Source: an uncultured virus (IMG/VR IMGVR_UViG_3300025881_001848) (lineage: Duplodnaviria > Heunggongvirae > Uroviricota > Caudoviricetes). From it: a DNA stretch of 64,000 bases. Of this stretch, positions 1 to 64,000 are shown one piece after another. The notes beneath the pieces are model-generated. The model worked only from the letters and a program-made list of their open reading frames with translations, was not told the origin of the DNA and searched no databases. Location of the stretch: IMG/VR virus record IMGVR_UViG_3300025881_001848. One strand, given 5' to 3'. The position numbers were made by a program, and so were the translations under genes. How positions within the stretch are numbered: the stretch's first letter is position 1; every line of letters starts with the position of its first letter.

Positions 1-33
1 GAAGTAAAAGGCATTAAGCCTGGGGGCGTATTA

Positions 34-642
34 GTGTCAACCTATCCAGACATGAGTGATTATAACGCCTGTCTACAGACCGTATTTGCTCACCTTGACA
101 TGGAAGGTGTTGCGCCACCAGATGGATTGCAGCAAGGCAGTGACATCATGACGATTTCATATATGGACAGTGACGGTGCGCACAGTGTATTGAGTTATTA
201 CGGTCGTGAGCTGGAAACTATCTTTAAGGCCAAAAGTTTCGCAGAGTATAAAAAATCCATTTATGACGTAGAGGGTATAACCCAAACAGAAGCTAACTTA
301 AGTGATGATGAAAAAGAGCTGCAATATGTACTCATCAAGCTCATTGTATCATTATCTATTTTCGCGATGACCAAAACCAATGCGATCGTGGACGGGTTCC
401 CCAAGGTAAAAGGTTTTGTGATGGATCATCCTTTTGGTGAAAAGGTACAATCCACTTCACTGACGACGCCGTTTAAAACGCGCAGTGTATCTGAACATCA
501 TCGCTCGTGGTTTATTCGTCAATTATCTCATGAGAAGTACTATCAAGGGGATTATGCTAACTGGGCACCCAACAGCCGTTTTGTGTTTGTGGAAGATACC
601 GTGGTAAATTCCAAAATCCACCCAAAGCATCTAGAGCGGTAG
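34..642 (+). CDS. Hypothetical protein (possibly the 3' part of a gene starting before the window); C-terminal H-x-R-x-x-[WF]-x-R motif similar to 41882..42982
   Basis: 202-aa ORF with GTG start near the window edge; SEHHRSWFIRQ resembles TTHWRRGHWRQ of ORF 41882. Confidence 0.6.
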   Translation: MSTYPDMSDYNACLQTVFAHLDMEGVAPPDGLQQGSDIMTISYMDSDGAHSVLSYYGRELETIFKAKSFAEYKKSIYDVEGITQTEANLSDDEKELQYVLIKLIVSLSIFAMTKTNAIVDGFPKVKGFVMDHPFGEKVQSTSLTTPFKTRSVSEHHRSWFIRQLSHEKYYQGDYANWAPNSRFVFVEDTVVNSKIHPKHLER

Positions 643-660
643 GCGTAGGATAAGTCATAA

Positions 661-704
661 AAAGATTGACAAAAATCGTCATTCTGATAAGATAGACACA
701 AGAG
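661..704 (+). promoter_or_regulatory. Repeated sigma70 promoter/operator (GATTGACA family), first copy
   Basis: TTGACA at 666-671, GTCATTCTGATAA operator variant, GACACAAGAG before ATG 710. Confidence 0.75.
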
Positions 705-709
705 TAATA

Positions 710-1156
710 ATGCATAAGGTGGTTTCACCGGTGAAAAATGACAACCAAACGGTAAAGGTTGGCGACGAGGTCGTTGTGTTTACCAATTATGGTCGGGCAT
801 CTACGCACGAGAAGGTTAAAAGTCTCGATAAGTGGGCGCTTGTCATGGAAAGCGGTGAAAAGTATTCCATATGGGATTTCCCCCGAAAATTCACCATTGC
901 GGTTAAAGGATCTGATAGATATCGTGATGCGATAAGCGATCACCGTTGTAAAGTAATTATCGATATCCTTGGCAGCTCTGACGCCACGGAAAACCCGATT
1001 ATACTCAAAGCGCTTGAAGTATGCGCAGCACAGCTAGGCGAAGAGGAGCTTAGGCTACGTCATTCAAGGCTGATTTCTATGGGTGCCAGTCATACTGAGG
1101 ACGAACATGTGTACCGAAAGGGCACTATTGACAATATAAATGGAGAGGGTAAGTGA
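710..1156 (+). CDS. Hypothetical protein
   Basis: 148-aa ORF directly after the repeated promoter. Confidence 0.7.
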   Translation: MHKVVSPVKNDNQTVKVGDEVVVFTNYGRASTHEKVKSLDKWALVMESGEKYSIWDFPRKFTIAVKGSDRYRDAISDHRCKVIIDILGSSDATENPIILKALEVCAAQLGEEELRLRHSRLISMGASHTEDEHVYRKGTIDNINGEGK

Positions 1157-1177
1157 ACAATATAGGTAGCCAAAAAC

Positions 1178-1384
1178 ATGCGTAAGTATATTTTTCACGC
1201 TTATCTTGCCACACTATTGGTGATATGTTTCACATTCACCTATGCTGCCAGTATAGATGCATTAAATAATGGAATAGACAAGCACTGGGTGATTACCTGT
1301 GTAGGATTTGGAATAACGCTAATGCTACTATGTGGTGCGGCGGTCTACATGAGCACGCGTATTCGTGATGTAGATAAACTGTAA
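1178..1384 (+). CDS. Small membrane protein (2 TM)
   Basis: Two hydrophobic stretches; AGGT-type RBS. Confidence 0.6.
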   Translation: MRKYIFHAYLATLLVICFTFTYAASIDALNNGIDKHWVITCVGFGITLMLLCGAAVYMSTRIRDVDKL

Positions 1385-1409
1385 TGGATTAACCTAAAGG
1401 TGTACGAAT

Positions 1410-1658
1410 ATGAGTGATCGAAAAAATCATGGCAATTCGGTAAACGCAAATTCAGCGATGATGGCTAAAGTGACGGTGTTCACTTTGGCTTTTATCTTTT
1501 TGTTTGTGGGGGTATTTAGTGTCGCAGTGCTGAGCGTAACGTGGACTAATTTATTGTCAGGGATGGGTATATTGCTTAGTATGACTGTTTTATTTATGGG
1601 TCTATCTTACGCTGCCAGCGCGTGCAAAAACATACTCACTGGCAGTACGGTAGAGTAA
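1410..1658 (+). CDS. Small membrane protein (2 TM)
   Basis: Two hydrophobic stretches; AAGGTG RBS. Confidence 0.6.
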   Translation: MSDRKNHGNSVNANSAMMAKVTVFTLAFIFLFVGVFSVAVLSVTWTNLLSGMGILLSMTVLFMGLSYAASACKNILTGSTVE

Positions 1659-1660
1659 TG

Positions 1661-1840
1661 CTACTCGGTGAAAGGCTTGGTTATATCGTCGATAGCCGCG
1701 CCTAACTTATCCCAGTGTTCCTTAATTTGTTTAGGTGTGTATTGCTCACCTTGCATCATGGGGAATACCATATCATCAAGGGTTTTCTTGGCCTTTGCTT
1801 TATTGTCGAGCATAGTGTCGTAAGCTTGTGAAACATTCAT
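1661..1840 (-). CDS. Small hypothetical protein (59 aa, MNVSQAYDTMLDNKAKAKK...), not in the ORF track
   Basis: Read manually; GAGG-CAACACAC upstream of ATG; follows 1853..2071 on the same strand. Confidence 0.55.
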   Translation of the reverse strand: MNVSQAYDTMLDNKAKAKKTLDDMVFPMMQGEQYTPKQIKEHWDKLGAAIDDITKPFTE

Positions 1841-1852
1841 GTGTGTTGCCTC

Positions 1853-2071
1853 TCAGTTAAACGATTTAACAATCAAGTTAGGTATTTTGTAATTAGCGTC
1901 TATTTCGATACCAATATTGTGTATTTGAGGGTTCTCATCTTCTATCATTTGCGCCAACTGGCGAAGATGTTCTACTAGCCATGTATTATCTGACCAATCT
2001 TTATTTTCACCACTAACAAGTGGTACTGATATTTTAGTGAACAACTCACCTTTTTTTACACCTATGCCCAT
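1853..2071 (-). CDS. Hypothetical protein
   Basis: 72-aa ORF downstream of the minus-strand repeated promoter (TTGACA at 2150-2145). Confidence 0.6.
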   Translation of the reverse strand: MGIGVKKGELFTKISVPLVSGENKDWSDNTWLVEHLRQLAQMIEDENPQIHNIGIEIDANYKIPNLIVKSFN

Positions 2072-2266
2072 AATACAACTCTCTTTAGATAGTGGTTTTT
2101 GTATCGCTTTGTATGACTACTATGGTATTATCAAAATGATAAAATGTCAATCCATTATTGCGAATATGATACTATATATTGAAAGGTCAATAAAAATAAA
2201 TGATTGACAAAATTATGTAGATAGGGTATTATTTAGACAGTTAAACAAGATCCCTAAGGATACAAA

Positions 2267-2896
2267 ATGACTGCTACCGCAAAACACATCACGTTACCCA
2301 ATCCAATTGAATTTGAAGCTTTGTTAGACACTGTTGATTTGTTGACTCGCGCTAAGATATTGCAACAACTTAACGAGTTGGTGTACCCGTCTCTCATTGG
2401 TTGTCAGCGTCATTATTTTTGTATGGACGGTAAACGCAGCCCCTTGTATATCGCCGCAGAACGTATTCGCAAGGCCGAAGTATTGCCATACCGTTTACTG
2501 TGCGAGTTTTTCAGGAAAGATATTCTCACGCTTTCTACTTATCCTTTGTTTTTGCAGTTGTTGGAGACCCCTGTAGGGTTCATCAATGAAGGTCATATGC
2601 TATCTTATGATAAAACGCCCACCAAACAACTAGATCAAGCAACCAGCGCTCATCAGGTGTGTGCTTTCATATTGCTTAATGAACATGCGGCTGTAACGTT
2701 TGATCTTGGCGCAAAAACCGCGTACCAAGGCACCAATGGTGAGGTGAGATTGACTCGTAAGAATAAAACCGTTGTTGTGAACAATAATGTTAACGGCTTA
2801 CACAGTAGTGAGACTGTTATTTCGCTACACCGTATGCGAGATTATCGCCAGCTATTTACCGCCGTGATGATGGCGTTTAGCGAAGCCACTTACTAA
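2267..2896 (+). CDS. Hypothetical protein
   Basis: 209-aa ORF, AAGGA RBS, promoter TTGACA at 2204. Confidence 0.7.
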   Translation: MTATAKHITLPNPIEFEALLDTVDLLTRAKILQQLNELVYPSLIGCQRHYFCMDGKRSPLYIAAERIRKAEVLPYRLLCEFFRKDILTLSTYPLFLQLLETPVGFINEGHMLSYDKTPTKQLDQATSAHQVCAFILLNEHAAVTFDLGAKTAYQGTNGEVRLTRKNKTVVVNNNVNGLHSSETVISLHRMRDYRQLFTAVMMAFSEATY

Positions 2897-2916
2897 ACAA
2901 TAAAAGAGAGAATGTT

Positions 2917-3222
2917 ATGCAGTTACTACTTGCGTGGATAGGTGGGTTTACCTTGACAGCTATTGCCCTGTTGGTCTTGGTTGTCATCGTTAAAAACGCC
3001 ATTATAAATAGTCGTGTTATTAGCGGCTCAAGCTATAAGTTGGAAATAGAGTTGTGCGAGTATATGCTTGATTCAAGAGATGACTTCTCGGATGAAGATA
3101 CGTTCACTATGGACGAAGTGAAAAAGATCCTCGCGGGGCTAAAAAGCTTTGATGGGCTTGATACGGAAAAGTTTGTTGCCGAAAGCAAGGAAAGAAGGCA
3201 TATAGAGAGTAAAAATGATTGA
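2917..3222 (+). CDS. Membrane-anchored hypothetical protein (paralog of 44166..44465)
   Basis: N-terminal TM; MLD...FS.EDT motif shared with 44166. Confidence 0.65.
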   Translation: MQLLLAWIGGFTLTAIALLVLVVIVKNAIINSRVISGSSYKLEIELCEYMLDSRDDFSDEDTFTMDEVKKILAGLKSFDGLDTEKFVAESKERRHIESKND

Positions 3223-3283
3223 CAAATTATCATAATGAATGTATTATATTGTTACTTAGTTAGCGCACACACAAGGTTTTATT

Positions 3284-4153
3284 ATGTTGGTATATAACGC
3301 ATTTACTGCTCCCGAAATAATTGCTCACGCGAACGCAGAATTGGCCGCGTCGGGTTCAACGATTAAACTCGTCAGCTTAAAAGAAGTAAGAGGTAATTTG
3401 GCCACGGCCGTAACGAACCGTAAAGGCCTAGTTGCCCTTATCATGTGTAATTTTGGCAAGCTGTCATTGTTAAGTTTTCGTGGCATTCACCGCATTGTAA
3501 ACAAGCGCAGTCGCTGGACATATTTAATCAACGGTCAAGCGAACCAAAATTTATCAACGATTATATTCAATGGTGAAGAGGGTGAACGTTATTACGCCAA
3601 CATTGAAAACACACTTGCGTTTCTTAAAGACATGTATAATGTTGTTGATGATGACTTATCGAGTATTGTTAAAATATATGATCGTATATCTTGGGAAGCT
3701 GCGGTTAATCCGGTGATCCAAAACAATATTATTGATGAGCTTAAGACCGATAAAAACATTATCGAGGCACATGATTACTTGCCTGTTGAAGATGGAGATT
3801 CAGCCGTGTTATTCACGTTAGATAACAATGGCAAAATTAGCTTTAACGAAAAGGGTTCATTTGATTTAATGGTATTGATGAATCAACTTCCGTCACAAGA
3901 TGTGTACCTGACAAAAGTCTCTGATTGTGCAGACGATAAAGACATACGGGTTGCCATGGCATGGTGCATATGGGGACACTTAGGTGATGTGCCTGTAGAT
4001 GAAGATGATGGTGAAACGATTGATCAGGCGTTTTTGCATTTTGAAAAGTATACTGATGCGCATGATATCTGGCATTGGCTTGAAGAAACGTTCGATATCA
4101 GTATCGGTGACGATATACTCAAAGGCCGTGTCACTCAAGAGGAGGCATTATGA
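3284..4153 (+). CDS. Hypothetical protein
   Basis: 289-aa ORF after repeated promoter (3219) and CACACACAAGG RBS. Confidence 0.75.
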   Translation: MLVYNAFTAPEIIAHANAELAASGSTIKLVSLKEVRGNLATAVTNRKGLVALIMCNFGKLSLLSFRGIHRIVNKRSRWTYLINGQANQNLSTIIFNGEEGERYYANIENTLAFLKDMYNVVDDDLSSIVKIYDRISWEAAVNPVIQNNIIDELKTDKNIIEAHDYLPVEDGDSAVLFTLDNNGKISFNEKGSFDLMVLMNQLPSQDVYLTKVSDCADDKDIRVAMAWCIWGHLGDVPVDEDDGETIDQAFLHFEKYTDAHDIWHWLEETFDISIGDDILKGRVTQEEAL

Positions 4154-4483
4154 GCCAATCGACGATGCAGATTACTGAAAGTGAATTAAAAGCGTGTGCT
4201 GGACGTGCTGAGTCGCAAAACAGGGCTAAAGCGAACGCATTAGCCTTAGCTATGGCCGCAAAGATTGTGTTCCCCCCAGAGCAGCCTGACACTGCTTAAA
4301 TAAATTCACCCCCTTTTGAAAACGCGCAATGGTTAAAGCCTTGTGCTTTTACCTGTTTATCTTTCAAAACGGTCACCGTGCTGGCGCTTATCATAATGAT
4401 TTAATATGGAACTTTCGCTTGTGTTACATATTTTTCAGGCTGATATGACATGATTAATAGGTAACCTACAAGGAAGACCTTTT

Positions 4484-5065
4484 ATGTCAAATCGTGATTT
4501 TGATAAGACTCAGTACAAGCAAGTGCAGCTTTTCGTTCGATGCGCTCAAGATAGCTACTATGTTTCTCGCCTATTTAATGTTCATCTGTCAGAAAAACAA
4601 ATAATTCAATTATCGGATGACGCAGTCAAGACTGGTTGTGCTAAAGCCTTCGATCACATCGCCTCGCGCAACAGTATTGGATACTTCACGCCCAGTACGC
4701 ATGAATTTGTAAAAACGACAGAAATGTATACCGTTATCTATAATATGGTGGTGTCTCTATCTCCCAGTGAGCGCATTCAGTTTGGTGTGGTTGGTAATAG
4801 CGATTATGAGGCCAGCGTTGTGCGCCTATTGAATTATCGCTTAATTGAGCAGTTAATTATGATCAACACTACTAGTGAGCAAAGCCAGCAAGCACAAGAT
4901 GCGCTACGGCAGGTGATGGCAGAGCATGGATATGATTTATCCTTGAACGAACAACCCAAATGCGTTATTCGTCATTTTTTGTTTTTACTGGGGCAAATGC
5001 GCAAAGATATGGTGAGTTATGTCGATATATTTGAGCATATAAACGGACATAGGCACTTACTCTAG
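4484..5065 (+). CDS. Hypothetical protein
   Basis: 193-aa ORF, AAGGA RBS. Confidence 0.7.
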   Translation: MSNRDFDKTQYKQVQLFVRCAQDSYYVSRLFNVHLSEKQIIQLSDDAVKTGCAKAFDHIASRNSIGYFTPSTHEFVKTTEMYTVIYNMVVSLSPSERIQFGVVGNSDYEASVVRLLNYRLIEQLIMINTTSEQSQQAQDALRQVMAEHGYDLSLNEQPKCVIRHFLFLLGQMRKDMVSYVDIFEHINGHRHLL

Positions 5066-5143
5066 CATCCTTTTGTGGATAAATGATTGACAAATATTAT
5101 CATTTTGATATAATATTCATACTCAAACACACACGAGAACACT

Positions 5144-5437
5144 ATGAATGTACATGATGAATATACGGCAGTAAGAACAAGAATAAATCAAGTTATCATT
5201 ATTGTTTGCATTTACCAATTGCTAACCATTACGTTTGCTTCTAGCGTGTTGTTCAATATATCCAGTGGCATCGCTTTACTGTCGTTGCTCGTTCAATCTA
5301 TCAATGTATTCGTATATGCGATGAGTAAGCCATTGTATGGTGTTATGCACGCTCGTATTACGTCGCTAATTGACTATCTTAGCAAGTACTCTAAACGTTT
5401 AAGCGCTTATTACCCGTCGGGTCGTCGTGCTAGGTAA
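5144..5437 (+). CDS. Small membrane protein
   Basis: Hydrophobic segments; follows repeated promoter (5087). Confidence 0.6.
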   Translation: MNVHDEYTAVRTRINQVIIIVCIYQLLTITFASSVLFNISSGIALLSLLVQSINVFVYAMSKPLYGVMHARITSLIDYLSKYSKRLSAYYPSGRRAR

Positions 5438-5554
5438 ATCGAAATATGATTGACAAATACCAATATTTTGATAAGGTATAAGCCTCGCCAAACATCACAC
5501 ACAAGCTGTGCAGCGCTTTTATGAAGTTCGATTGCCGGCAAAAAGGATCACGCA

Positions 5555-6118
5555 ATGTATTCAATTAACACTCCCTTGTATTTAGCGCTTAGCGCATTAG
5601 CTGAAACCGTCACGCCGCACGCTGATCATTGGATTGGCAATCACCCTGATGGTGAGCAGAGCGTAGAGTTTTGCCCTACATGCGTCAAGCAAGCTGTGGC
5701 TAACCTTAAAGAAGGCAATAACACAGATGGCCTGACGTCATTAACAGATGAAGAAAAATCAGAGGTTGAGTCAAGTCCGCCACATATTGATGGTGGTTGG
5801 CGTTCAGAGTATGACACTATACCTCGCTGCGATACATGTAGCGTGCTGTTAACCGGTTCATTGACATCAACTGCTGTAGATGAAGAGATATCTCACTACG
5901 AGTCCATTGAAGGCGATATAGAAATCAGTAGGAATGAACAAGCATACGAACTGCTTGAACTATTTGACGCTATTGTGACTGATGATGCGACTCGCACCTT
6001 ACGCGCTAAGGCAATTGAAAGCCGGATTGTGGTCAAAACAGAACATGTTACCCAAGATGAATCTCTCGAAGGCACATTGGCCTGTGGTTGCGGTATTACC
6101 CGTTGTGAATGTGAATAA
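5555..6118 (+). CDS. Hypothetical acidic protein with CxxC pairs (possible Zn-binding)
   Basis: CPTC, CDTC and C-terminal CGCG...CEC; AAGGA RBS. Confidence 0.7.
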   Translation: MYSINTPLYLALSALAETVTPHADHWIGNHPDGEQSVEFCPTCVKQAVANLKEGNNTDGLTSLTDEEKSEVESSPPHIDGGWRSEYDTIPRCDTCSVLLTGSLTSTAVDEEISHYESIEGDIEISRNEQAYELLELFDAIVTDDATRTLRAKAIESRIVVKTEHVTQDESLEGTLACGCGITRCECE

Positions 6119-6132
6119 TTAGGAGTAGATGT

Positions 6133-6831
6133 ATGGTTAATTTTAATATTAAAATCATGGTGGGGATTGCCGGTGTTGCCTTAATAGATATTCACGCTAA
6201 AACCCATGCTGAGCATGTTGAGACCATTCCTGATCCCGTTGAACTAATGCGATCGGAGATTATCAACAGTGGTTGGGTAGATTGGTATGAATGGTTGTCG
6301 TGTGACAAACCCCAAAAAGAAGGTGTGTACCTCATGACAGGGGTGGCTACTTATACGGATGATACCGCCGAATATGATGTGACGTCAGTAGCACCTATTC
6401 CTTATACGCTAGGCGAGCCAATTATTCCCCCTGATGAAAAGGGGATGCTCACGGGTAAAGCGCTGCAAACAGCACTTGCTGATGTTTATCACGAGTCGTT
6501 ATTGCCAGATGAGAACGTGCGTATCGATGGCCGTTATTCATTGGTTGGTATTGATATAGCGCCCAGCCCTAAAGAAAATGGCCGCTTCATGTATTGGGTG
6601 ATTGATAATCCGCACAATGCTGGGCTTGTCTTGTTGGGTGAAAATGTGTCGAGTTGGCAGGTAGATGATCTTGTCACTATACGTCAAGATGCCATAGATA
6701 AGGTGTCTCTAAAAATGGATGGTGACAAAGCGGGTGCCGCAGCACTAGTGGATGCTGTCATTGCAAAGAACGGGGCGATGCTGGACAGGCCTAAGCTTGA
6801 TTTGTACGCAGTAGAGCTAAACTTGCAGTAA
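6133..6831 (+). CDS. Hypothetical protein
   Basis: 232-aa ORF, AGGAG RBS. Confidence 0.7.
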   Translation: MVNFNIKIMVGIAGVALIDIHAKTHAEHVETIPDPVELMRSEIINSGWVDWYEWLSCDKPQKEGVYLMTGVATYTDDTAEYDVTSVAPIPYTLGEPIIPPDEKGMLTGKALQTALADVYHESLLPDENVRIDGRYSLVGIDIAPSPKENGRFMYWVIDNPHNAGLVLLGENVSSWQVDDLVTIRQDAIDKVSLKMDGDKAGAAALVDAVIAKNGAMLDRPKLDLYAVELNLQ

Positions 6832-7037
6832 TGGCGGCTGTTGACTTAACCAGTAATCAAACGGTGATGATCCATAAGGGTCATCGCGTTCGTGCTTGGA
6901 TTTACTCAAATGACCAATTTTCTGATTTTCAGCGCATTGCTGTTGAAGATGAAGAAGGGGGTTACGACTTATCCCAACTCGGGGAAGGTGAGTGTTTATT
7001 AAACCCTGGGGTGGTCTACCGGAAACGCCCCAAATAA
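6831..7037 (+). CDS. Hypothetical protein
   Basis: TAATG coupling with the upstream gene. Confidence 0.6.
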   Translation: MAAVDLTSNQTVMIHKGHRVRAWIYSNDQFSDFQRIAVEDEEGGYDLSQLGEGECLLNPGVVYRKRPK

Positions 7038-7417
7038 ACATTAAAGATTGACATAAAATCAAAATGATAATAGAATAACGGTATTGAATCAACCATCACA
7101 CGCAGAGACTCTATTATGTCAAAAACACACTCTATTCTCATCACTGCACTTGCTGGCAGCGCCTTAAATTACGCTGTATCATTATGTGAAAAAGACAATG
7201 TAGCCGTTGAAATCAGGGGTGGCGATGTGTTTTTTATTGATGGCCATTTTAGCGAGACAGGGTAATATACTCCCTCAGAAGATTTTGGTACCGGTATGCG
7301 CATACTTGATCGAGAAGGAATATCACTGCGTAAGAGCAAAGATGTGTGGTATGCGATGACCGAAGAGGATGCCGGTTCATCAACAACGGTTAAAAAAATA
7401 CGCAACGAACGCAATAC

Positions 7418-7564
7418 CTAAGTGTCGCGATTTAGTTTTTCTTCACATGCTTTTTTGACCCAAGTTGCGAATGGTGTTTTACCCCTAGCTTTGTTGATTT
7501 GTTCGAGCAGTTCGCCAAACCGGATTTGCTTTCTATCCGAGTTATCGCGTTTTTTATCTTGCAT
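7418..7564 (-). CDS. Small ribbon-helix-helix protein, YlcI/YnfO (DUF3950)-like, 48 aa, not in the ORF track
   Basis: MQDKKRDNSDRKQIRFGELLEQINKARGKTPFATWVKKACEEKLNRDT; pattern IRF...LLEQI..A....F..WV..AC.EKL. Confidence 0.7.
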   Translation of the reverse strand: MQDKKRDNSDRKQIRFGELLEQINKARGKTPFATWVKKACEEKLNRDT

Positions 7565-7565
7565 T

Positions 7566-7599
7566 GGTACGTACCTTTAGCTATAGTTCGGTACGTACC
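7566..7599. promoter_or_regulatory. Two copies of palindrome GGTACGTACC between the divergent RHH and tnpB genes (candidate operator)
   Basis: 7566-7575 and 7590-7599. Confidence 0.6.
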
Positions 7600-7625
7600 T
7601 TATCACGACTAAAGGAGGTCGCACA

Positions 7626-8735
7626 ATGCTAATAGCACACAAAGTTGAATTGCGACCTACCAAGTCGCAAGCTGAATACTTGAACAAATGTATCGGTCAT
7701 AGCCGCAATATTTACAACAACTTACTTCATCACTTCTCACAAGAGGGTGTTAAGTGGAGTAAAAAAGAGGCGCGTATTAAGTTCATGGAATTACGGGCGA
7801 CAGATTGCCAATACTATGACGAGATAAGTGCAGACTTCCTCCGTGAGTCGATAAACAACCTAGATAACGCTTACAAGCATTTCTTTCGCAGAGTCAAGAG
7901 CGGAAAAGGCAAGGTGGGTTACCCAACCAAGCGTAAGTTAGGCGTGAATGATATTTGCGCACTTCGTGATAAGAAAAAATTTACCGTTGATGATGATGGC
8001 CTTCGATTTGAGAAATTCAACAAGCGAAAAACACAATCACCAATAAAGTTACGTGAAAAGCTGCGATTCACTGGCATTGTAAAGCAGATGAATATCAGCA
8101 AGCGAGCAGGGAAATACTTTTGTTCGTTCCTTGTTGATACCGAAGATTACAACCCTAAAGATCATGATCGACAACGTAGTGTTGGTGTGGACTTTGGCAT
8201 TAAAGATTTAGCTATTTGTTCCAATGGTAAGAAGTTTAAGGCAAATCAAAAGCTGAAGGCTTCACTTAATAGACTGGCTAGAAAGCAGCGCAGGCTTGCA
8301 AGACAAGTCAAAGGTAGCAATCGCAGAGCGAAAACCAAGCAAGCGATCCAGAAGCTACACAAGCGCATTTCAGACCAACGAGCCGCAACGCTTCATGAAG
8401 TGTCTGATTACCTAACCCGTAGCTTTGACCGCATTGTTATCGAAGACCTTAACGTGTCTGGCATGATGAAGAATGGCAAGTTAGCGAGAGCGGTTGCTGA
8501 TTGCGGATTCTATGAGTTACGCAGACAGCTTGAATATAAAAGCCAATGGCGAAACTGTGAGTTGGTCATTGCCGATAGATGGTTTGCCAGTACCAAGACT
8601 TGTAGCCACTGTGGTTATAAGAACAATGATGTTGTTCTTGGTATGGATTCGTGGACTTGTCCAAGCTGCGGAACGTGGCACAACCGCGACTTAAATGCCG
8701 CTATCAATTTGGATAACTACCAGATAGCAGCATAA
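7626..8735 (+). CDS. tnpB: RNA-guided endonuclease TnpB
   Basis: N-terminal HTH (AHKVELRPT), RuvC motifs GVDFGIK / IEDLNV / RDLNAAIN, Zn ribbon CSHC...CPSC; AAGGAGG RBS. Confidence 0.95.
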   Translation: MLIAHKVELRPTKSQAEYLNKCIGHSRNIYNNLLHHFSQEGVKWSKKEARIKFMELRATDCQYYDEISADFLRESINNLDNAYKHFFRRVKSGKGKVGYPTKRKLGVNDICALRDKKKFTVDDDGLRFEKFNKRKTQSPIKLREKLRFTGIVKQMNISKRAGKYFCSFLVDTEDYNPKDHDRQRSVGVDFGIKDLAICSNGKKFKANQKLKASLNRLARKQRRLARQVKGSNRRAKTKQAIQKLHKRISDQRAATLHEVSDYLTRSFDRIVIEDLNVSGMMKNGKLARAVADCGFYELRRQLEYKSQWRNCELVIADRWFASTKTCSHCGYKNNDVVLGMDSWTCPSCGTWHNRDLNAAINLDNYQIAA

Positions 8736-8890
8736 AGAATTAAGACGAGACAGGTAACGGCTCGTCTATAAACCCTACATAAGAGTGATGTAAGTGGTGT
8801 TTCGGCATCCTATCGTGTTGACGATGTAGACAGGCTAAAACTTACGCAAAATGTTGCGTTCGTTGCGCCTTTAGCTATCGGCTACACATC
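8736..8890 (+). ncRNA. Putative omegaRNA (TnpB guide RNA): scaffold to the right end at about 8874 plus flanking guide
   Basis: Lies between the tnpB stop and the element end; hairpin AGACGAG...CTCGTCT; boundaries inferred. Confidence 0.55.
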
Positions 8891-8980
8891 ATTGGAAGCA
8901 GGATTGCGTGCCTATGTTGCATCCGTTTTGGGTAAGTCGGTTGATGTGCCTGTTGAATTAATTGAAAGTGAGTAATTAGT

Positions 8981-9454
8981 ATGACTGATAAGTTTTTATT
9001 CGGTGCGGTGACCGCCCGTGCGATGGCGCAAGTAGTAAATCCGATTTTGCAGACTTCTGAGAAATCTTACCAGATAGACAATGTGCGCTTTTTTGGCGAG
9101 GGTTTTGCGGTGTTCACGACGAACGATATCGCTGGCGCTGAGGTGTTTGTGAGCATAGAGACGAAATCAGTAAGTGTGGTCAACGTGATTGCCGTCAAAG
9201 AATACGTGGGCGCAAAAGGCGAGGCAGAAGAGACCTTGCTTGAGCTGTTAACCAAAGATTTGGCATTAACGCCCCTGTTTATTGCAGAAGTAGAAGGCAC
9301 GCCTGTGTTTGCCACGAAAGGTGAATTTACAATGCATTACAATGATGTGGTGCTGCCCAAAGGCGGCGACAATCCAACGCGTAACATCGAACTTGAATTT
9401 GCGGTGAGGCTATGTGATGAGCGGCAAATAAACCCACTGTTAAATACTGCCTAA
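8981..9454 (+). CDS. Hypothetical protein
   Basis: 157-aa ORF. Confidence 0.65.
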   Translation: MTDKFLFGAVTARAMAQVVNPILQTSEKSYQIDNVRFFGEGFAVFTTNDIAGAEVFVSIETKSVSVVNVIAVKEYVGAKGEAEETLLELLTKDLALTPLFIAEVEGTPVFATKGEFTMHYNDVVLPKGGDNPTRNIELEFAVRLCDERQINPLLNTA

Positions 9455-9556
9455 TTACGGATAATATCGCAATATGTGATAGGTTTAAGTGAAATGAGGA
9501 AAGGCTGTCTTGATGGCGGCCTTTCAGTTTTCCACAACAAACAAATGGATTTGGCT

Positions 9557-10351
9557 ATGAACGTATTACGAAAAGCGTTGGCGGTTGCTTCACTATCGCT
9601 TCTTATGGCATCGGCGCATGCTGATATTATTTCACTTGATTGGAATGAAGCAGGGGACAATAAAGCCTTTCTTGATTCGGATGCAGGTCTTGAATGGCTA
9701 AAACTTGATGCGGCTAAGGGCATGAGTATTAATGAAGTGTCTGGCGAATTGGGTGATGGGGGCTTATTCAATGGTTGGCGTATAGCTAATAAAACGGAAG
9801 TGAGCAACTTACTCTTTCAACAAGTGATACGTTTAACGGATGCCGAATCTAACGGATTTTTCCTTAATACTAATGGCCGTTATTATGCTGATCAGAGCTT
9901 ACAAAGAACAAACGAAGCACGTCTAAATCACAATAGTGTAAAATTTGGATGGATGAACTTGTTTGGCGCAACCTATTCAACTTCGAGTACGACTCGGGTG
10001 GATGAACAAGACACATTAACTGGTTTATATGAGAATGATTCTATAGATCCTGCCATTCAGGGTGATATACTGCGAAGTATTACTAGGACAAGAAAGTACA
10101 ACAACTTTTATACGTATTACTCTGCGCGTATTGACCATGATTATAACGACGCTAACATCACACGTGACAGCAAAAGCGCCAACGCTAGTGTGTTTTTGAT
10201 ATCAGATGGCGGTGCGACGCTAAGCAGCCAACTTGATCCTACCTTAATGGAAAACAACCCTAATTATGCAACAGCGGTGTCGGAGCCTGGGGCAATGCTT
10301 TTATTGGGTGCCGGTTTATTCGGTTTGATGATGGCTAGACGCAAGGCGTAA
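9557..10351 (+). CDS. Secreted PEP-CTERM-type (VSEP variant) surface protein
   Basis: Signal peptide ending SAHA; C-terminus AVSEPGAMLLLGAGLFGLMMARRKA (sorting motif, TM, basic tail); start moved to ATG 9557. Confidence 0.85.
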   Translation: MNVLRKALAVASLSLLMASAHADIISLDWNEAGDNKAFLDSDAGLEWLKLDAAKGMSINEVSGELGDGGLFNGWRIANKTEVSNLLFQQVIRLTDAESNGFFLNTNGRYYADQSLQRTNEARLNHNSVKFGWMNLFGATYSTSSTTRVDEQDTLTGLYENDSIDPAIQGDILRSITRTRKYNNFYTYYSARIDHDYNDANITRDSKSANASVFLISDGGATLSSQLDPTLMENNPNYATAVSEPGAMLLLGAGLFGLMMARRKA

Positions 10352-10390
10352 TACACGCTAGGCGTTATCGCTAAACATAATCCACAGTAT

Positions 10391-10414
10391 AAAGGGGCGA
10401 TCAGCCCCTTTTTT
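10391..10414 (+). terminator. Rho-independent terminator
   Basis: AAAGGGGC-GATCA-GCCCCTTTTTT. Confidence 0.75.
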
Positions 10415-10500
10415 AGGGCTTAAAACAAAATAAAAGATTGACAAAATATCTCAATTTGATAATATAACCCTATTGAAACGCACACACAAAGGCACATATT

Positions 10501-10752
10501 ATGAGTCAGCAATTAGCACTAGGCGAACAAATCGAAACTATCATCCTCGCCAGAAAAGATATGCCATTTGGTCAGTATATGGGATCGTCTGCCGTGACCT
10601 TTGGTGCCGCTCGTATTAATGGTGTTATCTACAAGATTAAACGGAACCTTGATGTGACTCAAAATTGGTTTTGGAAGGTGTTAAACGTCAATACGGGTAA
10701 TGAAGTGACATTGCAAGGACAATACGACTTACCATGCCTTAATAAGGCTTAG
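10501..10752 (+). CDS. Hypothetical protein
   Basis: Follows repeated promoter (10438) and CACACACAAAGG. Confidence 0.65.
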   Translation: MSQQLALGEQIETIILARKDMPFGQYMGSSAVTFGAARINGVIYKIKRNLDVTQNWFWKVLNVNTGNEVTLQGQYDLPCLNKA

Positions 10753-10761
10753 GAGATTATC

Positions 10762-11079
10762 ATGACGCAACCACAAACAAACTTAGTCGGTGCTAACCCT
10801 ATCTTTATAAATGTCGAAGGTGCGCCGGTGACTATTGGCCAGAAACTTGAAATAAAGGATCTCATAGACCGCAGCACTCTTGACTATATTGATATAGGCG
10901 ATCATGATGACCTAGATGACGCTATCGATGCGCTGATCGGTCAACAAGGTGTCGTTGAGTATTTAGAATATGAATGTGGCTGTGGCCAGATTTATCCGCA
11001 CGAACCGATGATAGGTATTAAGCTTGATAGCGGTGATAAACACGAGTTTTGGTTTGAAGAATTAAAGGAAGTTTCCTAA
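10762..11079 (+). CDS. Hypothetical acidic protein
   Basis: AGGAG RBS; 105 aa. Confidence 0.7.
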   Translation: MTQPQTNLVGANPIFINVEGAPVTIGQKLEIKDLIDRSTLDYIDIGDHDDLDDAIDALIGQQGVVEYLEYECGCGQIYPHEPMIGIKLDSGDKHEFWFEELKEVS

Positions 11080-11498
11080 TGAGCGAGATTACCAGTACCC
11101 CATTTTCACAGTGGTCACAAAAAGGTGAAGCTGATCCCCATGGACTGCATTATCAAGGTGATGATGCAAAAATTGCGATGAAAGATAAACCTTGTAGAGT
11201 AGTCGCGGAGTTATTCCCTGCGATGGCGGGTACGTTGATGGGTATAGCGTGGTTAACGACCGCCAAAGAGCGTCTTAGATGGCTTTCTCGCAAGCTATAC
11301 CGCTTAAGTGATGAACATGTTGGCTTAAATGAAAGGCGTGCTCAAACGCCAAGAGGCGAGCTTACAGATGATGAGTTGGCGAATGCATTTTTCATGTCAG
11401 AAAGCAAAGATGATATGGCCGCAGGTAAGGCGCGTATTTTGTGGTTGTTGTCCGAGATAAAAGCGCTTGATGCGCCCAAGCAATTCGCTAAACAATAA
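11079..11498 (+). CDS. Hypothetical protein with internal duplication
   Basis: AKERLRWLSR versus GKARILWLLS; TAATG coupling. Confidence 0.65.
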   Translation: MSEITSTPFSQWSQKGEADPHGLHYQGDDAKIAMKDKPCRVVAELFPAMAGTLMGIAWLTTAKERLRWLSRKLYRLSDEHVGLNERRAQTPRGELTDDELANAFFMSESKDDMAAGKARILWLLSEIKALDAPKQFAKQ

Positions 11499-11703
11499 TA
11501 TGGTATTAAGGAAATTATATGGGTAAGCAATACGAGTCACTAGTGGAAATAAACACCACCGTAAGATTTGAAGATGATGGCAGTGGCCGTCCCCTAGAAG
11601 AGCAAGCTATTGAGCATGCAAAATTAATAAAAGCCATGCCTGATGATGTGCATATAGAAGTGAAGCCAAGTTGGGTAGAAGAGGTGGTGGAATAAGAGTA
11701 GTT

Positions 11704-11741
11704 TTAAGTGCTGACGCGCACGAATACTCGTCAGCACTTAA
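11704..11741. terminator. Strong hairpin between convergent transcription units
   Basis: TTAAGTGCTGACG...CGTCAGCACTTAA. Confidence 0.6.
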
Positions 11742-11783
11742 GGCTTTAAGCCGACTAAAAACTCCGTTTAGGGGGTTTTAGAC

Positions 11784-11855
11784 TTAACGGCGGTTGCCCC
11801 ATAATTGAGATCCACCAGCCACTTGCTTTTGGGTATTGACGTTTACTTTTTTCAT
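11784..11855 (-). CDS. Double-glycine leader peptide precursor 1: MKKVNVNTQKQVAGG|SQLWGNRR
   Basis: 23-aa ORF read manually; AGGTGA RBS; immediately downstream of the PCAT; three paralogs nearby. Confidence 0.85.
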   Translation of the reverse strand: MKKVNVNTQKQVAGGSQLWGNRR

Positions 11856-12028
11856 AATAATCACCTGTAATAAAAATTAACGCATTTTTAGATGCGACTT
11901 GCCGACATTTCGACAAGATTGACAAACAGCGCTTTTACGCCCTGCTGAATAAAAAAATATCACAATCTAAGCTTAATTCTTCGCCACACATTTGTTTTTT
12001 GTAACTGTTACGGAAAAAACACACATTT

Positions 12029-14152
12029 TTATTCCCTCTTAATGTCCAATAAATCAATCACCCTGTCGGCGGTGTCAATAGTCTCTTTCCTATGCGCGAT
12101 ACTGATGCGCGTAATATTCATTTCGCTCAGCGTGGCTGACACTTTTATTTCCATTTCAGGGTCGAGTGCGGATGTGGCTTCGTCCATAAAAAGAATAGTG
12201 GGATTGGCATATAAGGCTCTGGCAATCAATATTCGTTGCACTTGCCCACCGCTTAATGATGAGCTGTGACTACCCGCTATTAAAGTATGAAACTGCATGG
12301 GCATGTTTGTAATCTCATCGAAGATGTGTGCTTTTTTCGCGGCCTCATACACTCTTTTTTCATCAATGGTGGAGGATGCAAAAGCGATATTTTCTAACAA
12401 GCTACCGGATATTAACCCTTCTTGCTGACTGATGATAGCCACGTGTTTACGGTAATGCTGATGCCCGATTGACGTTAGCGGTACACCATCAATTAACACC
12501 TTGCCGGAAGAGGGGGTAATGACCCCTGCAAGCAGTTTCAGTAGTGTTGTTTTCCCAGCACCGGACTGACCGGTCAACACAACATGTTCGCCCTGGTTGA
12601 TAGTGAAGCTAATATTATCTAACACAGGAGTGTCGTTGCCATCATAGGTATACGACAGTTGATTGACGGAAACTTCTCCTTTAATGGCTTGTTTAATGTT
12701 GTTATCGCCTAACATATTGTCTTCTACCGATTCGATTTCAATGTCGGATAAGCGGTCTAAATCGACGCGCAATATTTTAAAGGTCAAGATGTTATCAATC
12801 AGTGATTTACTTTGTGTAGAGAATATTTCGCGGTAGGCAAAAAACGCAAACATCATGCCTAATGTGATCTCTTGATGCAGCACAGCCATAGTGCCCACGT
12901 AAAGGATAATAAGCCGCTCAGCATGCCCAAGTAGTTCATTATTACTTGTGTACCACAGCTTGAGTTTAAGCAATGAAACATTCGCATTCATCTTCTTTAA
13001 GTAAAAGGCTTTCCAGTATTGGTAACGAGCGCTTTCTTTGCCGTATAATTTCACTGCAAGCATGTTACTGATAGTTTCGAAAAAAGTGTGCGACTCGCGA
13101 ACACTCTCGGTAAAGAAGGTGCCGGCATGCCTGATTTCTTTTTTCACGAGGTAGGTGCGTATAAGGGCATAGACTATCAAAAATACAATCGATATTGCGG
13201 CCAATTTAGGCATGAATAAAAACATAATGGTTAAGGTGATGATGGACATTAGCCCGTCAATTAAGCCGCTAACTAACTGTTCGGTGAAGCTTTCTTTGAG
13301 CCTATCTAGGACTCTAAATTTAGTGTTGATGTCCGCGATGTTACGCGATTCAAAAAACGAAATGGGAAGGCGCACCAAGCGCTGAAAGAAGTATGAGGAA
13401 AACCCTGCATGCCAGTGGTAACCTAGCACGATTGAACCCCACCCTCGCAGCATTCGCACAAGAAAGAGGAATAAGGCCAGCCCAATGCCGCCGGCAATGA
13501 TCCCCTTGATATTGGTTTCTTCCCCCGTGGCAATAAAGTCATCCACAATAAGTTGAGTGATTAGTGGAAAAAGCATGATGATAAGCTGGGCGGCGAAGGT
13601 CAGCAATATAAGGTTAGTTAATCCTTTAGCGAGTCCGTGAGATCGTGAAAAAAGACCGGTAAAAGTGAGGGGTTTTGCACTGAGCGCGTTTTGCTGTTCC
13701 CAGTGGGTTTTGGTGGTTTCAAAGTCATCATTTTGGCCTTTCAATACTGACATCGCATAACCGGTGAAATGCTTTGAGAATTCATCGTGAGATAGGGTGC
13801 GCTCCCCGAGTGCTGGATCGTGAATGGTGCATGTCTTTTTGGTGACTGACTTAAGTGCAACGAAGTGCGTCAGATCCCAATGGATGACCGCAGGTAGGGG
13901 TAGTTCGTGAATGTGTTCCATACCAAGCTCGTACACGTCCCCGACCATCCCTTCGTTTTCGCACAACGTGGATAGGTCGTGCATGGAAGAGCCTTCCTGA
14001 CCTAGTCGGTATTTATTGCGCAGCAGTGGCAGCGTGACGGGGATCCCAAAGTGGTTGAAACACATAGTCACTGATGCTAAGCCGCATTCGGCTATCTCGC
14101 TTTGCAGTACAACGGGCATTTTCTTGGTGTTACTGAAAAATTGAATATCCAT
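12029..14152 (-). CDS. Peptidase-containing ABC transporter (C39 peptidase + TMD + NBD; CvaB/MchF-like)
   Basis: QSEIAECGLA (Cys), HWDLTHFV (His), IHDP (Asp); Walker A GQSGAGKTT, LSGGQ, ILFMDE, IAHR; likely start ATG 14152 (MDIQFF). Confidence 0.95.
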   Translation of the reverse strand: MDIQFFSNTKKMPVVLQSEIAECGLASVTMCFNHFGIPVTLPLLRNKYRLGQEGSSMHDLSTLCENEGMVGDVYELGMEHIHELPLPAVIHWDLTHFVALKSVTKKTCTIHDPALGERTLSHDEFSKHFTGYAMSVLKGQNDDFETTKTHWEQQNALSAKPLTFTGLFSRSHGLAKGLTNLILLTFAAQLIIMLFPLITQLIVDDFIATGEETNIKGIIAGGIGLALFLFLVRMLRGWGSIVLGYHWHAGFSSYFFQRLVRLPISFFESRNIADINTKFRVLDRLKESFTEQLVSGLIDGLMSIITLTIMFLFMPKLAAISIVFLIVYALIRTYLVKKEIRHAGTFFTESVRESHTFFETISNMLAVKLYGKESARYQYWKAFYLKKMNANVSLLKLKLWYTSNNELLGHAERLIILYVGTMAVLHQEITLGMMFAFFAYREIFSTQSKSLIDNILTFKILRVDLDRLSDIEIESVEDNMLGDNNIKQAIKGEVSVNQLSYTYDGNDTPVLDNISFTINQGEHVVLTGQSGAGKTTLLKLLAGVITPSSGKVLIDGVPLTSIGHQHYRKHVAIISQQEGLISGSLLENIAFASSTIDEKRVYEAAKKAHIFDEITNMPMQFHTLIAGSHSSSLSGGQVQRILIARALYANPTILFMDEATSALDPEMEIKVSATLSEMNITRISIAHRKETIDTADRVIDLLDIKRE

Positions 14153-14165
14153 ATTCTTAAGGTTC

Positions 14166-15338
14166 CTAGTGAGCGTGTCCGAAGTTAAAGAAGGTCGAGA
14201 ATAACGATTTTTCGTCAATCACAATGTCGGAATTAATGGTCATGCCGGTAGTGAGTTTTACTTCACTGGGTGACTGTTGAATGCTGGCTTTCACGACGAA
14301 ATATGCGCCTTGGCTTAGGTTGTGCGACGTGTTATTGAGCATCTTACTTGGCACCGGCAGTGACGATACGCTCTTAATGGTGGCTGTTGTTGCCCCGTGT
14401 GTGGCCGATGGGTATGCTTCCACGTTCAAGCGTATTAACATGCCTTCTTGTAGGGTGCGGTATTGGTTTGCGGGAATATACAATATCACTTCTGATGTGT
14501 CTCTTGAGGTAGATAGTGTTAGTACTGATTGTCCCGCCGATACGGGTGTGTTTGTGTCAGTGAGGATATTGTCTACAGTGCAGTCGCATGGTGAAATAAG
14601 GGTGATCCCTTTTTGCAGGTAATCCAACTTTGTTAGGTGGCGTTGTAACTTCTCGGTGTTACCATCTTTCTCATGGTGGTAGGCGTCAGATATATTGTTT
14701 TGCTGCATGTTGATGGCGTATAGTGCCGCTTGCTCTCTAATTAACGTACTCTCCATGCCGTTAACAATACGTTTTTGCGCTTCTACATCACGCATAGCAA
14801 TACTGCCTGTTTGTGCGCTTTGTGTGTACCGCGTCAGGATGTCTTTTTCAACCAATAGGTTTTTTTGAGCTTGTTTGATGATACGATTCTGGTGTACTTG
14901 TTGGCGCTCAATATTGGCTATGTTACTGGCAAAGCTGGCATCCATTTCAGAAAAGTGAGATTGAAGCGTGTCAATCTGAATAGTGATGTCCGCGATATCA
15001 TTGTCTGTTTTGTTTTGGTCGCGATCCATCAGCTTAATAAGAGCTTGGCCACGAGTGATATTTTCGCCCTCACTGACCATAATATTAACGGCGTTCATCC
15101 CAGGATCTGGCACAGTGATTTGATGGTAGTCTTTACCGGCGAGGACTTCGCCTGTCGCTTTAATGTGCACGGGTAAATGAATAAGGTTAAGTGCAGCTAT
15201 AGCAAAGCTCAAGAAGGCGAGAGCTGTAAGGGTATAGGTCGTAAAACTAGGGGGTGACTGTACTTCAAAAGGTTTATTGCCGCTGGTAAAGAAGTTTTCT
15301 ACCGCTTCTTTTCTGAAGGTCGCTTTTTCATTTTGCAT
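14166..15338 (-). CDS. HlyD-family membrane fusion (secretion adaptor) protein
   Basis: FRKEAV N-terminus, single TM, coiled coil, ISPCDCTV, AYP..HG and LTTGMTINSDI motifs; operonic with the PCAT. Confidence 0.9.
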   Translation of the reverse strand: MQNEKATFRKEAVENFFTSGNKPFEVQSPPSFTTYTLTALAFLSFAIAALNLIHLPVHIKATGEVLAGKDYHQITVPDPGMNAVNIMVSEGENITRGQALIKLMDRDQNKTDNDIADITIQIDTLQSHFSEMDASFASNIANIERQQVHQNRIIKQAQKNLLVEKDILTRYTQSAQTGSIAMRDVEAQKRIVNGMESTLIREQAALYAINMQQNNISDAYHHEKDGNTEKLQRHLTKLDYLQKGITLISPCDCTVDNILTDTNTPVSAGQSVLTLSTSRDTSEVILYIPANQYRTLQEGMLIRLNVEAYPSATHGATTATIKSVSSLPVPSKMLNNTSHNLSQGAYFVVKASIQQSPSEVKLTTGMTINSDIVIDEKSLFSTFFNFGHAH

Positions 15339-15432
15339 ATTTATGCCTAAAGTCCATTTTAGATAACGAAATTTAGCACATTAGATGATGTTGTCGGCAA
15401 TAGTTTGAAATTTTACTAGCGAGGAGAGGGTC

Positions 15433-15457
15433 GTTGGTAGCTGCGAGAGCTACCAAC
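15433..15457 (-). terminator. Hairpin after precursor 2 (terminator or stabiliser between peptide gene and hlyD)
   Basis: GTTGGTAGCT-GCGAG-AGCTACCAAC. Confidence 0.55.
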
Positions 15458-15468
15458 AAGTATGCGGC

Positions 15469-15579
15469 TTAATCAGGATCGTGAACCGGACCTCCACAAC
15501 CACATGCAGCTGATGAGCACTGCCAGTTATTGCCTGCACCTGAAACTTGCTTTTGTTTTTCTGCGCTTACTTTTTTCAT
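15469..15579 (-). CDS. Double-glycine-type (GA) leader peptide precursor 2: MKKVSAEKQKQVSGA|GNNWQCSSAACGCGGPVHDPD
   Basis: 36-aa ORF read manually; AAGGT RBS; same leader family; directly upstream of hlyD. Confidence 0.85.
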   Translation of the reverse strand: MKKVSAEKQKQVSGAGNNWQCSSAACGCGGPVHDPD

Positions 15580-15754
15580 AGTATTTACCTTTAAAGTAAT
15601 GGTACAACCCCTCATTGGATTGAATTTATAACCTATCATAATTTTCTGAGTTATTACCTTTGGTGATTGTTTTATATATCATTTTGATAAATTAAATGTT
15701 ATAATGATAATATCAAATAACCCTTATCGGGCACGTAATTTATTCGGAGTATTT

Positions 15755-17137
15755 ATGGCAGCGGCCGCAAAAATATCATTTTTGTGCGATGAGTGTGGGG
15801 AAAACCATGCGCGTTGGGTAGGACAGTGTACATCTTGTAAAGCATGGAATTCTGTTGTGGAGTTCAAAGGCGCAAAAGCCCCGAAAAAGAAAGCGGGGTC
15901 TGGCAAGGTTGGCGGGTATGCAGGTACCACTGGTGAGAGTGCAAAAATTGATGCAGTTAAATCTCAAGAGTATAAACGCATTGTGACCGGCATTGGCGAA
16001 TTTGACCGTGTGGTGGGCGGGGGAATAACGGTGGACAGTGTTAATGTTGTATCGGGCGACCCTGGGGCGGGTAAAACCACTTTATTAAGTAAAGTAATGG
16101 GTGAGATAAGTCAATCCATGCAAAGTTTGTACGTAACTGCTGAGGAAGCCGCTTCCGCTTATAAAGACAGATTCAAGTCTCGCCTAAAAGTGAGTTATAA
16201 AAATGAAAACTTTAATTTACTCTCGGAATATGATGTTGAGGCTATTTTGGCTGAGGCAGAAGCATTAGATGTGCGCTTTATGGTGGTAGATTCAATTCAA
16301 GCCTTAAAGTGCGATGATTTTACAGGCGTGGCCGGTTCTATATCACAGGTAAAGGGGTGTGCTCAAATGTTGAGCCGCTTTGCAAAACAGCATAATGTGA
16401 CGATGATCATAGTCAGTCACGTAAATAAGAATTCTGAGATGGCCGGACCTAATATACTCAAGCATATTGTAGATGGTACTTTTCATATCGAGGTAAATGA
16501 CTCAAGTATTAGAACGATAAGACCCACCAAAAACCGTTTTGGTGATGTGGACACTGTGGGTTTATTTCAGATGACCGAACAAGGCATGATGTCTGTGGAT
16601 AATCCATCAAAGATCTTTTTGTCTAGCTTGGCTGAAGATGTATCGGGATCAGCGATATGCTGCATTCGCGATGGTAATCGTAATTTACTGCTTGAACTGC
16701 AATCATTGGTGACGGACGCTGAAGGGGAATTTCCGCAACGGGTTTGTGTTGGCTTGAATATGAATAGGCTCAAGATGATTACGGCAATATTGCGTAAGCA
16801 CGGTCGGCAGCGATTTAGTCATGATGTGTACGTTAATTTGGTGGGCGGGTTGAAGTTGCCAGAGACCGACACGTCAGCGGATTTATCAATGGCCGCGTCA
16901 CTTGTCAGTTCATTGCAAGATAAGCCTTTACCTAAAGACATGTTGTGGTTAGGTGAGTTAAGTTTAAGTGGTGAAGTCAGGCCTGTGAGTGGTGGTGTAC
17001 AGCGTGTGCAAGAAGCGATTAAACATGGTTTCACCAGTATTGTGGTGCCGCATGCTAACTACCATAAAAAGATGGAAAGCGCGGGGGTTACGATTACGAA
17101 GGTAAAGACGATTGTGGATGCGATTAGTTTAATATAA
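15755..17137 (+). CDS. radA: DNA repair protein RadA/Sms
   Basis: Zn finger CDECG...WVGQCTSC, Walker A GDPGAGKTT, VVDSIQ, KNRFG, Lon-like C-terminus GELSLSGEVR; start at ATG 15755 with GGAG RBS. Confidence 0.95.
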   Translation: MAAAAKISFLCDECGENHARWVGQCTSCKAWNSVVEFKGAKAPKKKAGSGKVGGYAGTTGESAKIDAVKSQEYKRIVTGIGEFDRVVGGGITVDSVNVVSGDPGAGKTTLLSKVMGEISQSMQSLYVTAEEAASAYKDRFKSRLKVSYKNENFNLLSEYDVEAILAEAEALDVRFMVVDSIQALKCDDFTGVAGSISQVKGCAQMLSRFAKQHNVTMIIVSHVNKNSEMAGPNILKHIVDGTFHIEVNDSSIRTIRPTKNRFGDVDTVGLFQMTEQGMMSVDNPSKIFLSSLAEDVSGSAICCIRDGNRNLLLELQSLVTDAEGEFPQRVCVGLNMNRLKMITAILRKHGRQRFSHDVYVNLVGGLKLPETDTSADLSMAASLVSSLQDKPLPKDMLWLGELSLSGEVRPVSGGVQRVQEAIKHGFTSIVVPHANYHKKMESAGVTITKVKTIVDAISLI

Positions 17138-17232
17138 AGGTGCTGTGAATTTTTTAGGTTTGCAATACAGGAGGTGGGCGAGAGGTGATGGCTACCGGAA
17201 TAGCCATCATCTTTTCACTGGCAAGTAATATA

Positions 17233-17304
17233 CTAGTCAGTTGTATCCCAAATTTGAGATCCGCCAGTTACTGCTTTTTGAGTTGCTGCTGTTACTTTTT
17301 TCAT
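17233..17304 (-). CDS. Double-glycine leader peptide precursor 3: MKKVTAATQKAVTGG|SQIWDTTD
   Basis: 23-aa ORF read manually; GAAGG RBS; downstream hairpin. Confidence 0.85.
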   Translation of the reverse strand: MKKVTAATQKAVTGGSQIWDTTD

Positions 17305-17524
17305 AATAGTAAAACCTTCTATTTAGTTGTGTACTCTAATTGAGCTTTAAAAAAATATCATGTTGTTTGTGTTAATCCGTTTATTGACAGAAGCAATGAG
17401 GCTTATCGTTGAATAAACACACTTTTTTAATTTTGATATAGAGGGATTGTGAGGTTTAGGTTTGCGTAATTTAGGAGGCTAACAAGGTTGGGGTGATGGC
17501 TACCGAGATAGCCATCGTTTTTGA

Positions 17525-17596
17525 CTAGGTAACTGTGCGCCAAAGTTGTGAACCGCCATTTACTGCTTTTTGAGTTGCTGCTTTTACTTTTTTCAT
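17525..17596 (-). CDS. Double-glycine leader peptide precursor 4: MKKVKAATQKAVNGG|SQLWRTVT
   Basis: 23-aa ORF read manually; GAAGG RBS; downstream hairpin. Confidence 0.85.
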   Translation of the reverse strand: MKKVKAATQKAVNGGSQLWRTVT

Positions 17597-17841
17597 AATA
17601 GTCTAGCCTTCTGTTTACGTTAATACTCGAATTGAGTGTTAAAAATATATCATGTTGTTGGTGTCAATCCGTGCCCTCACGATACCCATCAAAATAACTA
17701 TTGATAAAACACACTTTTTTTAAACATTGGTCTAACAATAATTACTTTACCTGTCGTTAAAACCACCCTTATAAATAAAAATGATTGACAAATCAATTCA
17801 ATATGATAGTATTACCTTACTGAAATCAAAGGCGCACACAC

Positions 17842-18486
17842 ATGACTATGAACACAAACAACACACCTAATTATGAAGCTACTTTACCCGAAGTCGCGTC
17901 CTTGATAACTGAAAAACAAGCCACTGGTGAAGAAGTGCCGGTGGTAGTGCTAGGTAGAGATGATCTCACCAATGTGATGAAAGCTGCGGTTGCCCAGTAC
18001 CTACCCATGTGGGGTGATCGTGCCATCATAATGATAGATTTAATGGAGACAGTAAGGGCGCAAGATCTCGCTAAGCGTGATATCACAGACCTAGAGTGGG
18101 CAAGGCTGAACACTATTGGTTTCTTTGTGCTAAACGAAAGCGGTGACTATGTAGATATTGACGCAGAATCAATTTATGAAAGAGACGATCAAGGCTGCCA
18201 TAAATCATTTAACCTAAACATGTCGATTAATCGTGATGAAAATACGATATCTTTCCAGTTTGGCGAAAATAAGGGTGAAGGATTTGATGAGTATATTTGG
18301 TTTGCATTTAAGGTGGGTATGGATGTAGAGGCTGAATTGTTAACGCAGGTAGCGGCATTGAAAATTAAAGCGACCTCCGTGCACCAAGAGAATTTTTGTA
18401 ATGCACTTAAGTTTCACTCTGAGGCATTCAGTAACATATTATCATCTGCCTCATGTGTGGGCACGTGGTTAAACGAAAAGGTATAA
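17842..18486 (+). CDS. Hypothetical protein
   Basis: Follows repeated promoter (17785). Confidence 0.7.
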   Translation: MTMNTNNTPNYEATLPEVASLITEKQATGEEVPVVVLGRDDLTNVMKAAVAQYLPMWGDRAIIMIDLMETVRAQDLAKRDITDLEWARLNTIGFFVLNESGDYVDIDAESIYERDDQGCHKSFNLNMSINRDENTISFQFGENKGEGFDEYIWFAFKVGMDVEAELLTQVAALKIKATSVHQENFCNALKFHSEAFSNILSSASCVGTWLNEKV

Positions 18487-18490
18487 GTGT

Positions 18491-18832
18491 ATGGGCAGTA
18501 TTTCCGAGCAAGCTGATTATTTTGCGGCCGTGCTATGGTGCACCCCAATGACCCCTGCTGAAATGCGCAAACACGAGGCGTTTAAAAATCGTTCTGTGGA
18601 CGCTATTATTATGCTGCTTGAACGGCTAGATAGAGTGTACACAAAAGGTGAGCGTTACCATGTAAGCCAGAAGGTCGCTTTACGCTTAGGGGATAGTGTA
18701 TCTGTGCGTGTTGAAGTGAATTGTCGCAAATGCAAAGGTACAGGGATAACGCCGTCACATAGTGTTCTTGGTACTGCGAACTGGCCTTGCGAAAAATGCA
18801 GTGGTGACGGTAAAAAAATATTACGTGAGTAA
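18491..18832 (+). CDS. Hypothetical protein with DnaJ-like CxxCxGxG zinc-finger pair
   Basis: CRKCKGTG...CEKCSGDG. Confidence 0.65.
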   Translation: MGSISEQADYFAAVLWCTPMTPAEMRKHEAFKNRSVDAIIMLLERLDRVYTKGERYHVSQKVALRLGDSVSVRVEVNCRKCKGTGITPSHSVLGTANWPCEKCSGDGKKILRE

Positions 18833-18923
18833 TCAGTACATAAAGTAATAATTGAATAAAAATGATTGACAAATTATGTTATTTTGATAATATAGCTTCA
18901 TACACACAACGGAGCAAATCCCC

Positions 18924-19706
18924 ATGAACACCCTCGACTTTTTCCAGTTGCAATGCCTAACTACAGAGCAGATGATTGCTGCACAATCCCTTGAGATGAA
19001 CTTGCGTTGTTTACGCGGCGAAAAAGGGATGGCGAAAGCGTTGAGACGCATGGAACGGGATTTTCCTTCTCGTGCGGAGCAGTTTAACAGTGATTGGTTT
19101 TGCTCACTTGTGGAGGCTATCACGCCTTTTTACGTGAAGGTAGAGGATACTGATAACGATGATTATGAAAACCCATTTAATGCGTTTATAGAAGCTGCGT
19201 TGTGTACATTAAATGACTCGACATTTGCTTTAATCGGCAAGCTAGATCCAGTGCCTAATCGCCTTGACGAAAAAGAACTCGCCAAGCCTCACATGCAGTG
19301 GGTAGGGCTATTTACCGCGAGAGTAGAGCAATTGAAGGCTGATTTCCCCGAACAAAAAAGACACTGGGTACGCATGAGTCGCATCCATCCTTCATTAAAT
19401 ATCAGTGATGATATGGCATTGTCGTTAAGTATCGACTATTTTGACAGTGATAGTATGACGAGCATGACGTCTATGGATTACGTGAATTGGTACGTTAAGT
19501 CGCGCAGCAACTTTGTGATAGAAAATGAAAGCCTTGACCCTGAACTTAAGGTTCAAATGACCAATACCCTGCATGCATGGTTTAAAAATGATGACCGTGT
19601 TGCCAGCAATGTCAGCTGGTTGTCTAGAAATTATGAATTTCATGCAAAACATGAAGCCTTTATCATCGCGTTTGTTGAGAAGGTGAAAAGCGAGCTAACA
19701 AAGTAG
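18924..19706 (+). CDS. Hypothetical protein
   Basis: Follows repeated promoter (18866); GGAG RBS. Confidence 0.7.
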   Translation: MNTLDFFQLQCLTTEQMIAAQSLEMNLRCLRGEKGMAKALRRMERDFPSRAEQFNSDWFCSLVEAITPFYVKVEDTDNDDYENPFNAFIEAALCTLNDSTFALIGKLDPVPNRLDEKELAKPHMQWVGLFTARVEQLKADFPEQKRHWVRMSRIHPSLNISDDMALSLSIDYFDSDSMTSMTSMDYVNWYVKSRSNFVIENESLDPELKVQMTNTLHAWFKNDDRVASNVSWLSRNYEFHAKHEAFIIAFVEKVKSELTK

Positions 19707-19805
19707 TGGCTCGCCAACAAGCCAAAACCAAATAAAATGATTGACAAAATTATCATAATGAACTACTATGGATACATACCAAGTCAACACACACAAGGCG
19801 GCATT

Positions 19806-20099
19806 ATGACTAAGAAAGAAACAAAATCAACTGAGATGTCCACGGTTATTGAACTAGTGAACAAAAAGTTTGAAGGCATAAAAGCCGTACCGGCCAGTGA
19901 GTTTTATGGTCGTGAATGTAATGGTATTTGGTTCAGAGGCACTGAATCAGCCTCTATTGGTGGCTTACCCGTGTACAATGACTATGTGCATGCCAAGACG
20001 AGCGGAGTTAACCCTAAGCTGGCAGCCTTCTTAACCAAGCACAACTGGTATGGCGAATCCTATGATGCGGGTACGTTAATGGCGTTTGAAGGTTACTAA
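19806..20099 (+). CDS. Hypothetical protein (phage-like)
   Basis: Start moved to ATG 19806 after CACACACAAGG; the track start lies inside the promoter. Confidence 0.7.
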   Translation: MTKKETKSTEMSTVIELVNKKFEGIKAVPASEFYGRECNGIWFRGTESASIGGLPVYNDYVHAKTSGVNPKLAAFLTKHNWYGESYDAGTLMAFEGY

Positions 20100-20148
20100 T
20101 TTAAAATTATATGCGGGAGGTGCGTTCATCTCCCAACTCACTTAAGGA

Positions 20149-20454
20149 ATGAACACGATGGCATTATCATTATACTCTGTAGAGAAGTCAGTTAAGATAT
20201 TGATGGCTGCATTAACGTTAAAAGGTTTCACCTGTACGCTTGAGAAGTTCATTGATGACACTAAAGGTGGCGGATTAGGTGGTTCTTACATAGAGTTAGC
20301 AGTTGAGCGTGACGATAAATGTGAAGTATTTATGTATTACCCTGTCTATGGCAGAACAAGCAAAAACGATTTTTCAGGTCAGGATATAAAGTGGTCTGGC
20401 ATGAAAGCTAAAACGTTGGCTGTAATTGAGGAAACATTCCCAGCAGCCGCATAA
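20149..20454 (+). CDS. Hypothetical protein
   Basis: 101-aa ORF. Confidence 0.65.
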   Translation: MNTMALSLYSVEKSVKILMAALTLKGFTCTLEKFIDDTKGGGLGGSYIELAVERDDKCEVFMYYPVYGRTSKNDFSGQDIKWSGMKAKTLAVIEETFPAAA

Positions 20455-20467
20455 AATTTGTAAAGTA

Positions 20468-20583
20468 GGTTCCCTTCCTTGCGCGTCTGTGTGATGATAA
20501 ACGGGAGCCGCCGAATTAATTTCGACAGTTCACCGGCAGTCCCTCTGAATCCTTGTGTGTGACAACTATGATGAGGGTCTGCC
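20468..20583. ncRNA. Candidate structured small RNA (two hairpins; loop antisense to the CACACACAAGG RBS motif)
   Basis: GGTTCCC(20468-74)/GGGAGCC(20503-09); GGCAGTCCCTC(20535-45)/GAGGGTCTGCC(20573-83); loop contains CCTTGTGTGTG (20551-61). Confidence 0.45.
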
Positions 20584-20796
20584 ACCCACTATTTAAGCAA
20601 GTTATCCTCCCCATGTTGGCAATTTCTGTCCCTGTGCTAATGTATATGTATGCTTTTCAGGCTAGGCGTGAACACTCTTTGAGATGCCGAACTGAATAAA
20701 CCCCCTAAATTGTGTATTTCATTACTGAGATTGCGATTTGTAGTGTTCACAGCAAATTAACCACATGCAATCATATTCATTAATGGAGTAAAGATT

Positions 20797-21402
20797 ATGT
20801 CTTTTTTGACGCCTTTTACAAACGTGTTTAGTGCCACGAAAATAGCCTATAATAAAATTTTTACAAAACCGGTTATCCCCGCTAAGAAATTCTATGAAAA
20901 CCTGCTTGAATCAAGTGTGCCTCAGTTGACGATGATGCTGATTGATGATGAGCAGTTTTATAAACACTCCCGCACGTTTTTAGCCCAGAATCATCGTGAT
21001 CTGTGCACCGAGATTGAAACTGAGGCGCAGTTGGTGGATGGGAACGATCAGCACGTGGCCAAGGTCTATGAGTTTTTAGCTTGTATGATGCGCTGTGTCA
21101 TAGATAGGACGTCCTCTGGCGGTGATCATATGGATATTAACTACCTAATGGATGTGTTTGATATCGATGGTGTGCTGGGCTTGTATGATGATCCCGCAAT
21201 CCATGATGACACTAAAGCAGGGCTGGGTGTGTTTTTAAACAATATTGGCTTTGTGCCGGTTGCCGGTGGAAATTCGATGCCTCTTCAATCCCAGCGAACG
21301 CTTGCGCAGATTGCGTGGCTTACTGACAGCGTGCAAAAGCGCTTGGCATGGTTTAAAGAACTGCATACAGTGATGCAGCAAGTCGCGAGGGGAGCACGAT
21401 GA
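20797..21402 (+). CDS. Hypothetical protein
   Basis: 201-aa ORF, GGAG RBS. Confidence 0.7.
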   Translation: MSFLTPFTNVFSATKIAYNKIFTKPVIPAKKFYENLLESSVPQLTMMLIDDEQFYKHSRTFLAQNHRDLCTEIETEAQLVDGNDQHVAKVYEFLACMMRCVIDRTSSGGDHMDINYLMDVFDIDGVLGLYDDPAIHDDTKAGLGVFLNNIGFVPVAGGNSMPLQSQRTLAQIAWLTDSVQKRLAWFKELHTVMQQVARGAR

Positions 21403-22904
21403 ATTACATGTTAAGTCCGACGAAGTTTGCATGCGTTGCACGTGATTTAATGCTGAATCTGCCAACGTGCTTTGAATACAGTCTGCAAGGCGAAGTTGCC
21501 GCATTTGAAACGTTAAAGGAGGCGATGCCTTTTGCGCAGAGATACCACAGAAAAGTAATCGACCAGGATGGTAAAAAAATGCGTGCTACACATCCAGAGC
21601 TTAAATATTTTTTCGCCGCCCTATATTATCCAGATCGAGGCGCACGCTTAACCGCGTCTATTTTGGGTCTTGATGACGACGTATTTCTCTTTAGTACGTT
21701 TTCTGGAAATAGCACTAAGCACGGTCATCAGTTCCTGATGGATATGGTGCAAATAGTGTTAGCCGACACTGCGCTCCATGATGAAATTCTGAAATGGCAA
21801 TCACTTTATTATGGTGCAACGCTTGATAATCCTTCGCCAGAATTCCACCGTATTAGAGATGAGGTTGAGCAACCCGCAGCTGACGCCATCCTATGGCAGT
21901 TGCTTCAAGAGGTGAATGAGAAGGGCAGTCATTTAATGCCCAGAGATATTCAATATGCGTTCACACAAAAAGGCATTAAAGAAGTCGTGAAAAGAATGGG
22001 GCACCGACCCAAAGAACAGGCATTGGTGACGCAAGTGATCAACGCAAGTTTGAATGAGTTACCACCTGATCTAAGTAGTGGTTACCAAAATGATGGCGTG
22101 TCCACCGGCACGTTTGTTGATTGCGCGTTATTGGCTATGCATACTGCCGATCTACACGTAAAAATATTTAAAGCGATGAGTTCACTTGTGACGTGCGTGA
22201 ATATTTCAGAGAGTATTTTCAAGTTGGCTACGCGCAGGCTTCAAGGGGTGCTTGCGCAGCTTTACCCTGAAACTAAGATAGGCTACAACAAGTGTTTACA
22301 GGTGCTATCTAAGAGTTTATTTTCTGTTAGTTATGAAGAGGCCAAGATGGTGGATTTACCCGTCGCCAGTGACGAAGAAATTTCAGAAATGCTGATCTTA
22401 TTGCTCAAAGACTTTGAGCATTTTTGTTTTGATAAAATGACAAACATGCCGGTTAAACTGAACGATATTAAGATGAGTCAGCTGGTACGTTCAATTAAAA
22501 AACAAAGCCGCCTTGTGAATAGACTGGTGCAGTATTGTAATTACCATCGCGAAGAAGAGGGCAGTATGTTTTATGGCAGGAGAAGAGCGGTTGTTAGCTC
22601 TATGGTGATGCTGTTTCGTAACGATTTTGTCGAGGGCGTGTTCGAAAAGTCATTTGACGCGGTGCAGCCATTGCTGCATGCAGAGGCATTTGTTTCAGTC
22701 GCTGAGGATGTGTCTATCAAGCCCGTTAAGCGCGTATTTATGGCTGAGGTGGTAAACAACCTACCGTGGGCGTCTAATGCTGAGGGCGAGCGTTTGAGGG
22801 AATATTCATCAAAGGCGATGGAGATGCTGGACGATACACTGTATTTGCCCAGACTCAACCTTTCGGTGAGCCGTGAAGTGTACAAATTAATGGTAAAAAA
22901 TTAA
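21399..22904 (+). CDS. Hypothetical protein with internal small helical (glyoxalase-superfamily-annotated-like) module
   Basis: 501 aa; KLATRRLQGVL...GYNKCLQVLSKSLF segment; ATGA overlap with the upstream gene. Confidence 0.7.
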   Translation: MNYMLSPTKFACVARDLMLNLPTCFEYSLQGEVAAFETLKEAMPFAQRYHRKVIDQDGKKMRATHPELKYFFAALYYPDRGARLTASILGLDDDVFLFSTFSGNSTKHGHQFLMDMVQIVLADTALHDEILKWQSLYYGATLDNPSPEFHRIRDEVEQPAADAILWQLLQEVNEKGSHLMPRDIQYAFTQKGIKEVVKRMGHRPKEQALVTQVINASLNELPPDLSSGYQNDGVSTGTFVDCALLAMHTADLHVKIFKAMSSLVTCVNISESIFKLATRRLQGVLAQLYPETKIGYNKCLQVLSKSLFSVSYEEAKMVDLPVASDEEISEMLILLLKDFEHFCFDKMTNMPVKLNDIKMSQLVRSIKKQSRLVNRLVQYCNYHREEEGSMFYGRRRAVVSSMVMLFRNDFVEGVFEKSFDAVQPLLHAEAFVSVAEDVSIKPVKRVFMAEVVNNLPWASNAEGERLREYSSKAMEMLDDTLYLPRLNLSVSREVYKLMVKN

Positions 22905-22937
22905 ATGGTAAGGGGCGTTATGCCCCTAGTATCACTA

Positions 22938-23288
22938 TTATTGTTTCACCAGTTGGCGGATCTTCTTCACACAAGCTGTCCACAACGAGTCTTTAGCCGG
23001 TGCTACCGTTTTAATTTCTTGTCTATCGATATAATCAACAAACCCCATTGCATAGCAATCATCAATGCGGGGATCGCTATCGACCATATCATTATAGGCT
23101 TGTTGCGCCTCTTCGCTATTATCAAGTGGAAAGAATTTCTTGAGCGCAAACTCATCATCTCCTCTGACAATCAGGATGATGCGACTATCATCAATTTTAC
23201 ATGACATAACGGTCACGAGCACTTTGTTGCGGTTTATGTTCGGGAACCAGTAATCAGTCGTATTGACCATTTTGCTTTGCTGTTGCAT
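22938..23288 (-). CDS. Hypothetical protein
   Basis: Coupled (TGATG) to the upstream minus-strand gene. Confidence 0.6.
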   Translation of the reverse strand: MQQQSKMVNTTDYWFPNINRNKVLVTVMSCKIDDSRIILIVRGDDEFALKKFFPLDNSEEAQQAYNDMVDSDPRIDDCYAMGFVDYIDRQEIKTVAPAKDSLWTACVKKIRQLVKQ

Positions 23289-23935
23289 CAGTGTCCCTTC
23301 CATAATTGACAGTAAACATCGTTGCAGCCTTCAAAATCATGGGGGTTATGTTGCCAGTGAATTTTGCCACAGCCTTCACAATTAAATTGCGTCTTTGGGT
23401 TGGCTTTGCGTCTTTTACGCAGTTTTTCACTAGCCGGTATCCGAATGCCAGCACCTTGTACCATGGTGCGTCTGTTAAAATTTTTCATATCAAACGTTTG
23501 GCGCTTAACCTTGTCGGCAGCATCAAAGGGTAAATATACAATATAGTCGTCTTCGTTGGCGTCTACATCATCAGGTGAGAATGTGGTTGCTTGGGTGAAA
23601 TCAAGGCTGCGCTCGCCTTCTGTGTACCAGTAGACATCATTCCCATTCCAATTTCCGCGCCTAAAGGCCACGTATTTTTCGCACCCCTCTACTTTGGCTG
23701 TTTCAGTTGGGATGTATTGGCAATCCACTTTCCATATAAGTTGTGCATCAACGTGATCCGCTGACATAGGAACATCAAAGCTTCTACCGCCTTCGTATGC
23801 GCGTTGCGCTTGTTCTAGAGTGTATGTTCGTGCTTTGCTAACATCCGTAGGGTAGCCGGTGCCGTTTTCGCCATGAAAGGCGATATTGGTGCCAACTGTG
23901 TCACGAAGACACGCTAAATAGAATCTTGATTTCAT
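23288..23935 (-). CDS. Phage-like hypothetical protein with C-terminal CxxC...C
   Basis: Start moved to ATG 23935 (AGGAACACAC); internal repeat GNDVYW / GTNIAF. Confidence 0.7.
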   Translation of the reverse strand: MKSRFYLACLRDTVGTNIAFHGENGTGYPTDVSKARTYTLEQAQRAYEGGRSFDVPMSADHVDAQLIWKVDCQYIPTETAKVEGCEKYVAFRRGNWNGNDVYWYTEGERSLDFTQATTFSPDDVDANEDDYIVYLPFDAADKVKRQTFDMKNFNRRTMVQGAGIRIPASEKLRKRRKANPKTQFNCEGCGKIHWQHNPHDFEGCNDVYCQLWKGH

Positions 23936-24065
23936 GTGTGTTCCTTTCTTTAATAGCTCTATTTTATCAAAATGAAGTGATTTGTCAATCAAATATTCTA
24001 ATATTTTATTGTTTGAATCAAATTAGTGATCGTCATGGCGATAATGAAAAGTTGGTAAAGAATTG

Positions 24066-24093
24066 TTGACTTAATCGTGTACACGATTATAAT
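24066..24093 (+). promoter_or_regulatory. Sigma70 promoter with palindromic operator TAATCGTGTACACGATTA in the spacer
   Basis: TTGACT-N16-TATAAT; same core at 26179 and 27653. Confidence 0.75.
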
Positions 24094-24122
24094 TAGCGTA
24101 TATTTAAAAGTAAAGGCTACAG

Positions 24123-25907
24123 ATGAAAAAACATCGCTTGTACACTTTGTACTTCTCGATATGTGCAAATTTAGTAATTGATCATGACGAATTGCTTGCA
24201 TATAAAGATGAGGCACTAGCTACGTTGGCTAAAAAACTGAATATAGACCCTGATAAGTTACCTCGTGCACTTCACGCGTTAGTGGTAGGTGATTCGGCTG
24301 CTTACGCCGTTGATGAATCCATTATTGATGAACTTGTGTGTGGTTGTAGCATTGATAATGCCGAGATATTTAAAGACCCAACTGTTAGGGGTGGTTTTTT
24401 AGATGGGGCTATTCTAGTTGAGCGGCTAAGGGGTGAAAGCGAGGCATCACTTTACTCTGGATATGGCACAATTACTTTTGTGATCAACGCGGATGAAACA
24501 AGATGGATAGAAAACGAATGGATCAACATTGGGGCGCATAACTACAAACTAGTATCATGTGAAGATTTTGAGTCTGAGATGACCATGACAGAAGATGAGT
24601 ACATTAAATACATTGAGTCTGATGATGAGGAAACGCGGCATCCAGAACCTGAAGAGTTTTACCGCAATCTAAGTGCATTGGCAGAAAGTGGGTTTTATAT
24701 TTTCATTGATGCTATTGGGGAAGTAGAGCATGCGTGCTTTTTCTCATTTGACAACCCCTGTAAATATCTTAGTGTCGCCTTTATCCTTTCCTTAAATAAA
24801 GCCGAAGGCAGTAGCGAAGTCGTTATTGACTCGCGACCATTTTTGGAGTTATTCACCTATTACGACTGTGATCACATGATCCAATTAGACAGGTGTTTAG
24901 TTACTATTGTGGAGAAGCTTAAACAGAATGAATTCCTTCCTAAAATGCGGGTTCATCATAACGCTTTTTCTGTAGGCACGTGTTTTCAGCAACTGTTCTG
25001 GTTTGAGGGCGAAGCCATTACCAATGAAAAAACTGGCGGTGCCATTTCTGCCAATTTGCTAGCGAGGCACCTAAAGAAAATAGGGACAACTTCACTGTCC
25101 AGAAACTCACTTATCTCTATAGTAAACGGCTCTCATTTAACTTACGCCATTAGCGCATTCAACCAGTACAATATATGCGTTGCGAAATTTCAAATTGAAT
25201 TCTACTCGAATGAGGGTGTTGACACCTTCCAAGAATGGCTTGATGAAGTACTCTCACTCTCAGGTGTTGATAGTATTAGTGTTAGCAATGAATGGGAGTT
25301 CCAGTGGCATTTTGAAGAAGTCACTGTTCACCCTAAATCTTTTGAGGACATGCTTTTCACTAAGTTTAGTAGTGTGAAAAAATCACCAGTACAAGTTGCT
25401 GGGTTTACATTTTTTTGTGAGGGTATGGATAATTACGAGTTCAATATGGATCAAACCCCGATAAAGTGGTTGTTAGGGGACAATGTAGCAAGCCATAAAG
25501 TTGAAGCTTTCATTACACCACTACTACTTATCCCTACCGATATCGCAGAAAACATCCACGTTCGGATAAAGAACGGTATTGAGCAACAATTCTACGGCAA
25601 TTTTCCCACGGAAGAAGAGTTCTTAAGTGTTTGCGAAGAGACCCGCAAACTAACGGCTCAGCACTTACAAGCTAGTCCTGATGGAAGCCCGTATCAATTC
25701 ACTGTGTTTGTTGTTTTAAATACCTCTAATCGAGAAATGTTTGAGTTGTTAAATGCGGTTACCTCCTCAGAATTTTTTGATGATGAAAATAGTGTTGGCA
25801 ATGCAATACTCGCTCAGCACTTCTCTAAGGAAATAGGTGATCACTACAACTTAAAAGGCGTGAGGGGAGCCTACGCCTATTCTACATATGTCTACGAGGA
25901 TATGTAG
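24123..25907 (+). CDS. Large acidic hypothetical protein
   Basis: 594-aa ORF; no family recognised. Confidence 0.75.
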   Translation: MKKHRLYTLYFSICANLVIDHDELLAYKDEALATLAKKLNIDPDKLPRALHALVVGDSAAYAVDESIIDELVCGCSIDNAEIFKDPTVRGGFLDGAILVERLRGESEASLYSGYGTITFVINADETRWIENEWINIGAHNYKLVSCEDFESEMTMTEDEYIKYIESDDEETRHPEPEEFYRNLSALAESGFYIFIDAIGEVEHACFFSFDNPCKYLSVAFILSLNKAEGSSEVVIDSRPFLELFTYYDCDHMIQLDRCLVTIVEKLKQNEFLPKMRVHHNAFSVGTCFQQLFWFEGEAITNEKTGGAISANLLARHLKKIGTTSLSRNSLISIVNGSHLTYAISAFNQYNICVAKFQIEFYSNEGVDTFQEWLDEVLSLSGVDSISVSNEWEFQWHFEEVTVHPKSFEDMLFTKFSSVKKSPVQVAGFTFFCEGMDNYEFNMDQTPIKWLLGDNVASHKVEAFITPLLLIPTDIAENIHVRIKNGIEQQFYGNFPTEEEFLSVCEETRKLTAQHLQASPDGSPYQFTVFVVLNTSNREMFELLNAVTSSEFFDDENSVGNAILAQHFSKEIGDHYNLKGVRGAYAYSTYVYEDM

Positions 25908-25944
25908 TTAAGTTTGGTAACATATTAATACTGAATAGAGGTGT

Positions 25945-26172
25945 TTGAAAGTGACTGACAAAAAAGAGAAGGCTTCAAAAGACATTGCGTACAATAAGAA
26001 GCGTAAGCCGCTTTTTCGGGTTGAAGTATCAACGGCTGATACTGTCGAAGATGTGGAAGAAATGGAGCAGATGAAAGCTGACCTTATTGCTAAATCAAAG
26101 ACAGCTAAACAAGGCGTTATTGATATGTATAAGTTCGCCAAAAAGAACGGGTACTTTGATGATGACGATTGA
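25945..26172 (+). CDS. Small charged protein, possibly DNA-binding
   Basis: GAGGTG RBS, TTG start; flanked by TCGTGTACACGA promoters. Confidence 0.6.
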   Translation: MKVTDKKEKASKDIAYNKKRKPLFRVEVSTADTVEDVEEMEQMKADLIAKSKTAKQGVIDMYKFAKKNGYFDDDD

Positions 26173-26197
26173 TTTATATCGTGTACACGAGTATACT
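26169..26197 (+). promoter_or_regulatory. Sigma70 promoter with TCGTGTACACGA operator
   Basis: TTGATT-TATATCGTGTACACGAG-TATACT. Confidence 0.7.
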
Positions 26198-26462
26198 GTT
26201 TGGTATAGAAGTTAGGTGCCCTACGTAAAAAAACACAGGGCAGCAATTCACTTAACGGTCACCAGAGGAATAGACAAATTATGCAGTCAGTCGAAATTAA
26301 CGGCAATAAAATAGAGCACATAAATGGTAGGTTCATCATAAATGGAATAGATTCAGGAACAGGAAAACCAACTCTTGCACTTATTGGGCAATTAATGCTT
26401 TCTGGTGCGATTATTGGTTTCGGAATATGTTTTATTTTCTTCACTTAAATTAAGGGTAAATT

Positions 26463-26750
26463 TTGGCTGGTAAAATAAAGACAAAGCTTGCCGCGCAGAT
26501 TGTAAATATGCTTAAGGATAAAGGCGCAGTTGAATTCGACCCCAATATAATTAAGTCTCAGCCTAATGGCGGCTCTTTAGCATGCGATTGGGCTGTTTGG
26601 CATTGCCTAGTTCCTACGGAATATGGAATTAAAATAGAGGTTTTCGGTTGGGACACCATGACAGAATGTGTCAAACATGGAATTCATTGCAAAAATGTAA
26701 AAGGGTTTTACGATGTTTATGCAAAAGTAAAAGATTCAAACGAGGAATGA
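26463..26750 (+). CDS. Hypothetical protein
   Basis: 95-aa ORF. Confidence 0.55.
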   Translation: MAGKIKTKLAAQIVNMLKDKGAVEFDPNIIKSQPNGGSLACDWAVWHCLVPTEYGIKIEVFGWDTMTECVKHGIHCKNVKGFYDVYAKVKDSNEE

Positions 26751-26754
26751 ACTT

Positions 26755-27300
26755 ATGAACAGCCGCAAATCCTATGAAGAAAGTATTTTTATTAAAGAGT
26801 TTCTATTCGAGTTTTTATTTGCTGATGGCTTTTCAGATTGCGCTGTCAATTATCTTTATGGCTTCTCAACAATCATCAATACCCTGGGGACTCCTTCAAA
26901 TGTAAATATTGCAGTAGATTGTGGACTTGCGAAGGTAAAATTTAAGGTGGTAGGGAATAGAGAGCGCTTAGAAGAAATAGAAAAATTGTTCGTGCTCTAC
27001 ATTCGATTGCCTGAAATGACCTTTGAATCAGTGCCAAAATCAAATCCCGAACATCAAATTTTTCAGCGAATTATTGAAGATCTGGTTAATGGTTACAAGC
27101 GACAATTTAATTGTATGGCGGAGTTCTTTAGGTTGCATGATGAAAAAACGCCTGATCATCCAACCATGCTTTTAAATTCACGATATAAGTGTGATAACTT
27201 TTTATCAGAGAAAGGTAAAAAATATTCAGTGAATACCGAGTTTTCTTTTTATCGCAATGATTTTCCTTTATCGGAAATTTTTATTATTAATGACAATTAA
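26755..27300 (+). CDS. Hypothetical protein
   Basis: 181-aa ORF, GAGGA RBS. Confidence 0.65.
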   Translation: MNSRKSYEESIFIKEFLFEFLFADGFSDCAVNYLYGFSTIINTLGTPSNVNIAVDCGLAKVKFKVVGNRERLEEIEKLFVLYIRLPEMTFESVPKSNPEHQIFQRIIEDLVNGYKRQFNCMAEFFRLHDEKTPDHPTMLLNSRYKCDNFLSEKGKKYSVNTEFSFYRNDFPLSEIFIINDN

Positions 27301-27642
27301 GGAGTAAATTCTAGTGGCTTGTTGGCAAATTAACGTAGGCGTGCAGCCAGTTAACGCGGTAAGTGTGGACTTAAGGGTTGTGAGATGTGGTGAGGTTGAA
27401 TACTTGGTCGATCAAGACCCTAATGATTATTACTGGGAACACCATGAAAAAGGATACATTGACAAATTTAAAATTGTAAACCACCTTCACTAATAAACAG
27501 CAATCCTACATACACATTAATCCGAAAAATAAATTCATTTTGATAAAAAACACATCGGATGTTGTGTTTTTTATTGAGTCTGGCACATTAAGTTGCTGTA
27601 TATGACTTAATGCGATTTTTTGTGGGAGGTATAAAGTAACAC

Positions 27643-27671
27643 TTTACTTATATCGTGTACACGAGTATAAT
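27643..27671 (+). promoter_or_regulatory. Sigma70 promoter with TCGTGTACACGA operator
   Basis: TTTACT-TATATCGTGTACACGAG-TATAAT. Confidence 0.7.
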
Positions 27672-27707
27672 TATTGTATTAGGTGTTGAGCAAATTACTG
27701 CAACAGA

Positions 27708-28088
27708 GTGATAATTATGAGCATAGATTTTTCTGGAAATAAAATAACAAAGATTAACCAAATGGATTTTTTAAACAAATCCGTGCTTTCTTGTGAAAAA
27801 GAGAATGCAGAGGTTATCACTAGCTTAGTTGCTGAATTGCTTGAGCGCATTAAACATCACAGTGCAGCTATAAAATCATTAGTTTTGATTACTGAAGGTG
27901 AATATGACGACCATATTTCGCTTTACTGCTGGTGCACTGAAACCCATGGGTTTTTGGTTTCAAAAAGTGCTAACAATTCATATAGTACTTTTATTGTTGA
28001 TGCGACAGACTATAAGGATAATCACTTTGTCAGTCAAAGCCAACTTGATGCAGAGTCGAGGAAGCACATTTTTTCACAGGCTAAATGA
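27708..28088 (+). CDS. Hypothetical protein
   Basis: First gene after the operator promoter. Confidence 0.6.
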   Translation: MIIMSIDFSGNKITKINQMDFLNKSVLSCEKENAEVITSLVAELLERIKHHSAAIKSLVLITEGEYDDHISLYCWCTETHGFLVSKSANNSYSTFIVDATDYKDNHFVSQSQLDAESRKHIFSQAK

Positions 28089-28139
28089 CTTGAGCTGGAA
28101 CGATTATTTACGCAACTTTGGTATTAAGGAATAGTTGAT

Positions 28140-28382
28140 ATGGCTTATAAAGCTTCGAAGGATAACTGTAAGATTGTCAGAGACGATGAAGACTATATAG
28201 GCAAGGTGCTAGTTGTAGAAGGAGATAATCCTGATAATATTGTTTTTCATTTGCAAGATTCATTTTCCGACGAGCAGGTTTGGGAAGTTTTTAGCTTAAT
28301 CCAAAAAGCCGTCTCATTTGGCCACAGAAGCGGCGAGAAAGACAAAGCTGATGAGATCAGAAAAGCTTTATCAATTGAATGA
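28140..28382 (+). CDS. Hypothetical protein
   Basis: AAGGA RBS. Confidence 0.65.
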   Translation: MAYKASKDNCKIVRDDEDYIGKVLVVEGDNPDNIVFHLQDSFSDEQVWEVFSLIQKAVSFGHRSGEKDKADEIRKALSIE

Positions 28383-28400
28383 CACCGGAGGAATAAACCT

Positions 28401-28670
28401 ATGATTATTTGGCAAGATAAACCTAAAGCTATAATCAAGCGAAAAGGTGTTCATTGTGTAAGAAAAGGCCAATCGAAGTTAAAAGTAAAGTCAGGTTTTT
28501 TCAAAGACTGTGGCGACATCCCTGTTGCCTCAATATCTGGTGATGGCTCTTTAGTCTTGGTTGTAAATACTCGTGGCAATGCTTATGCTCACAGAAATGC
28601 GCTTCGCTACAGAAATAAAAAACTTAGAAAAGCCACAAGACAGCTAAATGTGGAGAAAAGTGATGTTTAA
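28401..28670 (+). CDS. Hypothetical basic protein
   Basis: GGAGGA RBS. Confidence 0.6.
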   Translation: MIIWQDKPKAIIKRKGVHCVRKGQSKLKVKSGFFKDCGDIPVASISGDGSLVLVVNTRGNAYAHRNALRYRNKKLRKATRQLNVEKSDV

Positions 28671-28866
28671 AGAAGGGCAGAGGCTCAAATTCGTTAAACT
28701 GCATGGATCCATGAACAAGAATCTAAAAACCCTTGTTGGTAAGCAATGTATCGCTATCGCTGATTCTTACAGTTATGGAAAAACTCTTGTGACATTCACT
28801 GGCGAACAAATGAAGCCATCTTTCAACATCGCCAATGAGCGACTTGAAATAGCACCTGAGGAGTAA
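28663..28866 (+). CDS. Hypothetical protein
   Basis: GGAG RBS before ATG 28663 (MFKEGQRL). Confidence 0.55.
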   Translation: MFKEGQRLKFVKLHGSMNKNLKTLVGKQCIAIADSYSYGKTLVTFTGEQMKPSFNIANERLEIAPEE

Positions 28867-28869
28867 GCC

Positions 28870-29091
28870 GTGGAGAAGTTATGCGATATTGAATTGGCGG
28901 ATGAGCACGCTTTATTGGCATTAAAAAATGAAGTTAATTTTCAAAATCCCTTCGGCATATCTTCTATCCAACGCCGCCTGAGATTTGGGTACAATCGCGC
29001 TGCTAGGTTGACGGAAAGACTACTGGAAAAGGGATGTATTGAAAGACCAGCTGAGAAAGAATGGATGTTTCAATTCACTAAAAAGGAATAA
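28870..29091 (+). CDS. Stand-alone FtsK gamma (winged-helix) domain protein
   Basis: GISSIQRRLRFGYNRAARLTERLLEKGCI matches the FtsK-gamma consensus S.S.LQR..RIGYNRAAR. Confidence 0.8.
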   Translation: MEKLCDIELADEHALLALKNEVNFQNPFGISSIQRRLRFGYNRAARLTERLLEKGCIERPAEKEWMFQFTKKE

Positions 29092-29096
29092 ATGAT

Positions 29097-29651
29097 ATGG
29101 GAAAAGCAACGCTAAAGCCTGTAGAAAAGGAGTACCAGTCATACCGATTCCAGTTCGAATTAGCTAATGATGTACGTGCAACGCTGGTGTATGACAATTC
29201 GGCAGAAGCCCATACCCTGAATTATGATTACACGTATCAACAAAAATCTGATAGAAAGTCGCTACTCACCATTATTCAACGTGTGCACACCAATTACTCA
29301 AATGGTGTTATTAATGATCAAATTGATGTGACTTATGAAATCGTCAACCATGAAAAAAGAGGTAAAAAATACCTTGCTGGATTAGATGTTTCACCTAATT
29401 CAAAAATATTCTTGGAGTTTAAATACGAACGCGATGATGATAAGTATGTGCTGACTGAGATAATAAAAGGGATGGACTTACTTTATGATAAGAGTGATGT
29501 GAAAAACAATAGCTTGGTCATGCTACGTGAGTCCCCAATCAATATAACGTCTGAGCTGATAATAGAGTTTGGTCGCTTTAATATTCCTTTATGCAAAACT
29601 GAAAGTGGCGAGTCAAAATTCATTTTATTGAGTGAGAATTACCAACAGTAA
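29097..29651 (+). CDS. Hypothetical protein
   Basis: 184-aa ORF. Confidence 0.65.
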   Translation: MGKATLKPVEKEYQSYRFQFELANDVRATLVYDNSAEAHTLNYDYTYQQKSDRKSLLTIIQRVHTNYSNGVINDQIDVTYEIVNHEKRGKKYLAGLDVSPNSKIFLEFKYERDDDKYVLTEIIKGMDLLYDKSDVKNNSLVMLRESPINITSELIIEFGRFNIPLCKTESGESKFILLSENYQQ

Positions 29652-29700
29652 GCTGCCCAATTTCACTCAAGATTAACTAAATCCGTTAGGGAGGAATAGA

Positions 29701-29898
29701 ATGACAGATTTAACCAAGCCAGATAGAGTTACTGGTAAATTCACAAGACTTATTAAACTATCAAAAGATGAAGATATTGATAAAAGATTTGCAAAAGGAT
29801 TCCCTGAACGGGCAAGAAAAAGAGAGGCTGTGCTTACCGAAAAAGCTAAAAAACAATCGCCTAATGCTGATTTCATGAATCGAGAATATACAATTTAA
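29701..29898 (+). CDS. Small hypothetical protein
   Basis: GGAGGA RBS. Confidence 0.55.
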   Translation: MTDLTKPDRVTGKFTRLIKLSKDEDIDKRFAKGFPERARKREAVLTEKAKKQSPNADFMNREYTI

Positions 29899-29963
29899 CC
29901 CATAGGGATAAATAATGAAAAGTCTAAAAAGCGTAATAGTGGACAACTAAAAGGTTATTTGAA

Positions 29964-30326
29964 ATGTCTAATGCAACTACAGCTAAAACGACATACCCTT
30001 TAGTGAAGAAAATCGCTGGGGTGAAAGTTCAGGAAGATGGAGGGTTAACTCGACCTGACCGGATTCATGATGTTAATGTTGCGGATTTCATCGTTGAAAT
30101 TGATAGGTCTTTTCTAGCTAAGTTAACGAATAGAGATGCGGCTGGCATGATTGAAGACGGGATCAAAGTCTGTAAAGACGAATTGAAAGCAAACGGTCTA
30201 AAAATAATGGGTTCTCATATGCGATCTCACCCACCCCAGGATGAGCCGCATATTACGGTGAGTGTCGTGGCTGATGAAATATTGAATACTATTGTTGATA
30301 ACATGAATAAAGTAACAATGGAGTAA
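29964..30326 (+). CDS. Hypothetical protein
   Basis: 120-aa ORF. Confidence 0.65.
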   Translation: MSNATTAKTTYPLVKKIAGVKVQEDGGLTRPDRIHDVNVADFIVEIDRSFLAKLTNRDAAGMIEDGIKVCKDELKANGLKIMGSHMRSHPPQDEPHITVSVVADEILNTIVDNMNKVTME

Positions 30327-31547
30327 ATGCTGATCGTGAATAACTCAACATCGACCTGTCAGTTTTTGACGCGTGACGCCTGTGTAGAAGCAGCAAAAGG
30401 GTTTTCATCTCGCGATGAATGGGAGTTGACAAGCCCTAAATCGTTTGAGTCGGCTTGTCAAAATGGTTGGATTGAGTATTGTCTTGCAAATATTGTGGTA
30501 AAAAATAAACGCGGAAAATGGACAAAAGATAAATGCTTGCTGTCCGCTAAAAACCATCAAACTAAAGCCGATTGGCGCAGGGCAGATCCTAACGCCGCTA
30601 AAGCAGCCGTTCATCATGATTGGTTTCATGAATGCACAGAACACATGTCCGCCCCCTTTCAATGGTCAAAGAGAGCTTGTATAGAATTAGCTAGTAAGCA
30701 CGAGACTCGACAAGCTTTTATAAAGTCTAACCCTTCAGCGCATGGGGCTGCAAGAAAAAAAGGTTGGCTAGATGACTGTTATAAGCACATGAAGGTACTT
30801 AAGAACCCTCTCGATAAAGAACATTGTTTGTCCACTGCTAAATCATGTAGGAATATATCCGATTGGCAAAAATACCATGGTGGCGCTTATCAAGCATCAA
30901 AAGATAACGGGTGGTTTGATGAGTGTACCGATCACATGCCCAAAAAGAATGTATGGGACAAAGACAAGTGTATTGCTTCCGCTAATTTACATAAAACGAA
31001 GCAAGAATGGAAGGATGCTGAAGGTGGTGCTTACCAAAGGGCATTTCGAAAAGGCTGGTTAGATGAATGTACTAAACACATGTATGGAAAAACCTCATGG
31101 ACTAAAAGTAAATGCGTTTCATCAGCAAAAGAATTTACGGTTTTAATCCATTGGGTAGCTGCTTACAGCGGAGCCTATGCGGCAGCAAAAAGGAACCTTT
31201 GGCTTGAAGAATGCACCGCACATATGAATAAAGTGAGGCGGTGGGACAAGGAATCTTGCATCGCGTCTGCAAAACAATTCACACAAATCACCCGATGGAT
31301 GGAGGTAGATGGCGGGGCGTATAATGCCGCCGCTAAAAATGGTTGGCTGGACAGATGCTGTGAGCATATGTCTAAGCTAACATTTTGGACACTGGAAAAA
31401 TGCCAGCAATCTGCATCTAATTTTACCCACCGGAAAAAATGGAGTATTGGGGATGCTAATGCTTATTCAGCCGCCGTAAGACACAATTGGTTAGAAAAAT
31501 GCTGTTCTCATATGCCCCAATACAGATCTACCCGTAAAAATAAATAA
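30327..31547 (+). CDS. Tandem repeat protein: 8 copies of an about 48-aa W-x4-C-x3-A...W...AY..A...GW...C..HM repeat
   Basis: Repeats visible in the translation. Confidence 0.8.
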   Translation: MLIVNNSTSTCQFLTRDACVEAAKGFSSRDEWELTSPKSFESACQNGWIEYCLANIVVKNKRGKWTKDKCLLSAKNHQTKADWRRADPNAAKAAVHHDWFHECTEHMSAPFQWSKRACIELASKHETRQAFIKSNPSAHGAARKKGWLDDCYKHMKVLKNPLDKEHCLSTAKSCRNISDWQKYHGGAYQASKDNGWFDECTDHMPKKNVWDKDKCIASANLHKTKQEWKDAEGGAYQRAFRKGWLDECTKHMYGKTSWTKSKCVSSAKEFTVLIHWVAAYSGAYAAAKRNLWLEECTAHMNKVRRWDKESCIASAKQFTQITRWMEVDGGAYNAAAKNGWLDRCCEHMSKLTFWTLEKCQQSASNFTHRKKWSIGDANAYSAAVRHNWLEKCCSHMPQYRSTRKNK

Positions 31548-31572
31548 TAGCTACCGCGAGAGAGGAATAAAT

Positions 31573-31809
31573 ATGTCTAGTCATGACGGATTCGCAAGTG
31601 AAGATGCTAAAGATTTGCATGACATTATGTTGCAATGTGAACAATTAAGATCGACTGCGAAGCTCGGTGTTGGTGTTTTATCAGGTACGGTAATAAAAAC
31701 CTTGAATGAAGCTGCCATAACAATCGAAAAACTTGCCCTCAAGTCTACTGCTACAGATAGTAATAAGAAAGGGCGAGATGGACAGTCGCAAGAGGAAAGG
31801 ATATGTTAA
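31573..31809 (+). CDS. Hypothetical protein
   Basis: GAGGA RBS. Confidence 0.55.
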   Translation: MSSHDGFASEDAKDLHDIMLQCEQLRSTAKLGVGVLSGTVIKTLNEAAITIEKLALKSTATDSNKKGRDGQSQEERIC

Positions 31810-32046
31810 CGGCTAAAACGCTCTTAAGCGCACTTTAAGGCGCTGTAACAACCAATTCAAGTAAGCCGTCGATTATTTTGTTTTATTTGTTTTGGGAGCT
31901 GCTGTGAACTTATAATCAACCGCGTGAAAGCCTTGGCCAGTGATATATTTTTCAAACCGCTGAATAACGGCTAAATATGAGTCATCAAAAGAATGATGAT
32001 CAATATGTCCTTTAGTGCCTACGTTCATTCTCTCTACCCATTATAC

Positions 32047-32520
32047 CTATGCTGCTTTCCTCGTTTGTGCGGCGATGGCCGGTTTTCGAGATTGCATGAC
32101 GTCTACTGCGTCTGTTTGGTTAAGCCCCATACGTAATAGTTCATTGTATCCTGATTGGTCTATATCGAAGTAGGCAAGCATATCTTTGACTTTTCCAAAG
32201 GCTTTACCATGAACAAGAACGGACTTACCCTGGTGCTGATGGGATGCTGTGCTAATAAGCTTATGTCCTTGCCAGCCAGCGCGTAACCGGCTTATGAAAG
32301 TGGGGCGGTTAATGCCGTAGTGCAGAGCTGCTTGTGTCGCATTGTCGAAGCGTTGCCCAAGGATGGTGAGTGATGTGTCACTGGGCGCAACATTTAACAC
32401 CTTGCCTGCCTGTTGTGCTATTAAACGGCTGGATAGGGTGGCGCGGTTAACGCCTAGTGCAATAGCGGCTTTTGTGACGGACGGGTAAGTGTGTCCATCA
32501 ATTACAACAGGTCTGGGCAT
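32047..32520 (-). CDS. Protein of three tandem NUMOD1-like HTH modules (putative DNA-binding)
   Basis: IDGHTYPSVTKAAIALGVNRATLSSRL / ILGQRFDNATQAALHYGINRPTFISRL / VHGKAFGKVKDMLAYFDI; start moved to 32520. Confidence 0.7.
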   Translation of the reverse strand: MPRPVVIDGHTYPSVTKAAIALGVNRATLSSRLIAQQAGKVLNVAPSDTSLTILGQRFDNATQAALHYGINRPTFISRLRAGWQGHKLISTASHQHQGKSVLVHGKAFGKVKDMLAYFDIDQSGYNELLRMGLNQTDAVDVMQSRKPAIAAQTRKAA

Positions 32521-32599
32521 GTGGTTTCCTAAAAGTAAGTAGTGATAGTACCAACTTAATAGATGTGCATCAAAGGAAAAAGGGCATATAACCCTTTTG

Positions 32600-33001
32600 T
32601 TATGGCTTATTCGCCAGATTTTCGTTATTAGCGTTTTCAATAATGCTGATGTGGGTTGCATCCAGTGTTTGCACTAAACTTGCAAGGGATGCTAATTGTT
32701 TAATGCGCACGTTAATAGGGTAATGTTCTGAAAGACGGCTGTCATTTACACGACCACCTGCTAAGTCAGCAATACTTTTCCATAGTTCAGTGACACCTTG
32801 AGTATCTTCATTCAGTTGGAAGTCCTTGCTTACTTTAATGTCAATAAGGTCAGCGTGATGAGTAGTGTTGGCCGTTGGCACCATTTCTACCCATGTGTTG
32901 TTGTAACCATCGTCGATGCGATCAGGTTTATCTATGCGGGTGGCACAAATTGAACCGTTACGGTTAAATGAAACCCATATACTGCTGGTTTGGATAGGCA
33001 T
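32600..33001 (-). CDS. Hypothetical protein
   Basis: 133-aa ORF, AAGGA RBS. Confidence 0.6.
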   Translation of the reverse strand: MPIQTSSIWVSFNRNGSICATRIDKPDRIDDGYNNTWVEMVPTANTTHHADLIDIKVSKDFQLNEDTQGVTELWKSIADLAGGRVNDSRLSEHYPINVRIKQLASLASLVQTLDATHISIIENANNENLANKP

Positions 33002-33010
33002 AGTATTTCC

Positions 33011-33232
33011 TTAGTGCTTAATGCTGGCGAAAGGGATAGAGGCGCTGCCGAAGTGGTAGCCGAATCTTCCTTTTCGAATGTTAGGTTTAACGATATCAGC
33101 GATACCGTTTGGATCAACGGCAAATTTCGTGTTGAGAGAATGTGTACTAGCATGGTGCTGTGCAAACGCCATGACGGGATCATTATGTGAATATTCTGAT
33201 GTCGTGTTAGCGGTTAAATCGTATAATCTCAT
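33011..33232 (-). CDS. Hypothetical protein
   Basis: Follows minus-strand repeated promoter (33289) and CACACACAAGG. Confidence 0.65.
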   Translation of the reverse strand: MRLYDLTANTTSEYSHNDPVMAFAQHHASTHSLNTKFAVDPNGIADIVKPNIRKGRFGYHFGSASIPFASIKH

Positions 33233-33289
33233 GGTACCACCTTGTGTGTGTTGAGATACGAATTATATATCATTATGATAATTTGTCAA

Positions 33290-33508
33290 TCAATTTTGAC
33301 TTTCAGTGCGAGCATTTCCATCCTCATCAATGGTTGTAATAGTAGCGTCAACCACACCATCTTTTGGCCAGACTTCATCTGCGTACTCAAACATAAGAAT
33401 TGTGGTGGTACATACTAATACCACGAAAAGCAATCTTCTAAGCCCGCTCACACGGTGTTCTTCTGGTTTGTCGCTAGTACCTAGCTCGTTACTGTTTTTA
33501 TTACTCAT
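33290..33508 (-). CDS. Small single-TM protein
   Basis: Hydrophobic stretch. Confidence 0.55.
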   Translation of the reverse strand: MSNKNSNELGTSDKPEEHRVSGLRRLLFVVLVCTTTILMFEYADEVWPKDGVVDATITTIDEDGNARTESQN

Positions 33509-33527
33509 ACTGGTATCCCTTGTTGTA

Positions 33528-33863
33528 TTAATAGCGATAGCCGCCTTTGCGTGTCCGGCTTGTATTGAACAGCATCATGACTTGATGGCCAGAAGGTACA
33601 TCAATATGTTTACCATATATTTCACCGGCTCCTGACATAAACTTGAACGGGTGGCGACTTGGGGCAATGCCAAATTCTTTCCAAGAATCCTCGGGTGCGG
33701 TAGGGCACTGATTTTTCCATGCGCGTTGCTCACGAAGGGGGAGTTCATCAAAACGTAGGCTGAGGATTTCTGATTCTTTGACATCGCAGATACGCTGCCA
33801 CCCTTTGTGTTTATCACAATAGGTTTTAGCGTGCCGTGCGGCATCATTAACGGAGTACTCCAT
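33528..33863 (-). CDS. Hypothetical protein
   Basis: Coupled to tmk (TAATG). Confidence 0.65.
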   Translation of the reverse strand: MEYSVNDAARHAKTYCDKHKGWQRICDVKESEILSLRFDELPLREQRAWKNQCPTAPEDSWKEFGIAPSRHPFKFMSGAGEIYGKHIDVPSGHQVMMLFNTSRTRKGGYRY

Positions 33864-34510
33864 TATCGGGCGACCGTTTGCTTAACCAGTTCCGCTATGT
33901 CGCGTTGTACTTCTTCAATAGGGCGGTTAGCATCAACTTTTACCATATTTGGAACAAGGTTGTCGCTTAACAACTCCAAGTAGCCTTGACGGGCTTTTTG
34001 GTAGAATTCCATGTCGTATATTTCCATACGATCAGCACTGTTATCGCCTCGCGCTTTTAAAATCCGCTCAAAGCCAATCTCAGGTGGGATATCCAGTAGA
34101 ATAACTAAATCAGGTGTGGGTTTATCGTTCATCACGAAATTATGGACTGTCCAGAATTTTTCATCAGTCAGTATGCCTAACCCTCGCAATTGGTAAGCGA
34201 ATCCCGTCATCCAACTTCTGTCTTGGATGATAGCAGTGTCGCCTTCCGCTAAAATGGGCATGATCATGTTCGTATAAAGTTGTTCACGTGCTGAGTACAG
34301 CATCATGATGTCTGTTTTAGGCGAGACAATCTCGTTTTCCCACACAGACTTGAAGATCCCGCGAATAGCTTCCGCTAATGGCGTTCCACCTGGCTCACGT
34401 GTTCGGTGGGTTGTAATGCCCATTTCTACAAGTGTTTTCTCAACAGTGTCACAAGTTAAGCCTTTCCCTGCGCCATCTAATCCTTCGATAATTATATGTG
34501 GGTTTTTCAT
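33863..34510 (-). CDS. tmk: Thymidylate kinase
   Basis: IIEGLDGAGK P-loop, TREPGGT, IQDRS, PDLVILLD, VDANRPIEEV. Confidence 0.92.
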   Translation of the reverse strand: MKNPHIIIEGLDGAGKGLTCDTVEKTLVEMGITTHRTREPGGTPLAEAIRGIFKSVWENEIVSPKTDIMMLYSAREQLYTNMIMPILAEGDTAIIQDRSWMTGFAYQLRGLGILTDEKFWTVHNFVMNDKPTPDLVILLDIPPEIGFERILKARGDNSADRMEIYDMEFYQKARQGYLELLSDNLVPNMVKVDANRPIEEVQRDIAELVKQTVAR

Positions 34511-34700
34511 AAATCTCTCGTGTTTACTTAGTCCATTAAGTATACTTCATTATGATAAATTGTCAATCATTTATATCATAAAAAGTATTAACGCAAAGCA
34601 AAGATGTCAATCACCTTCACAAGTTTGCGCCCGTCAAACCTATGCTATTTTACATAGCGTTCTTGCACCCTGATTTTATCATATTGCAAAAACAAGCGCT

Positions 34701-35729
34701 TTAAGCCGCAATTTTAACTTGGTTCCGACCGCCATCTTTAGCTTTGTATAACGCCCCATCAGCCCTTTCCACCATACTTTCAAGCGCATCACCTGCCACT
34801 TTTTTAGTTACCCCAAAAGATGCGGTGACATTTAACGTGACGCCATCTTTCTTCTGGCTTTTGAGATTTGTATTGGCAAGCTTTTTACATAAGGACTGTG
34901 CAACACTGTTAGCAGCATCAATATTAGCATTACGGCATAACACGGCGAACTCTTCACCTCCTAACCTAAAGGCGGTTAAACCACCGCCTTCGCATTCCCT
35001 ATTGAGAAATTTACCCACAAACTTAAGTACTTGGTCACCCAATACATGACCATACGTATCATTAAAGGATTTGAACTTATCGATATCCATCATGATCAAG
35101 CTAATGTCTTTGTCATCGTTCAAAGAGACGAAATCTTCATACACTGTATTAAACTGACGTCGGTTGTATAGACCCGTTAGAGGATCTTTAATAGCCTCTT
35201 CTCTACTTTCTTCAAGCTTCGCTTTTAGTGTGGCTATCTCAGATTGTGCTGACACTAAACATGTTTGAAATTTAGCATTAGACACACACAATGAATCAGC
35301 ATTAGCCTTTACTGTATTAAGCTCGGATATCAGCTCAGCATCCACCGCCTTACCAAGCACTTTGTCAACACCTTCCATCAGCACACTAGCAAAGCTATCG
35401 GACACCTTGGATGTTTCGTCCATAGAGTCAGATAAGCCCTCTACCACTTCTGAAAATTTATCATTTAGCAGCGAAAACTCTTGCTCCTTTGACTCATCAA
35501 CGTCGCTTACGTAAGTTGAAAAAAGTTCATTAGTGACGTTAGGTGGAAAAGTACCGTGTGCACCAATAGCGTTGTCCATCGCTACGTTGAGAGCCGGTTT
35601 CTGTTTAGAAAAATACGCATACCAAAGCGCGTAATTCAATGGGTTCGGTGGTATTTTGTGTTTAGCCATCATCGGTAGAGCTAGGCGCAAGTTGCTTGCG
35701 GCATAATCAGATGTGTCAAAAAGCTTCAT
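34701..35729 (-). CDS. Diguanylate cyclase (GGEEF), VdcA-like
   Basis: DPLTGLYNRR, DIDKFKSFNDTYGHVLGD, RLGGEEF, RADGALYKAKDGGRN; N-terminal P.P.NY.LWY.Y. Confidence 0.93.
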   Translation of the reverse strand: MKLFDTSDYAASNLRLALPMMAKHKIPPNPLNYALWYAYFSKQKPALNVAMDNAIGAHGTFPPNVTNELFSTYVSDVDESKEQEFSLLNDKFSEVVEGLSDSMDETSKVSDSFASVLMEGVDKVLGKAVDAELISELNTVKANADSLCVSNAKFQTCLVSAQSEIATLKAKLEESREEAIKDPLTGLYNRRQFNTVYEDFVSLNDDKDISLIMMDIDKFKSFNDTYGHVLGDQVLKFVGKFLNRECEGGGLTAFRLGGEEFAVLCRNANIDAANSVAQSLCKKLANTNLKSQKKDGVTLNVTASFGVTKKVAGDALESMVERADGALYKAKDGGRNQVKIAA

Positions 35730-35781
35730 GTTGTGTGCCTTCAGGTAAATTTAATATGTGTTTAGTGATTGTACAGTGTAC

Positions 35782-36315
35782 CTAACAGCCATCTGTTTCA
35801 TAGGTGATGACAGGTGCTGCGCCAACGCCGGTAGAAGACCTATAAATAAGGTGGCATTTTTTATCTAAAAAGGGTCGTTGGTTGACGTAAGCCCCACTTC
35901 TTCCCATGGCTTTCTCTGTTCCTACGTAAAATACCTCTTGATTATAAAGTGTAGACCACGAATATTCAGTTTTAAAGTCATCACTCATTGCCTCTGATAT
36001 CCCGCCAGTGCGACTCCCGCTTGGGTAACCGTAGGTAGTTTGTACATCATTGGTGCCATCACCATCTAAGTCAACGCCACTACTAGCTAACTTGTGGGTG
36101 CCTGCAATAACCGATTTAGCGTAAACTAAGTTGCCAGCCGATTTCATCGCTCCGCCAAGTGATTTAAGTACAGCTTTGTTTGCATCACTGCTCATATCTA
36201 TAAAGCGAGGGGCAGCAGTCACGGCCAGTATACCTAATATAACGATAACAATGATTAACTCAATTAGTGTAAAGCCATTTTGGGCACGGTTACGCCCTGT
36301 GTTGCTAGGTAACAT
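35782..36315 (-). CDS. Type IV prepilin, MSHA MshA-like
   Basis: QNG|FTLIELIIVIVILGILAVTAAPRF, YGYP motif, C-terminal Cys pair. Confidence 0.88.
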   Translation of the reverse strand: MLPSNTGRNRAQNGFTLIELIIVIVILGILAVTAAPRFIDMSSDANKAVLKSLGGAMKSAGNLVYAKSVIAGTHKLASSGVDLDGDGTNDVQTTYGYPSGSRTGGISEAMSDDFKTEYSWSTLYNQEVFYVGTEKAMGRSGAYVNQRPFLDKKCHLIYRSSTGVGAAPVITYETDGC

Positions 36316-36693
36316 TCCATTACTCCGGTGTAAAAACGAAAGATCCTTTTAATCCCACAACAGGTGGTTTTAAGTGCTCTTATTCATATTATATTTGTGA
36401 AGTTTCATATTAATTCAAAATGATAAGTAAAGCAAAATATATTGGTTATAAGTTCACATACCTATGTATGACGAAATATTCGTCACCATTATCAGACAGG
36501 ATTAAATGGTGGTAGTGGCTCATATATATAGCATTTTTAGAGTGCTAAATATTATCATAATGAGAATGGTTGCTTTTAAGCCAAGCAGAATCAATAAAAA
36601 TGATTGTCAACGGTAGGGGTTTAATGTAAAGTTAATGCCTCACATAACACGCCTAATACGTAGGCGAACACAGATGATTGGAACTAATCACTA

Positions 36694-38478
36694 TTGATTA
36701 GCCCCGATATTAAAGGATTTATTGTGCCTATAACAGAAGTAAGTCAGTGCGTTCAATCAGCCGCACGTTTTGATAGTATTGAATGCTGGTATAAAGTTGT
36801 CCCTGATATTGCTCATTCAGCGTTAACACTAGGTTGTATGACGAAGTGTTTTAACGCAATAGAAGTGGCGAAAGCCGAAATGGAAGCCATTAGGCGAAAA
36901 GATGATTTTTTACGAGCTGCATTTTTAATTACCCCTGACAGGATCAGAGGGAATAAGAAGCTGCTTGGCGTTAAGGATGCGCTGCTACGGGAGGCTTTAG
37001 AGATCACTGTGGAAGATGTGCGGGGCAACTCTTCGCGCTATCAGGCGGCGATTGACCTATTGCGAAGCGCTAGCCCTAATCAATCTGATAATCCATTTGT
37101 CGAAGAAATTATTGCAGATGAGATTTTAAAGAGCGGAAAAGATAGCGATAAAGAAGTATTAGATATACTCAATGCAGATATACCCGATAAACAGGCGTCC
37201 GATGTTTTCCTCAAAGAGTTGCAAGAAACACATAATACTTTATCAAAATGCAAGTCAGGTAAATTACCTTCAACATCTAATGGTAAAGATGACTTGTCCC
37301 ATATCCCTAGTCAAGAACACACGCAAAACGTAAAAAAGGCGTTGCAGTTAGCAAATGCCGCGTGCGAAATTGAAGACAAAAAACCAAAGGCATCAAGTAC
37401 TTCGAAGACCATCAAAAAAGCGCCCGTGATATTGGCGTCTGACGGGGCAGAACAAGAATCATCTGCCCATAGTGCTTCAGTTACAACATTGGAAGATAAT
37501 GAGGGCGATAGACCCTCTTACTCAATTGATGAATGTAGGGCTATTAGTAAACAGTTCTCGACGCAAGAAGCATGGCGGGTGACTGATGTGGAGTCTTACT
37601 TGTTCGCTCAAAAAGAGGGGTGGTTATCGTTATTTGGGCTTGGTAAAATTAAGACTAAAGCCATTAAAAAGCGCAGGCGAAGTGGTTCGCCAAGGTTTAG
37701 GGTTCCAAGCGAAATACTGAATCCGTCCCCGCAAAAAGAGCTTGTGTCTGCGGAAGCTATCATAGATAAACCCATAGCAAATGCTGAGCCGGTTGTCGAA
37801 AAGTTAGTTGAAGCGACCCCTATATTATCAGCGGTATCGAGAGCGAAGTCTTCGCCTAAGTCTGCGACCGTCACGATTGCTAAAAAGGTTGTTAAAGACA
37901 AGCCTGTAGTGACGGCTGATATTAAGGCTGCCACTAGCCCAGTAAAAGAAGTCAAAGATGAGATTGTAAAAGTACCTAAAGTAAAGAAAATCACCAAAGC
38001 TGCGTGTTTAAAAGATGCCAAGAACTTTGCGTCTGCCGATGCGTGGAATAAAGCCAGTCCGTTGACGTTTAAAGCGGCTTTTGAGCACGGAGTTTATGAC
38101 TACTGCGTCGCTCATATGAGGCCTAAATGGACACCAGAGGCGTGTTTATTATCAGCAAAACTATATAACACCGTCCAAGAATGGCAAAAATCACACGCCA
38201 GTGCTCGCACTGCTGCCTTTAGATTGGGTAACTACGACGCATGCACAGCGCATATGTCCGAGATTGGAAGGCGTAAAAGAAAAAAGGTCGTGAAAAAGAC
38301 GCCCGTTAGCTTCATTCCTTCTACTCGCAGTGAGGTATTCGTTATTGCGAGTGAGTACAACACGGTAGATGATTGGCAAAAAGGCCACCCTGAATCATTT
38401 AACCAGGCGAAGGCATTAAGTTGTAAAAGTCATTGCGTGAAGTTGATTAGGGATAATGCGAAGCGATTGTCTAAATAA
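36694..38478 (+). CDS. Hypothetical protein with about 4 copies of the Trp/Cys repeat seen in 30327..31547
   Basis: ITKAACLKDAK...CVAHM and WTPEACLLSAK...CTAHM; start uncertain. Confidence 0.75.
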   Translation: MISPDIKGFIVPITEVSQCVQSAARFDSIECWYKVVPDIAHSALTLGCMTKCFNAIEVAKAEMEAIRRKDDFLRAAFLITPDRIRGNKKLLGVKDALLREALEITVEDVRGNSSRYQAAIDLLRSASPNQSDNPFVEEIIADEILKSGKDSDKEVLDILNADIPDKQASDVFLKELQETHNTLSKCKSGKLPSTSNGKDDLSHIPSQEHTQNVKKALQLANAACEIEDKKPKASSTSKTIKKAPVILASDGAEQESSAHSASVTTLEDNEGDRPSYSIDECRAISKQFSTQEAWRVTDVESYLFAQKEGWLSLFGLGKIKTKAIKKRRRSGSPRFRVPSEILNPSPQKELVSAEAIIDKPIANAEPVVEKLVEATPILSAVSRAKSSPKSATVTIAKKVVKDKPVVTADIKAATSPVKEVKDEIVKVPKVKKITKAACLKDAKNFASADAWNKASPLTFKAAFEHGVYDYCVAHMRPKWTPEACLLSAKLYNTVQEWQKSHASARTAAFRLGNYDACTAHMSEIGRRKRKKVVKKTPVSFIPSTRSEVFVIASEYNTVDDWQKGHPESFNQAKALSCKSHCVKLIRDNAKRLSK

Positions 38479-38494
38479 TAACGGCAACAAAAAT

Positions 38495-38523
38495 AAAGGG
38501 CGCTAAATTTAGCGCCCTTTTTC
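38495..38523. terminator. Bidirectional Rho-independent terminator
   Basis: AAAGGGCGCTAAATTTAGCGCCCTTTTT between convergent genes. Confidence 0.8.
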
Positions 38524-39431
38524 TATTCCTCGATAGGGGTTTCTCGAAGCACTTTGTATAGATAATAAGAGAAGTCTTCATCCATGTTTTCTAGTAGTTC
38601 GTCAGTGTCGCCTAGCACAATAGCTGATTCGCCATCGATAGTCGGTACTGCGATAAAGGTACTTTCTAAATAATCACGATCTTCAGTAACTTCTTTCATA
38701 GTGACCTGTTGGCACAAGTAGAGTGTGTCGCCCTCAAGTTCGGTTTCCTCGCCCTCAATAGTGCCTTGCTCGATATACTCTTGAAAATATGCATCTATGT
38801 CGTCTTCATCGTCACATGCGTAATAAATGCTTTTTACATCTATAATGGCAAAGTCATTGTTTATGTCAATGTGAAACTCCTCGCCACCGGCCACTTCATC
38901 ACCAAACACGTCGAACTCATAAGAGCCTGAGTCATTTTGTGCGAGTCCTTCTTCATTACCTGCTGCGATCTTGTTCTTGACTTCCTCTAGTCCTAATTCA
39001 ATTTCAAGATCAGTGTCACCGGTAATAGTAATGACGCACAACCGGCCTTTTTTAGGCGTAGGCTCACTTGTGTAAGTATAGTCAATGAACTTGTCATCAC
39101 AATACAACTTCCACTCTAAAGCAATATTACATCTATTGCGGATAAGGTTAGCTTGATACTGCGCATCTCCATTGTCTTCTTCTAAGTATCCGATGTTCTC
39201 AATGATCCACATAGGTGCATCAGCAGAGCCAATATTAGCGCGTAGGGTGTAAAAAGGTTTCTTCGCTAGGCCTTTGGCCGTCTGGTAGTCTTTAATGCCT
39301 TGAGCGGCAGCTATGATGTCATAAGCGTTACTTGTGCCCACGTCTCTATGTAGCTTATCTTTAATGCAAGCGACAACAGGGGTAAGTCTTTCTTTGAACT
39401 GCGTTTGGATATTAATAGCTTGATCGTACAT
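38523..39431 (-). CDS. Acidic hypothetical protein with N-terminal small helical module
   Basis: SNAYDIIAAAQGIKDYQTAKG; AAGGA RBS. Confidence 0.7.
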   Translation of the reverse strand: MYDQAINIQTQFKERLTPVVACIKDKLHRDVGTSNAYDIIAAAQGIKDYQTAKGLAKKPFYTLRANIGSADAPMWIIENIGYLEEDNGDAQYQANLIRNRCNIALEWKLYCDDKFIDYTYTSEPTPKKGRLCVITITGDTDLEIELGLEEVKNKIAAGNEEGLAQNDSGSYEFDVFGDEVAGGEEFHIDINNDFAIIDVKSIYYACDDEDDIDAYFQEYIEQGTIEGEETELEGDTLYLCQQVTMKEVTEDRDYLESTFIAVPTIDGESAIVLGDTDELLENMDEDFSYYLYKVLRETPIEE

Positions 39432-39776
39432 AATGAATCCTTAATTATTTGTCGTACTGCGTGGCGTGGTCTATGCGTTAATCACAAGCGGTACGGTGAA
39501 TTAAGTATTAATCACGTATCGTTGAATGAATGATTTACTGCGTTGTATTGCTGTTAATTTACCTTCTCCCCAATCGGGAGGCATAGACGGTTAGCTTAAC
39601 CAGCTAATTGAAAGACATAACACCCTATTGGTATTACGTTGTGCATCAATATAACAAATAATATACGAAAAGCATGGAGGAGTCAATCAAAATATTTCAT
39701 TATGATAATGTTCGAGAGGTGTATTGAAGGGATATCACGTAAAACAAAATAATCTTACGTGAAAGCCTGAGTTTAT

Positions 39777-39965
39777 TTAAGACGTGATAACTTTATGATC
39801 AAAGCGGCAGTAAAGCGCAAACAAATAATATGACATAAGTAAGCCTGATAAACCCAATGCGGATGCTAGTGTAGCAAGTATGCCAAATGTCGTGAGTGTA
39901 GAGATAGCGATAAGTGCAAGTATAAAAGCAGCGAAGGATAGCCCTAAAAATTTCCACATAAACAT
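39777..39965 (-). CDS. Small membrane protein
   Basis: Two hydrophobic helices; AAGGA RBS. Confidence 0.55.
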   Translation of the reverse strand: MFMWKFLGLSFAAFILALIAISTLTTFGILATLASALGLSGLLMSYYLFALYCRFDHKVITS

Positions 39966-40284
39966 ATTTTTATTCCTTTAATGGTGTGACACGAGCCTCA
40001 TGCTCATACCCTTATATTAGCACCTCGCGGAATAAAGAGTAAAGAAGATTTGTTATTTCACATTAATATCATTAGCGCTAAATCTATTTTGATATTAATC
40101 TCATAAGCGCAAAATATATTTAGATATTAATATCATCTTCTTAATTAATCTGTCACCTTAACCCGTGTCATTAACACTAACCTAAACATAAAAATGATTG
40201 ACAAAAAGAACCAGTGTGCTATTATTAACCCATAGATAAACCCGCTAAAACAGGTTATTAAACCCATACATTAAAGGCATAGCC

Positions 40285-41412
40285 ATGAATAACCCAAAGA
40301 CAATGAAAATATACATCACTAAAACGTCGCCGATGGATTTTGTGCTGGGTGGTTATACGCGCTTTACCGTTTGGCTTGGTGCTAAACCCGTATTTAAACC
40401 GCATTCATCGGTAGACGAAAACGGAAATACACGTAAAGAGATTGATTGGGAATTTGGTCGATGGGTAGGTGGAGAAGGGGCACAAGGCAGTATGAGCGCC
40501 AAGATATTTTTCACCGGAGCCAAAGAATCCCCCATTTTAAAAGATATGTGGCGTAAAGTGATGGATAGCTACAGTGTAATAGCTGACGATAGCCAAGATA
40601 TTTATGGCGATGTGAGAAACGCGTACTATGAAGCGGCCAACGATTTACCGCCCGATCCTCATTGGAGTAAAAAGCAAACCCAAGAGCAAGCAGTAGCATC
40701 ATTCCTGTATGGTATTGAAGGGGACAAGGTGCGCGAACAAGCAGTTGAACATAAAGGTCAGGGATGGCGTGAATTTGTGTTGGAATACGATATTGAATTT
40801 GCGGTATCGGTAACCGAAGAGGGCGCACCGCACAATGCCTTTTTAACCAAAGAATATAGCAGCACTGGCTACGCCTTATCGATAGGCAAAGATACTCCTT
40901 ATTTTAGACACGCCATGATCATAGATCCCGCTTTTTCAAACGCACTAAAAAAAGAAGATGTGCGTCCATCGCGTTACGAGATGTCAGCAAGAACCGCGCC
41001 TTTACCTATTATAAAGCACCAGTCACATGTGAGAGAGGTATTGGTACCTGTCGTGGATAAAGCATTTGTCAGCGGCATTAGTCGTGGTGTGGTTATGTAC
41101 CAGAGTTTAGTAAAGGAATTTGTGGAACTTCACCAATCACTCGCGGATAACGTAAAGACAGGCGAGGACTATTTCGCTTTTATCAAAATGCCTGAATTAG
41201 TGGATTATTCAAAAATTGATTTGATAGATGAGGATGAAAATTTAGTCTGGTTTGGCGATGCGACACCGAATGAATTAGCGAACCACCACCTTGAGATGAT
41301 GGCGAGTTGTTATGCAAGTAGCAAAGTAGACGCAAAAGGGCATGGTTTTCACGAATGGGTGAAGCCTGTGCAAGTGAATTTAATATGGGAAGCCCCCGAA
41401 ACGAGTAACTAA
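40285..41412 (+). CDS. Hypothetical protein with internal duplication
   Basis: HKGQGWREFV versus AKGHGFHEWV; follows promoter 40198. Confidence 0.75.
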   Translation: MNNPKTMKIYITKTSPMDFVLGGYTRFTVWLGAKPVFKPHSSVDENGNTRKEIDWEFGRWVGGEGAQGSMSAKIFFTGAKESPILKDMWRKVMDSYSVIADDSQDIYGDVRNAYYEAANDLPPDPHWSKKQTQEQAVASFLYGIEGDKVREQAVEHKGQGWREFVLEYDIEFAVSVTEEGAPHNAFLTKEYSSTGYALSIGKDTPYFRHAMIIDPAFSNALKKEDVRPSRYEMSARTAPLPIIKHQSHVREVLVPVVDKAFVSGISRGVVMYQSLVKEFVELHQSLADNVKTGEDYFAFIKMPELVDYSKIDLIDEDENLVWFGDATPNELANHHLEMMASCYASSKVDAKGHGFHEWVKPVQVNLIWEAPETSN

Positions 41413-41427
41413 ACCAAGAGGTGATCA

Positions 41428-41844
41428 ATGTATAAGTTGTTATTGATAAGTATTGTTGTCCTGATAATGTCAGGTTGTGCGACACCCCGTGAATATTCCG
41501 AATTTGAACATTCTGTATCGATGTCAGAATTATCGGAGGATCTATTTAAACCGACAAGCTGGCTGGAAGATCCTGCCGTGTACAGTTTACAGGTAATTGC
41601 TAATAACAGAGTGAGTGTGCGGATGTGCCAGTCAGTCTCTGCTGAAACAAGGGAGTTGTCTTATGCGTCAGAAAAGGAATTTATGTCAATCTTTTACGCT
41701 GTTTATGAAATTGAAAAAGGATCACCCATGGAGACGCTAACTAATCGTTATCTAGCAGAGCTTGAGCGTCGATACCAACGGGATTTTACCGCCGAAAAAT
41801 GCCAACGTTTGCGCGGCGACGTAATAGTTGCAATTACCGGATAA
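41428..41844 (+). CDS. Putative lipoprotein
   Basis: Lipobox IMSG|C. Confidence 0.7.
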   Translation: MYKLLLISIVVLIMSGCATPREYSEFEHSVSMSELSEDLFKPTSWLEDPAVYSLQVIANNRVSVRMCQSVSAETRELSYASEKEFMSIFYAVYEIEKGSPMETLTNRYLAELERRYQRDFTAEKCQRLRGDVIVAITG

Positions 41845-41881
41845 AGTCAGTATTTTTGTGTAAAATAGCTTGGAGAGTTAA

Positions 41882-42982
41882 ATGAAAAAGCACCACTTTC
41901 ACCCTACTTGGTTTGAATCGAGTAGACCTGCATCAAAATTTAGCGCGAAAATGGTCGCCCAAGAGGGTAGGACTCATAACTCTATGATAGCGATAAATGA
42001 GCGAATAATACGTGAATGGAATAATGCACTGTTAACGAAACGTGTTCATAAAGACGATATAAAAACTGATGTGATGAAAGAAATAAGCCTTCACACCTAT
42101 TACGCAGGATATGCAGCAGCAGGTAAAAACTTGTTTAATATCACGCCGACATTAGGCGAGATGCTACTTAAGACTAGTGCTGCCGAAGTGCCTATTTCAG
42201 CCATTAAATCGCCCTACTCAGATTATTATATTCACTTTCACAAAACCTTTCTGTGGGGAACTACAGCGCTTGAAGGTGCATATATAGTTGATGATCCTGA
42301 AATACCTTTTTTACAAGTGTGTGTAGTCGTGAAGCCAAGCATCACTGAATCCCATTGGATGGCTTCCCCTGCGCCCTATTTGTTTATCCCTATTTCTAGA
42401 GAAGTGGATGCTCCATTAGGCGAACTAGTGAGTAAAGCCATTGATGCCGAAATAATATCGAAGTGGGAGTCAGTTGAAAAAGCCATTTCGGCAATAGGAT
42501 TCGACTTCAATGATGTTAGGCAGTCCAGGGCAAAGCGTGAATCAATGGATTTAAGCTCTGCTAGAGATTCGCTTGAAAATGTGCTGAGCTACATTGCCAA
42601 CTGTCTTTGCTACCTAACATCCCAACCTAGTGAAGAAAAGCGCTACCCAGATTCCGCACCCGCCTCTATGGTAGAAAAAGTGATAAACGCTAGTACTTTG
42701 AAGAATAAAAATAGAGCAAAAAGCAAGCTGAACGCACAAGGGTATCATCCGATTGTATACGTTGGTAGCCATGTTCAGCTATTACAGAATGAGCATGATG
42801 GCGAGTCTAAAGGCGGGTCGGTCACAACCCATTGGAGACGAGGGCATTGGCGTCAACAGAGGCACGGCGAGGGTGCTATAGAAGTTAAGCTAATATGGAT
42901 AAAACCTACTTTGGTGGCCGGCGAAAAGAATGACGATGAAGTCGAAATGAGAGGTGATAGAGAGTATCGCGTTAAGAACTGA
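41882..42982 (+). CDS. Hypothetical protein with C-terminal HWRRGHWR motif
   Basis: THWRRGHWRQQRHG...LIWIKPTLV. Confidence 0.75.
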   Translation: MKKHHFHPTWFESSRPASKFSAKMVAQEGRTHNSMIAINERIIREWNNALLTKRVHKDDIKTDVMKEISLHTYYAGYAAAGKNLFNITPTLGEMLLKTSAAEVPISAIKSPYSDYYIHFHKTFLWGTTALEGAYIVDDPEIPFLQVCVVVKPSITESHWMASPAPYLFIPISREVDAPLGELVSKAIDAEIISKWESVEKAISAIGFDFNDVRQSRAKRESMDLSSARDSLENVLSYIANCLCYLTSQPSEEKRYPDSAPASMVEKVINASTLKNKNRAKSKLNAQGYHPIVYVGSHVQLLQNEHDGESKGGSVTTHWRRGHWRQQRHGEGAIEVKLIWIKPTLVAGEKNDDEVEMRGDREYRVKN

Positions 42983-43121
42983 TTATTAAGAATAAATGAT
43001 TGACAAATACGTTCGATCTGGTATGCTTATTATACTGAGTTAGCAAACGAGTCCTATAGGACTTTGTGCTATGACGGTGGCTGCATTAAGCTATCTATAA
43101 ACCACACATGAAAGGCATATT

Positions 43122-43319
43122 ATGAAACATGGTGAAGACTGGCCGGAAGGCGCAATCATTGAGATGTTCGATGAGCAATTACGGATCATAAAGAACTGGG
43201 GGACTCAAGGTGAAGTTGAGTACCTTGATGGCGAATTTGTCAGCAGCTCTTTTTATTGGGAATACCAAGGTGTAAAAGCCACGCTTATTTCCCTACCAGA
43301 ACCAGCCAAAGAGTTATAG
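43122..43319 (+). CDS. Hypothetical protein
   Basis: Follows promoter 43000; CACAC..AAGG RBS. Confidence 0.6.
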   Translation: MKHGEDWPEGAIIEMFDEQLRIIKNWGTQGEVEYLDGEFVSSSFYWEYQGVKATLISLPEPAKEL

Positions 43320-43323
43320 CATC

Positions 43324-43605
43324 ATGGGTACTTACGATAATGAAGCGGGTATTTTTATATTTGATCAAGCGGTCATGGATGCACATTGGCTTGAGCATGA
43401 GCCTTCAGGCCAAGTGTTTATCATTGGACGCAGTGGTGATGGCTTTGAAAGTCATGGCGGCGATGGTGATGAATTGGAGGCCTTGTTGTTCACAATGACT
43501 GACGAGCAGTTGAGTGATGAGACTCTTATGTCAGAAAACGAATTTGCCCTTGTGCCTGATAGTTTAAGGCGTTATAACGAAGAATCGGGGTATTATCATG
43601 CTTGA
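43324..43605 (+). CDS. Acidic hypothetical protein
   Basis: Operon context. Confidence 0.6.
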   Translation: MGTYDNEAGIFIFDQAVMDAHWLEHEPSGQVFIIGRSGDGFESHGGDGDELEALLFTMTDEQLSDETLMSENEFALVPDSLRRYNEESGYYHA

Positions 43606-43885
43606 TTGTAAATCACCAGAAGAAAGATTAGGCTTGCTAAGCGAGGCAATTAACGATACAAGCGGATCAATGACTGATGATTTAGAGTCTGAGGTGCGTG
43701 TTTTTCACCGCGTGTTAACCGGCATGTACAATATACTCACACCTGAACAGGTAGATGTTATGTTGGCGTATGTGTTACATCTTATTGAAGATGATGACGA
43801 GCAATTGATGACGGGTGCCGAAGAAGATGCTAAAGACGTACTGATTGCCAATCTTAAAGCCGCTGTAAAAACGACTCATTCGTAG
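43598..43885 (+). CDS. Hypothetical protein
   Basis: Operon context. Confidence 0.6.
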   Translation: MLDCKSPEERLGLLSEAINDTSGSMTDDLESEVRVFHRVLTGMYNILTPEQVDVMLAYVLHLIEDDDEQLMTGAEEDAKDVLIANLKAAVKTTHS

Positions 43886-43897
43886 AGAGGAAAGCTA

Positions 43898-44131
43898 ATG
43901 TTATTATCTATTGCAATTGAACCTAGTGTGCCGGTGGAAGATATCCCCGAAGATGATCTCGATATCATTGGTGAGCACACTATCAAAGTGTCGGGTGATG
44001 TTGATGTTGATGATGTCCTTGAGCTGCAAGAAGCAGCACTTACACAAGTACATGAAGAATTCCCAATGAAGCTGCCCGAACAGTTCCATATTGAAATTTA
44101 CCATGAAGGTAAAATGATCCACCCTGCGTGA
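43898..44131 (+). CDS. Acidic hypothetical protein
   Basis: GAGGA RBS. Confidence 0.6.
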   Translation: MLLSIAIEPSVPVEDIPEDDLDIIGEHTIKVSGDVDVDDVLELQEAALTQVHEEFPMKLPEQFHIEIYHEGKMIHPA

Positions 44132-44165
44132 TAGTATTTCAGTAGTAGTTTACCAAGGAATACGT

Positions 44166-44465
44166 ATGAATTTTTTAGAATGGGTGGGGATAATTTCCCT
44201 TAGCCTCATTGCACTGTCAATTTTATCTTATATCGCGGTCATCTTTATCAAGTTGCATCGTGAAAATAAAGTGGCGTACATCAAAAATGATTTAGCCAGT
44301 ATTGTGAATATGCTAGATGATAAGTTCTCTCCAGAAGACACACTGGGTGTAGAGGCAGTTAGGGATTTATTAGTTCATGTGCACACGGGTTACATGTTTA
44401 GTTTAGTGAATTTTGAATTGAACAACCAAAATGATAAAGAGCCTGCACCGCCATCTCGCGATTAA
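44166..44465 (+). CDS. Membrane-anchored hypothetical protein (paralog of 2917..3222)
   Basis: N-terminal TM; MLDDKFSPEDT. Confidence 0.65.
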   Translation: MNFLEWVGIISLSLIALSILSYIAVIFIKLHRENKVAYIKNDLASIVNMLDDKFSPEDTLGVEAVRDLLVHVHTGYMFSLVNFELNNQNDKEPAPPSRD

Positions 44466-44723
44466 GTTGCCAATTCAGATTTAAGTGGCGTTGCGATAGC
44501 TTACAATTAGTGGCGCGGGTACACCAAAAGTTCTGCATAGCGAGGGTGTTGGTAGTTGACCTTGAATGACCAGCCGCCATGTCGTCTCCCTAGCCAAACG
44601 CGGTAACCTTTATCGTCGTGCTGAATATAATTATAACTAAACTGACTATATGCAAGGTGTGTCGTCCCTGGTGGTGGTGATGCAAGTAGTTCCTCAACCG
44701 TGTACGTCCTCATTGCATCAACC

Positions 44724-44924
44724 TTATGATCCCTCTTCGGAATTTTGTTCAAGTTCATCTACTTTGTGTGTTAGCAGCTTTACTGAAGCGTTAGCCAGTT
44801 CAAGCTCTAACAAGATCCTTTCTACCGCCTTAGATGTTGTGCTTTCAGGTGTAGTACAATAGTCTTCTACTAGCGAAGCGATAATGTTAAGTTCAGCAGT
44901 ATTGATTTTCTCTTGGCTTGCCAT
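44724..44924 (-). CDS. Small hypothetical protein
   Basis: 66-aa ORF. Confidence 0.5.
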   Translation of the reverse strand: MASQEKINTAELNIIASLVEDYCTTPESTTSKAVERILLELELANASVKLLTHKVDELEQNSEEGS

Positions 44925-45156
44925 TTTGGGTTATTTCCACACGTTAAATAAAGGTTGGTTTTTCTGTGTGTTGACAGGTTATCATAGTAATTGTTTTTGT
45001 CCATCACTCGTGAAAATACGGCGGTGTTAGGTGTAATAAGGATATATTGCACACAAGTAAAAACGATTGACAAATTTATCAAAATGAACTACACTGTATT
45101 TATCAATTGGCAATGCGTTGCCACCTTAAATTTATCACGCACATTAGGAAGATATT

Positions 45157-46587
45157 ATGTCTTTTCGTCAATTTATTTCACGTAAGCATCGTTATGCTGT
45201 TAAGCACTTAAAAAGTGGGGCTGCCCGTATTTACGTGCAAAACGCTGAAGCATTGCGCAGTGCCGGATTCTTATCTAATAGCTCTATTCGTATAGTAAAC
45301 AAACGCAATCGCATTGAAGTGCATTTAGATCCCAATGGTAGCAAGAAAATCATGGATACAGGCCGTGGTGAGCTGTTAGAGCTTAAAAACAAAGATACCG
45401 CTAAATCTGTCGGGGATACACAATTCGTGTCCGTGACGTTCCGTATGGGTGTTGTGATCATCGCCGTGCATGGCATGACTGAAAAGCAGCAAGTGCGTGA
45501 AGCTGGTTTGATCAATAAAGTGTTAAAGGGGGAGCCGCTTCGTAAAGGTTGTTTCTTCTCTGGTTTAGGCATGTTGAGCTTAAGCTTAAAAGAAGGGCTT
45601 GAAGCGCAGGGGATTAAATCTCAAATTGCCTTTGCGAATGATAATAACGAACTTGCTATGGCATGTAACGTAGAGGGTAATCCTATGTGGAATAATCCCA
45701 CTTCCGATGCATCGGTGGTGGTAGATGATTTACACGCGGTGGATATAGATAGCTTGCCTGTTGTGGACTTAGCCACGGTTAGTTACCCCTGTGTTGGTTT
45801 TTCGTTATTAGCACAAGCTGACAAACAAGACTTATTGCACCCTGATTGTGGCACCTTATTTATCCCACTTATCAACGCGCTTCGCAAGATGAACCCAGCG
45901 GTAATTGTATTTGAAAACACGCCCCGTTTTGGCACATCAACGACGCTTGATATGATTAAGCGAGCGATGCCTGATTACCACTTTACCCAATCCGTATTTG
46001 ATGGCCATGATTTTAATGAGCTTGAATCAAGAAAGCGTATTTGTGTGGTGGCTACCAGCAAAGGTCTACCGGCGTTTGATTTAAGCAATGTGACGTCATT
46101 GTTTGCGCATGAAGCGCCAGCGAAAATAAGTGATCATTTGAGTACTATTGACAGTGAAGCTGCATGCTGGCGCACAATGGAACATGTAAAAGCCCGTGAC
46201 GATATGAAGCATCTTGGGTATCGCAACTGCCTGTATTATGGTAATGAAACAAAAATGGTGACACTCCCTGCATCGTATAGCTCTCCAAAGGCCGGAACGC
46301 CGATGATAGCGCATCCAACAAAGACTGATTATCAGCGACAAGTGCAAGTAGATGAGCATGTTAGTTTACGTGCCTTACCGACACGCTTAGGCTGTGTTAT
46401 CCTTGATGTGTGGAAAGGTGTTCACCCGTTGGTGAGTGCCCGAGGTAGCGCTACAGCTGCGCACAGATTACTTGGTAACGGTGTGTCTCGAAAAGTCTGG
46501 AAAAGCATTGGTAACCATCTTGGTCTTTACCTAAACAGTGTTGCTGATATACATTCAGGTGAAGGGCAACTTGATTATGTGAGGTAG
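45157..46587 (+). CDS. Orphan DNA (cytosine-5) methyltransferase with N-terminal extension
   Basis: Motif I FFSGLG, motif IV SYPC, motif VI FENT, motif VIII ESRKR, motif X LLGNGV; no adjacent restriction endonuclease. Confidence 0.85.
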   Translation: MSFRQFISRKHRYAVKHLKSGAARIYVQNAEALRSAGFLSNSSIRIVNKRNRIEVHLDPNGSKKIMDTGRGELLELKNKDTAKSVGDTQFVSVTFRMGVVIIAVHGMTEKQQVREAGLINKVLKGEPLRKGCFFSGLGMLSLSLKEGLEAQGIKSQIAFANDNNELAMACNVEGNPMWNNPTSDASVVVDDLHAVDIDSLPVVDLATVSYPCVGFSLLAQADKQDLLHPDCGTLFIPLINALRKMNPAVIVFENTPRFGTSTTLDMIKRAMPDYHFTQSVFDGHDFNELESRKRICVVATSKGLPAFDLSNVTSLFAHEAPAKISDHLSTIDSEAACWRTMEHVKARDDMKHLGYRNCLYYGNETKMVTLPASYSSPKAGTPMIAHPTKTDYQRQVQVDEHVSLRALPTRLGCVILDVWKGVHPLVSARGSATAAHRLLGNGVSRKVWKSIGNHLGLYLNSVADIHSGEGQLDYVR

Positions 46588-46594
46588 TGGGAAA

Positions 46595-46789
46595 ATGGCT
46601 AGATTTGAAGTGCATAGTTTTGAACTGAATTCAAAAAAAGTGGTTGATGGGCAAGGCATTGTCGAAGCGATGCTGGACTATCTCCCTTGGCCTACGGTCA
46701 ATGTCAATGTTCAATGGAACCCGTCAAGCGGGGTTTATAATGTGATGGACAATCAAACAGATTTTAAATATGAGGTCAGGTTATTGTAA
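46595..46789 (+). CDS. Hypothetical protein
   Basis: Operon context. Confidence 0.6.
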   Translation: MARFEVHSFELNSKKVVDGQGIVEAMLDYLPWPTVNVNVQWNPSSGVYNVMDNQTDFKYEVRLL

Positions 46790-46829
46790 CTGTCATTGTT
46801 AATGACATTCTTGGAAATAGGGATAAATA

Positions 46830-47042
46830 ATGGCAAAAGTAGTGTCACTAACCAGTATAAATAGTCAGAAAAGACTTGCTTTAAAATCACAGCTTGCTGA
46901 AATAAACAGTGCGCTTGATGTTATTGGTGAAAAAGAAAAAGAGCTTCGTTCACAGCGAAATTCACTTGAACGCCAGCTATATACGTCAACAGAGCAAGCA
47001 GAAATTAATATTAAGCGTGAAGCCGACAAATTAACATGGTGA
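46830..47042 (+). CDS. Small coiled-coil protein
   Basis: Heptad-like composition. Confidence 0.6.
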   Translation: MAKVVSLTSINSQKRLALKSQLAEINSALDVIGEKEKELRSQRNSLERQLYTSTEQAEINIKREADKLTW

Positions 47043-47053
47043 AATAGGGGTGA

Positions 47054-47599
47054 TTGATGAGTAGTTCGCATTCAGAGTTGTTGGAAGCATTGAAATTGGC
47101 CTTTTGCCACATGCCTGAGAACGTGTTTTTAACCCAAAGAGAATACGCAGAGAATCTACCTAAAATAAAAGAAGAGGTTAATATTGTTCGCAATATATTA
47201 ATGGCTAATGGTGTCGATCCAGATAAGTTGTACAATGAAATGAATCCTGTATTGGCGAAACCTATCCATTCGAACAGCAATGTTAAGGCAACTGTTGGCG
47301 AGGGTATTGCCCTTCAAGCATCAAAGTTGGAGCATACCGAGGTTGGCGTATTGTTTGATAGGGATAATGTAGATACTTACCCTCCTGAATTCACTTTTGT
47401 TGTCATAAATATATTGGAGAATGTACCTGTCTATTACGATAGAAAAAAGAATACATGGTGGACTGCTATCGCTGAGAAAGGGTCGGTCGATATTTTTGCG
47501 AGAGACGAATTGTATTATGTAGATATGAGTGAAGAGAAAATTTATTGGCAACCAATATCGTTTACGAAAGCGCAGACATTATTCATACCAGCTAAGTGA
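47054..47599 (+). CDS. Hypothetical protein
   Basis: 181-aa ORF. Confidence 0.6.
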   Translation: MMSSSHSELLEALKLAFCHMPENVFLTQREYAENLPKIKEEVNIVRNILMANGVDPDKLYNEMNPVLAKPIHSNSNVKATVGEGIALQASKLEHTEVGVLFDRDNVDTYPPEFTFVVINILENVPVYYDRKKNTWWTAIAEKGSVDIFARDELYYVDMSEEKIYWQPISFTKAQTLFIPAK

Positions 47600-47609
47600 T
47601 GCTTGCCCG

Positions 47610-48071
47610 TTAGGCTTTATACACTAGTTCATTAACACCTTGTCGATAAAGATTCGGGATCTCACTATGAAGTGTGAAGCCTTTCGCCATAAGTACCGGC
47701 GATACGGCAGCATCGTTCTCAGGGGTTACTGTGAAAAAAACGCGATCTGAATTCAACTTAATCATAGTCGCGTCAACCAACTTTTCAGCCACCCCAAGTC
47801 CTCTGTATTGAGTGCACACAAATAGTGTCGATAGTTTGTCCTCAAGGCCGTCATGTTTCAATATAGCAATGCCTGCTGGGGCATCATCAATACTCGCCAC
47901 CAATAGTGTTCTTGTGTTTGTGTGAAGCGCCGGTGTGACGGTGTGGTAAAACCATCGATTGAATGATGGGTACAGATAGCTGGTGTGGTGAATAAAGCCT
48001 GTCAACAAGGCTAGCGAGAAGTTATTATCTTCCGTTACGATGATATCAGCTTTACGAATTACCCCACTCAT
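47610..48071 (-). CDS. GNAT-family N-acetyltransferase
   Basis: KLSTLFV..QYRGLGVA acetyl-CoA motif A; C-terminal YRQGVNELVY. Confidence 0.85.
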   Translation of the reverse strand: MSGVIRKADIIVTEDNNFSLALLTGFIHHTSYLYPSFNRWFYHTVTPALHTNTRTLLVASIDDAPAGIAILKHDGLEDKLSTLFVCTQYRGLGVAEKLVDATMIKLNSDRVFFTVTPENDAAVSPVLMAKGFTLHSEIPNLYRQGVNELVYKA

Positions 48072-48074
48072 GCA

Positions 48075-48899
48075 TTAACTCAGCACAAGACGCAGGGGTG
48101 TTTGCTTGACCTTAATACTGTATGTCACTAATGTGCCCACACTGTATGTCACGCTCGGTATTTCATCCACGTCGATATCCGCAAAGGTTATTCTGTTGGC
48201 CGTATCTGCGATTTTATGTATCATCAAATCGGATACGTGATGCAATATCCAAGCGCCATCAAGGCGTTTGGATGGGTTATACCCCAAAAGTTCAATGAGG
48301 TTGGTTGTAGGCGTTGCTGCAATGTGCGTCAGTGGTTCTTTAGGGAACATTCTGTCAAATAAAGCTGTAATATCACTTGATAATAAATCCACCGCATCAT
48401 CATCACCTAAATCAATGCGCTGGTTGTGCCTTTTGAGAAAATAGTTGTGAGAAACAACCACAGATTCATCGTTGTTGCTTTTGTCAATTTCGATTTGCGC
48501 TTCAAACATGAGTTGGATATTAAAATCATTATTGTCGTTGGACGTATAGGTTATAATTGGGAACCATAGCGAAACATTGGTTTCACTAGTATGCCCAAGT
48601 CTGAGCATAACAAACGGCATATCGAAGTGGCTAGCTTGAACAATGGCATGCGGAATTTCGCTTGCTTTGCGTGTGCGCCGCGTTGCATCAGCTAAGGCGT
48701 GTTTATCGGAAAATCCGAATGTGGCCGCAATAAAGCTATTCAGCGCATCGCTATCTAGTGAGTTACCCGAAGCGCCCTTGTATATTTCGTTGATGTGATA
48801 TCGTAAAGCAGTCATTTCTGCTGGGTTTTTAACATTCTGTTTGAGCGCAGTTTGCAGTGTTTTTTTAATATTTATATCCACAATATCCTCCATGATCAA
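48075..48899 (-). CDS. Hypothetical protein
   Basis: 274 aa; DALNSFIAATFGFSDKHAL module. Confidence 0.65.
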   Translation of the reverse strand: MIMEDIVDINIKKTLQTALKQNVKNPAEMTALRYHINEIYKGASGNSLDSDALNSFIAATFGFSDKHALADATRRTRKASEIPHAIVQASHFDMPFVMLRLGHTSETNVSLWFPIITYTSNDNNDFNIQLMFEAQIEIDKSNNDESVVVSHNYFLKRHNQRIDLGDDDAVDLLSSDITALFDRMFPKEPLTHIAATPTTNLIELLGYNPSKRLDGAWILHHVSDLMIHKIADTANRITFADIDVDEIPSVTYSVGTLVTYSIKVKQTPLRLVLS

Positions 48900-49027
48900 T
48901 GCGGCTCCCTTGAGCGGGATTATATTTTGATATTATCATAATAATCGCACTATATAACAGTAAAAATGATTGACAAATTATCATAATGAGTTATAATGAA
49001 CATTCAATCACACACAGGAGAAACATC

Positions 49028-49423
49028 ATGGACTTAGCAGCAATGATCGCGACTAAAGCACAAACAAAAGCCGCACAAGCACAAGCTCAAAAATCAGTTC
49101 GCAATAAAGCATTAACAGAGAAAAGCGACCTACTTATTCCCGTTATCAAAGAATTAAATCCTTCTTTGGAAGAGTTTGGTTTAACAGCATTTTTGCATGC
49201 CGACCCTTCTCACCTTCCATGCCCCGCTATTCATATCAAAATGGCTAGCGGTAGGAATGCAATGGGCGTGTATGACCAAATAAGCGAAATTTTTATGCTG
49301 GACGACGGCAGTTATGCTGCGGGTAGCTGTAATCGTCACGTACACAACTTAACTGATAAAGCCGCACTATTTGAGCATATCGCAGAGAGCATTTCATCTG
49401 CTGTAGCAGCAAAACGGCTGTAG
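49028..49423 (+). CDS. Hypothetical protein
   Basis: Start moved to ATG 49028 after CACACACAGGAG. Confidence 0.7.
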   Translation: MDLAAMIATKAQTKAAQAQAQKSVRNKALTEKSDLLIPVIKELNPSLEEFGLTAFLHADPSHLPCPAIHIKMASGRNAMGVYDQISEIFMLDDGSYAAGSCNRHVHNLTDKAALFEHIAESISSAVAAKRL

Positions 49424-49484
49424 GCGTCATTATGGGCATTTGAGATATAATGCCCTATTACTTATTCCCTATGAGGAACCCTAA

Positions 49485-50006
49485 ATGAATATCATGGTAA
49501 TTGGCTATGGCCGAAGTGGTAAAGGCACGTTTTGTAAGATTGCAAAAGAGTTGTTTAACCTATCATCAATTGCATCTAGCCGTATGGCGTGTGAACTGTT
49601 CCTGTTTGATTTATTCAAAGACAAAATGGGTTATGCTGATGTTGAAGCGTGTTACGCGGATAGGCATAATCATCGTCAGTTGTGGTATGAAGAAATACAG
49701 GCTATCAACAGTCCTGATAAAACCACATTGGGCACCGAAATTTATAAGCGCCATCCTATTTATGATGGTTGCCGTGACAGGGATGAATTTGAAGCCCTTA
49801 AAGCCGCAGGCATGATTGATCTAGTTATTTGGATTGATGCTGGTGAGCGTATTGAGCCTGAGTCGATTAAATCGATGAATCTTACTATTAACGATGCTGA
49901 TGTGGTTATACGTAACCATGATGATGAAGCGTCATATTGCCCTAAAGTAATTAGATTTTTAACGACCCTGATGAACCAGCATAAAGAGGTATCTACTCGT
50001 GGATAA
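49485..50006 (+). CDS. P-loop kinase, phage deoxynucleotide monophosphate kinase-like
   Basis: IGYGRSGKGT P-loop; CYADRHNHR, YDGCR..EF motifs. Confidence 0.7.
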   Translation: MNIMVIGYGRSGKGTFCKIAKELFNLSSIASSRMACELFLFDLFKDKMGYADVEACYADRHNHRQLWYEEIQAINSPDKTTLGTEIYKRHPIYDGCRDRDEFEALKAAGMIDLVIWIDAGERIEPESIKSMNLTINDADVVIRNHDDEASYCPKVIRFLTTLMNQHKEVSTRG

Positions 50007-50259
50007 AGCTGAGATAACGCGCCTTATTGAGCAAGCGGTTAAAGAGCGTGAGCACATGCCGACATATGTATACGCAAGAATGGCCAATGCAGAGATTGCC
50101 AAGGCCGGTAAGTCCCATAAGGTCACGACGACTGAAGCGCGTCGAGTGCTTAGGAAGTTGGAAAAAGAAGGGGTGGTTGCCCTTTCAAAAAGAGATCCCT
50201 ATTACAAGCAGTTGAGCTGGATGATGGCGGGAACAAACCCTTTTAGAGAAGCACGATAA
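49999..50259 (+). CDS. Small winged-helix-like protein
   Basis: TTEARRVLRKLEKEGVV. Confidence 0.55.
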   Translation: MDKAEITRLIEQAVKEREHMPTYVYARMANAEIAKAGKSHKVTTTEARRVLRKLEKEGVVALSKRDPYYKQLSWMMAGTNPFREAR

Positions 50260-50301
50260 TTTAACGAGCATGCCATTGATGGTATTGAAAAGGAATTCGA
50301 A

Positions 50302-50820
50302 GTGAAAAAACAAATAGCAATAGTAATGGCGTTATCCCTGTCTTTAGTCTCGGTTGCCGACGAGCCTAAAAACTCGGCGATTAATATGGCTGCCCAAAAC
50401 GGGGTATCTACGTGCCTGCCTACCGTGGTCGCGTTATCGGATCATGTATTAAAGGACAAGTCCCATAGTACTCATGCTTATTGGCATAGCGAGGGGGATA
50501 AGGCCGATGGTCGCATGTTTAGCGCTATGAACATTAAGTCGTATAGTGATGGTGATGCACATGTAGTGATTACTGCTGCCCAAACGTCCGGTGGTGGGTG
50601 CGATGGATATTACACAGAGACCTTTGCGCTTCCGACGAGCTGTGAGCAATCAAGAGAGCAGATGTTCGCCACGTGGCATTTTGTTAACACAATGGGAAAA
50701 GATACTGTGTTGATGACAAATACGGACAAAACGGCGCATTTATATCTTACTCCGCAAGGCGGTGATATTTGCTTGGTCACAAAGCGTGAAGCCGTGTACC
50801 GAGATATTGCTGATCAGTAG
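50302..50820 (+). CDS. Secreted Cys-containing hypothetical protein
   Basis: Signal peptide; four Cys. Confidence 0.7.
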   Translation: MKKQIAIVMALSLSLVSVADEPKNSAINMAAQNGVSTCLPTVVALSDHVLKDKSHSTHAYWHSEGDKADGRMFSAMNIKSYSDGDAHVVITAAQTSGGGCDGYYTETFALPTSCEQSREQMFATWHFVNTMGKDTVLMTNTDKTAHLYLTPQGGDICLVTKREAVYRDIADQ

Positions 50821-50925
50821 TGTTTTCATTATGATAATAAACAATATAAATGATTGACAAATTATCATTTTAAATGTAATATAGATCCTATAATAGTTAA
50901 TCATTCATAACGACGGAGTTACGTC

Positions 50926-51339
50926 ATGTCTGAGAGTAAAACCCCTTTAAAAGTCAGTGAAGATTACCGGTATTCGCTTGTGTACATTGCCTTATGCAAT
51001 ATCGCTAAGCGTCAACAGGCGACAATCTTACGTATTATAGATTGCATGCACGACAAAGATGTGCAGTTTAGGCTTCGCGTGGCGCTTGAGTCGATTAAGG
51101 AATATCGAGAGAATTTAGCGGTGTTCGCCAAAGGTGCTGTAAAGACACACCCTACCTTGGATGTGTTTGACACGAAAGTATTGGCTGATATGGGGCGTTA
51201 CTTGCGTCTATCTTATACGGTCAATCAACGTGTTAATACTGAAACAGCTGATGCTGTGCATCGTATGTCATTGGAATTCACAAACCTATACAGTTGTTAT
51301 GCACAAAAAGGCGGTATTCCCGTCAACCTTATGGACTAA
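50926..51339 (+). CDS. Hypothetical protein
   Basis: Follows promoter 50854. Confidence 0.65.
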   Translation: MSESKTPLKVSEDYRYSLVYIALCNIAKRQQATILRIIDCMHDKDVQFRLRVALESIKEYRENLAVFAKGAVKTHPTLDVFDTKVLADMGRYLRLSYTVNQRVNTETADAVHRMSLEFTNLYSCYAQKGGIPVNLMD

Positions 51340-51438
51340 AAGAATGATATAAAATTCATTCTGATTTCATTGGCAGCATTTAAAAGGTGAAAATTAGTTT
51401 AGGTGATAGAATGAAAGTAATTAAACAAAGGAGGGTTT

Positions 51439-51786
51439 ATGTCTAAGTCTACGTTAAGGATATTTGGTCTAGCATTATTAGTAAGTCTAGTCTCGTTTTT
51501 ACTAATGTATAGTTACCAACAACTGTCGCCGGAAAAAAGCACTGACATTGAGTTGAATTTACAGGCTTCAGTTATTTATGATTACACGAAATCCGCGAGA
51601 GAAAGTCGAGATTACGCGTATTCGCTATCAAAACTAAATTTGGATACATTAACATGCACGCTAATGGGCACGCAGGGCGTGTGCACAGTGATTGCGAAAA
51701 GCGGTGATATTTTTGTATGGAACACGGTAGATAATGTGTTTGTGCAGCATTTAACCAAAGATGCAATTGCCAACATTCCACTTTAA
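51439..51786 (+). CDS. Membrane-anchored hypothetical protein
   Basis: N-terminal TM; AGGAGG RBS. Confidence 0.65.
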   Translation: MSKSTLRIFGLALLVSLVSFLLMYSYQQLSPEKSTDIELNLQASVIYDYTKSARESRDYAYSLSKLNLDTLTCTLMGTQGVCTVIAKSGDIFVWNTVDNVFVQHLTKDAIANIPL

Positions 51787-51798
51787 GGATATTTACAC

Positions 51799-52044
51799 AT
51801 GCAGTTGACGTGGCAAAAACCAGTAGGGCAACTTGCACCAGGGACGGATGAGTTCCAAGCGTTGTCCGATACGCACTTACTTCAGGCCATTTTTGTCTAC
51901 GGGCATGGTTGGTCGGGTCGATATACTGAGTTGGGTACGTTTGAGGCGGTAAATTTTTCGCTAGACGCGGATCAAGAAATAGAGGCAATGCATCAGGTCG
52001 AAAAGGCTTATGATGCTGCCGTTGATGATAAGGCAAGCGCATGA
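51799..52044 (+). CDS. Hypothetical protein
   Basis: AAGGA RBS. Confidence 0.6.
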   Translation: MQLTWQKPVGQLAPGTDEFQALSDTHLLQAIFVYGHGWSGRYTELGTFEAVNFSLDADQEIEAMHQVEKAYDAAVDDKASA

Positions 52045-52355
52045 AACATAAATCACATAAATTGGGCACCATGATCATTCGAAAAGCCATCCTCCCCATT
52101 GTGATAGCTATTCCTGTGTTGGTGGTTGTCATCGTAGTGTCTGTACCCCAAGTTATTAGCCTTAACACTAAAGCCAAAATGGTTAATATAGTTGAGCAAA
52201 AACGCGTTACTGATCCCCTCTATTTGGGTAAGGTGAAGGCTATTGGGTGTGAAGGTAATTGGTATTCCCCTAGTTGCTTTATTATGAACAAGCAAGGTGT
52301 TACATGGTGGTTTAATGATAAAGGTGATGGTTTCGAGAAAAGAGGGGAACAATAA
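52041..52355 (+). CDS. Membrane-anchored hypothetical protein
   Basis: TM plus Cys pair; ATGA overlap. Confidence 0.6.
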   Translation: MKHKSHKLGTMIIRKAILPIVIAIPVLVVVIVVSVPQVISLNTKAKMVNIVEQKRVTDPLYLGKVKAIGCEGNWYSPSCFIMNKQGVTWWFNDKGDGFEKRGEQ

Positions 52356-52588
52356 TGATGGATATGATTGCGTGGATAAGGCAGATACGCAGTGAACTTA
52401 AGTGCGGTGTCGTGCAATTTGAAGCCCTTCAAAACGCCGTAGAGATAACATTAGGTCGTTATGTTGACGGTGAGTTACATAGTATGGTCGAGCGCATACT
52501 GTTTGATGAGTTAGATGAAGCCGGTGATGTTTGTCTTGAACTTGTTGTTTCACAATTTAAAGCAAAATTTCCGCAGTTAAAATACTAA
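52355..52588 (+). CDS. Hypothetical protein
   Basis: Translational coupling. Confidence 0.55.
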   Translation: MMDMIAWIRQIRSELKCGVVQFEALQNAVEITLGRYVDGELHSMVERILFDELDEAGDVCLELVVSQFKAKFPQLKY

Positions 52589-52659
52589 AAAAGATTGACA
52601 AATAATATCATTTTGATAAACTGTGTGTATTGAAGAAATCCACACACAAGGCGAATATT

Positions 52660-53079
52660 ATGTCAGTAGCTAAAACACTCATTAATTTAAACGGTCAGCG
52701 CGTGACTAAGCGAGTTACGGGTATTCATACCGTAGAAACGTTGGACGCATTCCGCGAAGAACTCAAAGCCAATCTTGCACTAAACGAAGCACATTTAGCT
52801 CAAAAGGGTTTAAGTGCTGACGATTTAAAAGAGGAAGACACTAAGTTCACATTAGGTCAGTACTTCTGGTTTAAGCCAAAGTTAAAGGCTGAAGAAACGG
52901 GTGTGCTGCATGTGCGCTCAAAAGATTACTTCTTTGTGCCCGATGGCACTGAAAGTAAAGTGTATGGTGACAAGAAAGGTTTCGCTTATTCCATAGATCT
53001 TACTAAAGTAGAAAAACCACTATTACAAGATGTTAAAGCTAATAAAGGCGCGTTAGTGTCTTTTGAGCTAGTCGCGTAG
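52660..53079 (+). CDS. Hypothetical protein
   Basis: Start moved to 52660 after promoter 52595 and CACACACAAGG. Confidence 0.7.
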   Translation: MSVAKTLINLNGQRVTKRVTGIHTVETLDAFREELKANLALNEAHLAQKGLSADDLKEEDTKFTLGQYFWFKPKLKAEETGVLHVRSKDYFFVPDGTESKVYGDKKGFAYSIDLTKVEKPLLQDVKANKGALVSFELVA

Positions 53080-53083
53080 ATTT

Positions 53084-53617
53084 ATGACATCCTCCTATTC
53101 TCATATACAAGGCAGACTTATGTTAACGACATTAAATAAACTCAATCAGGCGCTTATCATACAAATGACGGCACAAATTATTAATAATGATTTAGTGCTA
53201 GATGATCAAATAGTATCCGCACGGGCATGCATTGAAGCTGTTTGTAAGGGGAAGATACGACTATGTTTGGATGATGATCATACTCGCTCGGCGCAAGATT
53301 TAGCAGACGACTGTGATGCATTTTCCCCTGAAGCTAACCCCAGTGTACCTCGTAAAACGATATTAAAAGAACGCGCTGCATTTATCGCTAAGGTGAGCCG
53401 CCAAGGTATTAAGGTGTCCACAATGGAATATTGGACGGGCAGAGACTGGGAAGGTCTGTTGGGTATTGAGAATAATGCCATCGGTGGTTTTGTTGGCGAA
53501 GATATAATGGGTTCAGGCTATGAGCTGCAATTAATGCAGTCGGCATTAATCGCCTACAACAAACAATCATTAGATGAGCATGGCACCGTCATAGATCCTT
53601 ACTTAAGTGTCGCTTAA
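53084..53617 (+). CDS. Hypothetical protein
   Basis: 177-aa ORF (may start at 53120). Confidence 0.65.
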   Translation: MTSSYSHIQGRLMLTTLNKLNQALIIQMTAQIINNDLVLDDQIVSARACIEAVCKGKIRLCLDDDHTRSAQDLADDCDAFSPEANPSVPRKTILKERAAFIAKVSRQGIKVSTMEYWTGRDWEGLLGIENNAIGGFVGEDIMGSGYELQLMQSALIAYNKQSLDEHGTVIDPYLSVA

Positions 53618-53922
53618 CACGGCACATGAGATCAGAGTAAATATGTGGCTATTTGTGATAGGTTTAGTTAAGCCTAAAAGGATTTTGCCGATAACATTCT
53701 TGTGAGTGTTATTCACAAAAGCAGGCAGTTTGTTAGCAGGTCTTTAATGCGCTTTGTAAATGGATATAACGACCGCTGGTGGGTAGCCATAAAACCAATT
53801 TTTTAACAGGTAACTGAGAAAAGCGTTGTAACGCGAGAAGCGCCCTATGGGTAACGTGCTCGGTCAGTGTGGTAACAAAACAGTTGCCGGTTAAATAATT
53901 TCAAATTCGATGTATTTCAAAA

Positions 53923-54687
53923 ATGGGAAAAAGCATGGCGCAAGTTACTAAAATTTTACAAAACTCCCCCGTTAACCCTGAGTCTTTTGAGTCACGTGTT
54001 GATGTATGGGCGAACTATTTTCATGCCAAAAGCGTGCTAAAGAGCAAGCATCATTTAACTGCTTTTTTTATTGATAGCGCCATTCATTTAGTAAAGGATA
54101 ATGGGTGCACGCAAAAGGATGCGCGGCTGCTTGTGGATTATGTTTTCAGCCGTCCTACTGGCGACACTTACCAAGAAATTGGCGGCGTCATGGTCACATT
54201 GGCCTGTTTGTGTAGCGCATCGGGTATCAATATGCACGATGACGGCGAAGCAGAATTATCAAGCATATGTACCAATCCAATTATGCGCCCGATGGCGGTG
54301 ATTGATATTACTGAGCAAGATACCTTTCAATCCCGTGTCGTGCCATGGTTAAAACACTGTTTTGGAGAGGAAATAGCGGCCGATAGAGTAGAGCGAAATC
54401 ATCGTTTTTTGGAAGAGTCATTGGAGTTAGTACAAGCTGAAGGTGTCACCGCTGAGCAAGCGCATTACTGGGTGGCAGAGGCTTATAAGAAAGAAGCTTT
54501 ATCACCACAACCGGCCTTAAGCGTTGGCAATGTCATGGTGAATTTAGCGGTTCTATGTCGCTCCCTGGGGTTGTGCATGCATGAGAATGCGGATATTGAG
54601 CTTGCTCGTATTTGGACGAAGGTTGAGAAAATTCGTCACAAGCAAAAGACCAAACCTAAGCATTCACCCTTGCCGATGGCGCAGTAA
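53923..54687 (+). CDS. Protein with two tandem copies of an all-helical, possibly MazG-like, domain
   Basis: SFESRVDVW..QEIGGVMVTLACLC versus TFQSRVVPW..RFLEESLELVQA..VGNVMVNLAVLC. Confidence 0.65.
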   Translation: MGKSMAQVTKILQNSPVNPESFESRVDVWANYFHAKSVLKSKHHLTAFFIDSAIHLVKDNGCTQKDARLLVDYVFSRPTGDTYQEIGGVMVTLACLCSASGINMHDDGEAELSSICTNPIMRPMAVIDITEQDTFQSRVVPWLKHCFGEEIAADRVERNHRFLEESLELVQAEGVTAEQAHYWVAEAYKKEALSPQPALSVGNVMVNLAVLCRSLGLCMHENADIELARIWTKVEKIRHKQKTKPKHSPLPMAQ

Positions 54688-54688
54688 A

Positions 54689-54994
54689 ATGAGTCAGCTC
54701 AAGGAGGGGGTTTATGAACATCATAGCGGTGCCCGTTATCATGTAGTGTGCACAGGTACGCATTTGCTAGATGGAAATGAGCCTGAGTGTGTCGTTTATC
54801 GAGATTTAAAAACAGGGGTTTACTGGTCAAGGCCGGTGGTTGATTTTGCTATGCCGTGGGTGGGCGAGCCACCTATTGTGAGGCGGTCGAATAATTCAGT
54901 TAAGACGAACGTAGAAGCGACAAAGCCTAATTATCCGGTGCGCACATTCTGGCAAAAGGAAAGTGGGTGGTTTTGGCTCGAAGAACCTCAGTAA
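54689..54994 (+). CDS. DUF1653-like protein
   Basis: GVYEHHSGARYHV...VVYRDL...WSRPV..F. Confidence 0.7.
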   Translation: MSQLKEGVYEHHSGARYHVVCTGTHLLDGNEPECVVYRDLKTGVYWSRPVVDFAMPWVGEPPIVRRSNNSVKTNVEATKPNYPVRTFWQKESGWFWLEEPQ

Positions 54995-55015
54995 AATTAA
55001 CATTAATAAGATGAT

Positions 55016-55044
55016 AAAAAGGCGCTGTTAAATAGCGCCTTTTT
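55016..55044. terminator. Bidirectional Rho-independent terminator
   Basis: AAAAAGGCGCT-GTTAAAT-AGCGCCTTTTT. Confidence 0.8.
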
Positions 55045-55070
55045 GGTTTTCGTGACAATTTAACACACTG

Positions 55071-55598
55071 TTATTTTTCTACCCACACATTCGCGCCTTG
55101 AACGATGGCATTGCTAAACTGAATGCCTTGGATAGACTCACCAGTATCTTTATAGTAGAAAAACGGCTTATCTTCATTAAAAGGGTTGTAGGTGACGGCT
55201 CGCATACCGCTTAACTCAGTAATATGCGCGTCAAACGCATCGACCAGTGTGGCTCTTACATGCGCGTGTACGTTGCGCACTTGGTCGGATAATACTCTTA
55301 ATCTGCCCGTACCCACAAAGAACGCTGCATCTTTAAGCGCATAACATTTTGCATAACCGGCCACGAGGTTTTTGAACTCCCCCGATTTTGCTTTTGCAGA
55401 GAAGAACTCAGGTTTATTTAAGTTGCGATACACATCGACCTTTTCCCCGACTGTTAAGTGCCGCTTAAACGCTTGTCCTTTGTTTTTAATCACTGAGTGC
55501 ATGCGATTGTTCTGCATAACACTGTTAACGCCTTGGTGACGTTGTTTGGTACTAATAGGTTCGAGTTGTGTGTCGAACATTGATAGTTGCTGTTGCAT
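55071..55598 (-). CDS. Conserved phage-like hypothetical protein
   Basis: VYRNL..FS / GR.RV...RNVHA / VTYNPF..FFY motifs; start moved to 55598. Confidence 0.7.
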   Translation of the reverse strand: MQQQLSMFDTQLEPISTKQRHQGVNSVMQNNRMHSVIKNKGQAFKRHLTVGEKVDVYRNLNKPEFFSAKAKSGEFKNLVAGYAKCYALKDAAFFVGTGRLRVLSDQVRNVHAHVRATLVDAFDAHITELSGMRAVTYNPFNEDKPFFYYKDTGESIQGIQFSNAIVQGANVWVEK

Positions 55599-55722
55599 AA
55601 TTGTCTCCTCGTGCGTACCAATATAGTACATTAAAAAGTAAAAATGTCCAGCTAAAAACACCGATTCTAAAAAATTAAATGATTGACAAAGTAGGGTTTA
55701 ATGATAAAGTAAGCTTATATTT

Positions 55723-56130
55723 ATGATGGGGGAATGTATGAACGAACAATTACAAAAAGCGGTTGCAACGTCGATAGAAAAAGAAGGTGTAGCAGAAACG
55801 GCGATGTCACTGTGTAGTATGTTATCTGCAATTGCCGAGACACATGGCGACATTACTCACGCCGATACTAAAGGAACGGTGACGGTGAAAGCCAGTGTAC
55901 CGAATAACCCAAAACGAGCGGTCAGCAAAGATTCTGTTGTCGCAGCGGCACATTATCATTTAGCGATTGTGCAACGATACCGTGAATATTTCACAACTGC
56001 TTGTACGAGTATCAAAAATGAAACAGTGACACACTCGGAACTTGACGCCTTGACAATACCGGCGAATAACATGATTTCACAACTGGAAGAAATGTTGCAA
56101 GCCATCACAAGGAAAAAGAAAATAGATTGA
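55723..56130 (+). CDS. Hypothetical protein
   Basis: Follows promoter 55683. Confidence 0.6.
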   Translation: MMGECMNEQLQKAVATSIEKEGVAETAMSLCSMLSAIAETHGDITHADTKGTVTVKASVPNNPKRAVSKDSVVAAAHYHLAIVQRYREYFTTACTSIKNETVTHSELDALTIPANNMISQLEEMLQAITRKKKID

Positions 56131-56191
56131 CAAGATTATCATAATGAACTATACTTACCTTAGTTAATTGAAACACACAACCGAGGTGATT

Positions 56192-56632
56192 ATGAAATAT
56201 TTAGTGCTAGCATTTATTGTAATAGGGGCTATTTCAGCCGCCGCCATTTCACAGAAAAAAGATAGCTTGAGTGACCGTATTACGCAAAACTTTGTAAAAA
56301 TATATGCGCCAGCTGTCGAAGCCCAAGCCTTTGCAACCATCAATTCAGTAGATCCCTCTATGCGCGTCAGCGTAAGTGCCGATGATATGATGAGTGACTT
56401 ATCTAGCTATGCCTATGGTGATAGTGTTAAGCGCCCCTTGTTAATGTCAGATGTTAGTGTTGAGGGGACTATATACGGTATGCAAGGGAACTGGATGTCA
56501 ATTATCAGTTTAAAGTGCGAGAAAGGTCGGAATTACTTGTCTGAGCAACTTTATAGTCATAGGGTGTCGGGGTTTCGCTACTCAACCTCTGACAAATGGG
56601 TGGAAAACGCAAAAACAATGTGCGGTATATAA
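56192..56632 (+). CDS. Secreted or membrane-anchored hypothetical protein
   Basis: Signal-like N-terminus; GAGGTG RBS. Confidence 0.65.
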   Translation: MKYLVLAFIVIGAISAAAISQKKDSLSDRITQNFVKIYAPAVEAQAFATINSVDPSMRVSVSADDMMSDLSSYAYGDSVKRPLLMSDVSVEGTIYGMQGNWMSIISLKCEKGRNYLSEQLYSHRVSGFRYSTSDKWVENAKTMCGI

Positions 56633-56741
56633 CCGCCATCCCCTGCTGTATTTTTTACGCAGGGTGATAACTATTTAAAATTCCCTGTTATGTTTAATGT
56701 ATTGAAAGATGCATTTCCCCTTATTGTAATTGAGAAACTAT

Positions 56742-57290
56742 ATGACTACACAAAAGACCAGATATGTGACGGTGGTAATTGCCATCAGTGATAATGATAA
56801 AATAGCTCCGCTGATGACACAATTAAGTGATTCCATGTCAGATGGCGATTTGAAGGCTGATGGCTTTCAGGTGGTGGGCATGTCTCGCGGTGATGAAATG
56901 AACCGCTTAGAACTAGTTGAAGAAGCGGTTGAACGCAATGATATGGACACTGTCAGGAAAGTAATCAACGCGAATGAGGTGTGTGGTGAAAGCCAGTTCG
57001 ATGTTGTGGTACGCGTAACCTTTACCCTGCCGACTAGCGAAGTGGAAGATTGGGAAGGACGCTGCCCTAAATGGGAAATTTCAGATTGCAGCAATCAGGA
57101 TGGTACGTCCACAGCACGCATGGATAGAGTGTGCAGGATTGGCGCTTATACACGAGAACAAGCGTCTAAAAGAGCGCTTGACTATGTAGAGGTTGATGGA
57201 CCTTCATTGGGTACGAATATTACTGCCGAAAATATCCAGTATTGGGTGGATTCAGACAATGACGACGACATTATATTGGTCGAAGTATGA
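56742..57290 (+). CDS. Hypothetical protein
   Basis: About 182-aa ORF. Confidence 0.65.
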   Translation: MTTQKTRYVTVVIAISDNDKIAPLMTQLSDSMSDGDLKADGFQVVGMSRGDEMNRLELVEEAVERNDMDTVRKVINANEVCGESQFDVVVRVTFTLPTSEVEDWEGRCPKWEISDCSNQDGTSTARMDRVCRIGAYTREQASKRALDYVEVDGPSLGTNITAENIQYWVDSDNDDDIILVEV

Positions 57291-57441
57291 AGATCTACAC
57301 CGTTCTTGGGATAATTGCCCTCGTGGCTTTATTATTTATTGTAAACAGCATCAAAGTGCTTATTAGTATGCTGCCAATTTTGGTGCTGGTAATTGCGGCA
57401 TTTTATGGTTTTCGATGGCTTAAAGGGAAAAAGGGATCGCC

Positions 57442-57927
57442 ATGATAGAAAAGTATAACGGAGAATTGGATAAAGTTGATCCTGTCGCGCTGGGTGTTAA
57501 CCTTCGTACAGAGGATAAAAGCTATTGTGACCGCGAACACGATCCTACCGATAATTTTTATGGTGCAGACGATGAAGCTGAGAAATTTTTACATCAATTT
57601 TTTAAAGATATAGAAAAAGGTTGGCGACGTGAAGATAGGCGTTTGGCTAAAATAAAGTACCTAAAGCAATTACCTGCATTTCAACAAAGCTTACCCAAAT
57701 TAGGTGAGCTTGTGTTTATCGAGTTTCCTAGTAACAAAGGCCGTTGTTTCCCCTGTGTGGTTGAGTATATTCCGCCAGAGCGAGACAAGGTGCTCGTGCG
57801 ATTAACGGATGGTGACGCCAGTTATGGCCAAAGCAATTTGCGCTTAGAAGGGTATGACTACCCTGGCGAGTTTATTAAATTACACCGAGAAGCGCCTGAA
57901 GGGCATAAAGTAGGATCAGAGCGTTGA
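57442..57927 (+). CDS. Hypothetical protein
   Basis: 161-aa ORF. Confidence 0.65.
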   Translation: MIEKYNGELDKVDPVALGVNLRTEDKSYCDREHDPTDNFYGADDEAEKFLHQFFKDIEKGWRREDRRLAKIKYLKQLPAFQQSLPKLGELVFIEFPSNKGRCFPCVVEYIPPERDKVLVRLTDGDASYGQSNLRLEGYDYPGEFIKLHREAPEGHKVGSER

Positions 57928-58220
57928 ATTTAAGCACGCTAAAACCTCTTTGTGAGCGATGTTTGCTATTGTCAAAGCAGTTGACAGATCCAGATAAAAT
58001 TAAGCGTGTAGAAGGGCTTATAGACACCTTGCTTGCTAATGTAGATTGGCCAGATTTAAAAATTGGTGTATGGCTGGGATCTGCTGAGACTATATTGATT
58101 GAAAACGGAGTGAGCAGCTATGAGGCAGAGCGAGATTTCTCTAGGCCGATTAAGCATGCTTATTTCACTTCTATTGGTGAGCCGATACCGGCCACTACAA
58201 ATGTAATGGAAAATGAATGA
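57924..58220 (+). CDS. Hypothetical protein
   Basis: Overlapping start and stop codons. Confidence 0.6.
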   Translation: MNLSTLKPLCERCLLLSKQLTDPDKIKRVEGLIDTLLANVDWPDLKIGVWLGSAETILIENGVSSYEAERDFSRPIKHAYFTSIGEPIPATTNVMENE

Positions 58221-58909
58221 CTGATTTTCAGCACAAGGTGCGGCCGATTATATTAAATGCCGACATGGTGAATGCCTTATTGTCAGGTAAAAAGACAGTG
58301 ACCCGTCTGCCAATCAAGGGAGATGTCCAGTTTTCTGAGCGAAGCGGGTTTAGCGTCGTGAACAAACTCGGTGTGCGAATGTCATGTGGTTTGGGTTTTA
58401 CGCCACAAGAAACGCAACAGAATTTTATTAATGGCCGGTGCCCAATTGCCGTGGGCGATTTGTTGTGGGTGCGTGAGACATTTAAAATGAAGTTAAACAA
58501 CTACAATGATTTAAAAGGCGAATATTGCGCTGAGTATGCTGCTGATGGTGGTTGTCGCTTGATGGATGCAAATATTGATAATAACGACCACCTTGCTTAT
58601 GCTGTTTTGAAAGATACGTGGACGCCATCAATACACATGCCTAAGTATGCTAATAGATTAGTGCTGAAGGTGAAGCGAATTAGTGTTGAGAGAGTGCAAT
58701 CAATTACCGATAAACAAGCGGTGGCTGAAGGTATGCCTAGTGCTGAGGAAGCGCAAGCCATGGCGATAGATGCGAATATGACGTGGTATCAAAAGCCGAA
58801 GGTGTGGTATAAGTCACTATGGGAAAAGTTATATGGCACGTGGGATGATGACCCTTATGTGTGGTGCATTGAGTTTGATGTGATTGACAAGAATATTGAG
58901 GAAGTTTAA
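58217..58909 (+). CDS. Phage ASCH-like domain protein
   Basis: RPII..MV.ALL.GKKT.TR, GDLLWVRET, WTPSIHMP, VERVQ.I...A.AEG, PYVW.IEF. Confidence 0.75.
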   Translation: MTDFQHKVRPIILNADMVNALLSGKKTVTRLPIKGDVQFSERSGFSVVNKLGVRMSCGLGFTPQETQQNFINGRCPIAVGDLLWVRETFKMKLNNYNDLKGEYCAEYAADGGCRLMDANIDNNDHLAYAVLKDTWTPSIHMPKYANRLVLKVKRISVERVQSITDKQAVAEGMPSAEEAQAMAIDANMTWYQKPKVWYKSLWEKLYGTWDDDPYVWCIEFDVIDKNIEEV

Positions 58910-58966
58910 ATTGCCTCAATACACGGCTATTAAGCGAGTGGCTGCCCACTCGCATTGTTTATCTAG

Positions 58967-59569
58967 TTAATATTCTTCGTGTTCTGGGTACATAAACCCT
59001 TGATACTCACAACTTCCGCTTTTACCTTCATGCTCGTATTTGGCGACAGGGTTAAATGACAGTTTTATGTGGTGAGTGATCGTCATAAGATCGCTTATCT
59101 TTAACGTATTTATTCCTAGCAGTTCTGTTATATCGCGGATATCATTAATCGATTTACCGTCAAAAAATGAGACTGGTTCTGCGTAAGTTTTAACGACTTT
59201 TACTTTTATTTTTCCGAACTTTTCAGTCAGCAAGGTTTTGATGTGCTCAACTAACACGAAAGATACATCGTAAAATACAAAGTTTTTGCCAAGTTGGTAT
59301 ATTTTAAAACTATCTGAGTCGAGGTAAACACCGGCCACTCTAATGTCTTCTGGGTCGGAATATTTGGGAATAGGGATGTTTTGTCGAGCTAACCAGTTAT
59401 AGACATCTACGCCACCAAAAACGCCATACCCTCCATAATTTTCTTCTTCGAGGTTGGGTTGTCCATCTGGCATTAAAAAGAACACTTTTTTGCCCGTATT
59501 TTCATGCTCTGCAAATTCGCAAGGGATTGATTCGTCGGTGTCGCATGTGGTAAAGCTAAATAAACCCAT
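58967..59569 (-). CDS. Hypothetical protein
   Basis: MGLFSF..DT..SI, YGGYGVFGG.D.Y, C-terminal YQGF; follows promoter 59630. Confidence 0.7.
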   Translation of the reverse strand: MGLFSFTTCDTDESIPCEFAEHENTGKKVFFLMPDGQPNLEEENYGGYGVFGGVDVYNWLARQNIPIPKYSDPEDIRVAGVYLDSDSFKIYQLGKNFVFYDVSFVLVEHIKTLLTEKFGKIKVKVVKTYAEPVSFFDGKSINDIRDITELLGINTLKISDLMTITHHIKLSFNPVAKYEHEGKSGSCEYQGFMYPEHEEY

Positions 59570-59710
59570 AGTGGTCTCCGGTGTGTGATGTAGTGAGTAA
59601 TAATATTATCATAATGAATTAATATGTCAATCATTTTATCTTTATAAATAACATTGGGTATTGCTGTCATTGTGATAAGTTTTGCTTAATGGTATATAAC
59701 AAGGAATCCC

Positions 59711-59896
59711 ATGAGTTTTTATATTATTGTTAATAACACCAATATCGACACACTTATTGAGGAGGTGAATCAAAAAGTGGCAGAAGGGTTTGCGCCTCAA
59801 GGAGGCGTTAGTCAAGATCAGGTTACCCTTAATACTCCTAACCCATATTTTAGGCAAGCTATGTTTAGAAAGAGTTACCCACCCTCGTATAGGTAA
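59711..59896 (+). CDS. Small DUF1737-like protein
   Basis: EEVNQKVAEGFAPQGGVS...YFRQAM. Confidence 0.55.
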   Translation: MSFYIIVNNTNIDTLIEEVNQKVAEGFAPQGGVSQDQVTLNTPNPYFRQAMFRKSYPPSYR

Positions 59897-59918
59897 TGAG
59901 CATAACCACCATTGAGGT

Positions 59919-59949
59919 GATAGCGCTGCATTAGTGATGCAGCGCTATC
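59919..59949. terminator. Hairpin between convergent genes
   Basis: GATAGCGCTGCA...TGCAGCGCTATC. Confidence 0.6.
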
Positions 59950-59960
59950 CTGTTATGGTT

Positions 59961-60848
59961 CTATTCGCCCTTACTATTCTCTTTCGCTTCTTCTGAATTA
60001 CTATAACTATAATCCATCAAGCCCTTGAGTGTTTGTGCGCAAATATTGCCCTCATTATACGCTTGTGTTGCCACGCTCTGAATATAAGCTTCTTTGGCTT
60101 TTACATAAGCGTTGTGAGCCTCAATTTCTGTGTCAAAGGAGCCTAAAAATACGGGCTTACTCTTTATACTTAAACTTGATGAGAAGCGCTCTCCATTTTT
60201 AAGTGACTTCACGCCCCGTAAACAACTGCCTTTTGGATAGTTTTTCAAAAGTGAATTTATTTCAGCCGTCACTAAAACACATGTCTCAGGAGAATAATGT
60301 TTATTGCCTTGGATGATGATGTCTTTATCTAGTTCGCAGTATTTACCGGCTAAAGGCTGAGCGTCATACCAGCGTTTAAAATTACTAAACACTAACCACT
60401 CAGGATCGATTGAACATCCTTTATACGTTGGTTTCCAATCGTGCCACGCAGTTGTGAAGCATCTGCGCATCATTTGCTGCCACTTGTTATAGGGTTTATA
60501 GTTGGTTCTTGTTTCAATTTTAGTGCCGTGACCAGGGATGTCGCTGTACCCGAACCCCTTACAAAGATCTCTCCTTACTTCTTGTTCTATAAGCTGTAAC
60601 CCCTCAATTTTACCCATCAAATAGGATGCTTTCGCTGTTTTACCGTCAATTTTAGTGTGCCCTAAATCAACCAGCGCACTTTCTATCTTTTTTGGAACGG
60701 CGTTCAACCAAAAGTTCATCTCTTTTAAGGCTAGCACTACATCAACTTGGCCATCAGCGGTAAATGCCCCAGTTGCCTCAACGGCAGCGTCAATGGGTTG
60801 GTCATAATGCAGTAGTTTAATAATAGGTAGCTTCTTATCTTCTTTCAT
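59961..60848 (-). CDS. Phage HNH-like homing endonuclease-related protein with AP2-like C-terminus
   Basis: W..MMRRC, YKGC..EW..FSNFK.W, LDKDII.GNK.YSPETC..V..EIN, LGSFDTEIEAHNAY. Confidence 0.75.
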   Translation of the reverse strand: MKEDKKLPIIKLLHYDQPIDAAVEATGAFTADGQVDVVLALKEMNFWLNAVPKKIESALVDLGHTKIDGKTAKASYLMGKIEGLQLIEQEVRRDLCKGFGYSDIPGHGTKIETRTNYKPYNKWQQMMRRCFTTAWHDWKPTYKGCSIDPEWLVFSNFKRWYDAQPLAGKYCELDKDIIIQGNKHYSPETCVLVTAEINSLLKNYPKGSCLRGVKSLKNGERFSSSLSIKSKPVFLGSFDTEIEAHNAYVKAKEAYIQSVATQAYNEGNICAQTLKGLMDYSYSNSEEAKENSKGE

Positions 60849-61062
60849 ATCAATCCTTGATAACAATTGTTTAATCCGTTAAGGCAATGGTACTCGAATT
60901 GTTTAAAAAAACCTTTTTGCACCACATAAGGTGCATAGCGTCTCTTTTTAGGGTTATCAGTGCGTTTAGGTGGATAATTAAAGAAATAAAAGATTGACAA
61001 ATTAGTTCATTTTGATAAAATAGGTTTATTGAATTCGCACACACGCACACAAGGTATTTATC

Positions 61063-61986
61063 ATGATTTCTGAAAGAAACGAAACTAGGTATAACGATCA
61101 GCTGGCAGATATAACCAACAACGGTTTACGCACAAAAGCCCAGCAAAAAGATTTCATTTCACGTGTTAATCGTATTCTAGAGGATTTCTATGGTGCGGCG
61201 AATAGGCAGTCGCAAGATATTGCTGATGAACGCAGTGATGTAGAGCGTGACGCTTATTTCAAAATGAAATGGTCTTTGCCTTGCCCCGTGATGGTTCACC
61301 AGTATGACAGTGCTATCAAGAAGTATAAAAAGGCAGCTGAAAAAGATGCTGTGTTTGGGGCATTTGTAACCCACCTTGAATTAGCCGATAAATATGTGCG
61401 TCAAGCGCTAGCGGTTAAAGCAATGAAAGTGACCCCTCGTAAAACGCGATCAGAGACTGAGCGTGAAGCCCATGAAGCACGTTGGAAGAAGTTGCCTAAA
61501 GCGTCTAAAGAAACAGTAGAAGCGATTATATCGTCTGTGACCGCTCCGATTGAGTTGCGTCATGAAAACCGTAAGAGCTTTATGTTATTGACTCGCGAAG
61601 GGATGTTAAAAGAGTTGCGTGCAATCACTTGTAATAAAACGTATTCAGCTCGCAGAAATGAATTGCGTAAAGAGTTTGGTGGAAGCTTGTTTGATTTATT
61701 AAATAGCTCAGTGCTTGATATTGAAAAAGTATTAGATGAGGAACGTCTTGGTGAGTTTCGTAAAATTCGCTACGCAAGCACACAGCGCCTTGGCGAGTAT
61801 GATATTGACTCTGCGGTCAACACCCACATTCAAAGCGGTGCTGATGGTGTAGAGTGTGACTTCAGCCTATTGAAGAACGGTGTTCAAGTAGGTGTATTTG
61901 GATTCAAAGCAATTTTCGCCGGTGGCTACAATATTCAGCGCTTGCATACCCGTACTATTTTCAACGACAAGAAGGTTGGGGCGTAA
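61063..61986 (+). CDS. Hypothetical protein
   Basis: C-terminal AGGYNIQRLHTR; follows promoter 60994 and CACACAAGG. Confidence 0.75.
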   Translation: MISERNETRYNDQLADITNNGLRTKAQQKDFISRVNRILEDFYGAANRQSQDIADERSDVERDAYFKMKWSLPCPVMVHQYDSAIKKYKKAAEKDAVFGAFVTHLELADKYVRQALAVKAMKVTPRKTRSETEREAHEARWKKLPKASKETVEAIISSVTAPIELRHENRKSFMLLTREGMLKELRAITCNKTYSARRNELRKEFGGSLFDLLNSSVLDIEKVLDEERLGEFRKIRYASTQRLGEYDIDSAVNTHIQSGADGVECDFSLLKNGVQVGVFGFKAIFAGGYNIQRLHTRTIFNDKKVGA

Positions 61987-62012
61987 GCCCTCCTGATTAA
62001 GGAACGATTATT

Positions 62013-62423
62013 ATGATCACTAAACGACTTTCAGATCCCGCTGTTGATTTACGTCCTTTCATGGTGCGTAGGTATGACGTAGAGAATTTCGATTCAGCGA
62101 CTCAAAACGTGGATGAGCAAGATGTGCTTTTGCATTATATTGCGAGAGGTGATGGTTTAGGAGGTGGCGAGAGCTTCCCTTACTCTGAATTTAAAATAGA
62201 CAGATATTTTCTTGTGGACTGGGTAAGGCACCAATTCCTAAAGCAGGTGTTTAATGTCACGTTTGACCCGTACTACTTGCGTGATGGCTTACTGCATAAG
62301 AAGTCCAGTGGCTTTGGTGATAAATCGCCTGAGTACGATGTGCCTAAGTGTGTAGTGCGTTTACGTGATGCGATGTTGCAGTGTGATATTTCGAGACGAT
62401 ACAACGATCAAGAGGTGTTCTGA
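62013..62423 (+). CDS. Hypothetical protein
   Basis: AAGGA RBS. Confidence 0.6.
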   Translation: MITKRLSDPAVDLRPFMVRRYDVENFDSATQNVDEQDVLLHYIARGDGLGGGESFPYSEFKIDRYFLVDWVRHQFLKQVFNVTFDPYYLRDGLLHKKSSGFGDKSPEYDVPKCVVRLRDAMLQCDISRRYNDQEVF

Positions 62424-62481
62424 CTATTGTGCCTTGCCCACACTTGTTAATAATTATTGGTATGGGCACGGCAAGATGTTG

Positions 62482-63312
62482 TTATAGTAACGACTCTTTT
62501 AGGCTAGTGAGTCGAGAGGCGAGGGTGCTTAGCTGTTCTTCTTTGTAGTCTGTAAAGCTGGTGTCGTATATTGCTTTTTCATCTACGCCGTTTATACGCG
62601 TCACGGTGGCCGTAAAGACCATGTCATCTCGGTCTTTAGGCGCGTTTCCCCACTCGCCGAATAGGTTGGGGCTTAATTTCCACGTTACTTCTTCCCCAGG
62701 TTCCAACCCGCCTGGGATAGGGTAGTTAAACGTTTCTTCTACCCATGGCACACTGCGCCCTTTAGATATTAATACCCCGTCAAAGTAGGCGCGTGAGATA
62801 GCCTTATCGGTGTTGTTTTTCACGGTGAGTTCAATAATAGCTTCGCTACTATAGTCGGATTCCCTGAAGTAAAAGCGTGATCTAATAACTTCAAATTTTT
62901 TCAATTTATCTTTCGCGTTCATCGCCTCTCTTTTTTCTGCGACTAACTCAGCGATATCGGCTTCAATTTCAGCAATTTCTGAAAAGGCCTGCGTGCGTCT
63001 TTTGGTTTCTCTTTCTGCTAATAAGGCGTTGCCTTGGGTGAGAATTTCGGCAGCTGTTTTACCGTCTAGTTTGGTTTTGATGCTTGCTTTAAAGGCTTCA
63101 GGATCTTTAGCCACTTCAAGTAAATTTCCAGCGCCAGCGAAAATAACCGCTTGGAGTGCTTTATCGAAATGTTCTTGATCGCCTTTGGGCATATTCGCTT
63201 TCATTTCCTCAACCGAGGCTTTCATGGTTTCCTCAGAGTTGGCGTCAATTGTTTTCTCTCCACATGCACTTAATGCGACGATGAAAAATAGGGGTAGATA
63301 GTGTATTTTCAT
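62482..63312 (-). CDS. Lipoprotein (DUF6694-like)
   Basis: Lipobox LSA|C; IDANSEE.MKAS, LDGKTAAEI, GRSVPW, IPGGLEPGE. Confidence 0.75.
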   Translation of the reverse strand: MKIHYLPLFFIVALSACGEKTIDANSEETMKASVEEMKANMPKGDQEHFDKALQAVIFAGAGNLLEVAKDPEAFKASIKTKLDGKTAAEILTQGNALLAERETKRRTQAFSEIAEIEADIAELVAEKREAMNAKDKLKKFEVIRSRFYFRESDYSSEAIIELTVKNNTDKAISRAYFDGVLISKGRSVPWVEETFNYPIPGGLEPGEEVTWKLSPNLFGEWGNAPKDRDDMVFTATVTRINGVDEKAIYDTSFTDYKEEQLSTLASRLTSLKESLL

Positions 63313-63402
63313 TATATTCCTTTACTACGTAGCGTTTGCATCATCATTATTGATTGATGGGGTGATACTAGTATGACAAATTTAATACGGTTTTGACAAG
63401 AC

Positions 63403-63606
63403 TTAGCTGTATGCTGAGCCGACTTGGTGAGGCGCGTTGCTGTTTGTGCACTTGAGGGTGCAGTTAGTCGCTTTTGGGCATCGCTTATTCCCACATTCAC
63501 TGCACAGGTACATTCTGCTGCCAAGAGTCAACCGTGCTTCAATGGTATTTTCACCTTGAGATGCGCTTGCGCTTTCATGCGCATGGTTAAAGCAGCATCT
63601 TCTCAT
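63403..63606 (-). CDS. Small Cys/His-rich hypothetical protein
   Basis: RMYLCSECGNKRCPKATN..LKCTNSN.P.Q.GS.Y. Confidence 0.6.
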   Translation of the reverse strand: MRRCCFNHAHESASASQGENTIEARLTLGSRMYLCSECGNKRCPKATNCTLKCTNSNAPHQVGSAYS

Positions 63607-63968
63607 TCTACTTGTTCCTCCGAGTCCTTATTCCCATATTTAATGTGAAGGAACTGAAGCGTCACAATAGGCATTTGGAACAACAATTCGTCTATATTCT
63701 TGTTGCCTTCAGTGTTCATCGGTAAGCATGAAATATATCTATTCTCTTCAACTTTTATGCTGCATGGAAATGCTAAGCGCTCATTTTCACTTGTGAATCC
63801 CCATTTAGCAGTGACAAAAGGACTGACGGTATGAACTATATACCCTTCTCCCCACCACCCTTCGATATCACAATCTGCCGTCACAATCCATTCATGGAAA
63901 AAATGACCGTGAGTGCCGTTTTCATAAAGCGAATCTATCGCAAGTTCATTTTCATCATTATAGGACAT
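63603..63968 (-). CDS. Hypothetical protein
   Basis: 121-aa ORF. Confidence 0.6.
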   Translation of the reverse strand: MSYNDENELAIDSLYENGTHGHFFHEWIVTADCDIEGWWGEGYIVHTVSPFVTAKWGFTSENERLAFPCSIKVEENRYISCLPMNTEGNKNIDELLFQMPIVTLQFLHIKYGNKDSEEQVE

Positions 63969-64000
63969 GTTTTGTATTACCTGTATTTAACTATCCGCAG

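Follow-up and report, generated by a model that had tools for sequence, protein, structure and literature searches.

Described peptide exporters and pheromones

In the bacteroidetocins and microcins, as the relevant passages of PMC12219008 describe them, the cargo is encoded beside a PCAT and carries a double-glycine signal of 15 residues. The locus analysed here lies in a window of 64,000 nucleotides (the whole stretch of DNA, to which all positions refer), and it shares with the bacteroidetocins and the class II microcins (MccV/CvaAB-TolC, MchEF) the exporter-adjacent cargo genes and the 15-residue double-glycine signal, as well as the combination of an HlyD-type adaptor and a C39 PCAT with an unlinked outer-membrane channel. 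It departs from the class II microcins in a PCAT of only about 35% identity, in cores of 6-14 residues (21-27 in a long class) where microcins are small proteins, in the lack of an immunity gene, in a leader with Gln instead of Leu at position -7, and in a conserved head after the cut site.

Signalling is listed as a PCAT function in two reviews (PMC6363468, PMC7018657). In the Gram-positive double-glycine pheromones, namely ComC/CSP with ComAB, BlpC and the bacteriocin induction peptides, a short unmodified peptide is freed of its double-glycine leader and exported by a dedicated PCAT, as would be the case here. They have 17-27 residues, and a histidine kinase and a response regulator are encoded alongside them, whereas here the cores have 6-14 residues, export would need an HlyD adaptor as in a diderm, and neither kinase nor regulator is consistently linked. 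A likeness in the peptides themselves is found in the ComX pheromones (ComQXPA, Bacillus), which are also short and variable in both sequence and length with one common Trp, as in AFMWEE and AFMWEY of the related locus L003; the invariant Trp is the single common denominator of ComX and one variant is a hexapeptide, while the precursor of 53-58 residues has no double-glycine leader, requires the prenyltransferase ComQ and is sensed by ComP, according to the part of PMC5331326 devoted to it. In contrast, no ComQ-like gene and no PCAT-independent route was seen in the window and the related loci.

PCAT peptide signalling in Gram-negative bacteria, cyanobacteria included, is exemplified by RaxX of Xanthomonas, a non-bactericidal signal that the PCAT RaxB processes and secretes, and by HetC of Nostoc, a PCAT for which signalling-peptide export has been proposed, as stated in the portions of 10.1101/442517, PMC6637879 and PMC10986499 that concern them. 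Unlike the present system, RaxX (of the RaxX-RaxSTAB system) has a 60-residue precursor, a linked sulfotransferase and a plant receptor as target, while HetC carries a cNMP-binding domain in addition and has no known substrate; compared with RaxX the present family is much shorter and, judging from its loci, unmodified. Very short secreted peptides encoded by a mobile replicon are also known from arbitrium (AimP) and Rap-Phr. Those Firmicutes systems export the peptide through Sec, trim it outside the cell, take it up again by Opp and sense it with a linked receptor in the cytoplasm, whereas here a PCAT route is present, no receptor is linked and four peptides occur on one element.

The exporter and four mini-ORFs

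Large, phage-like and for the most part unknown, the host replicon of the window comes from marine metagenomes. Its PCAT (12029..14152, minus strand, 707 aa) consists of a C39 peptidase, a 6-TM ABC domain and an ATPase, and matches Peptidase_C39 (1.2e-29), ABC_membrane and ABC_tran of Pfam; the open frame spans 12029-14218 with a TTG at 14218, while the start common to its relatives is the conserved ATG at 14152. The preliminary description had called this PCAT intact, and in fact the C39 Gln, Cys, His and Asp positions all align with LahT150 (6mpz, E 8.5e-17) and PCAT1 (4ry2), the Cys column being the one mutated to Ala in chain 7n87. PDB matches include ComA structures (8hf4, E 2.2e-54), and the closest characterised relatives are microcin exporters of MchF type with about 35% identity. 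Members of the PCAT clade bear the JGI automatic names CvaB, MchF and RaxB. Ending 13 nt 5' of the PCAT start lies the HlyD-family periplasmic adaptor (14166..15338, minus strand, 390 aa), which matches HlyD_3 (1.6e-06) and, under its cutoff, TIGR01843 (2.2e-18).

Four mini-ORFs of 23, 36, 23 and 23 aa, here W1-W4, had been claimed around these genes, and all of them are present on the same minus strand, with PCAT and HlyD in between. W1 (11784..11855), 173 nt 3' of the PCAT stop, joins the leader MKKVNVNTQKQVAGG to the core SQLWGNRR; W2 (15469..15579), 130 nt 5' of HlyD and of the long Gly-Ala class, joins MKKVSAEKQKQVSGA to GNNWQCSSAACGCGGPVHDPD; W3 (17233..17304) joins MKKVTAATQKAVTGG to SQIWDTTD, and W4 (17525..17596) joins MKKVKAATQKAVNGG to SQLWRTVT. 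The leader is in each case MKKVxxxxQKxVxG[GA], 15 residues long, and when the 64 kb window was searched in six frames among ORFs of at most 80 aa with the pattern MKK.{5,12}G[GA], exactly these four were matched. For W2 the gene callers predicted a 56-aa ORF (P0002); its core of 21 residues is Cys/Gly-rich with 3 Cys, 1 His and 2 Asp, and its closest relative is the L004 peptide of 42 aa, with a Cys/Gly-rich core of 27 residues. W4 is a tandem duplicate of the W3 cassette at a spacing of 292 nt, the two being 91% identical in leader and head, 42% in the tails and 47-67% in the non-coding flanks. Between the exporter operon and W3/W4 lies radA (15704-17137, plus strand; TIGR00416, above cutoff), an interruption absent from the preliminary description.

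The ribosome binding sites and downstream hairpins ascribed to each mini-ORF were both recovered, as a Shine-Dalgarno-like purine run 5' of every ATG and a stable fold 3' of every stop (z -2.97 to -5.87). The strong hairpin after W1 (11704..11741, minus strand) belongs to an 84-nt stretch of -32.9 kcal/mol (z -5.87) and is shared with a convergent plus-strand ORF (11519-11695); those after W2 (15431..15459; -16.9 kcal/mol, z -4.00), W3 (17178..17218; -18.3 kcal/mol, z -3.31) and W4 (17495..17516; -13.2 kcal/mol, z -2.97), also on the minus strand, have no U-tract and are therefore not canonical intrinsic terminators. An extended -10-like element occurs 4 times in the window as an exact match, where 0.11 would be expected, and three of these matches lie on the coding strand (minus) 5' of W1, W3 and W4: TGATATTTTTTT at 11951..11962, 96 nt from the ATG of W1, where it would be W1's own promoter; TGATATTTTTTT at 17349..17360, 45 nt from that of W3; and TGATATATTTTT at 17641..17652, 45 nt from that of W4. 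Moreover, a candidate regulator site on the same strand appears as AAATGTGTGTTT at 12017..12028, directly 3' of the PCAT stop and 162-173 nt 5' of W1, and as AAAAGTGTGTTT at 17415..17426 and 17707..17718, in both cases 111-122 nt 5' of W3 and W4, respectively. These are its only 3 matches in the window, all of them exact although 1 mismatch was allowed; since W3 and W4 are duplicates, they amount to two independent occurrences. With a hairpin after each gene, and promoter-like motifs before W1, W3 and W4 that are rare elsewhere in the window, W1-W4 may well form transcription units of their own.

Conservation of the peptide family

When homologous PCATs were searched for similar mini-ORFs, the family proved to be conserved: 15 distinct peptides were found on at least 11 different contigs, with frame, start and stop kept. 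A family peptide adjoins the exporter in 7 of 8 PCAT loci (the window, L001, L003, L022, L023, L024, L025), at 0.1-0.7 kb from the HlyD-PCAT operon and either 5' of HlyD or, as with W1 and also in L001, L022 and L025, 3' of PCAT. In the eighth locus (G402) the peptide gene and the exporter are on different contigs, so the cargo can be unlinked from its exporter. A family HMM of 23 columns gave 46-54 bits on its 8 training members, with 5.9 bits for the runner-up among 3,690 frames; when run on five loci outside its training set, it picked out three further peptides (41.8-53.3 bits) and one divergent peptide of 21.6 bits, the runner-up having 6.9.

In a related genus the exporter is present in 6 of 37 genomes with one family peptide in each, as established by whole-genome profile search for five carriers (exactly one credible peptide apiece) and by a DNA-pattern search for G001. 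The system had been assigned to a Gram-negative mobile element, which is plausible; in this genus, however, it is chromosomal and single-copy, so that residence on a mobile element is no property of the system as such. The large element of the window has an exporter of its own and four peptide genes, against that single-copy chromosomal locus. The family belongs to marine bacteria; no Pfam or NCBIfam family covers W1-W4 and a text search of the literature found no paper describing them, so the word 'undescribed' in the preliminary description stands as far as these searches go.

Among 8 SQ[LI]W genes (28 pairs), the leader and the four residues at the start of the core, most often SQLW (19 codons in all), have pS 0.67 and pN 0.16, a ratio of 0.24, and between G408 and G547 pN is 0.00 at pS 0.94; at the invariant V4, K10, V12 and G14, 2-4 synonymous codons are used per residue. 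By this codon comparison, leader and head are under purifying selection with synonymous divergence near saturation, while the tail of 2-10 residues (pN/pS 1.03) appears to evolve about neutrally. The cores, either short and hydrophilic with 6-14 residues (6-9 in 10 of the 15 peptides) or of 21-27 residues in the long class, fall into SQLW, AFMW and GxxW classes that otherwise differ, the one residue in common being the Trp at core position 4; noticed earlier in the four window cores, it holds for 14 of the 15 members, the divergent G403 peptide (core IPIIIDL) having none. The Gln at leader position -7 is invariant, where studied PCAT substrates have Leu. On this comparative evidence the W1-W4 family is conserved, under selection and physically tied to its PCAT clade, and it looks translated.

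As regards partners, the window has no recognisable immunity gene, modifying enzyme, receptor or TolC, in agreement with the preliminary description. Among the partners sought at homologous PCATs, HlyD adjoins the PCAT in 8 of 8 PCAT loci and is, with PCAT, the only gene common to all of them; over 9 loci no receptor turns up with any consistency.

Signals, toxins and other roles

From their leaders and context W1-W4 would very probably be genuine PCAT substrates; given short-substrate precedent, a PCAT could plausibly handle a tiny core behind a leader of 15 residues. If they are, we consider it about an even question whether the peptides signal rather than kill. The main rival of signalling is a cocktail of very small class II microcin-like bacteriocins, exported by PCAT-HlyD-TolC and killing competitors of the element's host, perhaps with W2 as the toxin and the 8-mers as helpers, a reading we regard as possible though unlikely. 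It agrees with the bacteroidetocin and microcin layout (in the passages of PMC12219008 cited above), with the best matches of the PCAT among plasmids, which are MchF/CvaB-type microcin exporters (35-36% identity), and with the clade names CvaB, MchF and RaxB. The several paralogous cargo genes at a single exporter, the longer Cys/Gly-rich cores of W2 and the L004 peptide, and a phage-borne precedent (a Bacillus SPbeta-type phage record whose PCAT match is annotated 'sublancin transporter') point the same way. In G402 and G540, moreover, a TonB-dependent receptor is syntenic with the cassette at a distance of two genes, and such receptors are microcin uptake routes on target cells. A toxin role is opposed, however, by the hydrophilic cores of 6-14 residues, which at the 6-9 of most members could not span a membrane and which are, as had been claimed, far shorter than the microcins that could be documented, verified class II microcins having mature lengths of tens of residues. 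It is also opposed by the lack of a conserved immunity-type small membrane ORF beside any family peptide, and by the genus carriers, each with a single peptide in which the four-residue head is the only conserved part of the core.

The common Trp allows another interpretation: C39 proteases tolerate any P' residues, so it must be conserved for some reason other than cleavage, and in ComX the common Trp is the prenylation site (PMC5331326, in the part cited). The Trp or the SQLW head might then be modified (prenylation, cross-link) by an enzyme encoded elsewhere, the leader being removed by the PCAT on export and the modified head being the active molecule, to which an unconstrained tail and a Trp shared by three core classes are well suited; but neither the 73 window ORFs nor those scanned around seven related loci contain the domain of a prenyltransferase, a radical SAM enzyme or another maturase, no gene besides PCAT and HlyD is common to the loci, and the G403 member has no Trp, which makes this improbable. 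Somewhat less probable still is that the mini-peptides are not the message, whether leader and head prime or regulate the exporter or act as decoys, or the role is neither signalling nor toxic (metal binding by the Cys/His-rich W2), with the real cargo elsewhere in the genome. Selection confined to leader and head, the separate contigs of G402 and the Cys, His and Asp residues of W2 fit such a role, for which we know of no precedent; the peptide nevertheless adjoins the exporter in nearly all loci, carrier genomes have exactly one each, and in the window, L001 and L003 no larger double-glycine ORF or other such ORF outside the family was seen close to the exporter. Finally, that the ORFs are due to chance, or the 'leader' is repeated DNA from which no peptide is made, might be suggested by their very small size and the tandem duplication of W3/W4, but is close to refuted by amino acids fixed at near-saturated synonymous sites (pS 0.67-0.94, pN 0-0.16), by reading frames, starts and stops kept throughout the family, and by flanking DNA that is not conserved between loci.

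The signalling reading draws on a pattern of variable short peptides with one common Trp, which is signal-like by analogy with ComX. Against it stand the microcin-type relatives of the PCAT, the nearby TonB-dependent receptor, the bacteriocin-like long cores of W2 and L004, the lack of a receptor where only PCAT and HlyD are shared, the Gln at -7, the G403 member and the varying neighbours: a giant Reg_prop hybrid kinase and an RR-GGDEF-EAL protein adjoin the cassette in 2 of 6 genus genomes (G001, G408), and in G402 the pair occurs without it. The cores had been proposed as allelic pheromones, of which a conserved and selected family tied to its PCAT holds; allelic tail specificity finds no positive support, because with tail pN/pS near 1, W3/W4 tails no more alike than their flanks and no consistent receptor, neutral drift fits equally well as diversifying selection.

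As to mechanism, what is known of PCATs suggests that the C39 domain would bind the leader through Val at -4 and -12 and Gly-Gly or Gly-Ala at -2/-1 and cleave after the second Gly/Ala, and that the core would leave the cell by way of the ABC domain, the HlyD adaptor and a TolC-type channel not linked to the locus. The predicted products are 8-mers (SQLWGNRR, SQIWDTTD, SQLWRTVT), all hydrophilic and starting with a fixed head, and one Cys/Gly-rich peptide of 21 residues; the short ones would diffuse outside the cell, be recognised by the conserved Trp-bearing head and be detected by a receptor whose gene lies elsewhere. Tentatively, and with a confidence just short of even, we thus see in this family ultrashort double-glycine precursors exported by PCAT-HlyD, whose short peptides may act as extracellular signals.

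Peptide genes and exporter of the window

Four mini-ORFs are present on the minus strand, like the exporter genes, at the positions where the preliminary description had placed them, and they are the sole matches of a loose six-frame regular expression across the 64 kb. Before and after the predicted cut site they read MKKVNVNTQKQVAGG and SQLWGNRR in W1 (11784-11855), MKKVSAEKQKQVSGA and GNNWQCSSAACGCGGPVHDPD in W2 (15469-15579), MKKVTAATQKAVTGG and SQIWDTTD in W3 (17233-17304), and MKKVKAATQKAVNGG and SQLWRTVT in W4 (17525-17596). Moreover, the ribosome-binding site and the downstream hairpin that had been assigned to every gene are recognized again, as a purine-rich stretch before all four genes and as a stable structure 3' of each (z from -2.97 to -5.87 over the four window genes); a U-tract after the hairpin is seen only in the relatives of three related loci, L001, L003 and L004. 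A full-length radA/sms gene on the plus strand (15704-17137; TIGR00416 at 446 bits for a cutoff of 403, phrog_26214 at 2.9e-77), absent from the preliminary description, separates W2 from W3 and W4 and runs opposite to the exporter operon and to the latter two genes. Because radA intervenes, W3 and W4 are separate units, lying 1.9-2.3 kb upstream of the exporter operon start.

Two short motifs recur before these genes. TGATATWTTTTT has four copies in the window for 0.11 expected, three of which sit 45-96 nt upstream of the ATGs of W1, W3 and W4, and no family peptide follows the fourth one at 31941; AAAWGTGTGTTT has three copies in the window, every one upstream of W1, W3 or W4. Both are putative promoter or operator elements of these three genes, with a support that amounts to effectively two independent cases since W3 and W4 arose by duplication. 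A scan of the window with consensus sigma-70 promoters and terminators stayed at chance level (14 promoters for 14.8, and 6 terminators for 5.7). In addition, the role of an attenuator or uORF was rejected for the mini-ORFs, for W1, W3 and W4 have no downstream gene to regulate and a hairpin ends each.

As for the exporter, the PCAT gene (12029-14152, minus strand) encodes in one chain Peptidase_C39 (PF03412, 1.2e-29), ABC_membrane (PF00664, 1e-24) and ABC_tran (PF00005, 1.9e-33), and the protein aligns in full length with PCAT1 (residues 10-701 with 11-696, E 6.7e-65). The C39 residues had been called intact, and in fact Gln, Cys, His and Asp align with those of the reference structures LahT150 (6mpz) and PCAT1 (4ry2) and are invariant across three members of the PCAT clade; the Cys column is the residue mutated to Ala in 7n87. 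Judged by its relatives, the PCAT starts with the ATG at 14152, and the HlyD gene (14166-15338, minus strand) ends 13 nt ahead of that ATG; an HlyD gene adjoins the PCAT in all eight PCAT loci. The clade is compact, with 15 clusters at 63-75% identity, three at 52-57% and 13 at 41-48%, beyond which a plateau at no more than 39% holds generic CvaB/MchF/RaxB-type transporters. One of the clusters, P0018, carries the NCBI name of a cultured species, Agaribacter flavus.

The peptide family and the selection acting on it

The preliminary description had suggested looking for such peptides near homologous PCATs, and a family peptide is found adjoining the exporter in seven of the eight PCAT loci. 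With the PCAT, the scan of genome contigs returned one locus, L001, in a metagenome-assembled genome (G001), which has an HlyD gene and a PCAT 70% identical to that of the window, and its peptide, MKKVSTQKQKQVTGG followed by SQLWRKGS, lies 478 nt downstream of the PCAT. Two loci came from metagenomes, scanned with a DNA pattern back-translated from the leader in which Trp was not required: L003 has the tandem cores AFMWEE and AFMWEY, both after GG, followed by a terminator and by the genes of HlyD and of a PCAT at 53% identity, and L004, on a 2-kb contig, has the core GVIWDGGFVGGDYCDHRDPYIQTKNKS after GA. A profile search headed by the 42-aa L004 peptide over 5.8 billion predicted proteins yielded five proteins from five candidates, three known and two new, the new ones having SQLWGNARFMPD and SQLWRQKGLGAD after GG; an exhaustive HMMER search of 1.84 billion representative predicted proteins returned the same five members only, two of which exist solely inside over-long ORF calls.

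The PCAT occurs at 51-70% identity in six of the 37 genomes of the genus to which G001 belongs, and each of the five other carriers proved in whole-genome profile searches to have one family peptide, with the cores SQLWRDKR in G540, SQLWRGQN in G402, SQLWRHSPSGFNSN in G408 and SQLWKNNGD in G547, together with a divergent member in G403, MKKVENTQEQKAVTGG followed by IPIIIDL, whose PCAT is 51% identical. These later profiles included the Trp column, yet they recovered the Trp-less G403 member. This peptide gene (8762-8833, minus strand, of locus L025) follows the PCAT that diverges most within the genus; the peptide has a 16-residue leader and a hydrophobic core. The exception to linkage is G402, where peptide and exporter are on different contigs: the peptide gene is at 9946-10017 (plus strand) of L032, 0.6 kb after the gene of a 1516-aa multi-PAS protein, and the PCAT is at 8900-11008 (minus strand) of L021, where a TauE gene occupies the site downstream of it. 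In a 401-genome sample of the order of G001 the peptide pattern was met in G001 alone, as was the PCAT in a 151-genome sample of the family; these two blanks and that of the genome-contig scan are weak, because all three missed the genus carriers found later. No family in Pfam (E up to 10) or NCBIfam (E up to 1) matches the four window peptides, and a literature search by text, apart from the supplementary tables of microcin surveys, where such ORFs could be listed, gave no description of them. The peptides have been overlooked because their genes are 21-29 codons long.

Altogether the family, which is real, comprises 15 distinct peptides, ten of them with the head SQ[LI]W. The Trp at core position 4, pointed out earlier for the window cores, is kept well beyond them, in 14 of the 15 members. 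All 15 have Gly-Gly or Gly-Ala at leader positions 14-15 (15-16 in G403), Val at -4 and Gln at -7, and Val is at -12 in 14 of them (at -13 in G403). In the window three predicted cores have 8 residues and one has 21; elsewhere the range is 6-14 (27 in L004). Double-glycine leaders end in Gly-Gly, Gly-Ala or Gly-Ser some 15-25 residues from the start and fill the groove of the C39 domain with hydrophobic residues at -4, -7 and -12. Leader length and the Gly-Gly or Gly-Ala end are here those of PCAT substrates, whereas the Gln at -7 differs from the Leu of the substrates studied (PMC6363468). According to the same source, LahT150 cleaves a substrate of 13 leader residues and a four-residue core and is highly tolerant at the P' positions (PMC6363468); the tiny cores are thus plausible PCAT substrates, and the conserved Trp at +4 is unexplained by known protease requirements.

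To estimate selection, pN/pS was computed with the eight SQ[LI]W genes compared in 28 pairs, which are non-independent and involve tiny sequences. Over the 19 codons of leader and head, pS is 0.67 and pN 0.16, giving a ratio of 0.24; over the four tail codons the values are 0.69 and 0.71, giving 1.03. For example, G408 and G547 differ by a pN of 0.00 at a pS of 0.94, and G001 and G402 by 0.02 at 0.55. Similarly, the identity between W3 and W4 is 91% in leader and head, 67% upstream, 42% in the tail and 47% downstream. From this pattern of pN/pS and identity the mini-ORFs are almost certainly translated, and chance ORFs, which short frames of this kind could be, are extremely improbable. As far as the sequences tell, the constrained part is the leader with SQLW, and the tail drifts in sequence and in length (2-10 residues) and stays hydrophilic. 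These data agree no better with a constant handle whose tail confers specificity than with a head that is itself the active part.

The host replicon and the neighbourhood of the cassette

The window has 41.7% G+C, no tRNA and mostly ORFs without any family. Its PHROGs matches cover 22 of 63 ORFs, eight of them strongly, with none in the structural phage category; the 64 kb show no structural phage gene and almost no known genes, those recognized including TnpB, thymidylate kinase, a C5 methylase, an HNH endonuclease and radA. Situated 3 kb away from the locus, the TnpB gene (7626-8735, plus strand) is of the IS605 type, with OrfB_IS605 and a Cas12f1-like TNB domain. A strong sigma-70-like promoter repeat, AAAAATGATTGACAAAT-N12-TTTGATAATAT (repeat families D1, D2 and D5-D8), is spread over both strands in more than 20 copies, for example at 5079-5123, 10430-10474, 17777-17821, 18858-18902, 52587-52631 and 60986-61030; the repeat precedes most small ORFs, is missing before the peptide genes, and is found as well on equal-depth contigs of X1, a marine metagenome run and the probable source of the window. 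Large phage genomes typically show such repeated strong promoters before small ORFs. As predicted by gene callers, W2 (P0002, 15469-15639) is recorded on two contigs, the longest of 564,925 b, so that the replicon or contig of the window has at least 565 kb. The stretch 11500-18000 is also present in two runs of other marine metagenome studies, X2 and X3, at depth 1-3 with no listed differences, and hence the element recurs in the sea; these three marine metagenome DNA runs are the only ones listed with the stretch, which they contain as contigs. The element has the look of a phage of very large size, or of some other big mobile replicon.

No close relative of the window was found in the IMG/VR, phage and plasmid collections. 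With blastn, 11000-18500 had no match among phages and, among plasmids, a single one of 77 nt that falls within the ABC domain; in a tblastn search with the PCAT no phage match exceeded 34% identity; among IMG/VR viral contigs the peptide pattern had no match, PCAT alignment left no relative from 59 pattern matches, RadA had one weak partial match and a 594-aa ORF none. PEP-CTERM-anchored proteins are encoded in the window (9476-10351, plus strand) and near the cassette of exporter and peptide genes in G403 (L025 2375-2998, plus strand), which suggests a host with an exosortase system.

Of the 95 listed window ORFs of at least 90 aa, the partner scan covered 73, the other 22 mostly overlapping longer ORFs. 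In agreement with the preliminary description, no outer-membrane factor, kinase, TPR/HTH receptor, prenyltransferase or radical SAM enzyme was recognized among these 73. In diderms a PCAT acts together with an HlyD-type adaptor and a TolC-type channel, and the TolC gene is commonly unlinked. A co-occurring receptor or enzyme, which was to be sought near homologous PCATs, did not emerge, for in an all-against-all ORF comparison of nine loci the PCAT and HlyD alone are common to the eight PCAT loci. The ORF divergent from W4 (17842-18486) matched no family, its Atlas model is poor (pLDDT 0.39) and the Atlas search gave no usable match. Next to it, a 113-aa protein (18491-18832, plus strand) has two CxxCxGxG-like zinc knuckles and weak sub-threshold matches to the DnaJ central domain and Anti-TRAP.

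Kinases or regulators of differing kinds are near the cassette in three of the six genus genomes (G001, G408 and G403), none being common to all. In G001 and G408 a giant Reg_prop/Y_Y_Y hybrid kinase and an RR-GGDEF-EAL protein abut the cassette, and the same pair is kept in G402 without the cassette, for which reason the kinase and c-di-GMP genes of L001 were rejected as a receptor. A second L001 kinase was also set aside as a receptor, as no obvious membrane-spanning stretch was seen on reading its sequence. In G403 a LytS-type His_kinase domain and a receiver domain are 2 kb from the cassette. GGDEF proteins occur in four loci, the window included, flanking the cassette in L001 and L023 and lying near the unlinked peptide gene in L032; their co-occurrence was given little weight because such proteins are numerous in these bacteria. 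The one of the window (34701-35729, minus strand) is a diguanylate cyclase with an unknown N-terminal part of 175 residues, and its neighbour is a type IV pilin-like N_methyl protein (35782-36315, minus strand).

Possible functions of the peptides

The mini-peptides are very probably true cargo of the PCAT, cleaved and exported by it. In the window, L001 and L003, the surroundings of the exporter showed no larger double-glycine ORF as alternative cargo, and a role of the mini-peptides that centres on the exporter, or some other role, seems very unlikely. Given that they are true cargo, there is about an even chance that they are secreted signals. This reading is favoured by the small size and hydrophilic nature of the cores, by the lack of a recognizable immunity gene, by the single chromosomal copy in each genus carrier, and by a pattern like that of ComX, whose pheromones are, according to a review, variable peptides, one a hexapeptide, with an invariant Trp as their sole common feature (PMC5331326). 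The likeness lies in the Trp that 14 of the 15 variable short peptides here have as their fourth core residue, but no ComQ-like isoprenyl transferase is linked, and a polyprenyl-synthase-like or other prenyltransferase domain was found neither at E up to 0.01 in 62 window ORFs and up to 1e-4 in the others, nor in the related loci; a product modified at its Trp by an unlinked enzyme seems quite unlikely.

The main rival, a set of mini-bacteriocins, is possible but less than probable. In its favour, the relatives of the PCAT are of the microcin type, the peptides of W2 and L004 are longer and Cys/Gly-rich, a TonB-dependent receptor is syntenic with the cassette, together with an unknown 312-aa protein, in two genomes (G402 and G540), and the phage-borne transporter of sublancin is a precedent. 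Verified class II microcins are, when mature, small proteins of tens of residues with antibacterial activity. The export module here is like that of class II microcin/ComAB-type systems, but the cores of 6-14 residues (21-27 in the long class) fall below that size, and no conserved small ORF, hence no dedicated immunity gene, stands beside any peptide. The signal reading has its own differences from known systems, for the linked histidine kinase and response regulator of ComCDE/BlpCHR-type pheromone systems are not consistently present, and the peptide genes have around them no TPR or HTH-receptor domain that would mark the adjacent gene of a cytoplasmic receptor for an imported peptide, as in RRNPP-type systems. 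RaxX/RaxB and HetC show that signalling can be a function of PCATs in Gram-negative bacteria (10.1101/442517, PMC6637879, PMC10986499), with cargoes that differ from the present family. In its most specific form the signal reading would be that a genus of marine Gammaproteobacteria signals from cell to cell by an unmodified, PCAT-exported Trp oligopeptide with the head SQLW, which would amount to quorum sensing by peptides in a Gram-negative lineage, and that a giant phage-like replicon of a related host captured the exporter and bears three signal variants and a longer peptide, with which it could eavesdrop on, imitate or jam the communication of the host; as a whole this is unlikely.

PCAT-exported peptide pheromones are textbook knowledge for Gram-positive bacteria; to our knowledge, Gram-negative PCATs have been tied almost wholly to microcin-type toxins, RaxX and the cargo of HetC being rare exceptions. 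Purifying selection on the present family is clear, its exporters form a dedicated clade, and its product is simple and can be tested. Its main interest is that it is conserved, multi-copy on a giant mobile element, and easy to test in an apparently cultivable lineage; since P0018 bears the name of the cultured Agaribacter flavus, mass spectrometry and genetics look feasible. Whether toxin or signal, the family can now be annotated with the regular expression and HMM. If the peptides are toxins, no smaller bacteriocins exported by PCATs are known to us; if they are signals, they would give access to communication by peptides among marine Gram-negatives and to the way in which a large mobile element has captured it.
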